From Phallusia mammillata (taxonomy: Eukaryota): a DNA stretch of 64,000 nt. Positions within the stretch are counted from its first letter, which is position 1. The number at the start of each line of letters is the position of its first letter. Below the pieces are notes generated by a model. The model was not told where the DNA came from. It did not search any database and saw only the letters and a list, made by a program, of their open reading frames with translations. Made by a program: the position numbers and the translations under genes. Shown piece by piece: positions 1-64,000 of this stretch. The stretch lies in the NCBI GenBank assembly GCA_965637545.1, contig OZ281501.1, positions 6,324,001 through 6,388,000 on the forward strand, read 5' to 3'.

Positions 1-340
1 CCCATGGGGTTGTGGTTATGTTTCACTATTTTTCTGATACAATACTTAACATAAGGTTTTCATTAAAGTCATGAGCTTCAATTTAAAAAAAATGTTTCGT
101 AGATTAACTTAACAACCTTGTTTAGCCAAAATGGCGCCCTAATAAAAACAGTTTTGCTTTGATTATGATTTTTAAGCTTATTATACGAACCAACCATTAA
201 GTTACGATGTTTTAAGCGATCTATACAAGCTGCTGTTGCTGCCAGGCATAGTTTTAACTTCATAGAGCTTTTCTAGCAATCGTATTTTTGCACCGACGTT
301 TTAAAGCGATCTGTTAACTACAAGTGTGTATTGTTTACAG

Positions 341-442
341 ATTCTCAAGCCGTCAGAAAAGAAGGCCAAGTATCAATACGGGGGCCTTAACTCTGGGCGT
401 CCCATTACTCCACCTCGTAACAATATGGTAAAAGCCAAGTAG
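341..442 (+). CDS. PPP1CB: Serine/threonine protein phosphatase 1 catalytic subunit (beta-like), last coding exon; gene begins upstream of the window
   Basis: Acceptor ttgtttacag ends at 340; exon reads [33 protein letters not shown], near-identical to the recalled vertebrate PP1-beta C-terminus [26 protein letters not shown], including the TPPR CDK site. Confidence 0.95.
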
Positions 443-3099
443 TGTGTTCTCGTGCGCCTCTAGTGACGGGGCTTACGGACTTGACTTCATCTCAGAACCT
501 TTTGCGTTGCGTTGTTTTATTCGCGATAGAGTTTTATAACAATTGTTGTTACCGCACCGGGCGCTTGTTGTATTTCAAAACGCACTTCTCCCTTCTATTT
601 TTGCCGTTGTCTCTGCGAATGTGCGTGTGGCTGGTAATTGGCAAGTACTATAAAGGTGTTAAAGCTCAAAAAAACGTGCAGTTCCCTGAGTAGAAATGGC
701 AACAAAAAGTGATATTTCAAGGCATATACAGATGAATCTGGTTAATCACGCACCTTTTTGCACAAATTGTTCTTAACAATTGATTGGCTTTAAATTTACA
801 ATACTTTAGTAATTAAACAAAATATGCAATTAACCAGTTTTATCTGTAATCCATTTGACACTTCAGTGATTTAAAGTGCTTCATTTTGTTTTTTGTTGCC
901 CAATATAGTTGACGTACATAATTTCGCAATTCCAAGCAACAATTTTACCGTGAAAACTTACATTGCTATTTGGAAAACGATTGTTCGAACTTTTTGTGTG
1001 ATATGAGCGAATCCTATTTTAATTGGCAATATCCTAACAAATTTGTGCAGAATATTGTTAACGTATCTAAGAATTTTTTGAAGGTAATCCGGTTATTTAT
1101 AAATTTGGGAAACTTTCCCTTTACAAATCTTCACAACCCAAACCATAGTCACACATTTTTTGGTCCGCGAATTTGAATCTAATTCCATGCGTTAGAGTGG
1201 TGAACTATGTGTATTGTTAGGGCACAGCGGTCCATTTGGTAGTTTTAGTACTGTGCAGTCAATGAGAACATGTTTCTGTTGTTTAGTATGGCCTGAAAGT
1301 TATAACAGCCGTAAACGCTAAGACACCACGATAATAATGTAATTGATAGCTATTAACGATATCAGTGCTGTTGTTGCGAACAAATTTCGTGAAAATCGAA
1401 CAAAAATTTACACCTTATGTGTTAATGGCACTTGAAGTAATTACCAATTTTAAAGACACCTTTAAACACTTTACAAGTGGCCTGTCCAATTAAACTGTTT
1501 ACAGCTAAATTCGTGCAGTTATTGGGGCTTTTTTATGCCAGTTGTTTTGATAATGGTGTTTGATTTACACCATCTTCGACAATATTACAGCTTGGGGCCC
1601 TGCACAACTTTGCAAGCGGGTAGACAAGAGGAAGTTTGGAAATGTTTAAAACTGTTTCAAAGATTGCAAAGTACTAAAATTATATCTGTCATGTCTGACG
1701 TAGGGCGTAAACAAATAACATTATTGGTTTTATATTGTACATGTATGCATTGCGCTAAACTTTATTATTGAACGGAAATATAAGTAATATCAATTGGATA
1801 AACTTAAATTTAAATAGTAACATGTAGGGAAACCGTTTTCATTCATAGTCCCGAAAATTACAATTTTTCTGTTTCTACCACTGTTCCATGAATATTACGT
1901 CAGCGCTTCGCATATTTGCACGTAGCAACCGTTGTTACGGAAGCTTTGATGACGCACACGTATCTGACGTCACGCAAAAATTCATTGATGTCATCTTTGT
2001 GATATGACGTCACTAGTTGATTGAAAATTTTTGACCAGTCGTTTTCATTTGAACGCGGAATTTTATTGTGGTATTTTGATTTTATTTCAATGAAAAATCG
2101 CTGCTTTAAACGGCCAAATTCAGCTTCTGTTTCCAAGCAACCGATGTATTCCCTTAAATTTGATTGTTGCTTAATCTTCGTTGATTTTCGGCAGCTACGG
2201 AAAAACTGCTTTGTGTCTGGCGTGTGCTTATGTAGCAACAGATTTATAATAACAAAGCGGCAAGTTTTTCCTATCACAGAATATTCTTTCGTATCTCTTT
2301 CATTTCCAACTTTGGCATTTTTTCATTTCGAACCCTGTAGTCAATTTTCAACCATTATCGTCAGGTATGACATATTAATAGCCATCGGTAACTCGCTGAT
2401 TGGTATCTACTCATTACGAGTTAACGCACATACTTTGTTTTAACTAGATTTTACTTGTCTATTACCAAGTACTCGAGAATAGTGAAATTGCGACGCCTAT
2501 TTTTGTACCCGCCTCATATACTTCGATACACGACCTGCCGTTTTCGAAGATGTTAATCATGGATGAGTCTTTCTTATGGGAAGCTTAAACCATGATTCAA
2601 GTTATGCTATCGTAATTTTGGAGCTGGCCCCATTTTGTGTGGCGAACAGTTGCTCGTTGTTGCTAATACAATATTATATGTGTGTGTTATTGTATTTGTC
2701 AAAAGATTCGAACCTGAAGGATATTTAGTTTTTTTGCTTGAGTCTTAAGTAATTGATACTGGTAGCCTAGTAATAAACGTCGGACTAGACTTTTGTATGC
2801 TGTATAATACCAGGTTGAAGAAAAACGTAGAATATTTTAATAATGAAACTGCTTCCAAAAACACCGAATTACTGTGCAATAAAAGTTTCCAGAATTTTCA
2901 AACGTTCTTTCGAAACTGATTTGCAACGGTAAGAAAGGTTCCACTCAAAGATCACCACAACTTTTGAATTTATTAATCTTTTGGTTACATTTTCTCAATT
3001 TGGTGGGGTGTTTGGGATGAGTTTAAAAATGTAAATACCGTAGCAAAAACCAAAAGTACTATTTTTGCATCATTTTCGAACAACTAAAGTCACGCCTGA

Positions 3100-3374
3100 C
3101 TGGCGACGCTATGACGTCAAACGCCGATTCATCTGGTTTTGGACTGACGACATAAAAACGTCGCGTTTTTACTGCAGAGTTGTTTGGCACTTCACATAAA
3201 TAAGTTAGTCTGTGTTATGTCCAAAGTTAAAAAAGCAATCTTTATACGTTAGCCAAGTCTGGCGTTAAAATTGGGCATGGAGATGTATTCACATTTTCAC
3301 AATGTTTGTGAAAAGCTAAAAATGACTGAAATTTCGTCGCAAAAAACTGTTTTTTAAAGGTTGTAAAAAAATCG
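3100..3374 (+). promoter_or_regulatory. Probable SPATS2 promoter and non-coding first exon
   Basis: CpG-containing island with CGCTATGACGTCA (CRE 3112-3119), then a good donor TCG|GTATGT at 3375. No open coding frame runs into the donor; next strong acceptor before the ATG is 6457-6458. Inference. Confidence 0.35.
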
Positions 3375-5424
3375 GTATGTGTTATTTTGCCGGTTTTTAG
3401 TTCCTAGATTACTAACTAAACACCAAATAGTCAATGCCAGAGTTAAATGCATGCTTTGTTAGTTTGTCTGCTTGTGAAATTAGTTGCAACTTGCAAGTTT
3501 GCAACGTTCTTGTTCAATGTAAAGGCGTTGTAACAGTTTCTCCCAAACATGGTACGAAGGTCTGTGTCACTCTGGGCAATAGAACCTTGAAAATGAAAAA
3601 AAAAACTTTTGTTTAAAATTTCTCAATGATCCAGTATTCCAGTGTGTATAGTAGAAGAGAAATGTTTTTGTCATTCAAGCAAGCAGTGGGTCTTGTTTTT
3701 ATTCCCTGAGGCTTTTGAATACCAAAGGAATAATATCTATAAAACTAAATGGGTTTTAAAAGTATTATGTTACAAAAAATTGCTGTTTCAATCAAACAAA
3801 TGTACATGATAGTTAAGAAGAAAGTTGCTATGCTTTTAAGCACTTTGGTATCAAAACTGTTCTTGAATACAGTTGTTTAGAATGTTTGTGCTTTTACAGT
3901 AAAAAATTTGTACATATAAATACCATTTTGATTTGAAGAACTTGTAAACTAATTGCACCATTTGTATGAAATAATGTGTAAACTTTTGCATCACATGAAA
4001 ATGTAGTTTGGAACACTATACATGAATCAGTTTTTGAGTTAAATGAGATATTTAAACTTTTTGACGAATGCTTATGGTTATACCATCATCAGTGATATGT
4101 GAGGCCCAAAATGATTTTAGATTTACAAAAACAAGTATATATCAATAAAAACAGCTCACTGGAAAAAGTTGTTTGACTCATTCAAGTGTCAGGCCAAAAT
4201 GATACAATGTTTGTCTCAGCAAAAATAAATAACCAGGATATAAAATATGAACTACTCAATATAATGCAATCTATGTAGACCAGCAATTTATTGTCAAAAA
4301 ATCATGTAATTTACAGAATAACCAAATGTCCATGCTTCAGGGAAACAAAATTATTTTTACACACTAAATATGTTATTTTCCTGGACTACAGAATAAACAT
4401 GCAATCTGCTGGAAATTTGCAATCTTGTCTAAAACAAACTGATATGCACTTACATAGAATTGCCCATGAAATATATACTGTAAGTGTATGTCATAGCAGA
4501 CTAAAAGAATTAGCCCGTGTAACAGGAAATATTATACTGATTTTATATATATATATATGTGTTATTAGTAAATAGAGTTACTTGTTTTTCTATTTTTGAC
4601 AAAATTGTGCAATGTTCAGTTTTCAACAAAATCTTCAGAATTTATAAATAATGTAAGGTGTTTGTTTTGATAACATATATTTGCTGCAAAGTGTTTAAAA
4701 TGTGATTTTGTGTAGTTTTTGTTGTGAAGTAAAGAGAATTTTTTTCAACTTTTATACTTTCATGTTATTAGTTGATTTTATGTTGAAAATATTCTACTTT
4801 TAAGAATTGCACCAATACAAACAGTTGAACCTGTGATAAACAACTAGGTAATAATTTTGCTCTTTATCTATAGTTCAATTTTTACTCACAAAACCAAAAT
4901 GACAATTGTCAATATCAATTGCCACTGAATGAAATCAATAATGTCCGGAGCGACATCATGTTTTCAATTTACAAGTAGTGCTTGGCATGGCAGTGTAGAG
5001 GACTTGTGTTGTTTGTTACTATTTAGTGCCTGTCTGTCTGTTCATGTTTGAAGTATCATAGTGGCAAAGTGTTATGTACTTGGGTTGTCATGGCCGGTGC
5101 TGCATCCTGGTTTGCGGTCAACCCGGATCTGCTTTTGTATGTATCACCTAAAATTCATCAAAACTTTGCCGCCATGTGAAATAAGATTGATGCCTGTAAA
5201 GTAAATGTAAAGCACATTCATTGTTAAGAGGTTGTGTGTGTATCACCACGTTTGTTTACCCTGTATTTATACATTTTTGCATTGATTCTAAGTTAGAAAT
5301 TTATATATATATTTTAATGTTAATGTACCTAATTTAAGCTACCAATAGTATCTTTACGAAGGTACTAATATCACTGAAAAGTTGTTATGTGAAGGTGATT
5401 GTAGAGCCTGTTTCTGTCTACTTT

Positions 5425-5430
<6 letters not shown>

Positions 5431-5459
<29 letters not shown>
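5431..5459. repeat. (TA)n microsatellite
   Basis: About 14 perfect TA units. Confidence 0.95.
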
Positions 5460-5461
<2 letters not shown>

Positions 5462-6470
5462 TAAATTGTGACATTTTAGTACTTTCGTTATGTTGATAAC
5501 CATAGTCACTGTTTGAAGTTGAATGCCGCCAAATCAGAACTTTATTAGCCTCCTATCAATTACTGTAAATACTTTATCTGTGCTACCCAGTGCCACAGGT
5601 CACAGTACAAAGTCTGGTTTTGTGTGTGGTTAATTTTCAACCCAAGTGCAGAGGGCATTGCTCTTGTTTATGTGTTCATGATACAATGAAGCACAGCTTT
5701 GCAACTTATTAATGTGACATTTGTATGGGTTACATAACAGGTCATGCTGTTCAACACAATAGAACTTTATAAATTATGACAAAAATGGTGTGCTCAAGTT
5801 TTCAGCATCAGTTGAACACAGACTGAAGCTTCAACACTTTTATATCTAAGGAATAGTTGTTGCTTTGAATTAGTTGAATATGTAGACAGTTTAATAAAAG
5901 GGCATTCTGCTACATGTCTGCTTTTTTACAGAAATTGATAATGCCTGTTTTTATACTGTGAAATATACATACAGTACATCTGTTATTTTAAGAAATGATT
6001 TATGCTTTGTACCTGTTCTTTATAAAACAGTCAAAATATTCAGATCAAAATTAGTTAAAAAATATATTCTAAATGCCCAATTCTGAAGTGATACATTGTG
6101 GAAAGTTTCGATAGTTTACTGTGGGAGCTTTTCCAGAACAAAATGTCGATAAAGTTTTTGTAACCATAGCACATAGCAAACACAGCATTGTTTGGTTCAT
6201 GTAATTATAGATGTCATTGTTGAGTTGTTTTTGATGCTAAACCGGTTGTAAAGCGGCAGCACAAAGTATAGCAAATAACTACATCAAGGTTTTGTCAAGG
6301 TCTGTATAACTTGAATTACTTGACACGCACCTTGTTTAATATGGTAGCAGTCTTGTAAAGTTCAACTTGTGCTGTACTGATTAAGTGTATTTCTATGACG
6401 CAGATCATTTCAACTGTTTTAGGGAAGTGACTTGAAATACTTTTTGCTTTAACACTAGTGCACATTGGAA

Positions 6471-6491
6471 ATGGCCTCAATCAAGGAAAAG
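6471..6491 (+). CDS. SPATS2L: SPATS2-like coding exon 1 (MASIKEK)
   Basis: Acceptor at 6457-6458, ATG 6471, donor AAG|GTACAT; KEK joins IAAVR as in human KEKIYAVR. Confidence 0.85.
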
Positions 6492-9400
6492 GTACATGTA
6501 AATTTTTGAATATGTTTTTAAACATATGGATTTTAAATTCTTTCTGCACACTTTTTATAAAATATTGAAAACAACTATTTTGTCCTAAATGCAACAAAAA
6601 CCACTTTAGTCTGTTAGTAAAATTACGTATAAATGAAATAATACTGCACTGTAATATTGATGTAAACATATGTATTTAAACCACATTTGATATGTGCACA
6701 CCAGCTAATGTGGCTTTCCTGAATATAATTTATTTATTTATGAGGATATTATTAAACAGCTAAACATATGTCATGCTGAAAAACATAGAAAATAACATAG
6801 GATGTAAGCTCCATAGTATAGTCTATGCTAAGGATTATAGTCTATGCTAAAGAAGAGTCTATGCTAAGGATTTCCACATTTTTTTGTACGTTTATTTTAT
6901 TTTAGACATTTTTTTTCATGTAACATAAATTCTGTTTAACTTAAAGCGATATAGTTTGTGAAAACCTAACACTTGTGTCCCTCATTAGTTGTGATGTTAG
7001 AAAACTGCAATTTATACTGATGAATTTGTGTTAAGTTGACATAGTCCCCCCATCCCAACCCATTCCCTACAAAGCTTTGACATTTGGAAGCCCTCTTTAC
7101 ACAGCTTAACCAAGGTGTGTTTTACAGATTGCTGCCGTTCGTGCTGTGGTCAGTGATCGAAGCAACGATCAGATCGTGCTTGTTCTTCAACATCATGATG
7201 GGGATGCAGACAAAACCATTGCAGACTTTCTTGAAGGTGATGTATATATAGTTGGGATACAACTTCTTTCAATGTTAAAGATAATGCATTGAACATACAA
7301 ATAACTTTTTTACCTAATATGTCAATCAATTGGCTGAATGCATAACAATGTTTCAGATTATATAGTTTTATAGCTCTTACCTACCTGAACAGTGTGTATT
7401 GAGTTTTACACTTCCTGCTACTGCTGCTACTGATATATAATACACATATGAATTGCTGTTAAGTAACTTTGAAAATACAATGTTTTTAACTTGATTTTAT
7501 GCAATCATAGTTATTTTTTGAAGTCACAGTTTTAACTCCATTTACAATTACCGGTACCGTTTGTCATTGTGGTTTGTTTTGCAAGTTGCTTTCGTTTTAC
7601 CACAACCTACGTTTATTTTACTTTTTAGACAATTTTTGTTAACTGAATCATAACTAAATGATTTAAATCGGTATTTTTTGTTGTAGGTAATGCTGATGAC
7701 ATTTTGACCGAATGGCAACATGCCGGTCAAAACAAATCTGCAAAAGCTAAAAAGCGCAAGAAGAAATTACAGCAGAAAAAGGCCAAAGCTCAGGCACAAG
7801 CTGCTGAAACTGCCCAGAGCAATGAAGAAACAAAGCCATTACAACTCACAGTAAGCTTAAATACTCATATAGTGCTTTTACACAGTTTCCAAAAAATAAA
7901 CAAACTATTCCTAAATTTGGCAGGTTTTTTTAAGAAAAAAAGGTTTTGGACCAGTTGAAGTATTTCCTTCTGATTAAATTATCCAGTGCCAGGATGTTTG
8001 GTTAATTAGCATTCGCTGGATAAATCCATCCTTATTCAATAGAGCAGTAGTTCTTAAACTGTGCGTCGCGACGCCCTGGTGCGTTGTTTCAGTTTTCCAA
8101 GGGCGTCGCAGAATAGTTCCGTTACATGGCTTTTTGTTGTTGTATCAATAAACACAAATTTAATAATAAGTTTCCTCATTAACTTTTATTTGCTAGTGCA
8201 TCGCAAGTCCAGAAAACGTTTCCAGAGGCATCACAATAAAAAAACTCTGCAATAGAGTAACTATTTATTTACTCTTTCTTGAACTAGAATGGCCACAATG
8301 AAGACAGTGGAGACATTAAAAATGGAACACTGAACAATGCAGAGGCAGCTACTGCCCTAAAACTGCTGCTTACTGACTCCAAAACCAGCTCTAATGAAAA
8401 GAACTCCACTTCGAACAGCCCTGAAATAAATCCTTCTCCACCTCCAGTGGTCAATGGCACCTCTGATGCTGCTGTGTCTGCTGAAGTGGCCAAGGCTATT
8501 AAACAGCAGCAGTTTTTGTACCATGGGGGACGTAGGTCAAGAACCTCATCCGAAACTAGTACCAAGTCAGCTGCTAACAAGAAGAAACACAAAAATACAC
8601 CAAGCAATCTTGTAACAGGTATTTATGTAACTGATATAATTAAGGACTAAATATGTAAACAGTAGTATGGTAATGTCTGTTTTCTTGTCGTAACAACCAT
8701 ACTGTGTCACTGCAATTTCACTCTTTGTTAATGTTTGCAACATACAATATTTTATGTACTAGTTGCCTAGTGGCTCAAACCAGTAAATGTTTTGAATTAT
8801 AAATTTATTTGAAAAGAATTGTAGAAAATTAAAACTTGTCAGCATCATAGGTAGTTGTTTTTCACCTAATTCACAAATTGGTTCTGCAACAATCAACGGC
8901 AGTCTGTCATTCTTTGTGCTAAAAATAAATTGGGTAAGTGTAATTGCTTTACCTTTGCAGGAAACCAACATGCTACAAATGGACAAACAGCCACCAGCCA
9001 AGTAAGTTGTTTTCTCAATATTTTGCACCAGAGATGTCATTGGCTGCAACTACACTATGTGATTAAGATATTCTCCTTTGTTCATATACTTTATCATTCT
9101 AAATAGGATTTTTGAGTGTTGTTTAATGATTTATGATACAATTTTGAATTTGAAATCATGTCAGTTTAATTGTAAGTGAACTGAAAGTGTTTTGACATTA
9201 ATCGTTTTTTAAATGTTTTTACAGCATGATACTGGAATTTCTGCAAACAAGAAAAGTAAGTTTAAATTAAAACTTTATGTTTGCTGACTATAGCATAGCG
9301 TGGTTCAAAGAACTGACCCTGTATCAATGTGAGATTGTAGAATTTCAGTAAAGTATCATTTCCATGTCCTGCATGATGTAACCAGTTGTTAAACCAGTTT

Positions 9401-12400
9401 GGCCATGTGACAAAGCAACTTTTTTAGATGTTACATAAACTGCTTGGTAAGAAAACTTAATTACTTTTTACACCATATATTTTATCTACTCCCTAGTTTA
9501 CCCCTACATTTATGTTTTTTGACCTCATGTTAGTTTACAAGTGTAATGTTTTTTTTTTGAGAATTAATTTTATTGCTGATGATCCTTTTTCAAGTAAAAG
9601 CCTCAGGCTAATGAAACAAAGACACAAAAAATAAATGTAAAAACATACATACCATACGCGCTATGGCACTGTGAATAAAAGTATTACAGAACAGACAAAT
9701 GCTTTTTTACACCACACAAAATTGGGAACAATTAGGAAAACTTGACATATATATATCATACACGAGATTTAGAGTTTTGGTAGCTAAGCCCAATCTGCAC
9801 AAAAAGAGTGGTATATAAATCTAATTTTAATATGACTTGCTTTACTTGCATATTAGTAATTTCTGAGTGTTTAAATTTGTAAAATTGTGTCAAAAATGTT
9901 TGCACAATAATATTAAACATGAATCTTTGCAAGATAACATGGCATTTGTTGCTGTGCTAAAATGAGTCTGGGACATTGTTGTGATTACTGGAAGCAAATC
10001 AATAGCAATTTCAATTGACATAACATCCTGTGTTGGCAGGCATCGAAAAAGCTGTAAAGGACTTGCAACGCTGCACTGTTTCTTATGGAAGATACAAGAA
10101 CCTGCTAAATGGAGAGATTCAGGACAGCTACAAAAGAATCAAACAGGTTATTATTTTGGTTAAACTAAGATATATTCCATCATTTTGGCTCTCTAAAAGG
10201 AGACCCATATTGTTTTCACCATGTTGCCATGTATTTATTCAGTTTTATTCTCTTTTGGTCCAGACTTAGCCATCCACATAAAACATTTGAAGTTGTGAAT
10301 AAACACTCTTTTACTGCTAGTTTTCCTGTGTGTTATTCAAATCTTTTAAAATATTGCATGATTTTTAGGTTTACAAAACTGACATACATTTTTTTGTTAG
10401 TATCAGTGCTGCAGTGTTAATTGTTTGTGATGACATTTGTTTACTATAAATAAATAACTAATGAGACTTATAAATATGCATTTTTGAGTAAAATGTTTCA
10501 TATTTTGCTAGCAAAATGCAAAAAATGTATTTACTTATATTTTTATTTTTTGTTTAGACTTTTGAGGCACTTACCAATGCACTTATGGACAGAGAAGTAC
10601 AATTAATTCGAAACCTGGATGAAATTAAAAACGCAGCATGTGAGCATATATTAAGACAATTCATGCTTCAGTATCATTTGCTCCCTGTTGTCTTTTAAAT
10701 GTACAATTTTGAAGTCCAAAAACTCACTTGTATTGAGTCTTTTCACATGTAGCGAAGGCATATTGTTTTGACATAGTGTTTTTAAATGTTTTTGATGCTA
10801 TTTAATTTCCACCTTTGATTAAAGAAATGGTTGTGTAGGTTTCTTTAAAACATAAAAATGGTTACTTGCTTTGGTGTTATAATAGTCACTTTTTTGACCC
10901 AACGTGTAGCATATAAGAAAGAAGCAAATGCTTCTCAGCCAAACAAATTGATTTGTAAAATTCAAGATATATATTTCACCTATACATGCAACGTGTAACT
11001 TAAACATGGCAAAAAAATTAAAATTTAACTTGTTCAGTTGAGCTAATGGCAAAACGTGAAGCCCAAGCACATGAGTTAAAACGACAAACTGACCGAGTGG
11101 ATGCTATGAGCCACCAGCAGTTGAACGACCTACGAAGTGAAATCAAACATTTTGTCGCTGAACGGAAGTTTGATGAGGAATTGGGTAGAACTTCAAGATT
11201 CACCTTTGACCCCGAAATTCTTTCCAAAGTTATTCCCTCCTTTGGAGAAAGTAAGTCATTGTTTTCAATATATATGTGTAGTTAACAAAACTTTTAGTCA
11301 CAATTGCAGATCATTCGATTTGTTTAACTTGGTGTTTTGTCTTAAAACTAGCACTAATGTGTGGTGTTATAAAATACTTAGTGAATTGTCTCGGGATTTA
11401 TGAGTATGTGTTGTTGCAGTTTCTGCCAAAATTGTTTTCCACCATATTGCAGAAATGCAGGCTTATAACTTATGACCGAAATTGTTTTCAGGAGTTTGGT
11501 AATAACTATATAGTTCACATGTAAATATTTTGAAAACCACAAAGTAAGATCTACTCACATTGTAAAAAGCACTATTGTGGGCATGCTTACTAGAATCAAA
11601 TATAAAAAAAAAACTACTTTGTTATAGTTGAACTGAATTTTCCTAGTATGTCCTCATGCTAACCAGTAAATAAAATACATGACTTTTCAGTAGTCATTAT
11701 TATACGTTGAAAATTGAGGTCATTGTCTGGTGTAGAACTGCGGCTTCGTCGAACGCTTTTTGATTGTTTCCTGTGTATTATGTCCGCCAGGTTCAGCGCC
11801 GTGCACCTGGACGCAGACGTTTCCTATTCTGGCGTATATTACGTCTGCGTGAACCGTAATTTGAGCCTGGTTTGGTTAAGAATAAGCGTGAAGACAGATC
11901 AAACATACCTTGTTACGTTTTTTTCTCTTTAACTGTAGAGAATAATAGGTACACAATTCACGATTTTAGAATTCCGTACCAGAAACAAACTAGCCAGTAT
12001 ATTGGTGTGAAACAGGGGTGTGTAACTTTTGTCACTGTGGGGCCAAATACAATTGCCAAGATTAGATCCTTTATATAACACAAGGTGATTTTACTTTGTT
12101 GCATGCCAAATATGCTTAACTACAAGTAAAATTCGCATTTGATTTAGCCACATATTGCCTTGTCGCAGAAAAATAGCACCGCACACCCCTGGTGTAAAAC
12201 ATAACGTTTCAATAGCAACTGGTGTCATTCTCAAATGAATGAATGTAAAAATCAAAAGGCAAGAGCAAGTAAAAAAGACTTGCTATCGAAACGTTATTCA
12301 CTAATACACTGGTTTGTTTGTTTGTTGAAATCACACATTTTAGCCAGGAAATAGTTTTCTAAATTTTGTTACATTTTTGCATATCTTAGCTTGATAACTA

Positions 12401-15400
12401 ACGTGGACATTATGTATTTTACTTCAGTTGTGCTCATAAGTCCCAGAAAGCATTTTCGGAGCCGAATGGCTAAGGTGTATAATTTTTGGGTAATTGAGGT
12501 AAAAGACTTGACGAAAGTACTTAAGGGTATAAAGAAATGCGTGCATTTGAACTTTGTGGTTTTGCTACGAATTATAAACCTCCTGTAGCGAAAATGTAGA
12601 TAGTTTTACCGTGAGCAGTTGCTTGTGTACAAAACATGTGTTTGGCAATGATGCCCATGGTTTACTATTTAATACAAATATATAACATTTGTCATAACAT
12701 CATAACTTAAGCTGGTTTTATGACATTTCATATTTGTTAGTTTACGCGCGTAACACATCATAGTACGTAAATCATAGTATGCCAAGATTGAAAGCGTAGT
12801 ATCGAATCAACTGGTCACCAAGTATTTCCATTTGGCAAGGCATAGGCTGGAAAAATCTAGCCTGCGGTGGGATTAGAACCGTGCACGACCACGGCCTTTT
12901 CGGGTCTCGATAAACCAACTGAGCTACACAGGCTCAGTATTGAACCCGTCGATGGTCGAATCACAAGCACCGTTGCCTGCCTCGTATCCTGCACATGTCT
13001 GATTCGTAGTAGGGGATCACCAGGTCGACCATTGATCAGCTATGCTAAATTTATAACTGGCATCAGCCCTAATGTGTTCATGCAGACGCTTAACACTTAT
13101 GTCCCTTGTGTTGTTCTCATTTTTAAACTTTAAATTATTCAATTTCAGTTACGGGCATCAAGAACTCGTACACGCCGCGTACGCAAACCGAATCAGCCGC
13201 TTCTTATACCTCCGACTCTGGCACTAGTTTCCCGGTGGCACCTGTCACTGCCAAAGTGTCACCTGCCACCAAACCCAGCTCGTCGCATACACCACCTAGT
13301 CAACTGCCAATCACCGATCCAATCCAGCCTGCTGCCGATTCTTCACGCAATAAGGCACAAATCCCTGTGCCAGATCTCGCACCTACGTCAAATGATAAAG
13401 GTGAGTGAAATTTTTTTCTTTTGTAAAATTTTGAAGGAAAACTGATGCGTATTTAGGTTTTGTTAAATTTCGGCAGTTGCATGTCGCAAACTTGCAGATT
13501 TCGTTGTTTTTTGGCACCTGATTGTGTGTCATAGGTATTGACATAAAACAGTCCTCTTTGAAACCAATTTTGTAGTCGTTTAGGCCTGAAGTCTGAAAAA
13601 ATGCATAGCCCGGACAATCAATTAATCTGTCATTAGAGATTAGACCATTTGGTATGGTTAAGGCACTGCATAAAAAGAATTAGGCACGCAACCATTTACA
13701 TGCAATTTTCGTCCACTTAAAAACTGCAACTATTTCATTGCGACACCCCAAGGCATTTGATATCGTTTTTATGGCAACTTTGCGGTAAAGACTGGCGACA
13801 TCTTATATTTGCTGTTTCAAAATGTCGACGTTCAAAGTGCAAACCGACAATAAATCCACAAACATATGTTCATGCCTCCAGTTGTACCTACATATTAAGT
13901 CAACATGCCACAAAACAGAAAGCCTTGTCAGCTGGTGCAAGATTTTTTAACAACTTTTTGTTATTTGATCATGTTTGTCCAAGGCATGCAACGGTTACTA
14001 GACAATAAATAGGCTACAAATTAAGAGTGATGCTTGTTGTGTATGTATTTTTACCCACAGCAATGCCATGTCTTGTTGAAAATGACTTCTACTTTATAGT
14101 TTCTCACGAAAGCAGGTGTCTAAAGTTGTTAAAAATTGAACAATAGGTCTTGACTAAACAAGTATTGCTCCTCCAATGGTTTTTATCATAAATAATCGAC
14201 GTTGGACGTCCCATACAGGACGCCTTCATCACGATAATGGCATATCTTAAAAGACAAATTTCTTATAAAGCGACAAAAATATTGCACCAAAAAAACACAC
14301 AAAAGCCGCAAAAACAAGCTTGTATCGCTAAACTGGTACTAGCGGAGTGTTAAAACATAGTTTAGTGGTGTAAAATGAGATCTTGCCAACTAAAAATAAT
14401 GAGTCACGCTCGATATCATTTACCCCAACCGTACACCACGCAGTTTTACTAATCGGTAATTTCAAGGCGTACTGCCGGTGTTGTATTTTTGCCCTGTAGA
14501 CTATTTGGTCCAGTTTTGGACATTTTGGTTTGACAAGTGTTATCTATCTTTGTGAGTCAATATTATATCGGTATGGTTCCATTCAAATCGCCGGGGGTTA
14601 TAATTTGTTAATTTAATATCTCGAACTGTTTTCAATACATGCAACCTATATCGTCTTCGCATAATGTTATAATTATAACGCATGAAAAATTAATTGATTG
14701 TACCCAATTTTTTTACACACAAATTTTAGTTTTGCCACCTGCCTTGTTTGTTGCAGTTATTGTAACGTCAATTCCAACTTCACGTAAGCAGTTGGTTTTA
14801 ACCTAATGTTGTTTGAGTATTGAAGTTATTGCGCCAATTCGGACCCATTAAATAGTTGTTGTTTTTCCACATTTTTTATATTATTTGAAAATACAATAGT
14901 TGAATTGTCCAAAATGCGAGACATAGCAGTTATACAGTGGTGGTAAACTCTTATTTAAGCAATGTCGCTTCAGAATGTTGCGTTTATAGGAAGTTCCCCT
15001 ATAGGAGCTCGAATTGTAGCTTGAGGTAATATCACGCCTGGTTGACTACATCCGTTGACGCACGAAAGTAACGAATCTATACAATACCAGGTTTAGGTAG
15101 ACAGCCAGTTCAAGCCCATAAAATATTACAATCTGTATGTCTCGTTACAGTAGTAAAATGTCGTTTTACACCTACCTACAGAATACAAACAAACTATATG
15201 AGTGCATTTGTAGTTCCTATGACTCGTTAAAATTTGTGTTTTACCCATGCAATTGGTATCCTTTTGTACGCTTTCCTTGTGGCTAGTGCACATGCTGTAA
15301 CGAGACCGAAAAACAACAACACTCAAAAAGGTCTACAGACATAACACCGTACAGTTCACATAAAAAACTTTCTGACATTCAAGTCTGAATGCGTGGTGAG

Positions 15401-18400
15401 AATCACGTCGCAGCCGAAACTCGCTGTACGCACGTGGGAAATCCCCTTGTCATTATGACGCTATTGACACGCGTCATACATTTTCAAGTGCCTCCGCTTG
15501 CCTTTGGGCGCGAGTTGGCAAAACACCGCCGCTATTTTGTCCCATTTTTACCGATTTCATGACTGCCAGGGCAGTGCTATTCAACCGTTTTTGTGATATG
15601 CACCATCAGGTTTTTTTTAAGGTTTGGTTTGGGTGACCGCTAAGTAGTTTTAAGAGACCGCAAGTGTTTCATTTAAATAACAAAAAATAGCCATATTTGC
15701 TTAAACGAATTATTTATTAGGCTACTGGTAAATTGGGGGGACCGTTTCGGTCCCCCAAAACACCTTAAAAAAACACTGCACCATTTATAACCAATGCCGT
15801 GATCTTATGCACCTTTTACGACTGAACAATTAACCGACATTTTTAGCTAGTTTATGGAGAAACGCAAATGTGGATTAATGTTTTTTAGGGAAACGAAACT
15901 GTTTTAAATTGGGGGTACGCATGTGTTCATTCACAAACTGCAAATTGCTCGCAATTATCAAACTTTTTAAGCCTCAATGTATCCCTGAACCCTATATGTT
16001 CCCCTTTGGTACACCTGTAAGTGTTATGTTGCTTCCAGAGGTTCACCGTGTATCCAGGTTAAAGAGCGCTTTACTATAGGCCAGGGCATTATTGTAATAA
16101 GATTGGTTAAATTTGCCATGAAAGTTCAGAAAATTTCTTAAACTTTTGCCCTAATGTAGGCTTGCAGACAATTTGATATTATAATACATATATCATTTTT
16201 AGGAGACTGCGTGATTTCGGCAATTCGTGTACTCCTTTGATAATTTGATCAAAACTGACTTACTTAGAACTAAAAGGCCTTGTATAGCCATGTTTATAAA
16301 ATGTATCCTTCGGCCTGCCCTGGGGCCACGTCCCGCTATTCAGATGCAATAGCACTACCTGGTACATTTCAAAACTTCACTGGTGCTTTGCACTCTATAA
16401 TTCGGGTTAAAATACAACATGTTCCAATGGCATTTGTGGTATTAGGGTTGCCCTATGGAGGCATTGGAATATCTAAATGTACATTAACTTCATACGCCAA
16501 AAAATCCAAAAAGTGTTTTTTAGAATTTCAGTGGAATTTATTTTGCCAAGATCGCTTACATCAGTGGTTCTGGACGTTTTTTTGTGCTTGTATCTTTCCA
16601 ACGTTAATGAATTTTCTTTGTACCTCTTGTATTTTCACATCAATAATTTTGACACCCTATAGCAGCGCTCTTCAACCTTTTTTCCCGTTGTATACCTTTT
16701 TGCAATTTTCAAGCAACTTTGTATACCCTACACATGGTAATTTTTAATTGCGCACATAAAGTAAAACAGTCAACTAATAGTTACGGTACTTGCCTGGTCA
16801 CGTGAATTATTGTTATACTAGACCAGGGGTAGATAACTTGTCGCCGTGAACATGTAAACTGAAATGCATGTACTGGCGGCCGTGATGTAAATAAAACACG
16901 GTACGTATTTGGATTGTAAAACTAGTTTGTGGGTCTGGAAAAAATATTATCAGCCCAGAAGCCACTCAATCTACGGAACAAGCTAGAAATTAAATTCGCT
17001 ATCAGGCACTATTAGGAAGGATTTACCATTCGACCATTTAAAAAATCAGTTAATTTTGTTTATTTGACTTCATCTCAAAAAGTTCGAAAAATCCTATTTC
17101 GTTTTCGCAATCCGTTACTCCAGGAATGTTAAAAGTAAAATCTCAGAAAGTAACAGGTAGATGCTTATTGCTTCATAATTCACATTGTTGGCGCAACAAT
17201 CCGAAACTGACGCAATAATGTTCACAACAAGCAGGTCAGTCTCACAGGTCATGAATGACGATGCTATGCCTTCCTGCATTTCATACAAAATAGTGACCTT
17301 TAATAACACTGACCGCAGCTGTATTCCCTTCGTATACCCTTTTTCAGTCGTATACCCTAGTTTAGATGCGGTATACACTTGGGTATACAGTATACCCGGT
17401 TGAAGAGCACTGCCCTATAGTGCTTCAACGTTGTTGCTTCGTAATCCCACGTTTCGAAACACTGGCGTTACTTGGAAAACGTTAAAAAGTAGGTTTTCAA
17501 ATTTAAATCCCATACCGCTTACCTATATGCTATCACTAAACCACAATATGAGTCACCAACCATAGCCTACCTGGCGATGCGAACACGCTATGAACTGTAT
17601 TTATATTTAGACAAATGTGCATGTCATATCCCGGCACGCACAGGTCATTCTGAGTATTATGAGGTGTATGTTATGCGTAATCACTATTAGCTTAAATGAT
17701 GTACTTAAAAGCATCCTAAATTATAGTTTAAAGGTTAGAGATACATTAAACATTTAAACTGGAACTTTTCAACAAAATGGGGAAATCCCTGTATTTTGCC
17801 TAAAAATTCAAGAATTCTTTCAAAGAAAATAGATTTCACCTGAGTAATAGGCTTCTTCAGTATCGTATTCATATAGAAAGACAATAAAGCTAAGAGTGCA
17901 TTATTATTCTAACTTCAGCCATTCATCTTTCAGACTTACGGTTTTATATTTATGAACATTTTAAAGTTTTTTTTTTTCGACAATAGTCCCTGTGCTTTTA
18001 TGCCAACAGTTTCTTTTTGTATTTCAGCCAAAGAAATAGCGAATGGTCATGTAGAAGATTGGGCTGCAGAATCATCTGACCTTCCTTTGCCTGTAAGTTC
18101 ATGAATTATTGCCTTTTTTACCTTCTTATTCAGCTTTGCACATAAACCTCGGTTTAACCGGATTCAGTTAATCCGGATCTTCGCCTCATTCGGACAAAAC
18201 TGAACCTACAAATAATTTCGTGTGGTAAGGCTTTAACTAATCGACATCGATTGATCCGGATCTTCGCCTAACCCGGTAAAATTTGTTGGTCTAAAGTCTA
18301 AACGGTTCCGGATTAACCGAGGTTTACTCTAGTCCTAAATGTCTTCGTATGCCCAAGTAACTTGACACCGAAGGATAAAGAGTTACAATTACATTTATGC

Positions 18401-21185
18401 AAAGAGTACAATATTTATAGCAACAAACTTGATACAACGCTGCTTTTGTCATTTGTAACAGGAGAGTCCAGCTTCTTGGGCGAGTGGAACACCTCTTCTT
18501 ACACCGGACGGCACTTTTAAAGAGAATTCTATGGGAACGCCGCAACCGCAAAGGTAGAACTCAGATACTGGTTTTCAAAACACGAAAGCGCGATTGAAAA
18601 ATTATATGTTACAAAGTCTGTAGATGTGTTAATGTGCCTTCGAGTCTGATTTTAAACTTTTGACTTGATTTTCCGTAATATTAAATAGAACTAAATACTA
18701 TGAACATAATTTCATAACTGGGACCATTCCTGAATTTATGCAGGCCAGTGATAATGACACACTTATATAAATTATAGTACGCCATGCCCATTGAAGGCGT
18801 TATACCGAATCAGCCGGTCGCCAAGCATTCCCATACGGCAAGGCATAGGCTAGAAAAAATGGCGTATTGTGATTTGAATATAGAACTAACAATTACGTTT
18901 CGAATAAGCGTTATTTGTCCTCAGCACTAAGGGTTAACGTAATTCAGCAATACATGTAACCATGGTCATTACCTTATTCAAATAGAATTATGGTCGAATT
19001 TGAATAACCTTATGTCCATTTGAATTGAAACCTAAAATAAATTTGTCCCAGCACCAAGTCACAGACTTCTAAACAAAAGAAAGGGGAAAAGTCAAGGTAA
19101 CAATTGTCGTGCGTCATAGATGCTTCACACTTATTAGTTTTAATGCTTAGTTAGTTCATCTTAATTTTGGGTATATAAGGTGTCCTAGCGAAGCTTACAA
19201 CAAATTTCATTTCCTGAAACTTGTTGCTTATAATCTTTTAGCAATAGACAAATTTAAACATTAGAGCAGAATTTAAACTTGCCATAACCGTTGCTTGAAC
19301 TGTACAGATAAGATGAACTTGATTTTTCGGCCAACTTTTGAACAGTAAATCTCGGTTTAACCGGATTCAGTTAATCCGTATCTTGGCCTAATTCGGACAA
19401 AACTTGAGGTACAAATGATTTTTTATGTGGCAAGGCTGATGGACATCGGTTAATCCGAACCTTCGCCGAATCCGGACAAATTTTTGGTCCAAGCAGGTCT
19501 GGATTAACCGGGGTTGACTTGTATTTAAAATTATAACTCGATGTCAGGTATCAGGACCACGTTTTAATCAGTTCGATTGTGATTAAGTTAAGTAAAGAAG
19601 ATGTGGAAAAATATGTAGCGTATTTTTCCAACGTTTTACCTTTAAAATTCTTACAACAAACTTCGGGGAATTCCTACATAACCGTTGAGAGCTAATGAAT
19701 GAAGATTCCCGGCTCAAAAGGCTTGACCTTATTTTAATGGCGGGTTAATTTCATTCATGTCTGGGTATTTTCTGTGAAATCCCCTGTGGTAAAATACTAC
19801 CTAGCGGAAATTGTGCGTATTCTACTAACTGAATGCACAGCTGGATAACTTTGGATGTATTGAACAAAACAGATTTTGGAGACAACTTTAATGTCAACAC
19901 ATTTGTTTACAGTTAAACCAAGAATTTTGTGTATTTTTGCAGGACGCAACGGCGGGACCGAAACAAAAAAGCATCTGTTTCGGACAAGGTTAGTAACTGG
20001 CTGTGGTAAAATAAATGTATTTAGATTTAAATGGCCATTGTCTGTGTTAAAACTTTCAGAAAATCAGTATTCAATTAGATCCACTTTTTACCTTATTTTA
20101 AAGATTTGCATAAAGTAATGTACTTTTTGTGGTAAGACACATACAAATTAACGTATTTTCATTCTTAACTAAGCTATTTTTACTTAACAAATTTAGGTCG
20201 ATTTTTCAAGTAAGCTTCTCAATTACGCCATTTTATTCAACTCTATTTCTATTTAGGATCAAGACCTCATGCCGCCTCCCGACCAAATCCCTTCATCTCG
20301 TGGAGGATCCGCGCCCGCACAGAACGAAATGAAACGTGATCGAAGTGGCGAACGCTCCTCAAGTAACCACAACAACACCTCGAGAAATTACAGAAGCCAG
20401 GATTACAAGGCATCTGGAGATCGGGCCCAGCAATTCAGGGACAAACCTCGTGGGGGATACAGGGGTTACAGAGGTGGCTACCGGGGCAACCGTGGGGGCT
20501 CCTACCGCGGATCGTACCACGGGCCCCCGAGAGGCGAACAGCAGCCATTCAGTGACCGTTCAAACGACTATGGGTCGCGTCCACCAAGTGGTCAGTACAG
20601 AAATGACCGAGGTGGACGTGGTTATGATAACAGGCCATCACGTGGACAATACGGTGGTAACAAGCGTTATAATGATGATAATCGGAATCAAAAGTTTAAT
20701 AAATCGGAAAGCGATGGACCGCCAAAGAATGTGAACAAAGCTTCTGAAGCCAGCAAACCTGTCGCGTCCAAGGTAACTTTTTAAAAAATTGAAAAGAATG
20801 TTTACAAAGCTAAAAAAATGTCAGGATTTCTCATATCGAGTGGCCGACCACCTTTAGCAGTTAATATTTTTTTTTTACTCCATTATACTGCATTAGTCCG
20901 CGAAGTTGGATGCTAGGCCATTTGGAGAATCTGTGTCTTATGTGAATAAGCACACGTATCCCCCCAAAAAGGTTACATGAAATTGTTTCCTTTGAAAAAA
21001 AGTTTTATGCTTGTGCTTTTTTGCTTGGGATAACTGTTTACTGATGCATTAGGTGACGTATTTTGTTGACTTGAAATTTACAATTTCAACAACAACGTGT
21101 TTGTAAACGAACTATTTCACAAAAAAACATATTACCGAACTCCTTGTCTATAATTCAGGCACCGACCAGCTCCAAACAGGAATAA
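6471..21185 (+). CDS. SPATS2L: SPATS2/SPATS2L-family protein (DUF1387; stress-granule/nucleolar RNA-binding type), 15 coding exons, about 698 aa
   Basis: Exons 6471-6491, 7128-7236, 7687-7850, 8288-8618, 8961-9001, 9225-9255, 10040-10146, 10558-10639, 11038-11250, 13149-13400, 18028-18092, 18462-18553, 19943-19988, 20257-20772, 21159-21185. All GT-AG and phase-consistent (2097 nt). KEKIAAVRAVVSDRSNDQIVLVLQ, IEKAVKDLQRCTVS and LRSEIKHFVAERKFDEELG match recalled human SPATS2/SPATS2L motifs. Probably co-orthologous to both. Confidence 0.93.
6830..6870. repeat. Short tandem repeat, three copies of AGTCTATGCTAA(G)
   Basis: agtctatgctaaggattat agtctatgctaaagaag agtctatgctaagga seen directly. Confidence 0.8.
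7128..7236 (+). CDS. SPATS2L: SPATS2-like exon 2 (conserved N-terminal helical, UBA/CUE-like segment)
   Basis: IAAVRAVVSDRSNDQIVLVLQHHDGDADKTIADFLEG; tttacag acceptor, G|GTGATG donor. Confidence 0.92.
7687..7850 (+). CDS. SPATS2L: SPATS2-like exon 3 (basic NLS-like stretch)
   Basis: GNADDILTEWQHAGQNKSAKAKKRKKKL...; ttgtag acceptor, GTAAGC donor. Confidence 0.92.
8045..8249. mobile_element. Non-autonomous hAT element (MITE), right TIR eroded
   Basis: Left end CAGTAGTTCTTAAACT (hAT/Charlie-type); perfect 8-bp TSD CAATAGAG at 8037-8044 and 8250-8257. Confidence 0.75.
8288..8618 (+). CDS. SPATS2L: SPATS2-like exon 4 (low-complexity Ser/Asn/Thr linker)
   Basis: Open 331 nt between gaactag and CAG|GTATTT; phases fit neighbouring exons. 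Confidence 0.88.
8961..9001 (+). CDS. SPATS2L: SPATS2-like exon 5
   Basis: ctttgcag acceptor, GTAAGT donor, GNQHATNGQTATSQ. Confidence 0.85.
9225..9255 (+). CDS. SPATS2L: SPATS2-like exon 6 (31 nt)
   Basis: tttttacag acceptor, GTAAGT donor, HDTGISANKK; phase needed to link exons 5 and 7. Confidence 0.82.
10040..10146 (+). CDS. SPATS2L: SPATS2-like exon 7 (conserved core)
   Basis: IEKAVKDLQRCTVSYGRYKNLLNGEIQDSYKRIKQ. Confidence 0.95.
10558..10639 (+). CDS. SPATS2L: SPATS2-like exon 8
   Basis: TFEALTNALMDREVQLIRNLDEIKNAA; tgtttag / GTGAGC. Confidence 0.92.
11038..11250 (+). CDS. SPATS2L: SPATS2-like exon 9 (conserved coiled-coil core)
   Basis: ELMAKREAQAHELKRQTD...KHFVAERKFDEELGRTSRFTFD...FGE; GTAAGT donor. 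Confidence 0.95.
12013..12191. mobile_element. hAT MITE, 179 bp
   Basis: TIR CAGGGGTGTG / CACACCCCTG; TSD GTGTGAAA vs GTGTAAAA (7/8). Confidence 0.8.
12757..12934 (-). mobile_element. tRNA-derived SINE
   Basis: Minus strand AGCCTGTGTAGCTCAGTTGGT (A box)...GGTTCTAATCCCACCGCAGGCT (B box, acceptor-stem pairing) with a broken anticodon arm, then a body shared with 18775-18858 and a short TACTATGAT tail repeat. Confidence 0.75.
13149..13400 (+). CDS. SPATS2L: SPATS2-like exon 10
   Basis: ITGIKNSYTPRT (cf. human ITHPKNNYSSRTP) then Pro/Ser-rich; GTGAGT donor. Confidence 0.92.
15572..16071. mobile_element. hAT MITE related to the 16663 element, diverged
   Basis: Ends CAGTGCTATTCAACC and GGTTAAAGAGCGCTT resemble the 16663 TIRs; similar GTAT(A)CC subterminal motifs; TSD not clean. 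Confidence 0.6.
16663..17412. mobile_element. Non-autonomous hAT element, 750 bp
   Basis: 15-bp TIRs CAGCGCTCTTCAACC / GGTTGAAGAGCACTG (14/15), perfect TSD CCCTATAG (16655-16662, 17413-17420), repeated GTATACCC subterminal motifs. Confidence 0.9.
18028..18092 (+). CDS. SPATS2L: SPATS2-like exon 11
   Basis: atttcag / GTAAGT; AKEIANGHVEDWAAESSDLPLP; phase-consistent. Confidence 0.82.
18141..18328. mobile_element. pogo/Tigger-like MITE copy 1
   Basis: TIR AAACCTCGGTT(T)AACCGGA / TCCGGATTAACCGAGGTTT with internal TTAATCCGGA repeats; clearly homologous to 19343-19521. Confidence 0.8.
18462..18553 (+). CDS. SPATS2L: SPATS2-like exon 12
   Basis: tgtaacag / AAG|GTAGAA; ESPASWASGTPLLTPDG...; phase-consistent. 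Confidence 0.82.
18775..18858 (-). mobile_element. 5'-truncated copy of the 12757 SINE
   Basis: Shares GGCAAGGCATAGGCT(A/G)GAAAAA and the upstream body with 12780-12856; lacks the tRNA head. Confidence 0.65.
18971..18988 (-). ncRNA. Ciona-type spliced-leader exon plus GT donor (SL RNA orphon or pseudogene candidate)
   Basis: Reverse complement of 18971-18988 is ATTCTATTTGAATAAG|GT, a 16/16 match to the recalled Ciona SL followed by donor GTAATG. No Sm-site-like motif recognised downstream. Confidence 0.5.
19343..19521. mobile_element. pogo/Tigger-like MITE copy 2
   Basis: CAGTAAATCTCGGTTTAACCGGATTCAGTTAATCCG... ends GGATTAACCGGGGTTGACT; same orientation as 18141. Confidence 0.8.
19943..19988 (+). 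CDS. SPATS2L: SPATS2-like exon 13
   Basis: tttttgcag / AAG|GTTAGT; TQRRDRNKKASVSDK. Confidence 0.82.
20257..20772 (+). CDS. SPATS2L: SPATS2-like exon 14 (RGG/YG-rich low-complexity tail)
   Basis: Contains ORF 20269-20784 (RGGYRGYRGGYRGNRGGSYRG...); acceptor ctatttag; donor AAG|GTAACT. Confidence 0.9.
21159..21185 (+). CDS. SPATS2L: SPATS2-like terminal exon (APTSSKQE*)
   Basis: Acceptor ttgtctataattcag, in phase 0 with exon 14, TAA at 21183-21185. Confidence 0.7.
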   Translation, partial: APTSSKQE

Positions 21186-24100
21186 ACTGACCAAACTTCT
21201 GCTTGAAGCCAAAGACTCGAGAAAAAAGACACTGGATTTTCGACACTTGGCAAGGCTTACTAGTTACTACCTTATGCCATGCTTCTGCAGAATAGAAGTC
21301 GATTTTCCACACACTTACTGCAATCGTTAACACCCGATAGCAACCAAAAAGTAGTGCAAAATTTGGTCGTTAAGGAACACTTGTTTCTCTTATTCATCCC
21401 TAAAAAAATCGCAAAAATCGCAACAAACTGTCCTGTTTTTCCTTCTACTTTCTCCTCGAACGTCTCTAGTAGAGTTATTAGTGTTTAGATTTTACGAATA
21501 GTTCAAGGTGCCTTAAATTTGTCTCTTTTAAGTACCTATTTTAATGTTACGGCGTCACTAAGAGTTATGAAACATCGCGTTTAATTTACCTGCCCAATAT
21601 ACCACAAAAAGATATCTAAACTTTGGCCACACACATCCAAAGTTTCCAATTGTTACTCCAATTTCAAACTAAACTGAGCGTTTAATTTAATAGGCAATAC
21701 TGTGGTTTTACAATAAGTTTTTTGCTTGTTGGAGCATTAGGGTATCACCAACCGCTTTAGGGACGTTAAGTGCCTTGGTTTTGGGTTTGCGGTGCTCGGT
21801 TATGCTTTTCCCTACAGTATTGCACGCTCTATGTATTTCTGCCGCTTCATATATACAAATATATTAATATACATACATTTATATATATACGTAGCGTTTA
21901 AATATATATAGAACGGTATTGCGTAGCCCCTACGAAACAAACTAACTGATTCTGTCGCGCCTATATAACTGTCGTAACTTTAACACATGTGCAACCGTCG
22001 TGAATTTAGCTTGCGCGCAGGGGATGTTTGAGACAGTGCAATTGGTGCCACGTTGGCGGAAGTAGATGGTCTGTTCAATAGCTATAGTGGTGTTGCGCCT
22101 TTGTTCATTGCAAGAGCTTTTTATGTACATACCTTTTTCAGGCCACCCCGCCTCGCCATGACATGTATATAGTTTCTAAAAGTAACTTAAGTTTGGCATT
22201 TGTGCCCCTTAAGTCGAAGACGATATTTCAAATGGTAAATCAATTCAGGAAATTTTGAAAAAAAGGTATAGAATTTTAATAAATAAACTTTAAACAGTGA
22301 AAAAATAATAATCGCGGTTTATCGTATGTTTAACCGGTTTACATAAACAAAACACCCTTCATTGAAAAATTCAAATAACTGCTCTGACTGCCGCGCTAAT
22401 TTGAGGGTTCGCGATTTTGTAGAAAATTCTCTGTGTACATATGTTGCGTTATTTTTCGCGTGTTTTAGTTTTTATAGCGTGCATTGGTTGCATAGCGATC
22501 TCCTATTCCCCATTCTGGTCTGAGCAAAGTGCCCAGACATACGAGTCATGTGCTTATAACGTTGCAATTTTTTCGGCGCTGCTCTATACTGCGAACATAT
22601 GTTTAATTTTATGTGTGCAAGTTTATTCTTAAACGGTGATTTTTGACGAAATGAGTTTTCATCTAAAAAAAACCTTCCTTAAAATATAGTTGAATTCCAA
22701 GGCAAACTTTTAAATCTAAATTCACTGAAGTTAGGTCCCTCGAATTCCGCAAACTTAAACGTGCCCATCTTTCTGGTGCTCCATTTCTAGCTAATTTGCT
22801 GATTTTACTATTCGCGCTACAAGTCCGCTCACTTTAACCCTTACCTATTTACTTTAGACTATTGGTTCGTGTTGGTAAAGCAACCGTGCTAAAAAACAAA
22901 CGCAAACCTATTCACGTATTTGCTAATGCTTGACAAATTTAATCAACGAATAAGTTTAAATTCAATGCGTTTTATGCGATTGTTTTGGTGCCTTTACGCG
23001 TAGTGTATTACAGCAATCCCATGCCCCCAACCAGCCATAAAATAGAATGCGTTGTTTCAGACAACCCATAGATCGCCTATACGGAGCTTAAATACCGTCT
23101 AGTATAGCTAGCTAGACATGAAAACAAAATTGAATCCACTTCATTCTGTAACATAACAAAGAATGAAATCTTACATCAAAGCGTGCAATGGCATGTTTCT
23201 ATGCCTCAAATTACTGAGTACACCTTGAACAAAGCCCTACCAGATCACACCAACCTATACTCGTAATTTTCACACTAACAATGTAAATCTACCCGGCTCT
23301 ATACACCTTCTGACTGCAATGATGTGATTTTACCGCCAAATTTTCATCCCGCTTTCGTGCATTGAATATAGTTTCGTTTCGCTCATCCAGTTCAGTGCCT
23401 CGGCGCAAAAAGCCGGTCGAGGAATAGGGACTTCCCCCAATCCCTTGTGTTGTCGTTATAGCGAATTGTTACTCTTTCGCCAAATGAAAGTTGAATATTG
23501 ATTCTAAAACATGTGAGTGTGTGTTTGTTGGTTCAGTATAAGGTGGAGGAATGTATATTTAAGATTTGCAGGTTTTAGTGGCATTTGTATTTGTGTTCTT
23601 TCAGGCTTCCAAGCATTTAAGTAAAGCATAACATAGGTTATAAAAAGCTGTAGTAGAGATTGCACCCATAAAGGCAACTCTTTGAACTGGGTATCAATGG
23701 AACACCAAAAATAAAATGTAGATTTTTGTATTAAAACAAATAGAAACGTATGGAAGACAATATAATATATGCTGAAAGTTGCGAAAAAATGGCAGTAAGT
23801 GAGATATCGAATGACAGCAGAAATGCTACTCGGCCAGAAATGTCACTAAGCGTTCATAGAATACTTGCGCCGACAAATGGTTTGAGATTTCTTTCGGGCG
23901 CAGCAAACAAAAACTCGAGGCACATATAAAGGAATAAACCCTGAGAAACAAAAAAAAAAAACGACAAGAGAACATTCAGACATGCCTGGTGTTTTTTACA
24001 TATTGGAAGGTTTTTGCAGAAAAGAGTTTCATTCATTTCAACATTAACAGTATTTTTCATGTAGATTCCAACTTCAATGATGGGGTAAGTTTAGTTTTTC

Positions 24101-24335
24101 TAGCTGTACAATCGACTAACTAATATGCTGACACGTTTCTTGATATGCTGATCGGTTGCGGAACATCACAAAAGTAATAAAATATATAGTTACTATGCAA
24201 AAATATAAAACACAGAAAAGTTGGGCTGGGAGCTCGTTCACAGCCCCGGTGCTTGCCAGCCTTGGCAAAAAGCAGTTTCTGTTTGATGTCATTTCAAACC
24301 ATCAGTTGTTACAGTGCTTGTGGAATGGAACTAAA

Positions 24336-24492
24336 TCAGTAAGTAAGCAGTTGCAAAACTTTGCTGATTCTCGAATTAACATTGGCTGAAACGAGGTAAT
24401 GTTCTCCTTGATTGCTTGTAAATTGTTCCCAGTCAGCGCATGGACCAGTGGAGATGTTGTGCACAGGCACAAACTGCTCAACTCCCTGCCAT
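24336..24492 (-). CDS. TSPEAR: TSPEAR last exon (final EAR repeat)
   Basis: WQGVEQFVPVHNISTGPCADWEQFTSNQGEHYLVSANVNSRISKVLQLLTY*. Confidence 0.92.
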
Positions 24493-27400
24493 CTGAAAAA
24501 CGACCGTGTTTATTTTAAGATAAGTTTATATTTTAGTCATGTAACATAAATCAACTAAGATTAAGACTTTCCAAAATAAAACAATGACTTGTGAAATCAA
24601 ATAATGAAAAATGTGTTTGTTAATTGTTTCCCTAAAATAAAAAATATCTCAGCAACATCCCATGAGAGAAAATCGAGAACGTTCGCGCCTGCAGCATTTT
24701 TGTTTTTGTTTGAAATCAGCGGGTTTTGTTGTTTACTGAATTGGTCAGCTTACATTGCTTTGAGAACAACTCTTGTAATCTGAAGTATTATCCTTAAAGT
24801 GGACTGTATGTAAACTGATCACATTTTGCACGAACTTGTTTACCCTTAACATAATTTTCTGTTTTATGCTGGCCTAGTTTAGGTGATGGAAAACGCCATG
24901 ATAGTTACTGAAAGGTTGTTAACTGCTGTTGCCTTCAGGAAAGACTGGCGGTGGACTTTATCCTTTCAAAACTACGTATCAAACTGTTTATTGAAAAACA
25001 ATTCGGCGTCAGCTAAAGTACAAGCACCTAAACAAGGTATTCATTGTTTCCTCTGCTTATAATGTGTATGTGGTATTCAGTAGTGATGCACCGAAGTTTC
25101 GGTTGGCCGAAACATTTCGGCCGAATCCGTTGTTTTCCAATGTTTCGGTTTCGGCCCGAACTTTTTTGAAAACTCGGCCGAAATCGAACTTTTTTGATGT
25201 ATGGAATTCAAGCCTTAAATTTCATTTTCGCCCATACGAAACATCATAAATTAACTATTTGTTGTATTTATGAATTACGAGCCACGTTGTCTGCAAAATA
25301 TTACAAGTTTAGCAAAGCTTACGCATTGTGAAAGTTATTTTGGTTTGTCATAATTGAGGTCACTCGCATCAACAACACAAGTTTCAGTTGAAAACATCCA
25401 TAAGAATGGGGATTTTAGGTTCGGCCTGATTCGGCCGAAATTATTCGGCCTCAAGGCCGAATATTCGGTTTTGGCCCGAACCTTTTTAGGCGGGTTCGGT
25501 GCATCACTAGTATTCAGTACTTGGCAGAAATTGTGCTATGTGACATCTTTACTTTTTGCGTATGACGTCACTGCTGATTTAGTTGGAGGTAAAGACTGGT
25601 CTAGAGATATATATAACATATTCAAAAGGAAGCAATCTCTCATGAGATTCATGTGCTTGTGAGTCGTGACTAGAAACGTAAGAGTATTTAAAAATCAAAC
25701 GGATGTATTGTATTCTATCTACTTTTAGTCTCCTCATGGCCTAATGTTAATTCAGCAGTCGTATGCAAAAATCTCGTTACTTTGAAATTGTGATACACGA
25801 AAAATTGTAACAACGGTTTTTGTCTTAAACCATTGGGTGCAAGTAATTTAGCAGCCTTACCTGTAAACAGTACTGATATGATTTTTGTTGCTATCAGACG
25901 AACTTGCCGCAACTAGATAAGAATCGCGGCCCACAGTGAAAAACTCAAAATCCAAAGCCCTGTAACAAATCGAGCTTGTTACGTCATTGAGCTTCATATG
26001 TGTGATCAATCGAATGGATTAAGATATACTGTACAGGCAGCGAATTGTTTTAATATTTATTGCGCGTGCGTTTAAAGAATAAGGAAAGACCTGATAGAAA
26101 CCAGGTCGTTTTTCAACCAGATATGGGTATGTTTGAACCAAATACGCGATTAAACAATGTAAATTTAGATAAGCAGTATTATAATTGTCGATTGGTCTTG
26201 TTTGTTACGGTTTGTTACATTGTTTAAAAGTCCTTGCTCACCCATGAGTCGGGATAGTTTGGATTTTGGTGAATTGGTTTCTTGCCGGTCCCACTTCGTA
26301 AACAACTGAATCAGCAACATACGAATTAATGCCTGATGTTGTGTTGTAGTAGTTTGCCACAGCTAAAAAGTGACGACCGGATATTGAAAAGTGCTCCCAG
26401 TCGGTGGCACCAGAGGTCTGAAAAAAACAACGATTTTTTTTTACGGTTTGGTTCGAAAATCGTGACGTGCAGTAGCAAACGAAAATTGGGCTCAGTGTTT
26501 TGAAATAAAAAACGTTTTCAGTATCAACATTCTTTTGTCTGCTCTATCAGATGAAATTCAAAATTTACTGTATTTCTTACCTCGACATAATGTAATGGAA
26601 CAAAGTTTGAAAGACGCCAATGGTAAATCACGCTGTCAACATTTGTCCTGAATCCATCGTATGAGTTGGCAGCGGCGAGGTAGTGGTTTGAACCGATTTT
26701 GAAATATTCAAAATCGTAGGCACCTATCGTATCGAGCGACTGCAAATAAAAACACCGAGTTTAAAATTGCATATGTACACATTATATGTAGTGATTCGCC
26801 AAATGAAAAAAATAGACTTTTAAGTTTACTTTAGGCGAAACATCATATATCTGTTCCATAGTAACATCAATCAGTACACACAACTTTAGATCGAGACTCA
26901 CTTGATATTTGCTGAAAATACGTTGAAACGGTTCCCACACCCACACCCAGCTTTTTTCGCGTTGACCTCTTGCTGCAAAAAGTGTAAACAGTGTTGACAA
27001 GGGTAAAATACCTCAGTTGTGCAGAGTTTTTATAGTTGTGCCAGAAGCTGTATAGTTTTTTGAATGTCTGGTAAGAAATGGTAGCGAGAACCCGGTACAG
27101 CATTGCAAAGATTTTAACATTTCCTTTTGCTGCTATCAGTTTAATAAAAGTTGGCAGTAATGTTTGTGACTATAGGCTGCAGAGTTGTAAGTCGTGCCGG
27201 GTTCGGGCTTAGGTTTCTTCTAAAAAACGGGCCTGATTCGGTAGCTATTTGCTGGACCTGACCAAATGTCAAACAGCCTTAAAACGCCGTGTTCAAGACC
27301 AATTTTCCATTGTGGTTGTTATCTTGGTGATTTCTGAGGCTTTAATGTGTAGGCCTGTCAATCAAACTTTCGGGCATAAACGGGCTTATCAAAAACGAAT

Positions 27401-29001
27401 CGGGTTCGGGCCGGGTTTCAGGCTTGTACTTTTGGGTTCGGGCTCCAATTTCAGGTTCGTTTACAACTCTGATAGGCTATACTTTTGAGTCTGAATTTGT
27501 GTTTCTGTAATAATCCTAATCAAGGCACAAACTAACCTCCAGCATAATTTGCCACAACAAGATAGTGTTTGTCATCGATTTGGAAACTTTTCCAGCATCG
27601 AGCTGACATTGTTTGAATGTACTGGAAAGGAACGAAAAGCCTTCGTCTGCGCTCCCATTTAAATATTACACTTTTGGCTGACGGCGAGTTCTCGTCATTG
27701 CCCTGGTTGGCAACGGCCAGAAAATGCTGAAAATGAAAACATTGGTCAGTCAAAAATTTGAGCAGTCAATATAGGCAAACGTATTTATCTATTAAGTGAA
27801 ATTTCTGGCATGAGTGCGCTGGTTTCAATTTAAGTTTTTAACCGCTTTTTTAAAAATTCATTGTATGTGACATGACTTAGAAGCAGAGCTATTTTCGTAA
27901 CTCAAGTACATTGTTCATTACAATACGTGCCTCATTTTCGATTGTGAAAAACTCCCAGTCTCTTGCAGTATCCGTTTTGATACTTTGATGGTGATAAAAC
28001 ACTTTTCTGGATTCATCCCACTTGTATATAGTTGAATCCATGCTTCGGTTTCTGCCCTGGTTTGCAAATGCCAGAAACAAACCTTCCCCTTCTATACTGA
28101 AGACTTCCACGTCAAAAGTTTTGCTTTTAGTTATCAGGTCACTAAAGTCGACAATGTAGTCCAGTTTTTCAGGCTCTACAAAAAAATGTTTTTTAAAGAC
28201 AATGTGAAAAACACAGCCAACACCGGTAAAACAATGGAAATATAGCATGAGTTTAATGATGAAAATAACGGCACAATTAGACGTAAAAAGCGACATGCTT
28301 AATTTTTCAAACGTTTCGGCAATGAACAGATCCGTATATCATGTGTTGTATGGCATATTTGTTTATCTCATAGATTTAGAGGAATAAATTCGAAACATCT
28401 TGGATTTCCTAATATTTTGCGATATAAGGTTTCCAAAAGTGTAATAACGCCTAATGGATACTAGTTACGTAAGTCATACACTTGTATCCCAGACAAAAAT
28501 CATCATAATATTATTATGGCGCAAAACCCGTAAAAAGGGGGCAACTTGACAAACAGGCAGAAATACTTACTGGTTGCAAATCGCTTCCATCTTTCGCCCT
28601 CGCACATTTGAAGGTGACCTACTGAAGGCTTGTATAAGAGCTGACCTTCGTTTGTTGCGTCACAACTTCGCGTTTCGTCTTGGTGGTCGATTTGAACTGT
28701 GGCTGTTCCTGGTAGCGAAGCTGCAAATGTAATTCATTAGTTTTTCACTTATCAGGCCGCTACGTGGCGCCCTTAAGCCTGTCACATAGACAAAACGTCC
28801 GCAAGATACCCGATACTGCTACATCTTTTGGGGTCAGAGATTTGTTAACCTAATCCTTTTTTATTGCCAACTTTATAGACAAATCAATGATCACTTCCTT
28901 TTGTGTCAAACAACTTTAAGTTAAATGCTTAAATCTAGCGTTTTACTTGGTTTGATAATTGAATCGTTGAACACAATTTAACTGTTTTATCGAATAACCT
29001 C

Positions 29002-29041
<40 letters not shown>

Positions 29042-32000
29042 TTTGTCAGTCCTGTTTTGTGGCGTATCTTTTTGCTGTCAAGTTGGTTGTTCTACGAACT
29101 CAGTATGTCGAGAATATGGATTTTTTACGGACAAATACTCACGAATGGTGTCGGCTTTGGCTGCACCGAGCCATGGTGGAAACATGTTGGTTTCAGGTTT
29201 TGAACATAAGTGAATAGAGGCGTCTGCGCCAGGTACGAACTTTACTTGTCTCAGCAAACCCTGTGCAACAATAATTTCTAAATTGGTGGGTGATGGTCGT
29301 TTTAATGTAGATTTTCACCCTACGTTATTTACTGCATTAAACCTTGACAAAAAGGTAAACATTTACAGTTCTTTATGAGTTTGTATGTGATGTGGCATCA
29401 GACTGCACAGAGTTCTACTGAGTCCTATCAAGTAGCTCTGAAACCTGATACCACAGGTGACCACGTGCGTTGGTAAGAAGTGTCCAAGAGTCGCTAGTAT
29501 CTGTGACATCAAGACTCTTACTAGCTTAGTATTGCCACTTCATGTCAGTCTGTCGTCGTTGGGGTGTAAGAGTCTTAAATCCGACTTTTACTAAGGGTTC
29601 GTTGTCAGTTCGTGTCTCCAACGTCTCGCTAGGGGCTGTCAATCAAATCTTACACTGGCTTCACGCATTTTTTTAATATATGCTCAAAATTGATTTTAAA
29701 TGATTGCGTTTCGAACTTTGGATATAGTCTTATGTTGGAATGCAAACTGAATGTAAGACAATTTAAAATAGGTGTTTACGAACTGCCTTCCTCGAATATT
29801 TTATGAAACTAAATTTGTCTCTAAGTGTCCTGTTTTTTTGCCATACGAAATTACATCACCCCAATTTTGATCGTTTTCCTTCAACTTGTACAATACAATC
29901 CCTTTTAGACTTTGTCTTCCTTTCTAGTGTTTCAAGTTGTCAAAAAATGGCATTATAGTGTTAAGACATTCTTCTTGCGCAGTATATCTTTATTTTTGAT
30001 AATATTACAGGATAAAAAGTATGCTGCAAATATTTGTCGAATTTGGTTTGGTTATGAGTGGTTGTTTTCATTCTTTCGCAAACTTTTATCGACTATTTCC
30101 AACTGAACCTTATCTTAATTGTGATCGTTTTCCTTTAACTTGTCCAATAAAAGCGGATCCCCTTTAAACTTGTCTCGACCCATTCTAGCCTAATACGTAT
30201 AAGTGAAACGTCTAGCTCTAAAACCTTGCGCAGTCAATGAACCTGAAATGCAAACGTGCTATTGTACTCAGAACTAAGCCACGTGTAGGGCGGCATACCG
30301 ACTCCTACTTCTTCCGACTGTTGCGACATTAGACTGCTTTCAGGTGCTTCTGAATCCGTTTCATTGTCAGGACCGGAAACACTCACCGTGAAGCGGTTTC
30401 TACGCCGTCTCCGACTTGCAATGTGAAAACGTGAGCCCTGTGTGTTCAATTTGGTCGGGAAAGGTTCCTCCAGATTTCTAAAATAAAAACATAAGCGAAA
30501 GGTAATTTTTGATTTTGATAAAATTAGGAGGAAATAAATCATGTAAATTTGTGCTTTAATGCTTTAAACGATTTAACCAGCCTTAGTTATTATTTCGTTG
30601 GGCAAAAAGATTTTTAAAAGCTTTTATGTATGCTGAAACCTTGTCTAAATCTACATAAGCTCGGTTCAAAAAACATTCAAAACCACTTTGTTATCGCACC
30701 ACCTTGCTGCTTTGGTTGGTTTCCTTTTCTTGTTTCGCCGTATTTGTGCATTAAGCACGAAACACCAAACTATTGTAGTTCACTGTTTACTATTTGTAAC
30801 CCACACATCGGAAAGATACGGTGTTTAACTACACTTTGTATCTGTGTTATTTGAGTAATGCTAGAGCATTAAACACGGGTGTGGCTTTGTAACCTGCTCA
30901 CCAACTCGTAAATGACTTGGCTCATGTTTCTCCGCTTATCGCTTGATGCAGAACGCGTGAGTTTGTACACAATTTTTCGTGCTGAGGTTCAACAAGGAAA
31001 TCACTTGGCCATCGTAAACGTATTTTACGTGTGAAGCGATTCTTTCAAAATACATTTTAAGAGGTTGGTTCGGTCTAGTGCAAAATGTTGAAGCTCAAAA
31101 TAGCTTGTATTGTGGTATAATGTAACCAGTTAGATTGTCCAGTAAACCTGCTTTGAACTATGCACTGTTCCGTCAAATAACTTGACAAAAAATAATTTTC
31201 ATTCCGATGTACAGCAATCCCAACAAACTCAATTCAAAGCAGCGCACAATTTCAATTTCCGCTTAAATCAATATTTCTCCCATTTTTGCAAGTTTTTTTT
31301 ATTGTTTTATTACCACGTTTGTCGGAGATTATAAAAGACAATAGCTTAATACGACGTAGTTTCAACGCATTTCCTTTTTCCGATCATCTCAATTTTCCCA
31401 CCATTTTCCGCCTTGTTTATAGTCTGGGAAGCCGGCGTAACGTACACAATTGTTTCAGCTTACGTCACAGATGGATCATATATTATTCTTTGCCTCTTTT
31501 GTGCTTTGGGTAGATCCCCCTGTTTACATAACAGCGTGGCGCCGGCGTATTAAACCCGCGCCGCGCCAAACCCTATTCTCTTCTGGCAGACGGTGGTCGA
31601 TGACAATAGGCGAAAAGTGGCCTCGTGTTAGGACTTAAACACTTCGATCGCCGGGCCAGGTTACGCCGGCACTTCAAATCAAAGCCAAATGCGAATCCTA
31701 TACCAAAGGGCGCCGGTCCCCAAACGAGAGAGTGACGCCGCCGCAATTCCCTCGCCGCCACGGATAAATTATAATCCAATCGCGGCATGAAAAAAGGTCG
31801 CGATTGAGTTACAAACGAATATCGCTGTACATCTTCAGTGTAATGTCGCGAATTCCAGCGTTAACGCCCTTAAGGTTAATAGCATAGCCACCCCTCGTGT
31901 CAATAAACAGGATATTGATAACCCGCCCAAGTATTGCGTTAGTTTGCACGCGTGCCAGGCGAAATGCCACACTTGGTCTGGAAAAAGAAGAGCTGTGTTG

Positions 32001-35000
32001 TTTGGTGTCGACTTCCCCCAATGAACCAGACAGTTTATTAAACATACGACCGAACGGTTTATTTGGGTAAACATGGCCAGCTGAACTCACTGATGCAAGT
32101 CAAATAGACGGCTGCGTTTTCGATAAATTGCCCGCAGTTAAGACTTTTTACTAATGTCAGCAATTTACAAAAACCTTGTTTGGAGGCACTGCTACAATCT
32201 GTCTTAAATTTAAAGTGTTTGGTATTGTTGTTTTGAACGAATTGTCAAATTGGAACCCAATTCCAACCTTGTGATAATTAATTAATACGTGTACATCTGT
32301 TATAGATTGTTTGTTAAACAGGACAAAAACTTCAAAAGTTTAATCAATTCCTATTTTAACTTTTATCTCTTAATATAAGACATAACTGGATTTAATATGT
32401 GTTTTATTTGGGACTTAAAACCCGTTAAACGTATCATGTATGAAGTAGTAAGTGGTTTAGTGTACAATGTACTCCTTCTGTCGTAATTTTAACGATTATG
32501 TAGCATCATGTAAATCGGCATGCTTGATGATGATCAAGGTACGTCCTACTGACGTGTATTAAAAAGCGATGAGTGACCGTTTGAGAACATCACACGGTGA
32601 ATACTTCGAGCTAAAATATAGGGAGGACAGCGCAATGGGTTTATAACAATACCGTTCCGAAATAGTTTTAAACGCTTAAATAAAAAACAGATTTACTTTT
32701 TGTAATGAAGTATATGGCGACATACATTGATCTGTGTGTTGTTTCTTTGTATTTTCACAAATTTGAACACATATTCATTACTGAGGTCAGCCCTGAAGCG
32801 TTTATGCAGACCAGCGATTGCGATACACTATAAGTAAATCATAGTACGCCAGGTCTATATTAAAGCGCAATATCAAATCATCTCCCAAGCATTTCCATAT
32901 TTCTGAAAATGGTTTATCAATCAAACGGTTTCCATCAGTGTGTTTTGTTATGCCATCGTTTTTTTTTATTTTGCTTGTTAAAAAATATAGGTTTGTGCAC
33001 CAAAATCGAAACACGTACCTTTGCAAATATGATATTAACGGAAATGGAGTACATTTGCCATAATGTATTAGTACAAAGAAGGTTTGAATTTAAAATCAAA
33101 GGAGTCAGCTTCAAATCTTTGCAATTTGATCCGTCTAACTGCCATGTTCCACTTTAGCGTTACTTAGCCATGATTGGCACGCAATTTTAGCGACTCGTAT
33201 TTCCCACGTAATATGGTTAACGATTTCATCATACCGTGCCTGTCGGGAAGCTTCGCTGTCATTTAGTTGTCAGACTCGAAACAGAACTCCAATTGCCCGA
33301 TTTTTTTTCCTATGTCGCAAATGTCTTGAGTGGGTGATATTTTTCGATTACGTCATCTGTGCTTACTACCTATCCAGCCGTGATAAGCGCCACAATTTTA
33401 CGGCGGGTTGTAATTTTGACGGCGTTAAAGCAGAAAAAAAATGCCAGTCTATATTTCGTGGCAACACCATACCTCACGCCAGATCCACATTTGGCTAAAT
33501 TTCGATAGGGTTTCGACACGATTATAAAATTTTACATTGGAAACTAAGTTTTGAAGTTAGTTTTGTTGATTTTTTAATGATAATACCTTACCCCGACCCT
33601 AAAAACCGTATCCGTCAGCATTTTTAAAGGTGTACCGTTTTGTGCTCTTTGTGCCACTAATCGAAATTTAGCTAAATGTATGCCTGCCGTAAGGTACGGT
33701 GTGAGTAGATTTTCCATGTTTCGTACCAACATCTGGTAAAACAACGTTTTCGCAATGATTCGCCATTTACCGCAACTTCACAGGCTTTCCAGGTATGTTA
33801 CGGGTAGTAAATAATTGTAAAGTGCTGTAAAACACCTGTGATTACACGGTTGGAAGAGCCAACATTCTTGTTGTGCATGACAGATAAGTTGACAGTCTCA
33901 AAAACAAGCTGACTCAATGCAGCGAGACGTTTCAACAAACATTATAACCGAGTCCGTTTTCTTCGCACGCCGTCTAGTCCAGGGACCACTCATAACGCCT
34001 TATAACTCTCGTGTTACACTAAAACGCATATCGTGCTGATGTTAACAGACAAAACAGGTGTGCTACAATGTTGCCAATGTAGTTACAGGCTGATTTAACA
34101 GGGTTTCCTGTTTTAAACACTAAAATCGTGGGCGCACATCCTCTATTTTAAACCCCTAGGGACCGCTTGTGATTCACACCATGATAAAATGGCCCTTCGG
34201 TTGGGTTAAATTGATCATGGAGGCATAATATGGAACGTCGCTTTTAAGATTATGGTTCCACGCGGGGCGCCTGTTCGTCACCTAAGGCGGCGCTATGACG
34301 TAATGCAAACCATTCAAAAGCGTTGGAATTTAATTTTGATGGAAGTTTTGAGTCGACGGGATGCTGCGACTTAATTCATCACCCCGTTGACAAAACTCCT
34401 TTTAACACCCAAGTCACATTGATGATTAATAAATCCGAAAAGGAACACAGGGAAAGTGGGATTATGTTGGGTTCCCGTGCCGTACACACAGTTGTTCGTG
34501 TTTTGTTATTAGCATCCTGACCGTCGTAACGTTGGTCGCTGGATTTTTTCCAAACAACCAAGAATTTTTTTGTCTGAAAGGGGCTTTACTGCTTCATATG
34601 TCTTATGTCGTCATTGTTTTACCTTGTGTTTGCGTCTATTAGGCATTGTAGAGGTATTTTGAGAGAGATTGGTCTGAGCTTTTCGGAAAGGTTTGGGCTC
34701 AAGTGTTAAAAATGGGCTATAGATTTAGAACCTAATTTACGCTCTAGCACAGTGGTCGGCAACCGCCGGTCCGCGGCCCGGTACCGGTCCGCGAGGAGTT
34801 ACCGGGCCGTATAATTTTTCAGGTTAAATGCCATGAACATTTTGCCCATGTATTTCGGGGATGATAAACTAATTTAAGCGTTTTTATTGCTAAATATTTG
34901 TAGTTTTTTATGACCGGTCCGCGGTAAACTTTTCATTTCAAAAGCGGTACGCAGTACAAAAAAGGTTGCCGACCCCTGCTCTAGCACATTTCCACCGTAA

Positions 35001-38000
35001 AATTCCAGCACATATAGTGGTTTCACTCAGTATTGTTGCTTCTGGATCTCATTACAGCTTTAGGTAAGTTTTAGGGTTCTATCTTCAATTATTGCTGTAT
35101 TTTCGAAATTGTGCATCATTTAAATGACCATTTAAAAAAACGATTAAATCACTTTTGTTTCCATCACGACTCTTGTTTTACACACCAGCACTAATTTATC
35201 TAAACGTGATAAGTCCTTTTTTCAACTCTCAAAGTTAATGTATCTGTGCACATTTAGCCACCACGCAATTCCCCTTGATGTCCTTAACACGTTAAACCAG
35301 GCAGATTTCAGCCTTGAGCGAGCTTAAAGCCGTCGACTATAGTTGCACGTAAACCCCGACTGGTTCAAAACGAGGTCAAGAAACGGGTGGTTATTATTGA
35401 ATTACCCTACCCGCAAGTTTCGGAACCACTTGCGCCTAAAGCTAACCGCAATTGCAACTCAAAGCCGAGATAATGCGACCATTATATCCCCAAGAGGCCT
35501 CTATTGCTGGTGTGTTGACGGTATGCCTATGCAAAGCAATGGAATGTCAATTGCAGATAACTACGAACTATTTGTCGTGGGTTTGTTTAACGTACAAAGG
35601 TGGTTCAAAAGTTGTTGACGGTATTTTATTAGCATGATTCACTGATAAGTCATTGCATGTTTGTCTTTTAAATATTGGTTTGTTTTTTTACACACCACCT
35701 TTTGATTAAAGAACACTATACACGGAAGAAGTTTAATCAAAAACATAGCTGTTGAAACGTCTGCATGTTGTATATACACAAGTTCTCTGGCAGTTATGTA
35801 TTTGATTAAATTGCCTTTTTAATTATTTGATGGAGATTATTACATTCACTTCTGTATATCTTTTGTCCAAAAAGCGTTTTTGGATTTGTCTGCTTTAGTC
35901 AATTAAGCAATGCACAAACATTTTGCAAACTTGTTGCTGCAAAAAATTCCCAACTTGTAGCCAGCTCGTTAAGGCTTACTTAGCATGTCTGTACCATAAC
36001 AAACATATAACGCATTACTCTAACTTCATCTATTGAAGTTTTCCGCCCAAGCGAATTGACTGCGCTACAAACATCTCATTTGACGCTTGATTGATGTGTT
36101 AGTTGACTCTGTCTGGTTCACGGACCTTTGCAAGTGCAAATAAGCAAAGGGAGGTCCCTTGTAACGAGTTGGCGCTATTTCCGTTGCACGGATCTGAAGT
36201 AAACGCCGAAATTCTCACGCCGTTGATTTACGCTTCGTTTGAGCGGGATTGTATTTTGCCACAAGCCGTTTTCGTTAACGGATGTATTGGGAGTGCGAAC
36301 TGATTTCGGAAACACGGTGTTTTTCGGTGAAAACCAGTTGTTTGTGATCTGAATTTTCGTTTTTATTAACACCACTTATGCTTTGATTTTTGATTTTGTT
36401 TTCCAAACTTACTGTTATTAGTTCAAACTAAAATAGCTTTAGTTTTTAAGACGTCTTCCATATAACATGTCTTAATGGGTTTGTTGGTCGTGTAAACTTC
36501 CCAGTCACACCAAAGTTGTTGGGTTCAATTCATGAGAATGAACAACTTAAATAGTTACAGTAAAAGTTAAAAGTTGTAAAAACACGTTGTGGGATAGTTT
36601 TAGATACAACCAGTTTTTGTGCGTTTGTTAATCTTTTCCAACCAATTCAGAAGCATTGCCCCATTACCACTCAATATATACATTATTTGGTTCCCAGCCC
36701 TGGGTGCAACCGGATATACCATTAAGGCCCGTGTGTGGCTGTGAAGACACCACAATCTGATCTTGGGTTTCGGAAACGCCCGCTGCTTTTAATGCAGATA
36801 GTCTTTCTCGATAAGAAAGGGTTTAAAATGGAATGGGACAAAATAGTGGCAATCGATTGTTCTTGAACGCGATAAGGGGCCATTTGATGCAGTGAATTTA
36901 AGCGTCTGTTGGGACACCAAACTGTTTGCTTCCATGTTTAAATGTAGTTTAAGTAAACTAACGTCATAAGAGCTGGTACCATAAACCTACCTTAAGTACT
37001 GTGATGTAATCTTCTTAAAATGCAGCTGCTTTCGTATTTATGCCACTGAGATACCGCATTGTGGTTTGGGCACTTAGAAAATGTTTCACTCGATGACAGG
37101 CCGTTAAGTATGTAGTGAAGTTAAAACCGAAAAGATTGACAATTTGTCCCATGTAAAACACAGACACCACTTCACGCACTTGGTTTCACGAACATTGCTC
37201 TTTTTGACAGGTGCGTTGTTGTAATACTTCTTCGTTGTATTTAATGCTCTTTTTAGCCGTTTCGTAATGTTGTGGATGGGTGGTCGTATAAAACAGAGGT
37301 GGTGTTTTTTCTTACATGCCAATCTTTGTGCCAAACGTTTTGACGCATAAAAGTAGATTAATTGCCTCATTTCAAGTAACTGCTTTTATAAAATTGAGTT
37401 CAAATTAAGCAAAGATGCATTGTAAAATTGAAGCACAATGTCACTAAATGAAGTCAAAGTGTGCTATTCCCTCGACAACTACGCTTGGTTTTGATTTCTG
37501 GTTTTCATCAAACGCTATCGGAACCTTTCGTCCACACCGCACTTACATGATAAAGAAAACCCAAACTTCCTTTTCTTTCAACAAAGTGACATAGTGAGTG
37601 TAACTTTGCTACTTAATAGTTACATGGAACTGTGATAGCTACATTCAAGTTCTTGACGAGTAGCCCTGAAGGAGATTTATATGCGAGTGAAAGAAAAAAA
37701 AATTTCCGTTTTTCGTGGTGTACTAATTTTTTCTGGTAATAGTTTTGATCAGATTCTCTTAAACATAAAAAATACATATTAATTCATGTTATCTGACCAA
37801 AAGGTTTAAAACGGTGCTTAGCAAAACAAGCATCTTTTATAAAGCCGGTTATGAATGGTATACTGCGAATCTATTCTACCAAAAGTGCTGCATAGATATT
37901 TGTTAAGATACACGTGGGATATTTACTTCCAACGTTTTAGAAACCATTTAAAATATACCTCACAAGCGCACGTGTGTCTTTCGTATCAAATTTTGTTCTT

Positions 38001-41000
38001 GGCATCAAATCAATTTTAAAAAGCCTTTCAACGTCTCTTCCGCGTTTTACTGACATCCGATTTGAGCGGGATTTCAAAGCAGGACGCGGCGCTGAACCGA
38101 AAAAATCATCAAACGCTCAGGCGAAGCCGAAACGCAACAAACAAACGCACCGGTTTGAATTGACGATTTTTAAACAACACTACAGACTGATTCTTGCCGT
38201 TCCCCACAAGGCTACATAGTAATGGCTTCCGGGACTGAAACCTCAAAGCAATGCAAACTTATTTTAGTTAATATAGTGTTACAAGTACGTTTGTAGAGAA
38301 GTATAAATAAGCCATGTGTTGTATACCAGGAGGCGACAACGCTTTTTATGCACTGCGGACCGTTTTAAAACTGAAATTTTATCGCGGACAGGTTCTAAAA
38401 AATGTTCAGCATGAAAGTTGATTTCAGCTAATATAAGTTATATAATTGGACTTTCCAACGCGGCCGTATGCAAGGATTGCATTACATTAATCGTTAAATC
38501 ATTTAACCCGAAAAAATATCCCAGTGGTTGCCGACCAGTGCTCCATACCGCAAATGTTTATTTTTCTTAAATTTGCATTGTTGAAAGTTTGTCACGGGTG
38601 CGTATCGCATTTCAATGTGATGTCCCATGAGCTGTGCCATAAAACCACGAATTTCCCACTCAAATTGTCAACGACACTTTCCCAACCAGTATCTCACTTC
38701 CTAATCCCCATAACCCAGATGTTCACCCACCCAAAAACATACACGCTTTCGAAAGACATCTCGCACACGAGCCACTCAAAAGCACATGCAGGAAACGCGT
38801 GTGCAGCCATCCGTGATCCACGTGACTTCCCATGTTTGTGACGAAACAGTGCTCGAGTTCACGGGGTCAGCGGTCCCACCTGTTCCCAATAGTCTGCCCC
38901 CTTAAGCTGTTGACGTTTTTGTGGTGGGCTTCAAACAGATGCGCTCCTGAAATAATGCCGACTTAGCCTTGCTGCGGCATGGGATCAGTTGTAATTGATG
39001 GTTTCGCATCTGTGTTATACGCATCGGCAGACTGATTGTTTTGCAAAGACGGGTATGTGGGTTTTAAAGATTTTACGTGCGCTTATGATTGTCAAAGTAT
39101 GTTATTTTGGAATGAAGGTTTTAGTGGATTTTTTAGGGCAACCACTGTGAACATTTGTCCTTTTTTCGAGGACCACAAAGGTTGCGTTTCAAGGACCCAA
39201 AAAGGTTGCGACAACTTTGTAAAACTGTTTCACGCTTTTTGCAGTAAAAATCTCTCGGTAAAATTGTTTTATGGGAATAACCAAAATCGGCTAGGTAAAA
39301 AATTTCAACCTTCTCTTCATTATACAGATTCATGCAGAATAGCTATCTAGCTGACAAAACATTCTGTAAAAACTCTTATAATAAAAAGCCTCGAGAACGA
39401 CTCAAAAATACTCATTGTGAAGTTTCACTCAACCGTGCCCCCAAGTTCTACAAGCTTTACTTACTCGTTGATTGATGTCAAGCAGTCCAAAGTGAACTTC
39501 ACATTACTCTGGGTCACAGTGATAACGATCGTATGCCACTTCCCGTCCACAATCCTATCACTCCGTAAACTTGCAGTTTCTCTCACATCAAGTGACCCGC
39601 TCACGTAGTCGAAGTGCAAACGGTCACGCTGAAGTCGCACGGCTAAAAGTATGGTCCGGCGATCCTGAAAGTAACGGTATTTTTGACATAAAACACTTGA
39701 AAGTATTCGGAATTTAAATTATAATATCGTAACCTACCAGTCGTTTCGGTAACTCGTATTTTGTCTGTTAAAGTGCTATTGCAACAATTTAAATGGTAAA
39801 GTATGCAAAATTATTTTATGTTTAAACTTTTTTAATATGTTTGGCACAAAGTTTTCAGCGAGTTGCAATTTGAAAGCCGAATCCGGTTCGAGCTCGAAAT
39901 ATATTTTTGAACAAACCCCGAAAAAGCCCCCACTTAAATTTATGACCTCCTTACCCCTTAAATTTAAGACCCCCTGAACCAGACCCCAAAAGCCCGACTT
40001 AAATACAACTCATGTTTAGCAAAGAATTTTCAGTACAGTACGTGTCACCCAGCAAGGTTTCATAGAACAAAAGTCATTTGGGAACAAATTACTTTTAGGC
40101 TAATCAATGAGCTATTCGTGTACTGCGTTCACGAATATTATGTTGCCCTGATTGTTCAATAGTTGTTTTTGATGACTGGGCAAAAACAAAAGGAAGCTAG
40201 ATGTAAAGCGTCGGTAACTAATCAAAGTCGCTTTGACAGTTATTATTCACTACAATTCTTACGTGTTAGTAAAAAATACCTGTCCGAGCAGGGTCAAAAG
40301 AAATTCGTTCTCATTTCTTCTGTGTTGCTTCTTAAACGTCACAATGATAGAAAACTCGGTTGGGAAATAAACACAATTGGTCATAACCTCTGAAGCGTCG
40401 ACACCAAGCAATTTCGCCTCCGGATCAAACCTTGTTGAAATTACCAAACAGAAACTTTAGTTAGTTGGTAAAGCACATTATGTTTTTCCAAGCGTTTACT
40501 TCTACATTCAGACTAAAGGTTTGCCTTTGTGCTTTACCAATGGCAAAACTTTCACATTGATTATGAACACTTTTTAGGTAATAAATATCGTCTGATGTAG
40601 CTCACCTGTAGCCAGAAACACCCTTGTCTTGCGTAACTTCAACTCCTATAGGAAAATGAACAGACTCAGCTAAAGAGATCGCCAGAAGGTCAGTGGCACC
40701 GGTCTCTGCAACAAAGACAAACTGATCAGCAACTTTTATAACAAAACTTTAGGAAAAATACGTTAAAGGGGCACATCATTGTTTATTTTTGACGAAATAG
40801 CGATTACTTATGAAGAAAATAAATGAGTGGATTCTTTTGAAAAACGACATCGCACGTAAATGCTTAGAGTGCCTAAACAGCATTCGGAAAATTTGACATT
40901 GATTGACTGCAGCGAGAATACTGTTGGACGTTTGCCAACCAGTTAACAGAACCGAACCCCCCACGCCACCCAGGCACAAAGTAACCAAGCGATCGGAAAT

Positions 41001-44000
41001 GCCTTGTCGAGTTTTTCTTCCTGTGGTAACGATTCGCGACCTTCAAAGCAGCTTGACAAAACGAAAACTGGTTGTTGACGTTCCCCTTACCCCCCGATTA
41101 TTATTTCAATGACTGGTTTTGGTTTTACCGCTCTATAATCACATCGACCACAATAACATGTTTTGCGCCAATTTAGCAATAAAAGGAAGGAACTTCGTCA
41201 GGGGTCTCGTTTGCTCATTTTCAAAGTTGTCATGTGAATTACTGACGATAACTTGTGTATTAGTATAATGTAGTTTAAAACAGTTTCTATGTTGCTTGTG
41301 GAAAGTTTTTTTATTTTCTTGGGCATGTTTGTCTCATGAGATGTAATGTGTTCAATGCAATAAACAGTTATTCTACACTCTTTTAGCTCCACAGTAAATT
41401 GTTTAAGCTGTTGTACAGTGCAGCATATATCAGTTTACTCAATTTTAAGTTTTCATTCAGACACCCTTTAATCGCAAAGAAACACATGGATGTGATGTTT
41501 TCTACCCACACCTGGGTCGTATTACGCGAGCCTTAATCGAAAAGCCCGTGTTAAGCACGATTGTTGTGGCACGGATCGATTGAAGTATCTGTTCTTCCCA
41601 TTTCTTCTTCCGTTTCCCCGTAACGCCTATTTTCCGTTTACAACAAGGGCTTGTGGTTCGGTGTGTTGGTTCGGGTCGACATGGATTGTTTCCTATTAGT
41701 AAACACTGCTTGGGGAAGTTTGATTGACATGTAGAGTTGGATTTGTACATTTTTGTTGAATTAGTACAAAGGGTTTTCCTGATGTATCGAAGTGTTGGAG
41801 CATAACAATGTTTTATGTTTTTACCCATGTTAAACTAGTTTTGCATGCAATGTTAAAAATCAGCACAAAAGAAATAATTTTATGGAAGTAATCTTAGAAT
41901 TGCGTTAAAGATTCAAAGTTACGTGGGTATATAAACTGTTTTTCTGTCATTTATGAAATATGTTTCAAATACTTTTTAATCTCACGTTATCTATGTTACT
42001 CTGATAGACACACTTGTATCTTAAAACAAAGCATTGACTTTCATGTTTTTGATTCATTATGATTTCGCTTTCCTAAACGTCAACTCACGTACTTTATATT
42101 GCAACAAAAGCGGACAATTTGATTTTGTTTGCCAACAGCATTTAGAAAAAAGTTACACTTTCAATACCTTACTGTATAGAAAGTAAGTCGCGGTTCGAGC
42201 AAAACACGTTGTTTATCCGATTAATCCCAACATGTTTGGTTTTTGGGCGTATGCGGGAAAGACCTTCCCACGTGGTAATTTGCAACATGTTCAAACTGGT
42301 TATTTGCAACTGATTAGGTTTGTCACAATAACGTTTATCGCTTTTGCATGACTAATGACCCTCTTTAAGGAGGTGCACCTGATTAAAGCCACATATTGTA
42401 TATTGATACTCTAACTGTTTACACATAACAACGGGATCAGACATGGTACAAGTATATTCTACAAAGAGTAATACTTTAACACCACTTAATTTGCTGAAAC
42501 TACACAATTATGCACATCCAAAGGAAAATTGGTAATGGTACTTATATTGTTGTTTTCAATTTGACTTGAATACCTAAGGTCATAAATCTGATGATTTAGG
42601 TACAGAGTTTTTTAATCGAATAAAGAACATTGTTGTTGATGTTGGTCATAAAACATCATAAAATGGGGAAACTTGGTGATTGATTTAAATGGAAAGCCAC
42701 CGCAAAAAGGGTAAGAACCACTGGTGTAGATCATTGCGTATGACTTAAGCTGAGAGACAATTTCGTACTTAGGGAATTGGAATAAACAATCGACGAAAGG
42801 CTCTTAACCAACAAAAACGCAAATTGCCTAAAAACGATTTACTGGACAGGCGATTTCGTCTACAACCCAAGTGAACTAAATAAGTAACAGTAAGTAAGAG
42901 AAAAGTATGAAAGGGTTTCGTGACTAACATCGATCATTCAGTCGCCAACTTGTCTCCGATACGATTCAAATCCTATCATTGCTTCACAGTTAATTGGCAT
43001 ATCAAATGTACGAGCGACAATTGGCCTGTATACATATCAATGCATGTATGCGATCAGAAGCGAAGCCGACACAAATCTTGTCCATAGTTTAAGGAGCTTA
43101 ACGAAAGACCGGAAACTAAAATTTAGGTCGTTTCAAAGAAAGACTAATTTTTTTGCAGGCTGATTGTAATCAAATTTCTTCGACGAGTGTTTCAAAACCA
43201 CATTTGAAACAAAGGTTGATTTACTTTTTAGCATATTACTCGAATATTCACAAAGTTATTCATTTGAAATACACTTTTCTTTGTTGTGTTTTATTACTTT
43301 TATTATGTTTTTTTGTCCAATGGTTTTGTATGAACTGAAGATGCCAGTTGGATGAAATACATATATTTTACATGTAAATCCGTTGATTGATTCTGTTACT
43401 TGGAAATTATTTTCTATTCTCGGTCATTTGAAATTATGGTTTTCCTTAAATCTTGCCCCAGTTATTTTCGAACCACCGCGCTCATATTGCATCAGTGGCC
43501 TTTATTTGCACAGATATATTTTCACGAATTGGAGATGGAAGGATAAGACCCAACGTTTCGAACAAAATGCATTCGGCCAACAGCTGCGAAAACCCATTTT
43601 CCATTTGTTGTTCAAATATTGGGCAGTTTTTGCTCGCTAGGGTGAAATATAATGCACCAAGTACCGATGGACTCGATTAGTTGTGCTAGGCTGGGGCTTA
43701 GGGAAAAAGAAATTGCTTTTGTAGTAGTGTTTACCAACATCAGTATAAACAGCTGCCAATTGCGTCTTAATGGAAGTTTTCAATCAATCTGTCTCCTTGC
43801 AGATGCCAAAAATATGCCACCTTTTACGATTTATGTTGTTATTGGTTGTGCACTATTTCTAGCTCGTTGAAAGGAAATTATCCATTATGAAGCATCTAGC
43901 TCAAAAAGGGGTAACCTTTTCTTTGTATAGTACCAGAGTACCTAATAATTTGTGAAATAATTTATCGCCCTGTACACCCTGTAATATGATTTGGTTGTGC

Positions 44001-47000
44001 TATGTAACACACAATTGTGTTGCAATTAACAATGTGTTTTAATTGTTTGCGAACGAGAGCTTATTGGAGAAAACTACAAAGGACTCTTCATGTAGTGGTT
44101 TCGTTGGCCTGAAATTGGCTTTCGTTTTGCCGCGTAAGTTTGGGTCGTACGCCTAACTCAGCTGGTCTCCCGCTAATCTATCGTTTTTGTTGTTTCAAGT
44201 GCAAAATAAACACAAACACCTGGGAATGCAACGCGCAATGTTTCCTCTTCGCTGATTGACACTTGGATCACGTTTTTTGATTAAAGCCACGTACTGATAT
44301 TTGTATTTCTCCCTTGCTACGTATCGACGCACTGATACAAGACGAAGGTTTCTTATTAGTTTGTCGGTGGCTGAAATGTGGAGAACACGAAACGGTGCCC
44401 CCGAAACCTTCCATCAAAATTTGGTACGCAAAGTTGCAAACACATATGTTGCGAAACTACTCTCGTGCGTATTGTATAAATCCCATACTATGTGGAAAGT
44501 CATACGTGTTACGTACATGACAATAATATTGGCATTACATAGATGCTTGGAAGAAAAGATTGCTGAAGGCTTAAAGTAATAATGTGCGTTTTTAGCGACG
44601 TTTCGGTTTCAGCCCGACAAAATCGATATTTTGGGGGTTTGTGGCAGATTTTACATCGTAAATTGTATCTTTCAAAGACGGGTTAAAATACATTTCCAAT
44701 ATAAGATCTCGTTCAAAACAACCAATACGACCAGTATTTAGGTTTGGTCAGATTCGGGCAAAGTTCTTTGGCCTATGTAACCTAATATTAGGTTTCGGCC
44801 CGAGCCTAAGGCTGGTTAGGTGCATCAACTGTATTTTAAACCGCATATGCACTAAAACTGCAGTTTTTTAGTTTTAGAAGGCAAATCCGTATTTTGCAGA
44901 TCCCTATCAAATATAATTACTTTAAAATTATTTATGTGTTGTTGGACTTTGTGTTTGGTCTACATATCGTTAACTATAACCTTCTGTGGTTAGGTATTTA
45001 ACAGGTTTTTCATCAACGTCAATCAAACAACCCTTGGTCGCAGTTTACTAAAAGCGAAACTGTGCTCACTTTGTTCCCAAAACGCCCTCGTTATGTCCGA
45101 ATGGAAACCTTAGCATTTCTCGTTGTTTGGTGATTTGTAGATTTCTTTGCCCCGTGACTAAGTACAGCTAATCGACCCCGAAATAGGAATTTGATCTTAT
45201 AAAGCGTGAACGCGTCGACCAGAACACATTTTATCACTGTAATTCGAAACAGGGTCTTGTACATAGGAAACACGTTTATGCAACCTTAGCTAAAGCCCTT
45301 GTTGCTTTTATGTGCCACAATTTAGTTTGAAAACAAAAAATGTCGCTTTCGTTTACAGTGACACTTTTTTATCTTTACCATGGTTAAATACTTGAATTTT
45401 CAAAACTATATGTTTTTTTTCATGCTTTTCAAAAATTAAGACTTACATTAATACAACATGTCGATCTTGAAATACAACAAGCATTTTAATTCAACGAAGT
45501 ATTGATTGTCAATGTTAGTGTAGCATTTACAATCGTAATGTTATAGTTTAAGACGCAGCGGTCAGTCAATGACCCTCAAACAAGCCGTTAAGGGTTTTCC
45601 AAGCATTCGCGTGGTGGGATATGTTCTAAGCTTTCCATAACAACCTGGCACGACCGTTAGCCAAATACTTGAAAAATTTTTCTCTCTTATAGTATCGTTG
45701 TACAACGGTTTCATTGCGGCAAAATTTTCTGGCAGCAAGGCGCCATTGAGTAGCACAATGCGCCAGAAATTTTGACTTTATCGTGGGTTGGAATTCAGGC
45801 AGGGTGGCGGTGGTTTGGTATCCATCATCTCGACGACGTCAAAGCGCCGCTTTTTGACCAACGCTTGTGGTTTTAGTTTAGACTTTGCGACGTTCCGACG
45901 CTACCTAATCGGACGATGTTTCTTTATACAACTGACGTAAGGATTTTGTAAAGAAAACTCGCTCGGAAATAAGTTTTTTTCGTTGCGCTTGATAAACTGT
46001 TGCCGTTGGTTTACACGTTTACCTTTTGCTTTTAAACAAAAACCGACTTCGCCTATGAACATTTTTATTAACTTTAACAAATTGCTTGATACACATATTG
46101 TTAAGTTAGTTCTGAGCATTTACCTAAAGGCGTTTTTCCATCACAATGGTGTTGTATCTTAAGTTACTTCGGTAATGATGTGTTTTATGCACAGAAAGTG
46201 ATATTGTTTTCCTACGTTTGGTTTTCCTATCTACAGGGGAAATATTTACCAATTTTAAAGAAATCCACACTAAAAAGGCGTGAGACAAAAATATCATCAA
46301 GGTATCTTATGGCAAAATCGTTTTTAACAGCATAAAAATTTCCGCGATTTATATAAAGCATAAGCTACAAATCTGGGTGCATCTTTGTTCCAGCAAACCG
46401 CTCAACACGTCAACCGGTTGGGGATTTGCAAACCCAACACTTCAAACATTGTCGGTTGCTCAGTCGCCGGCCCAATCCCCGCTGTTCGATTTTGATTTAT
46501 GGTTTTTCTATGTAGGCCGCGAAGATGCTACCACTTTTCGCGACCAACGTACGTGTCTCGTTGAAAGTGACATCACTTTTTTATTGTGACGTCACCAACC
46601 TAATATCCCTTCGTTAAAAAACGAACAGAAGCCAATTTGAATGTAGTCAATTTTGTAACAAACTAAATTTTAGTGCCTACAGTGCTGTCATAAAGTCAAA
46701 GAGAAAATTAAAAATAGTCTATTGTGGAAATACAATGCACTTTTTTGCGCTAATATAACGCACTTTCCAATTTGACACATGTGTTGCCCGCAACAGCCTG
46801 TCCGGTTTTCTGATTACGCTTGCCATTTTCTGGCTTGTACAGCGGCCGTACGTCGTGTTCACGCCACAAAAATTGACTATTTGCACCTGGGCAGGTGTCA
46901 TGGCTAATTACACAGTCAAATTTCGGAAGCGATTTTCGTCTGTCGCTTGTGGCTGAGTATACACGATTATAGTCCGGTTTTTCACGCCCTAATTGTGGTT

Positions 47001-48732
47001 ACTGTGACGTTTTTACTCTCACAAAGTTTTACGAACACGTAAGTCTCCGTTAATAGACGCAGTGGTCAAGTGCAGCAGCATTTCGGCATACTCATGGTGT
47101 TATTTTTGAGATTGTGAACTATAGTAAAGTTGGGCAAATAAGAAAGCCATTACAGTTTTTTTGGTTGCTTTTATCATACAATATGATAAAACGAAACAAC
47201 GGTTGGTTTACGTAACCTCGCGACTGCCAGTCGACATACAGTGGCACTTGACAAGGAGAATGCGCGACCTCCACTAAATCATTGTGATATTTCGTCTGTA
47301 GCCTTTTCACTTGACAAACAGAAAGACGTGAATCGCTGGGATCCATTGATCTGTGCTCTATAAATTTTGCGGCGTTGCCGAGATACACAATGTCGAGGTT
47401 TGGAAAGTCGTTACTTTTATCAGTCTTGGGATGTTCACTTTCCAAACAAAAGTGAATTATGTGTTGACGCTTTCCATAACGCGAACATTGACTGCAGCAA
47501 AATGTCTTTGAAACACTAGTCACAAAGTTTGATGCACGCTTTTTAAGGTGTGTTTAGTTACATTTTTTTCTTTAGACGGCTGAATTACTTTGTAGCATTT
47601 GTTACAAGAATGTTTTACCCAAACAAAGAACATTTTGTTGCTATGTTTTTTGCTTTTATTATAAAATATGATTGATTTAAGTTTTCTTTGACACTTAGTT
47701 AATAGAGCAAGTACAAATATGCCTTTGACTAAAGCAATGCTAAAGATTTTCTGAAGACCATAGTACGCCCGGTCCATTGAAGGCGCGTTGTACCAAATCT
47801 TACAGAAAAATTTATACCACCATTTGGTCAAATTTGTGCCTCCACATACAACTAGCTTTAATAATGAAAGCGGTTTACGTCATCCATGATAAGTTAGATA
47901 ATTTTACACTTTACAACATCCAAGCCTATACTCAAATTGAGCGCTAAATCAATGATGTGCGAATCGTCAACCGCAAATTGACACGTCGCTAATTTGTGAC
48001 AAGTAGATTTACATTGGCGTCGCGGTGTCCACTTTCTCATCGTCACACCTTCCAAGTGTCAATCAAACTTTCTTCGTTGAAGCGTGGTAAACAGTGCTTG
48101 ATGTACAACGTTCGACTTTGAGCCAGGCGGTTCGGTTGAGAACCACAGACCACAGAGTGTGTGGTGTCACTTGTAAAGTGCAAATTATCACTTGTTGGCG
48201 GTTTTTGTCCGCATATTGCGCTGTCAAGCCAACTTGTACGCTGTCTTTGCCTGTCTTAACCCAACCACCTGATTGATTGCATTGTGAAGTTTTGATATTT
48301 GGACCGTGGCAGTTTGCATGGATTGTGTATTACGGACTCGAGTGCCTCATTATAGTTTTGCGCAAATTGTATTAAAACACTTTGTCGGAGTGTAAAACTG
48401 CTAAAATGGCTCATATGTTTTCGTGTTTTTTACTGCTTCCTATTGTAAACACTCTATTCGAATTGGCTTGGCCATTAAGGATAAAGAACCAGGCGTGCTT
48501 ACAATATTTTTTACTTGTGCCTTATCCCTTTTGATTTCTTTTGTCTCCCCCCTTCCCCAGGTAAATTATAGTGTACGTTTGTGGGCAAATTGCACAAAAT
48601 ATTTCCGGTGTAAAGTGAAACACACACTATCTATACAGCTGTACCGTAATGCACCAAATTCCATGCAACAAAGATACCAACAAACACCGCACACAAATGG
48701 ACGATATTAAGTCTAACCAAGATGGTTATCAT
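24336..48732 (-). CDS. TSPEAR: Thrombospondin-type laminin G domain and EAR repeat-containing protein, 14 coding exons, about 664 aa
   Basis: Exons 5'->3': 48732-48645 (tentative), 40705-40606, 40430-40280, 39664-39465, 30477-30387, 29260-29143, 28720-28571, 28175-27931, 27726-27537, 26972-26902, 26739-26581, 26417-26242, 25959-25861, 24492-24336. Phase-consistent (1995 nt). FPTEFSIIVT, VDGKWHTIVI, SRRRRRNRFTGLLRQ, EKLDY, repeated (A)xDWEFFTI...FLAVAN EAR motifs and C-terminal RWQGVEQFVPVH match recalled human TSPEAR colinearly. Confidence 0.93.
25081..25509. mobile_element. hAT MITE, 429 bp
   Basis: Perfect 15-bp TIR TAGTGATGCACCGAA / TTCGGTGCATCACTA; perfect TSD GTATTCAG; TTCGGCCGAA subterminal repeats. 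Confidence 0.93.
25861..25959 (-). CDS. TSPEAR: TSPEAR EAR exon
   Basis: ALDFEFFTVGRDSYLVAASSSDSNKNHISTVYR; ttgttacag / GTAAGG. Confidence 0.92.
26242..26417 (-). CDS. TSPEAR: TSPEAR EAR exon
   Basis: TSGATDWEHFSISGRHFLAVANYY...QTIPTHG; ttttcag / GTGAGC. Confidence 0.93.
26581..26739 (-). CDS. TSPEAR: TSPEAR EAR exon
   Basis: SLDTIGAYDFEYFKIGSNHYLAAANSYDG...HYVE; GTAAGA donor. Confidence 0.93.
26902..26972 (-). CDS. TSPEAR: TSPEAR EAR exon
   Basis: RGQREKSWVWVWEPFQRIFSKYQ; tttttgcag / GTGAGT. Confidence 0.9.
27180..27471. mobile_element. hAT MITE, 292 bp
   Basis: 11-bp TIR CAGAGTTGTAA / TTACAACTCTG; TSD ATAGGCTG vs ATAGGCTA; GGGTTCGGG subterminal repeats. Confidence 0.88.
27537..27726 (-). 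CDS. TSPEAR: TSPEAR EAR exon
   Basis: HFLAVANQGNDENSPSAKSVIFKW...YLVVANYAG; cattttcag / GTTAGT. Confidence 0.93.
27931..28175 (-). CDS. TSPEAR: TSPEAR first EAR exon (probable GC donor)
   Basis: PEKLDYIVDFSDL...ARDWEFFTIENE; 3' boundary GAG|GCACGT (alternative GT 9 nt further). Confidence 0.9.
28571..28720 (-). CDS. TSPEAR: TSPEAR linker exon
   Basis: SCDATNEGQLLYKPSVGHLQMCEGERWKRFAT resembles human PCTEVEDAQFWFD...LYLCVGNEW; GTAAGT donor. Confidence 0.9.
29002..29039. repeat. (GT)n(TA)n compound microsatellite
   Basis: gtgtgtgtg followed by about 14 TA units; explains the three spurious YIYIYI ORFs here. Confidence 0.95.
29143..29260 (-). CDS. TSPEAR: TSPEAR exon, end of laminin-G domain
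   Basis: GLLRQVKFVPGADASIHLCS (human [20 protein letters not shown]); GTGAGT donor. Confidence 0.92.
30387..30477 (-). CDS. TSPEAR: TSPEAR laminin-G exon
   Basis: NLEEPFPTKLNTQGSRFHIASRRRRRNRFT; GTGAGT donor. Confidence 0.92.
34750..34978. mobile_element. hAT (Charlie/hobo-like) MITE, 229 bp
   Basis: TIR CAGTGGTCGGCAACC / GGTTGCCGACCCCTG (14/15); perfect TSD CTCTAGCA; CCGGTCCGCGG subterminal repeats. Confidence 0.93.
38327..38394 (-). mobile_element. Diverged terminal fragment of the 34750 MITE family, inverted
   Basis: Aligns by eye to the reverse complement of 34912-34978. Confidence 0.6.
39465..39664 (-). CDS. TSPEAR: TSPEAR laminin-G exon
   Basis: DRRTILLAVRLQRDRLHF...IVDGKWHTIVITVTQSNVKFTLDC; ctttcag / GTAAGT. 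Confidence 0.93.
39870..40011. mobile_element. Eroded fragment related to the 27180 MITE
   Basis: CCCGAA/GCCCGAC repeats ending GCCCGACTTAAATACAACTC, like the inverted 27180 left end. Confidence 0.45.
40280..40430 (-). CDS. TSPEAR: TSPEAR laminin-G exon
   Basis: DASEVMTNCVYFPTEFSIIVTF...NEFLLTL (human [21 protein letters not shown]...NEYLLTV). Confidence 0.92.
40606..40705 (-). CDS. TSPEAR: TSPEAR exon 2
   Basis: TGATDLLAISLAESVHFPIGVEVTQDKGVSGYR; tttgttgcag / GTGAGC. Confidence 0.88.
44600..44830. mobile_element. Degenerate relative of the 25081 hAT MITE
   Basis: TTTCGGTTTCAGCCCGA and TTTCGGCCCGA motifs; ends GGTGCATCAACT. Confidence 0.5.
48645..48732 (-). CDS. TSPEAR: Candidate TSPEAR exon 1 (signal peptide)
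   Basis: MITILVRLNIVHLCAVFVGIFVAWNLVHY plus a phase-1 donor (G|GTACAG) matching exon 2; acceptor gtttttag 14 nt upstream of the ATG; total length then close to human TSPEAR. Donor is weak and sequence is not conserved. Confidence 0.45.
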
Positions 48733-49319
48733 TCACAAATGTCTGCCTAAAAACGCCTAGGTAGTCACCATAGCCTCTATTCAAGCACTTTTCGGATGTG
48801 GCTGGGCGTTTAACAGCGAAACCAGCAAATTTGTACCCTTATGATCGACGTGGATTCTACGCTTAAAGGCGAATCTGCCTTGTCGAGATGAAATTACCGG
48901 AGGTTTACAACGATAAATGATCGCGATACGCCTCCATTTAGGGCCGGCTGTGAAGTGCTTTGTCGACTATATTTGGTTGAAACACTCGGGGTGCGAAATA
49001 ATGGGCTGAAATTCGATGTCAACAATTTTACTTGACCTCAGGGAAAGTTGAAAAACGAAGTTGTTTAGATCAAACTGTCATAACCTATACCTGTTTTTCT
49101 GCAATTTATGTAAAATCAAAGCTAGTAGACCGTCGGTCGTTTTTGTTTGTTGGCTAAATTTGTGATCATGCCAATACAGTTTTAGTTGGCGTTAACGGCA
49201 AGTCTAACAGCTTTGTCTTCTTTCATTTTTCTTAAGTTTATGACACAAACAAAAACCTACATACCTGTACAGCGTATTGGTATCGGCTTGGATTTTGTCA
49301 TCGTTGCAAAGGTTAAAAA

Positions 49320-49400
49320 GTATACCAATGACGTCAGCCACATCCGTGACGTCACAATCATCATTCGTTACGCCCCGGTGCACTTGTCACGTGTTTGTTC
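49320..49400. promoter_or_regulatory. Paired CRE-like motifs, candidate TSPEAR promoter
   Basis: TGACGTCA at 49329 and 49347, about 600 bp upstream of the candidate ATG. Confidence 0.35.
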
Positions 49401-52400
49401 ATCGGTTGTCGCCGGTGTGTCGAACTTGGTGGGAAAATGTGGTTGATTTGCACTTGCCGATTTCCGTTGACATCAGTTTTCAGTCTATGTCATTATTCAT
49501 TTGTTTGCAACACTATAGTTTCTGAAAAGGCAAATAGCAATTTAAGTCGATTTCGTGTGACATAGAAACTTTTACAGTGCACAAAATAATATTAGTTGTG
49601 TTTTAATTTAAAAACGCCTATGTTTATTAATTAGAAAACTGGATCGTTATGCAACATCTATAACAACTGTAGTAGAGTATTCCAAAATTCTCGCCCCCTT
49701 TCTGTCATAGCTCAAGATTTTCTGATTTTTCAATGTGCACGAAACACTACTGTAAATTGGTACGTCAAGAAGCTCCCCATACTAAAATCGTTTATCATCG
49801 TAATCCAACCAACATTCTGCAACTGTGCCACCCATAAGGTACATTCATTTTTTTGCGCAAACATACGAAACAAAATCCCAGTAGCAACTTTACAATGTAA
49901 TTTCCCAAATCACTTGTCAATCATTCACATTTTCGTCTTCACAACTCATCCAATTACAACGCGTGGCCATTAGTATCGGAACCTGTCTGTTTGGCGTTTA
50001 CGTTTAAACTGAACTACTCGAAAATCTGTCTAGTTCTTATGGGAGTTGCAGTTTCCCCCCAACAAGAAATCGAAAACATTTTCTCATTTCTTCGTGGGAG
50101 AGTCGTCACCACCTACTGACGATAAACAACTGGCAGTCTTCTTGTTGCCCCGTTTTCCGTTCCGACTCCATTGTACAGATAACTCGCCGCAGTTGTCCCT
50201 ATTAGGCCTTACTCTTCCACTTAGCGATGAGATAAACCTGAATTCCATCGCCAAGTGAAACTTGACTCCTTGCCATTGCACTCCTTTACTTGGCAAGACA
50301 CTCCGGCAAAATGCCCCACTTATATCGTGTAGTGGTTTATTTCATCGCAGTCAATCATTCCAAAGTAACGCCACCCAATTCCTGGGATTCGGTTACTGTA
50401 ATAAACTCTAGATGTATAGGCGGATTCTGGCAAAAGGCCACCCACAATCCTAATTGCGAGAAATCATTTGATTTCGAAGGGGTTTCATTGCTTTCTTGGC
50501 GCCGGCAATAAAGTTTCCATTTCCCGCAAATTTCTCCCCTAATTACCGTCGTTTACTTACGCAGCGATGCGTGACGGTGCCGGCGACGTAATAAATGTGG
50601 CAAGATCCTGTTGATGTATGACCTTGTCGTTCGTGTGTGGCGAATTTTACCCCTGTCTGGACAAAAAAGCTTTCACTTAACTTTGCGAGATTGTCTAACC
50701 TCAATGATGGACTATCTGTCTTAGTTTTGCACACTAAATGCATATTTTAACACATCTTTTGTATAGTTCTATTCACAGTTTGTTAATTTTGCTTTTGATC
50801 ACCCTTACGTTTTTTTCGTGTAATATTGCCTTTCGCTGCTCTAGATTATGTCTGCCTTCTCTTCGCGAAAGTATGCTGAAAATTGCTGCTTCTTCGCTCA
50901 AAGGAAGTACCAATTCGCCGGCTGTGCTTTACAAATACCTACTCGTTTGACACCGCGCCACGCTGCTTGTTACATAGGCTCGGCAAATAAATCTTACAGC
51001 GTGTGGCATACCAAACACCTAATCTGGCTCAAACCTCAAACAGCTGCTAACTCAACATATCAACCTGACCATCTAGGTCGGAATCAATTCAACCGCAACG
51101 TTATAGTGATTTTGCGCTCACTTGTGCCACAGCAACTTTTTCTCGCTTCAATTCTCGTCGCGTCGAGGCAATAATCCTGTCAGGCCAGTGCGTACAAAGC
51201 ACCACATCGGATCCGATTACGCGATTTCGCCACCTATCAAGCTCCCAAACCCGGCGCACTGCTAATAGGATCCCCGACGCCTGCAGCGTACGACAACGAG
51301 AAAGCACTTTTCTGGCGACCGACCATCGCTCGCATATAACCCTAGCCAAAAGCACGGCTTGTTCTTGAGGCAACGGGATGGGCATTTCAGAATGGGCTGG
51401 AGGCTTTCTGTGCGAGAGAGGCTCTCGACTGGATAGGAAAAAAAGGGCGAGAGGTATCCTTTGGTGGATCTAACTTCATTTATTCCGCTCGGGACCACCA
51501 GAAATGAAACTAAGAGCTATGTGTGGAAAGTTGACTTGATGTCCAAATATACACAATACACCCATCGTTGCCATCAAGACATCACCAGCACCGCTGTATA
51601 TTTGTGGGTGTGTCGATGTTTAAAGCACACATGACAAACTATTAGAGTGTTATTAAAGCAGTTAACCTTTGCCTCGTTAATGGTAATTGCGTTTGACAAA
51701 ATTGTCAATAATTTTTTAGCAATACTTGTGTATACCTCCTAAAAGGATATAATCAGCATTTTTTATTTCGAATTTTGTTAGTTTAATGTTATAGATATTA
51801 TGTACAATCATAGTTTATTTGCAAACTTTGGAAAAACACTTTTAAGTATAAAATGAGCAAAAGTATCATTTCAATGAATATTACCGGGATTAAAAAAATC
51901 TGTACAGTTTTAATAAATTCTGCATGACGTAAAAAACAAATTTATACAGAATTTTTGTTTCTTCTATGGTTTGTATCTCTGTTAACATGTTATCTGGTGG
52001 TCGTAAATTTTCTCACGCACTTTCCAATTGTACAATTTGCTTTTCACAAACACACCTAAGGCTTACTCGCTTCCGTACTAGCTTCCCAAAAAACGAGTGG
52101 AATTATAGATCCAAGATCTATCTTTTCACAAGCGAAAGTTCTATGAAGGTAACACAGGTCCCGGCTAACGCGATTGATAGACCTCCATGTAAAATCGAAC
52201 CTGAGATGTTTTGTGGAAAACCGGTGGATCAAACAGGGGTCGTTCAGCCAAACAGACCAGCATACCTTAAAAACGGAATCGGCACCCATTTTTATCGCCA
52301 CCATAATCTAAAGTGCTCTCATTTTATGGCGATGTCATTTCGCTTTGGCCGGGTAAAGTACTTGCCTTCTAAGAGATCGCGAATCTACTACTGGTGTTGG

Positions 52401-55400
52401 TGTTTTGGAATGGGTTTTGCGGTTTTGGTAAAATGACCGATGGACCAGGGTCGACCTTTCGGACATAATGCCCGGTGTTTCATTACCATCAATCCGACTC
52501 ACGCCTTGATGTTTTGGGGGCTTAGATCCTTAGGATCAGTTCGTTTGTTGCTCTCTGCTTCGAGGATCTACGGTAGCTTTTTGATGTTTATGTTGAACTT
52601 TGTATGCGAAGGGAGATGTTTGGGCTATAACATTAATATTTTTCGTTGACGTATTGACGTAAATACTTGATATAATAATATGTTGAAAAAAACGTGTTTT
52701 AACTTTTGGTGCATGTTTCAAATAAAATCCTTTTTTAATTTAAAATGTGCTCCAAATATAGTTGACGAGCTGTATCTCTGCAAAAAGATATTTCTACACA
52801 AATTTGTATATATTGCCTCGTTCATAACCCGGCCCGTAATTTCACTCCCCAGGTAAATGAAAAATTGCGGTCGTCTGTAGTGACAAGCTGCTGCGTCACA
52901 ACAGGGCACCAACGACGCGATCCTTGTCACAACCCACAAATCTGCATGTTTTTCTAGACAAGGTTAATCTGTACATAAACTGATAGCTGGCCCCGGTTTA
53001 ACCACAAAAGTAGCAACATTCCGATTCTTTAACACTGCGCTATCGGGAAGATGAAAGCAAATCGGCTTTTGATGGACCGGAGCGCTTAGATTCCTGTTGC
53101 CATTGGCAAGTTAAGGTCGCGCGCCCCCGTTTACAAAAGCATGTTGTTACAACGAATTACGCCAGGCGCGGCGCTTCGACGCCAGAACTTAATGAAGCTT
53201 CTCGCCCGCGAAGCAACCCCGGATAATATCGAGCCGTCGTGCGGCATTTGCCGACGCGAAATTGCGCGATCTTGAAAACGGGCGCCCGGCTTGGGTAATC
53301 TTTAAACAAACAGGCGCGTTCTCGCCAGAAAATATCAAAGGGTCATCTACAATGCAAACATCAGTTTATACATAGGCCATGTAAAAGCCAAGCGGCGGTC
53401 AGATGCGTCCCCAGCCGGGAAAGCTAACTTTGCCTGGCGGGCTGGGCTTCCAAAATCGCGCGTGGATTCGTTAGTGTTGGGTCAGGTGCGGGTGGTGGAC
53501 ACCACTTATTTGTACTACCCGGAACGCCAATGCATTTTATGGCGTAGTCTCACTGTTGGAAAACACTTCACTGTTTGGCAAGTGTAAACATGAAGTATGT
53601 TTATTGTTACAGGCCATTCATTGGGTTGGAGATCGCGGTCAAGTCCAGCTGGGAAAAGAGAAATTTGATCAAGCCACCATGAGTAGTGTAACTTGGTGAG
53701 TGGCCTTCTTGTTTACTTAAGTATTTGTCTTGTGGAAAATAGCAAGTTCAAATACCAATGGATTTGTTGTCGTATAAAACATACCCAAATATTTGGCACT
53801 CAAAACATTGCAAAGGTCAGTGGTTTAGATCTCCAGCAAAATGTATGCAATATTTGCTTAATATCTGAAGAAAATAATAATATCACACTGATCTGGTTAA
53901 GTGATGTAGCTCAGCCGTTTGCAACAAAATCACTCTGCAATGATCGAGTTAAACAAAACACCGAATTTGTTCTGAAAACCTTTTCCACAAACGTCAAAAA
54001 TTGAAATTTCACTACCCAAAAATTGCGAGTAAACAATACAGTAACCGCATAGCAAGTCAGCAACCCTTCTCTGGTCATTTAATATACCCATTTTTTGTCC
54101 ATCTTTCATCACCTCATCTCCCAGTACAAGACGTTCTCACGTTTATCCGGCAAGTCATTTCGTCACAGGATGCGTCCTTCCTAAGCAAACAAGTCCCAGA
54201 GTCCTGGCGTTTCCGCAACTATAAGCGAAAACACTTCGGTGTGCTGTTTACCCTGCGACAAACCGTAGACAAAATTGTGTTTGTTTGTGTAATCTATGAT
54301 GGAACTAAACAACTGATTGCTTTCAGTGCATTTAAGTTGTTTTTGATGTTTGAAGTGAAGAAATAATAGCCCCGAATCAGCACAAAACGCTAAGTCTATT
54401 GGGTATATAGCTGATGGTATTCAAGATCCCCTAATACTTACATCATATATTTTTTGCATGTTAAAAGGTGTGTACAAAATGTTCATACAAATGTTGCAGA
54501 GTTGTAAGGACGTGCAACTTTTTGGCCCGAACCTGAAAGTACAAGCTAAACTTGCCAAAAAGGTTTGTTTATTGTTTTACAATGCATCAATTTTATACAG
54601 ACAGCCGTATATAAAGATGTACAAAATAAATTGTTTTATGTAACTAATGAATACCAGCGCGCATCAGAACAATTGCTTGTGTAGCTTACGTTTAAACATA
54701 ACATGCAGACTTGGCGAATCTAAAATTAAAATATCACCCCATATTAACAAAATATCTTTTTACCTGTGTTAATGTTTATATTTGCACAAATTAAAAACAT
54801 TGTTTCAAAGAATAATTTATTGCTTGCGTCATGATAACAGTCGGACGAAAGCATTTACCATGTTCCATTTCTTCGCATATTTCGTTCGTAAACGGGCGGA
54901 CTCAAATCAGCACAGAAATAACATTAGCCCCGTTAACAGTTTACACAAAATAGCAGTTAACATTTTCGCTAAGCAAACAAAATCCGATTGGCCAAATAAC
55001 TTTCCAATTATCGACATGCTGCCAAAGTAAAAGGTCGGTAACAGTTAGCCCTAGTAGTAAAAAAACTGGCCTGTCTTTGAAATTTAGCCAGACAGTTTTG
55101 CAATTTGAGACGACAGATTCATCAAATTTTTGACATCAGCCTCTTCAGCTTTGAGAGGCGTGCAACAGACTTAGCGATCTGAACAAATTGTCTAACCCCA
55201 AACGTCTGTGTTCATCTCATCAGTCAGTAGCATGTTTGCATGTTAAATCATGTTTGAAGTGGTTAATCGTCTCAGAGGTTAAATGCGCACGTGGCGAGTG
55301 TGAAAAGGCCACGACGGACTAAAAGACGCTTTACCTTTGTTGGTTATAAACAGAGGAATTTTTGTCGTTCATTAAGTAAAGTACGATTACATAAAAATTG

Positions 55401-56399
55401 TCTGCTAACGGACTAACAACATTTCGTCTAAGCTCGAAGATAATATAAAATTGCATTAACAACCTGTTTTTTGATGGATGGTGATGTTTTGTTTTTGAAA
55501 GGTTCATTTCAAAAAAAATTACTTCTTTACACCAAGCAACTACGTTCTGACTGCGATGGAAAAGTTATAAATAAAAAACAACCCCCATTGAAGTATTACA
55601 GAACATCCAAGTATAACCATTTGATATTGTACATCGTAACGCACACCTTTAGCAACGTTCTATCGTTTTGGAGGCGGTTATACGTTTGACACGATGTTTT
55701 TACCCAACGAGTCCCGTAAAGCTGCACAGCGACACCACGCGAATGCGTATTGGCGCAAAATATAGTTTCTTTAATTGCAGCTTTTGCATACTTTACGCAC
55801 TTATTTGACAGTACGGCTTCAGACGTATTCCTCATACCTATGCCTCAATATCCGGCATTATGATCAAATGTTTGGCAGCTTTTATTTCTAAAAAATTGGG
55901 GACAAAGTTTGCGCAACGATTCTGTACTTTCCATGCTTATAGCCCAAACCATAGGCAAAACACAGTTAGTATGTGTGCTCCTGAACACATGAGATTAAAC
56001 AAACCTGATAAAGTTTACACAAAACGAAGTTTTAGTTACGCCAACACTTTGTGTATTTTCTCTTCAAATGTTTATTGTGTTAGAATCTGAACCTTTGTCG
56101 TTCCAAGTGTTAAACATATCATAATTGCAAATGAAAAAACGAAATTAAAGTTGTCGATTTGACCCAAACCCTCATCAGCGCGAAATATATTTCGGAAAAA
56201 CGCAAGTACTCTATTTTGTTTGCTTTTTTTCAATTTGCCAATTATGGTTGTTTTATGCTTTTTTGTTGTTCTCAATGTGTGTGTTGAATGACATGCTTCT
56301 GGTTCCATAATTTCCTTTATTTTTCCTAATGCATTGCTCAGAAAGTTGTGGTAACAGTTTTATTAAAAATTCATCTGTTCATAATCAAGGCCGATAACC

Positions 56400-56780
56400 T
56401 CAAGTAATTAATGGCACCTCTGACAGGTGTCTATACGCCGCAATTATGCGCCAGCTATAACGCGATTTCATGCGTAGAAATCCGGTTAAACCGCGAGCTA
56501 CAAAAGGCGGAATTTGATTGACAGGTGAAAATCGGCCGAAGCGGATAAGTGAGCAATCGGTTAAGCCAAAGCTTGCGAAAAATTAGCTCGCCTTTTGCTG
56601 TAATAACTGGTGCTAGTTTTTATGGTTGTTTTTAATTTGAGATTATGTCCTGGAATTACGGGAGCGTAAATTGCTTTGAGGATATCAAAGTCGCCTCTTT
56701 GTTGGAATTACAGCTTCTCTCGTTCTTGTAACACCGGAACGATAATTGGGCTTCATGTTGCTCGAGACCGTAATTACCCA
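56400..56780. promoter_or_regulatory. Candidate homeobox/TALE enhancer
   Basis: TGATTGACAG (56515-56524), TGACAGGTG twice (56421, 56519), several TAATT/CAATTA cores in a CpG-rich island. Confidence 0.35.
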
Positions 56781-59689
56781 TTAAACGTATGAGCTACTTG
56801 ATGAATAATTGTCCCTGCGTGATTGGACAAAACTTATTTTGCAAGGGCAAATCTTGGGAGTTTTGAAAAGGATTAGTTCCTGGAAAGTGTTTGGAATTTT
56901 TGTGTATTATTTTCTCCATTTTTTGACAGCATTGTTAATAAACTCCGGAAACAAGAGTTGTAATGCCGAATATGCTAATGATCGGAATAATGACAAATTA
57001 AACAATGTCAAATTGACACAACGCACTAAATTGTATTTTAATCCTCAGATAGAGGATATACACTGCGTTTTGCGTGTTAAACATGCGTTTTATTCGACAC
57101 AATGGCATGTCTGCTTTACAAAATTATCGTATTCTTTCTGCATATACTTTCAAGCCCTTTGTCCCAACACTTTGAAAAATGCTTAGAAAAATAAAAACTA
57201 TTTATATCTTCTTCCAATGCAACAACAGCAAATGACTATATTTACACAAACATTGAATTGCCGCGGTCGGCAGGTGCTGACTTTTCGATCTAATTTCGGA
57301 AGCATTACTACTGCTGCTTATTTTCCTCTTGTGAAGTATTTAAAGCGAAAATTTGTTTACACAACAAACATCATAAGGTGAGTCAGAATGAATGTTCCCT
57401 TTGCGAGAGGAAACCTGTGGTGGGCAAAATTCAAGACTAGCCTTTTTGTAATCAAAGTGTCTTCTTCTTGACCCAGTGCTGGTACCCAAAAACAATCTGA
57501 TAATTCCAAAATAGTGCATCAATAAACCAAATGCTAGCGCAAGATGTCACGAAAGAGCTCATTTATTTTTGTTCACATTTGTTTACAATGTTTTGTCTCG
57601 TGCTGTTTGGAGATTGATTTGTATGTTTGCTACCGAGTTACCTTTTAAGCACAACATTTATCGTCTACTCAATGCTTCAGGTGTTTGATCAACCTGTTTC
57701 TCTTGAAATTAATACTTATATTTTATGTATTGGTTTGCACTGGGTTTACAAGCTTTACAAACACATTGTGCTTAACGGGAACAAAAAATTCACAAACATT
57801 TACAGTACAACAGTGCTAACAATTCCAGTCTTAGAGCGTGTGCGCCATTGGCGGTCATTTTTTAACGATTCATTATCCGCTGGATTGCGGTATACTTTTT
57901 CATTGTTTGTGTAAAAACCCGCTGGTGTGTAGACTTAGGAATTTTCGATCGTCGGTTTTTAAATAGGTTTTTGTGGAATTTAGTATCCCATGTTAATCAT
58001 ACCGTGCAACTTTTGTTGTCAAGTTAACAGGTGTATGTCATGTTTATGGTAATGATTGTTACAATACGTACTTGACAAAACAAACATAGCTGTTAGTTCA
58101 AAACGTTAATTCAGTGATCTAGCAATGGTTTGTGTTGGCCAGACTAATAGCGTCTGGAAAACAATACAAAATTTGTAACTATTTGTTTTATACCAATGTG
58201 CTTAACTTCTGGAAAGCGGTTTTCACAAACAAATCTGAACATAATCCGCTGAGTGTCGCTACCGAGCAAACAATTTTTGTGTGAACACGATGTTTCAGAC
58301 GAAAGAAGTGGTCATCGAACCTCAAAAAAGTGCGTAATGTGTAGCCTATATTTTCACACGAAAAAACACCAAACAAGAAAAATGTAACAAATTGACATGA
58401 AAATTATATTTTCATTTTTCATAATCTTCCTTCACATTTGCTATGGAAATTCTCAGTTTATCTCATTATAGTGAACTCAATTTTCTTGTTTATGTCGTAC
58501 ACAATATTAATGAACTAAATGACTAATCACAATGGGCAAGGTTTCAAGATTTCCGCCGTATTGGTATTTAAAAACTTTTCTCGTTTTATTGATTTTTCGA
58601 ATCTGTCTTTCCATTCTTCTTGACTAACCCACCAATCACCGTTACCTTATTAAATGACAAAGGTGTCCACAATTCAGTCATTTCTTAATGCTGGACAGCA
58701 TAGACCAACATGGACGTTCAGTGGTAACCACGAAACTCTTCAAAATTGTTTTTTCATCAAACATTACCCTCATTTTGATTCTCTGCACCGACTCCTAAGG
58801 CTTGCGTGACTGCGGACGCCTTCCCATACGGGCACATAATAAATCTGTAGTGTTAGTATTGACACAAGACATAATCACAGGCGTGCGCAAATACGATCAA
58901 AGTGCCATAAACCGCTACCAGTAGCGCATGTATGAATATCTGACCGGGTTGGAAAATGACTTACGATCACTTATTCGGGTTTCATATTTTCGAAATTGTA
59001 TTTTCCAGTGAAGTGAACTTTGACCAATCACAGCGAGGTATCTTCTGTATGTAAGATTTTTTTGGAAAATAAAGATTGGTACCTCTTTACAGGTTTATTT
59101 ATTGAGTTACCAGCATTTTACGATAAATCATTTCAAAAAGCCAAACTTGACAACGTATTTTGTACAAAGCATACCGGTTTAATCACAGGAGACTGAAAAC
59201 TAATGATGCCTATTATACTTATTACAATAATATATATCTACATAAAAAACGATGGATGTCTTCAGACTCTTCAGACAAGTTTTCAGTCTGTTATTATATG
59301 CGAATGTTGTCTCCATCTCTCGTACTGAGTCTCTGGTGACTCGTGATTTATGCTATCAGAAGAACGGGGAAATATTGTTTAGGGGGAACGTTCTATGCGT
59401 GTATAAATACTACTTTCAGACCGCTCTAGACCACAATACTGATTGGAAATATACCCTCGCGTTGCGTTGCCCGTTTAAACATGTTCAGTTAATCCCGAAT
59501 TGAGAGGGACACGCATAAATCAGTGTTACATGATTGCCGCTAGACGGCCGAAGCAGTCGGCGACATCTAAACAATAGCGACGCCGCTCCACTTGTCCCGT
59601 GCCATAAACGCCCCGATCGATATGACCAGTTGCTTAGCGATGCTGACAACCATACCTTGTAAGCGTGATGGATGGGACCTGCACGTGGA

Positions 59690-59730
59690 CTGGTAGTCGC
59701 TATGACGTCACGCGTGTGATGACGTCATTG
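59690..59730. promoter_or_regulatory. Paired CRE-like motifs in a CpG-rich island
   Basis: GTCGCTATGACGTCA at 59696-59710 and TGACGTCA at 59720. Confidence 0.35.
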
Positions 59731-61302
59731 TTTGTGGGGGCTCTGAGTTGCGGTTTATCCGAGTTTTGTGTGCAAACGATTGTGTACAAATGTGTCTGAG
59801 ACAATAGAGTTTTGTAAATTGTAAACATGTCTTGATATTTGTTGAGCAAATTGACATTTCGTGCAAGAAATTAGCCGTCAATATTTATACGATCTTGAAT
59901 TTAAATGCACGTAAAATGATAAGCAATAGGTTAATCAAAAAGCTTGCAACAGGAGACGTATATTTGTTTAATAACCCATAGCCTTTGCTGTCGATTTCAA
60001 CTGGAGTCCGCCATTTTGAAGTCACAAGTAACACTTCTTTACTATAAGCATTGAAGATTTGTTATTGCCGCTTGATATAGAAATTCATCTCGTACTCTTT
60101 CCTCTGCTTGGGATAATCCGCAATGAAGTTTGAGCCACTGCTTGTCGTCGTATGATTTGTGGGCGTCAAGCGACATAATCTCATTATCCTGGTTTCCAGT
60201 AAGCCCTACATTGCAGAGATAGTCATAGGTGCGCGCTAGCAACTCTCAAAAGTGTCGTTTTCGCTCCGGGTGGCCTCCGTTGCCCACAACAATCCTCTGA
60301 ATCGCTTCAGTCTACCGGCAACAGTATTTAAATGTGTCGCTTTGCTAAGAGCTGCGTGATCAGATTTTCGATAATCTACTGTGTTGAAACAAGTCGACTT
60401 CAAAACCATGTAAACATTGTAGAGGTCGTTCGCTCAGTTTGCAGGCGCCCAAGCCCAATCTCAGCGCCAACGTTTAAGTGGTTGGCTCTGTGGTTTAAGA
60501 AATCCTGTCGCCACCTATTTTTGCCCGATTAAGAAAGGTATCGCACCTCTTTAATAAGTCAGTGGCTGGTTAATTGCTGTTTTACAGACTTTGCTGCGGG
60601 GAGATTTTCCAATAGCGCATTAAACTTTAAATTTAGTCCACAATTTTCAATCCTGATTTATTTATATCGGTACATAACATACAAATAATGTTTAAAACGC
60701 AAATCTACTTATATTTTTGCACCAAGCATTAACTTACAAATGGCAGTTATCTTAAATGCATATTTTACACCAGCTTATTTTGCATGTATTTCAACTTGCG
60801 GTTGCAATCGCGAGACCACACAAAAACACATTTTCTCAAAAAGATTTTTCACCCTATGAAAACCCTGAAGGGTGTCCGTCAAGTTGATCAAACTTGGCTA
60901 CCTGGTCCTGATATGTAACGTACTCAATCTGGGCTTGCATTGTTTACAAACATTCCACTGGCAGCTCTCAGCCGGTTAATCCTTCCAGCGGCTCTGCAGT
61001 CATCTCCACAAGAACTACCGGAGCGTAATCGCTTTGCTTCTTGCTCGCCGCACTACCGTTGATTTTCAAGGCAAACTAGAAAGTGAAATTGGAGATCTAG
61101 CGGTAAAGGTTGTACAGGCTTTTGTGGGTCATGGGGTTCAGTAGCTGAGTTTAGGTCATGTAGTTGAGGGGCAATTAGCCAACTGAAGACTATATGTTTA
61201 ATAAATATTTCGTTAAATTCTCCACAAAACAGGTAAGTAGGTATTAAAACCTGAATATGTAAAGGTAAATGCGTTTTATTCGAAAATACCAGCAACCACC
61301 TT

Positions 61303-61349
61303 TGGCAAAGGATACAGTAAATACATCTGGCAAAGGATACAGTAAATAC
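61303..61349. repeat. Tandem duplication, 25-bp period
   Basis: TGGCAAAGGATACAGTAAATAC occurs twice, separated by ATC. Confidence 0.9.
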
Positions 61350-64000
61350 CGATATTTTGGCGGACGCTGATAGACTATAGCATTTTGCTAAGCGAGATAA
61401 GAGCCAGTGTCAGTCGCAAAAAAAAGAGAGTTGGTCAATTGTCGGCGACATGAAAAGAAATCGGCTATTTGCCTTGGTCGTTTCGGGCGTCTAATATTGT
61501 GTGAACGTTTGCTTGGTGTGGGTTTGCAGGTGGCGCTGTGACTGTGAATTGTGGTAAGCGTGTATTGCACATAATTCGGCACTTTGCCATTATCTTCAAT
61601 CGCCTACAAACATCTGTTTAAGTGCAATTTTGAAATAGCGTGCGCTGGGTAGCAATCAGTCTCGTTCGAAAACCTGCTTTAATTCGGACCCAATTCAGGA
61701 AGTTTGAACAGTTCAGGTTCAACGTTGAATTGCGACCAGTTAAGGTGTCGCGGATTAAAGATGGTCAGGTCAGGGCGCACTTATAAGAGCACAATTCTTG
61801 TTTCTGATCCCAAACCTCTTTAGTGGACCGGAGCTGGTCGAGGTTGGCAGTTTTGTCTTGCACGGTTCGATAATGCTAAAAAGCGAAAGAAAAAGCGCGC
61901 GATTTTTGAGGCGCTACCGATGGTTATACGGCACACTCGACGCTCAAGCACCAATGAAGCTGAAATTCAATCCGACTTATGAGGGCCGCAGCGTAGTGAT
62001 TGATCGTTGAAGTGACTGATTTGAGACATCGGCTCTTGTGATAGATTTTTTGCCGATTTTCAGGTGCACACTTCCCGCCGAAAGTCCGAAATAGCTTGGA
62101 GCGCTATGTAAAGCGATTGGCAAAGTGAGGTATTTGCTTTTTCGCTCTTGTTTATGCAGAAACAGAGCAGACTGGAGCAGAAGCGTAGCAAGAGACTGGC
62201 GCGCATAGAACGCCTCCTAAGATTTAAGTCCAAATTATGCATTGATGGATGATTGTAACTACTGTTTTTTGCGCTAAATTCGGGCATAGGGTGTTGAGAG
62301 CTGACGAGAGTGGATTAGTTTTGTTTGTTTTCGTCGATATGGTATAGTGAACACGTGGTGATTACAATGCAAAATTGCGCCAAAGGTATTTTTAGCCCCA
62401 AATATTGGCATTGAACATTGTTACCTTCAGCCTTTATAATACAAGCGGTTGCTTTAACCTCAGTATGGAAATAATCGTATACCACGTTGGGGCAAAACGA
62501 TCAACATTGTTTTCCGGTAATCGCTAGCTGTCGATCACCTAATTCCGCCTGCCAATTTACCACCAGCTAATGTAATGCTCGAGATTGTCGACTAAACCCT
62601 TTTACGGTGGCTCGCCCGGTAGCGTATAGGTTGGGAGCATAGTAGGGTTTACCCACTTGCTTATTCCCATGATATGTGGTTGTTTTCGCTCAGACAGGTA
62701 GCTGCGCTTTCACTTCGTGTCCCAGCGATCGACAAATGCATTGACCCATATGACCGAGGTGCAAAACGACCGTGAAGCCTTGTGGTTTTTGTGGGTATTG
62801 TTCGAATAGATGCCTCTTTGTTGCTTGGCTATAAGGATAGCCGGTTTCCTGCCATCGAAACACGGATAAAAGTGACAGGGAGTCGGTATATTTCCGGACG
62901 CAGGGGCTCTTGACATTCTGGCAACGAGACTTGTAGTTTGTGTTTCCAAGCGCCCAACGATTCGAGTTACACTTGTCCGATGATTCGTGCAAAGTAGCAC
63001 TTGCCATCCGCCACACCTACGCTGTTATAACCAGTGACCAACGCTATTTCCCACCATTAAGCCTAAGCCAACGTCAGCCTTTAAGTGGGCAATTTCTTAA
63101 GGCGCGTTGCTTTCTCCATTGCGCACGACTTGTGTTTTTTTTCAAGTGCATTGCATTTTGCAACAACAACGCCGACTTTGATTTCGCCCCATCGACATTT
63201 GGCGTTGCCCCGTTTGCGGTTTACTTTCATCTTGCTTCGTCGTTCTGGTATAGCACAGTTAAGCTAAACAGCGTTTGTCCCCGCAGGTGCCAAATCAAAG
63301 CGCCTGTCGCTAAGAGAAAGGCCCACCAAATACACTCATGCCAGCATGCTTTAGGAACGCCGCTGTCAAGCTTCTTCAATCGCTAATAGTGCTCCTGGGA
63401 GCGCTACCTCAAGAGTCGGTACAACTTAGCACATGAGGTAAAAACAATTACCGATCCTTAAAGGTAGGTAATTGACCCACCTTACCGACCATTTACGCTA
63501 CCCTCGCATGTGTTTGTTTTAATATCGCCCATCCAATTGCAACATGTTTCAGATCGCTATCACCCCTCGGCTCGTTTAGCTGACGGGCCCTCTTATCATC
63601 CCGGACAGGGCGTCTTTTCCGGCTGCAAAGCAAGGCTGTGGGAAGTCCTAAAATTGCGCGAGGCATCCTGTAATTGCCGGCAAATTGTTCGTAGCGCGGG
63701 CCCTTATCGATCGCAAGTCGAAATATAATGAATTAAGTCAACAAACACAACTTTCGACTTTGTGCGCCAAATCCAATACAAAGCTTCGCCCGTCACATAT
63801 GACACAAAAATTCGCATCACCTATCTTTCACAACGCGATAGCTGGTCGCACTTGCTTCATACCGAGGCGGAGGGCACAGCCGTGTAATTGCCAGTTTGTC
63901 ATTTGATCGTTCTGTCGATAGAAACTGAAGTTGACTTTTGTGTATACAGCTTGACCTAACAGACGAGACCTCTGTTCCGTTTTAACATTAGAAAGGGACG

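What the first reader, a model, noticed from the sequence alone, without database searches (positions are those of the whole stretch)
18943..19007. Orphan spliced-leader exon with splice donor, antisense inside a SPATS2 intron
Seen: minus strand ATTCTATTTGAATAAG|GTAATGACCATGGTTAC, an exact 16-nt match to the recalled Ciona spliced leader plus a good donor, with GTAATGACC/GGTTAC able to form a small hairpin. An 18-nt exact match is very unlikely by chance in 64 kb. Known: ascidian SL RNAs are about 46 nt, donate this exon in trans and are mostly tandemly clustered. Caveats: I see no Sm-like site (I recall AGCUUUGG for Ciona), and the match is one arm of a 10-bp inverted repeat (18974-18983 / 18998-19007) in repeat-like DNA with TT(C/T)GAATAA motifs next to a SINE fragment. 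Inference: a solitary SL RNA variant, an SL orphon captured by a mobile element, or a genomic SL exon able to cis-splice onto antisense acceptors and mimic trans-splicing. A transposon family carrying the SL would be a novel way to disperse leaders.
Basis: partly seen in the sequence, partly recalled or inferred. Interest (0 to 1): 0.75.

Follow-up and report, generated by a model that had tools for sequence, protein, structure and literature searches.

The report
Dead spliced-leader relic in intron
An exact copy of the sea-squirt spliced leader followed by GT does lie antisense in a SPATS2-like intron, but it is a lone, decayed leftover, most likely the front end of an old reverse-transcribed RNA copy, and not a working leader gene.

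Summary
The exact 16-base Ciona spliced leader (SL) plus GT lies at 18971-18988 on the minus strand. It sits in the 1391-base intron between RNA-supported exons 18462-18551 and 19943-19988 of a plus-strand SPATS2-like gene. It forms one arm of an 18/22 inverted repeat and lies 114 bases upstream of a 5'-truncated SINE on the same strand.

It fails the tests for a working SL RNA gene:
- No Sm-type site in the 173 bases behind the donor.
- No tandem unit.
- Single-copy DNA depth.
- No Rfam hit.
- No RNA contig or splice joint at the site.

It is also not part of a repeated transposon family.

Chance is unlikely. About 2e-4 exact matches are expected per window, and four of the window's ten SL-core 8-mers cluster within 154 bases here.

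SL+GT copies in other ascidian DNA are mostly heads of repeated families. They show the same extra direct or inverted SL fragments just upstream.

My best reading (about 0.5) is the decayed 5' end of an SL-tagged, reverse-transcribed RNA with a fold-back at its head. The main rival (about 0.3) is a fragment of an SL RNA gene or SL RNA.

Dispersed SL pseudo-loci inside Ciona genes are already published, and this scan has flagged other orphan SL+GT sites in this genome. Interest is low.

The parts
18973..18988 (-). Exact 16-nt spliced-leader sequence (ATTCTATTTGAATAAG)
   Evidence: Identity with the published Ciona SL: PMC1488885, PMC7986045.
18971..18972 (-). GT directly behind the leader, in the context AAG|GTAATG. 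It looks like a splice donor, but no use of it has been shown.
   Evidence: No joint is listed at this place in RNA contigs.
18859..18970 (-). Unique body behind the leader and its GT (114 nt counted from 18972). It has no Sm-type site, no hammerhead, and only an 11-codon ORF.
   Evidence: An unbroken DNA contig covers 18802-19371 at single-copy depth.
18998..19019 (-). Upstream arm of the inverted repeat. It is a decayed mirror copy of the last 10 nt of the leader plus the first 12 nt of the body (18/22 against 18962-18983). Read directly, 19007-19025 also resembles SL+GT.
18866..18911 (+). Two degenerate leader-like pieces on the opposite strand (18866-18883 and 18892-18911). They belong to the local cluster of SL-core motifs.
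   Evidence: Four of the window's ten ATTTGAAT/ATTCAAAT 8-mers fall within 18872-19025, and none of 5000 random placements reached that.
18698..18858 (-). 5'-truncated body of a very abundant tRNA-headed SINE, on the same strand as the leader, starting 114 nt behind it
   Evidence: other copies at 12768-12855, 32764-32899 and 47760-47799; high depth, and other copies run on past 18858 into a tRNA-like head while this one does not.
18462..18551 (+). Host exon (90 nt) that bounds the intron on the left
   Evidence: RNA contig depth in three runs; AG/GT splice sites.
19943..19988 (+). Host exon (46 nt) that bounds the intron on the right
   Evidence: RNA contig depth; AG/GT splice sites.
19337..19519 (.). 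MITE-like repeat of about 190 bp with terminal inverted repeats. A second copy lies at 18135-18328 (76% identity). This is context only and not part of the leader relic.
   Evidence: very high depth.

Best explanation
The site is a dead, single-copy relic of the host spliced leader. It is most likely the 5' end of an old reverse-transcribed copy of an RNA that had received the leader by trans-splicing.

On this reading:
- The GT is simply the first two bases of that RNA's body.
- The mirror-image partial leader copy just upstream came from the reverse transcriptase folding back or jumping template when it reached the RNA's 5' end.
- The same-strand 5'-truncated SINE that begins 114 nt downstream is either the 3' partner of a template-switch chimera or a later insertion.
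- The site makes no SL RNA and has no shown role in the SPATS2-like gene.

Shown: the anatomy, the single-copy status, the missing SL RNA gene features, and the recurrence of the same head architecture elsewhere. Inferred: the RNA-copy origin, the fold-back mechanism, and the link to the SINE.
For: 1. The leader is exact and not a chance match, and SL-core motifs cluster locally.

2. The features that define an SL RNA gene are absent. There is no AGCTTTGG within 2 mismatches and no generic Sm site in 173 nt. There is no tandem array. Depth is single-copy. Rfam gives nothing.

3. In 120 SL+GT loci from other ascidian-type DNA, the leader almost always heads a repeated family, so GT there is body sequence and not a donor.

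4. Those heads show the same anatomy. Of 124 loci, 4 have a strong inverted copy of 'leader 3' part plus body start' directly upstream, and none of about 120 control segments reaches the score seen at this locus. Of 123 loci, 17 have an extra direct SL core and 4 an inverted one within 70 nt upstream, against 1 and 0 of 117 controls.

5. The mirror arm here spans the leader/body junction, so the junction existed before the duplication.

6. A second, decayed leader copy fused to a hammerhead-like core lies 1.1 kb away at 17815-17879 on the same strand. Leader-tagged retrocopies therefore did land in this gene.

7. Earlier unchecked notes of this scan report many leader-headed retroelements in this genome.

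8. The 5'-truncated SINE lies on the same strand at 114 nt.
Against: - No target-site duplication was found (best flank alignment no better than shuffles).
- There is no poly(A) tail.
- No parent RNA or parent locus was identified, because this genome could not be searched.
- The body does not match the hammerhead type of leader-tagged copy, nor any comparator beyond chance.
- GT with a fair donor context is expected in only about 1 in 10-16 random bodies.
- Nine extra bases lie between the mirror arm and the leader, which a simple fold-back does not predict.
- The SINE could be an unrelated later insertion.
- I could not obtain this species' own SL RNA intron sequence, so a short gene-derived fragment is not excluded.
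Confidence: 0.5

Rival explanations
1. SL RNA gene-derived pseudogene or orphon. A short piece of the SL RNA gene, or of unspliced SL RNA (leader plus the first bases of its intron), was copied or captured here, for example during break repair, and then decayed.
For: The GT and a fair donor context follow the leader directly. SL RNA pseudogenes are reported as 'rife' in Ciona (PMC7986045, citing Yeats 2010). SLFinder lists 38 dispersed SL loci, many inside genes and 21 with a donor (PMC7346339, Table S5). A 6-nt direct repeat, GACCAT, flanks a 22-nt 'A + leader + GTAAT' piece. One DNA contig joint in run X2 starts exactly at 18968, the end of leader+GTAAT, but its 21-letter side at 80% likeness is within the range of chance.
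Against: No Sm motif is found, even with 2 mismatches, in 173 nt, although the leader itself is perfect. The site is not in a tandem unit. The bases upstream of the leader do not match the 'taaggc' reported upstream of the leader in Ciona reads (PMC7986045). The inverted repeat includes body bases beyond GTAAT.
Confidence: 0.3
2. A live solitary element on the minus strand: either a variant SL RNA gene with a non-canonical Sm site, or a first exon that cis-splices from 18973 and so mimics trans-splicing.
For: The leader and GT are perfect while the neighbouring repeats are 20-25% diverged. The first 46 nt can fold into two small hairpins.
Against: The fold is no better than shuffles (z -1.26 for 46 nt and -0.06 for 69 nt). 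There is no Sm-type site. No RNA contig lies on 19007-19340, and no joint at 18972/18973 is listed in three RNA-type runs. There is no Rfam hit. A perfect 16-mer is not unlikely at about 9% decay (0.91^16 is about 0.2).
Confidence: 0.04
3. A chance match, or a routine hairpin or MITE subterminal motif in AT-rich DNA, unrelated to the leader.
For: The leader is AT-rich and partly palindromic. From composition I estimate about 0.4 exact chance matches in a genome of about 120 Mb. The hairpin gives only generic sub-threshold miRNA-like hits.
Against: About 2e-4 exact matches are expected per window, and GT also follows. Four of the window's ten SL-core 8-mers cluster here. The stretch is not a repeated family. 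True leader-derived copies greatly outnumber the chance expectation in ascidian DNA.
Confidence: 0.03
4. A sense-strand role: the host intron RNA carries an 18-nt perfect complement of the SL RNA 5' end, which could pair with SL RNA and affect processing of the SPATS2-like transcript.
For: Only the perfect complementarity itself.
Against: No evidence of any kind was found. RNA contigs show ordinary splicing of the flanking exons.
Confidence: 0.02

Closest known systems
Dispersed SL RNA pseudogenes and putative SL loci of Ciona intestinalis (Yeats et al. 2010, as cited in PMC7986045; SLFinder Table S5 in PMC7346339)
   Same: Exact or near-exact 16-nt leader outside the 264-bp tandem array, often inside protein-coding genes, often followed by GT, and lacking the Sm motif.
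   Different: I could not check whether this locus is one of the published ones, because the species and assembly are not known to me. Its body (GTAATGACC...) differs from the published examples (GTTGC, GTTAC, GTTGT).
Leader-headed retroelement and retrocopy families of ascidians
   Same: The leader sits at the head of a body, and extra direct or inverted leader fragments lie just upstream.
   Different: Those are mostly multi-copy families. This locus is single-copy, has no recognisable element body and no hammerhead.
Relict spliced leaders in retroposed dinoflagellate genes (Slamovits and Keeling 2008; from my own knowledge, not checked here)
   Same: Leader sequence fixed in DNA by reverse transcription of trans-spliced RNA, sometimes as several leader remnants side by side.
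   Different: Different phylum and leader. Here some remnants are inverted and no coding body survives.
Template-switch chimeric retrocopies such as U6-L1 in mammals (Buzdin et al. 2002; from my own knowledge, not checked here)
   Same: The 5' part is copied up to the true 5' end of a second RNA and fused to a 5'-truncated retroelement on the same strand.
   Different: Target-site duplications and a 3' tail define those chimeras. Neither could be shown here.
Functional Ciona SL RNA gene (46-nt RNA in a 264-bp tandem unit; PMC7986045, PMC6836712)
   Same: The 16-nt leader exon plus GT.
   Different: No Sm motif, no tandem unit, single copy, and intronic and antisense to a host gene.

Membership tests
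Functional Ciona-type SL RNA gene | Exact 16-nt leader exon | tested here: met
   PMC1488885.
Functional Ciona-type SL RNA gene | GT splice donor directly behind the leader | tested here: met
   (AAG|GTAATG).
Functional Ciona-type SL RNA gene | Sm-binding motif AGCUUUGG within about 25 nt of the donor (PMC7986045) | tested here: not met
   no match with up to 2 mismatches and no generic RAU3-6GR site in 173 nt.
Functional Ciona-type SL RNA gene | Lies in a tandemly repeated unit (264 bp, hundreds of copies) | tested here: not met
   no tandem repeat; no other copy in the window; single-copy depth, unbroken contig 18802-19371.
Functional Ciona-type SL RNA gene | Expressed as a small capped RNA that starts at the leader's first base | not testable with these tools
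   Only assembled contigs of RNA-type runs were available. None lies on 19007-19340, and small RNAs would be missed.
Retrocopy of an SL-trans-spliced RNA | Leader forms the exact 5' boundary of an insert | tested here: inconclusive
   No empty orthologous site was available. Extra leader fragments upstream blur the boundary.
Retrocopy of an SL-trans-spliced RNA | Target-site duplication and a 3' tail | tested here: not met
   (flank alignment no better than shuffles). There is no poly(A), and the body runs into a truncated SINE.
Retrocopy of an SL-trans-spliced RNA | A parent gene or RNA with the same body exists elsewhere | not tested
   No search of this species' genome or transcriptome was open to me. 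The single read-laying run could not resolve 18859-18972.
Retrocopy of an SL-trans-spliced RNA | Head anatomy as in known leader-headed copies (mirror or tandem leader fragments just upstream) | tested here: met
SL-tagged Penelope-type hammerhead retrocopy | Hammerhead core directly behind the leader | tested here: not met
   Searches give no hit at 18859-18972. A CTGAGGA...GAAA string at +49 scores with neither Rfam nor my model.
MITE or transposon family carrying the leader | Many copies sharing the leader-bearing sequence | tested here: not met

The most novel reading that the evidence does not exclude
The locus is alive. Either it is a solitary variant SL RNA gene that works without the canonical Sm motif, or it is a minus-strand first exon whose cis-splicing puts a genomic 'leader' on antisense transcripts and so mimics trans-splicing.
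Probability: 0.03. Interest if true: 0.65.

Novelty: new member of a known kind. Interest (0 to 1): 0.17.

Why it matters
The practical value is as a caution. In ascidian genomes an exact leader followed by GT is not enough to call an SL RNA gene. Such sites can also make cis-spliced or unspliced reads look trans-spliced in SL-mapping pipelines.

It also adds one small data point to a pattern seen across ascidian DNA: leader-tagged RNAs are copied back into the genome, and their heads often carry mirror-image or tandem leader fragments. That pattern may record what the reverse transcriptase does at a capped 5' end.

The locus itself has no sign of function.

Tried and rejected
- Rfam on 4 kb and again on 201 nt found no SL or hammerhead family, only sub-threshold hairpin-type hits.
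- I built a covariance model from leader-hammerhead heads of other ascidian contigs. It gave no hit on the body behind this leader, though it found a decayed copy at 17815-17864.
- Tandem Repeats Finder and a manual test for a 36-nt period showed no array.
- A search for target-site duplications found nothing above shuffles.
- Aligning the 114-nt body to 125 comparator bodies gave nothing above the null. A 12-nt match to L037 is within chance.
- BLAST of the window against the 120 metagenome loci gave zero hits, so these come from other species.
- I could not get the full Ciona SL RNA or gene sequence from papers. Vandenberghe 2001, Yeats 2010, Matsumoto 2010 and Ganot 2004 are not held, and the supplements gave only the leader.
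- Findings look-ups by sequence and by Sm motif came back blank.
- The joint 18328 to 18968 in run X2 was considered as a sign of a second leader+GTAAT copy. I set it aside because a 21-letter side at 80% likeness is expected by chance among thousands of MITE copies.
Exons were handled one at a time by reference.
Full report
**Observation.** The minus strand at 18973-18988 is an exact copy of ATTCTATTTGAATAAG, followed by GTAATGACCATGGTTAC.
- It is the only hit in the window even with two mismatches allowed. Shuffles give 0.07 such hits.
- From the base composition I estimate about 2e-4 exact hits per window.
- The 16-mer is the published Ciona intestinalis spliced leader (PMC1488885 Table 1; PMC7986045).
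It has a 10-bp exact core and 22-nt arms, 18962-18983 and 18998-19019, with 18 of 22 complementary.

**Setting.** Plus-strand ORFs at 10030-10266 and 11046-11282 hit Pfam SPATS2-like (E 8e-11 and 6e-26).
- Contigs of three RNA-type runs, together with AG/GT sites, define plus-strand exons 18462-18551, 19943-19988 and 20255-20773.
- The leader therefore lies antisense in the 1391-nt intron 18552-19942.
- That intron also holds a 5'-truncated copy of a very abundant SINE at about 18698-18858 on the minus strand. Other copies in the window and in the DNA run continue into a tRNA-like head, and this one does not.
- A MITE-like repeat of about 190 bp lies at 19337-19519, with a sister copy at 18135-18328.
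- The stretch that carries the leader, 18859-19336, is single-copy. Depth is about 350 against a baseline of 300-400, one unbroken contig spans 18802-19371, and the window holds no other copy.

**Is it an SL RNA gene?** The published gene makes a 46-nt RNA with an Sm motif, AGCUUUGG, within about 25 nt of the donor. It sits in a 264-bp tandem unit of hundreds of copies (PMC7986045, PMC6836712). This site lacks those features:
- No match to that motif with up to two mismatches, and no generic Sm site, in 173 nt.
- No tandem repeat.
- Nothing from Rfam.
- A 46-nt fold that is no better than shuffles (z -1.26).
- No RNA contig on 19007-19340, and no joint listed at 18972/18973. Contigs cannot exclude a small RNA.

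The leader and the GT are the only gene features that are met.

**Is it chance or a repeat motif?** Neither.
- Four of the window's ten occurrences of the leader core 8-mer (either strand) fall within 18872-19025. None of 5000 random placements reached that.
- Gapped alignment finds several decayed leader-like pieces on both strands around the perfect copy.
- The stretch is not a repeated family.

**Comparators.** They share no similarity with this window, so they come from other species.
- In nearly all of them the leader heads a multi-copy family, so the GT there is body sequence and not a donor.
- One family is a leader fused to a minimal hammerhead.
- These heads show the anatomy seen here. 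Of 124 loci, 4 have a strong inverted copy of 'leader 3' part plus body start' directly upstream. No control segment reaches the score of this locus.
- Of 123 loci, 17 have a further direct leader core and 4 an inverted one within 70 nt upstream, against 1 and 0 of 117 controls.
- Earlier, unchecked notes of this scan report leader-headed LINEs, LTRs, hammerhead retrocopies and mRNA retrocopies in this same genome, and several other orphan leader+GT sites.

My hammerhead model does not hit the body behind this leader. Its best hit in the window is 17815-17864 on the minus strand. This hit directly follows, and overlaps by one base, the only other leader-like 16-mer with three or fewer mismatches, at 17864-17879. 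A decayed leader-hammerhead retrocopy therefore lies 1.1 kb away in the neighbouring intron.

**Interpretation.** The mirror arm spans the leader/body junction, so leader and body were already joined when the duplication arose.
- Together with the comparator anatomy, this points to an RNA-derived origin. A reverse transcriptase copied a leader-tagged RNA to its 5' end and then folded back or jumped.
- The same-strand truncated SINE 114 nt downstream fits a template-switch chimera, but it could equally be a later insertion.
- Against this reading: no target-site duplication, no tail, no identified parent, nine unexplained bases in the hairpin loop, and a GT that would be a roughly 1-in-10 coincidence.
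- The main rival is a short fragment of the SL RNA gene or of unspliced SL RNA. I could not test it properly because the species' SL RNA intron sequence was not obtainable.
- Both readings make the site a dead relic. I put that at about 0.8 combined, the live-element reading at about 0.04, and pure chance at about 0.03.

**Novelty.** Dispersed leader copies outside the array are already published for Ciona and regarded as pseudogenes. Many lie inside genes and many have a GT behind them (PMC7986045; PMC7346339 Table S5). This is one more member of that kind, so interest is low.

**Limits.**
- The species was not identified.
- Its use of this leader rests on the literature for Ciona, on the retrocopy at 17864-17879, and on unchecked scan notes.

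Noticed in passing
window 17815-17879 (-): A degenerate leader (13 of 16 bases) is followed after 3 nt by a hammerhead-like core (CTGAAGA, a stem, GAAA, a TCTA loop). This is the best hit in the window for my model built from leader-hammerhead heads of other ascidians (17.1 bits, rough E about 0.03). Rfam hammerhead models do not see it, and DNA depth is single-copy. It looks like a decayed leader-tagged Penelope-type retrocopy in the neighbouring SPATS2-like intron.
   Followed up: partly
L001-L120 (metagenome contigs, e.g. L039:1947-2006, L081, L093, L018, L067): This is a large set of contigs from other ascidian-type DNA in which the same 16-nt leader heads many repeat families, including a leader+hammerhead family. 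Some carry tandem arrays of the leader itself (L067, L080) and some have palindromic heads (L081 28 bp, L043 26 of 27 matching, L093 18 bp).
   Followed up: partly
window 18135-18328 and 19337-19519: Two copies of a MITE-like element of about 190 bp (76% identity) carry CGGATTAACCG-type terminal inverted repeats, at very high genomic copy number. The size recalls the 193-bp Cimi-1 MITE of Ciona. That is from memory and was not checked.
   Followed up: no
window 12768-12960 (-), 18698-18858 (-), 32764-32899, 47760-47799: An abundant SINE whose tRNA-like head ends in a T5-6 run just before the body. The body alone is what lies next to the leader relic.
   Followed up: partly
window 27892-28296 (-): An ORF with two EPTP repeats (Pfam PF03736, E 1.5e-13). 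A second gene therefore lies on the minus strand downstream of the SPATS2-like gene.
   Followed up: no
window 20269-20781 (+): The last large SPATS2-like exon encodes an RGG/YRG-rich low-complexity tail. RNA contigs of three runs cover it.
   Followed up: no
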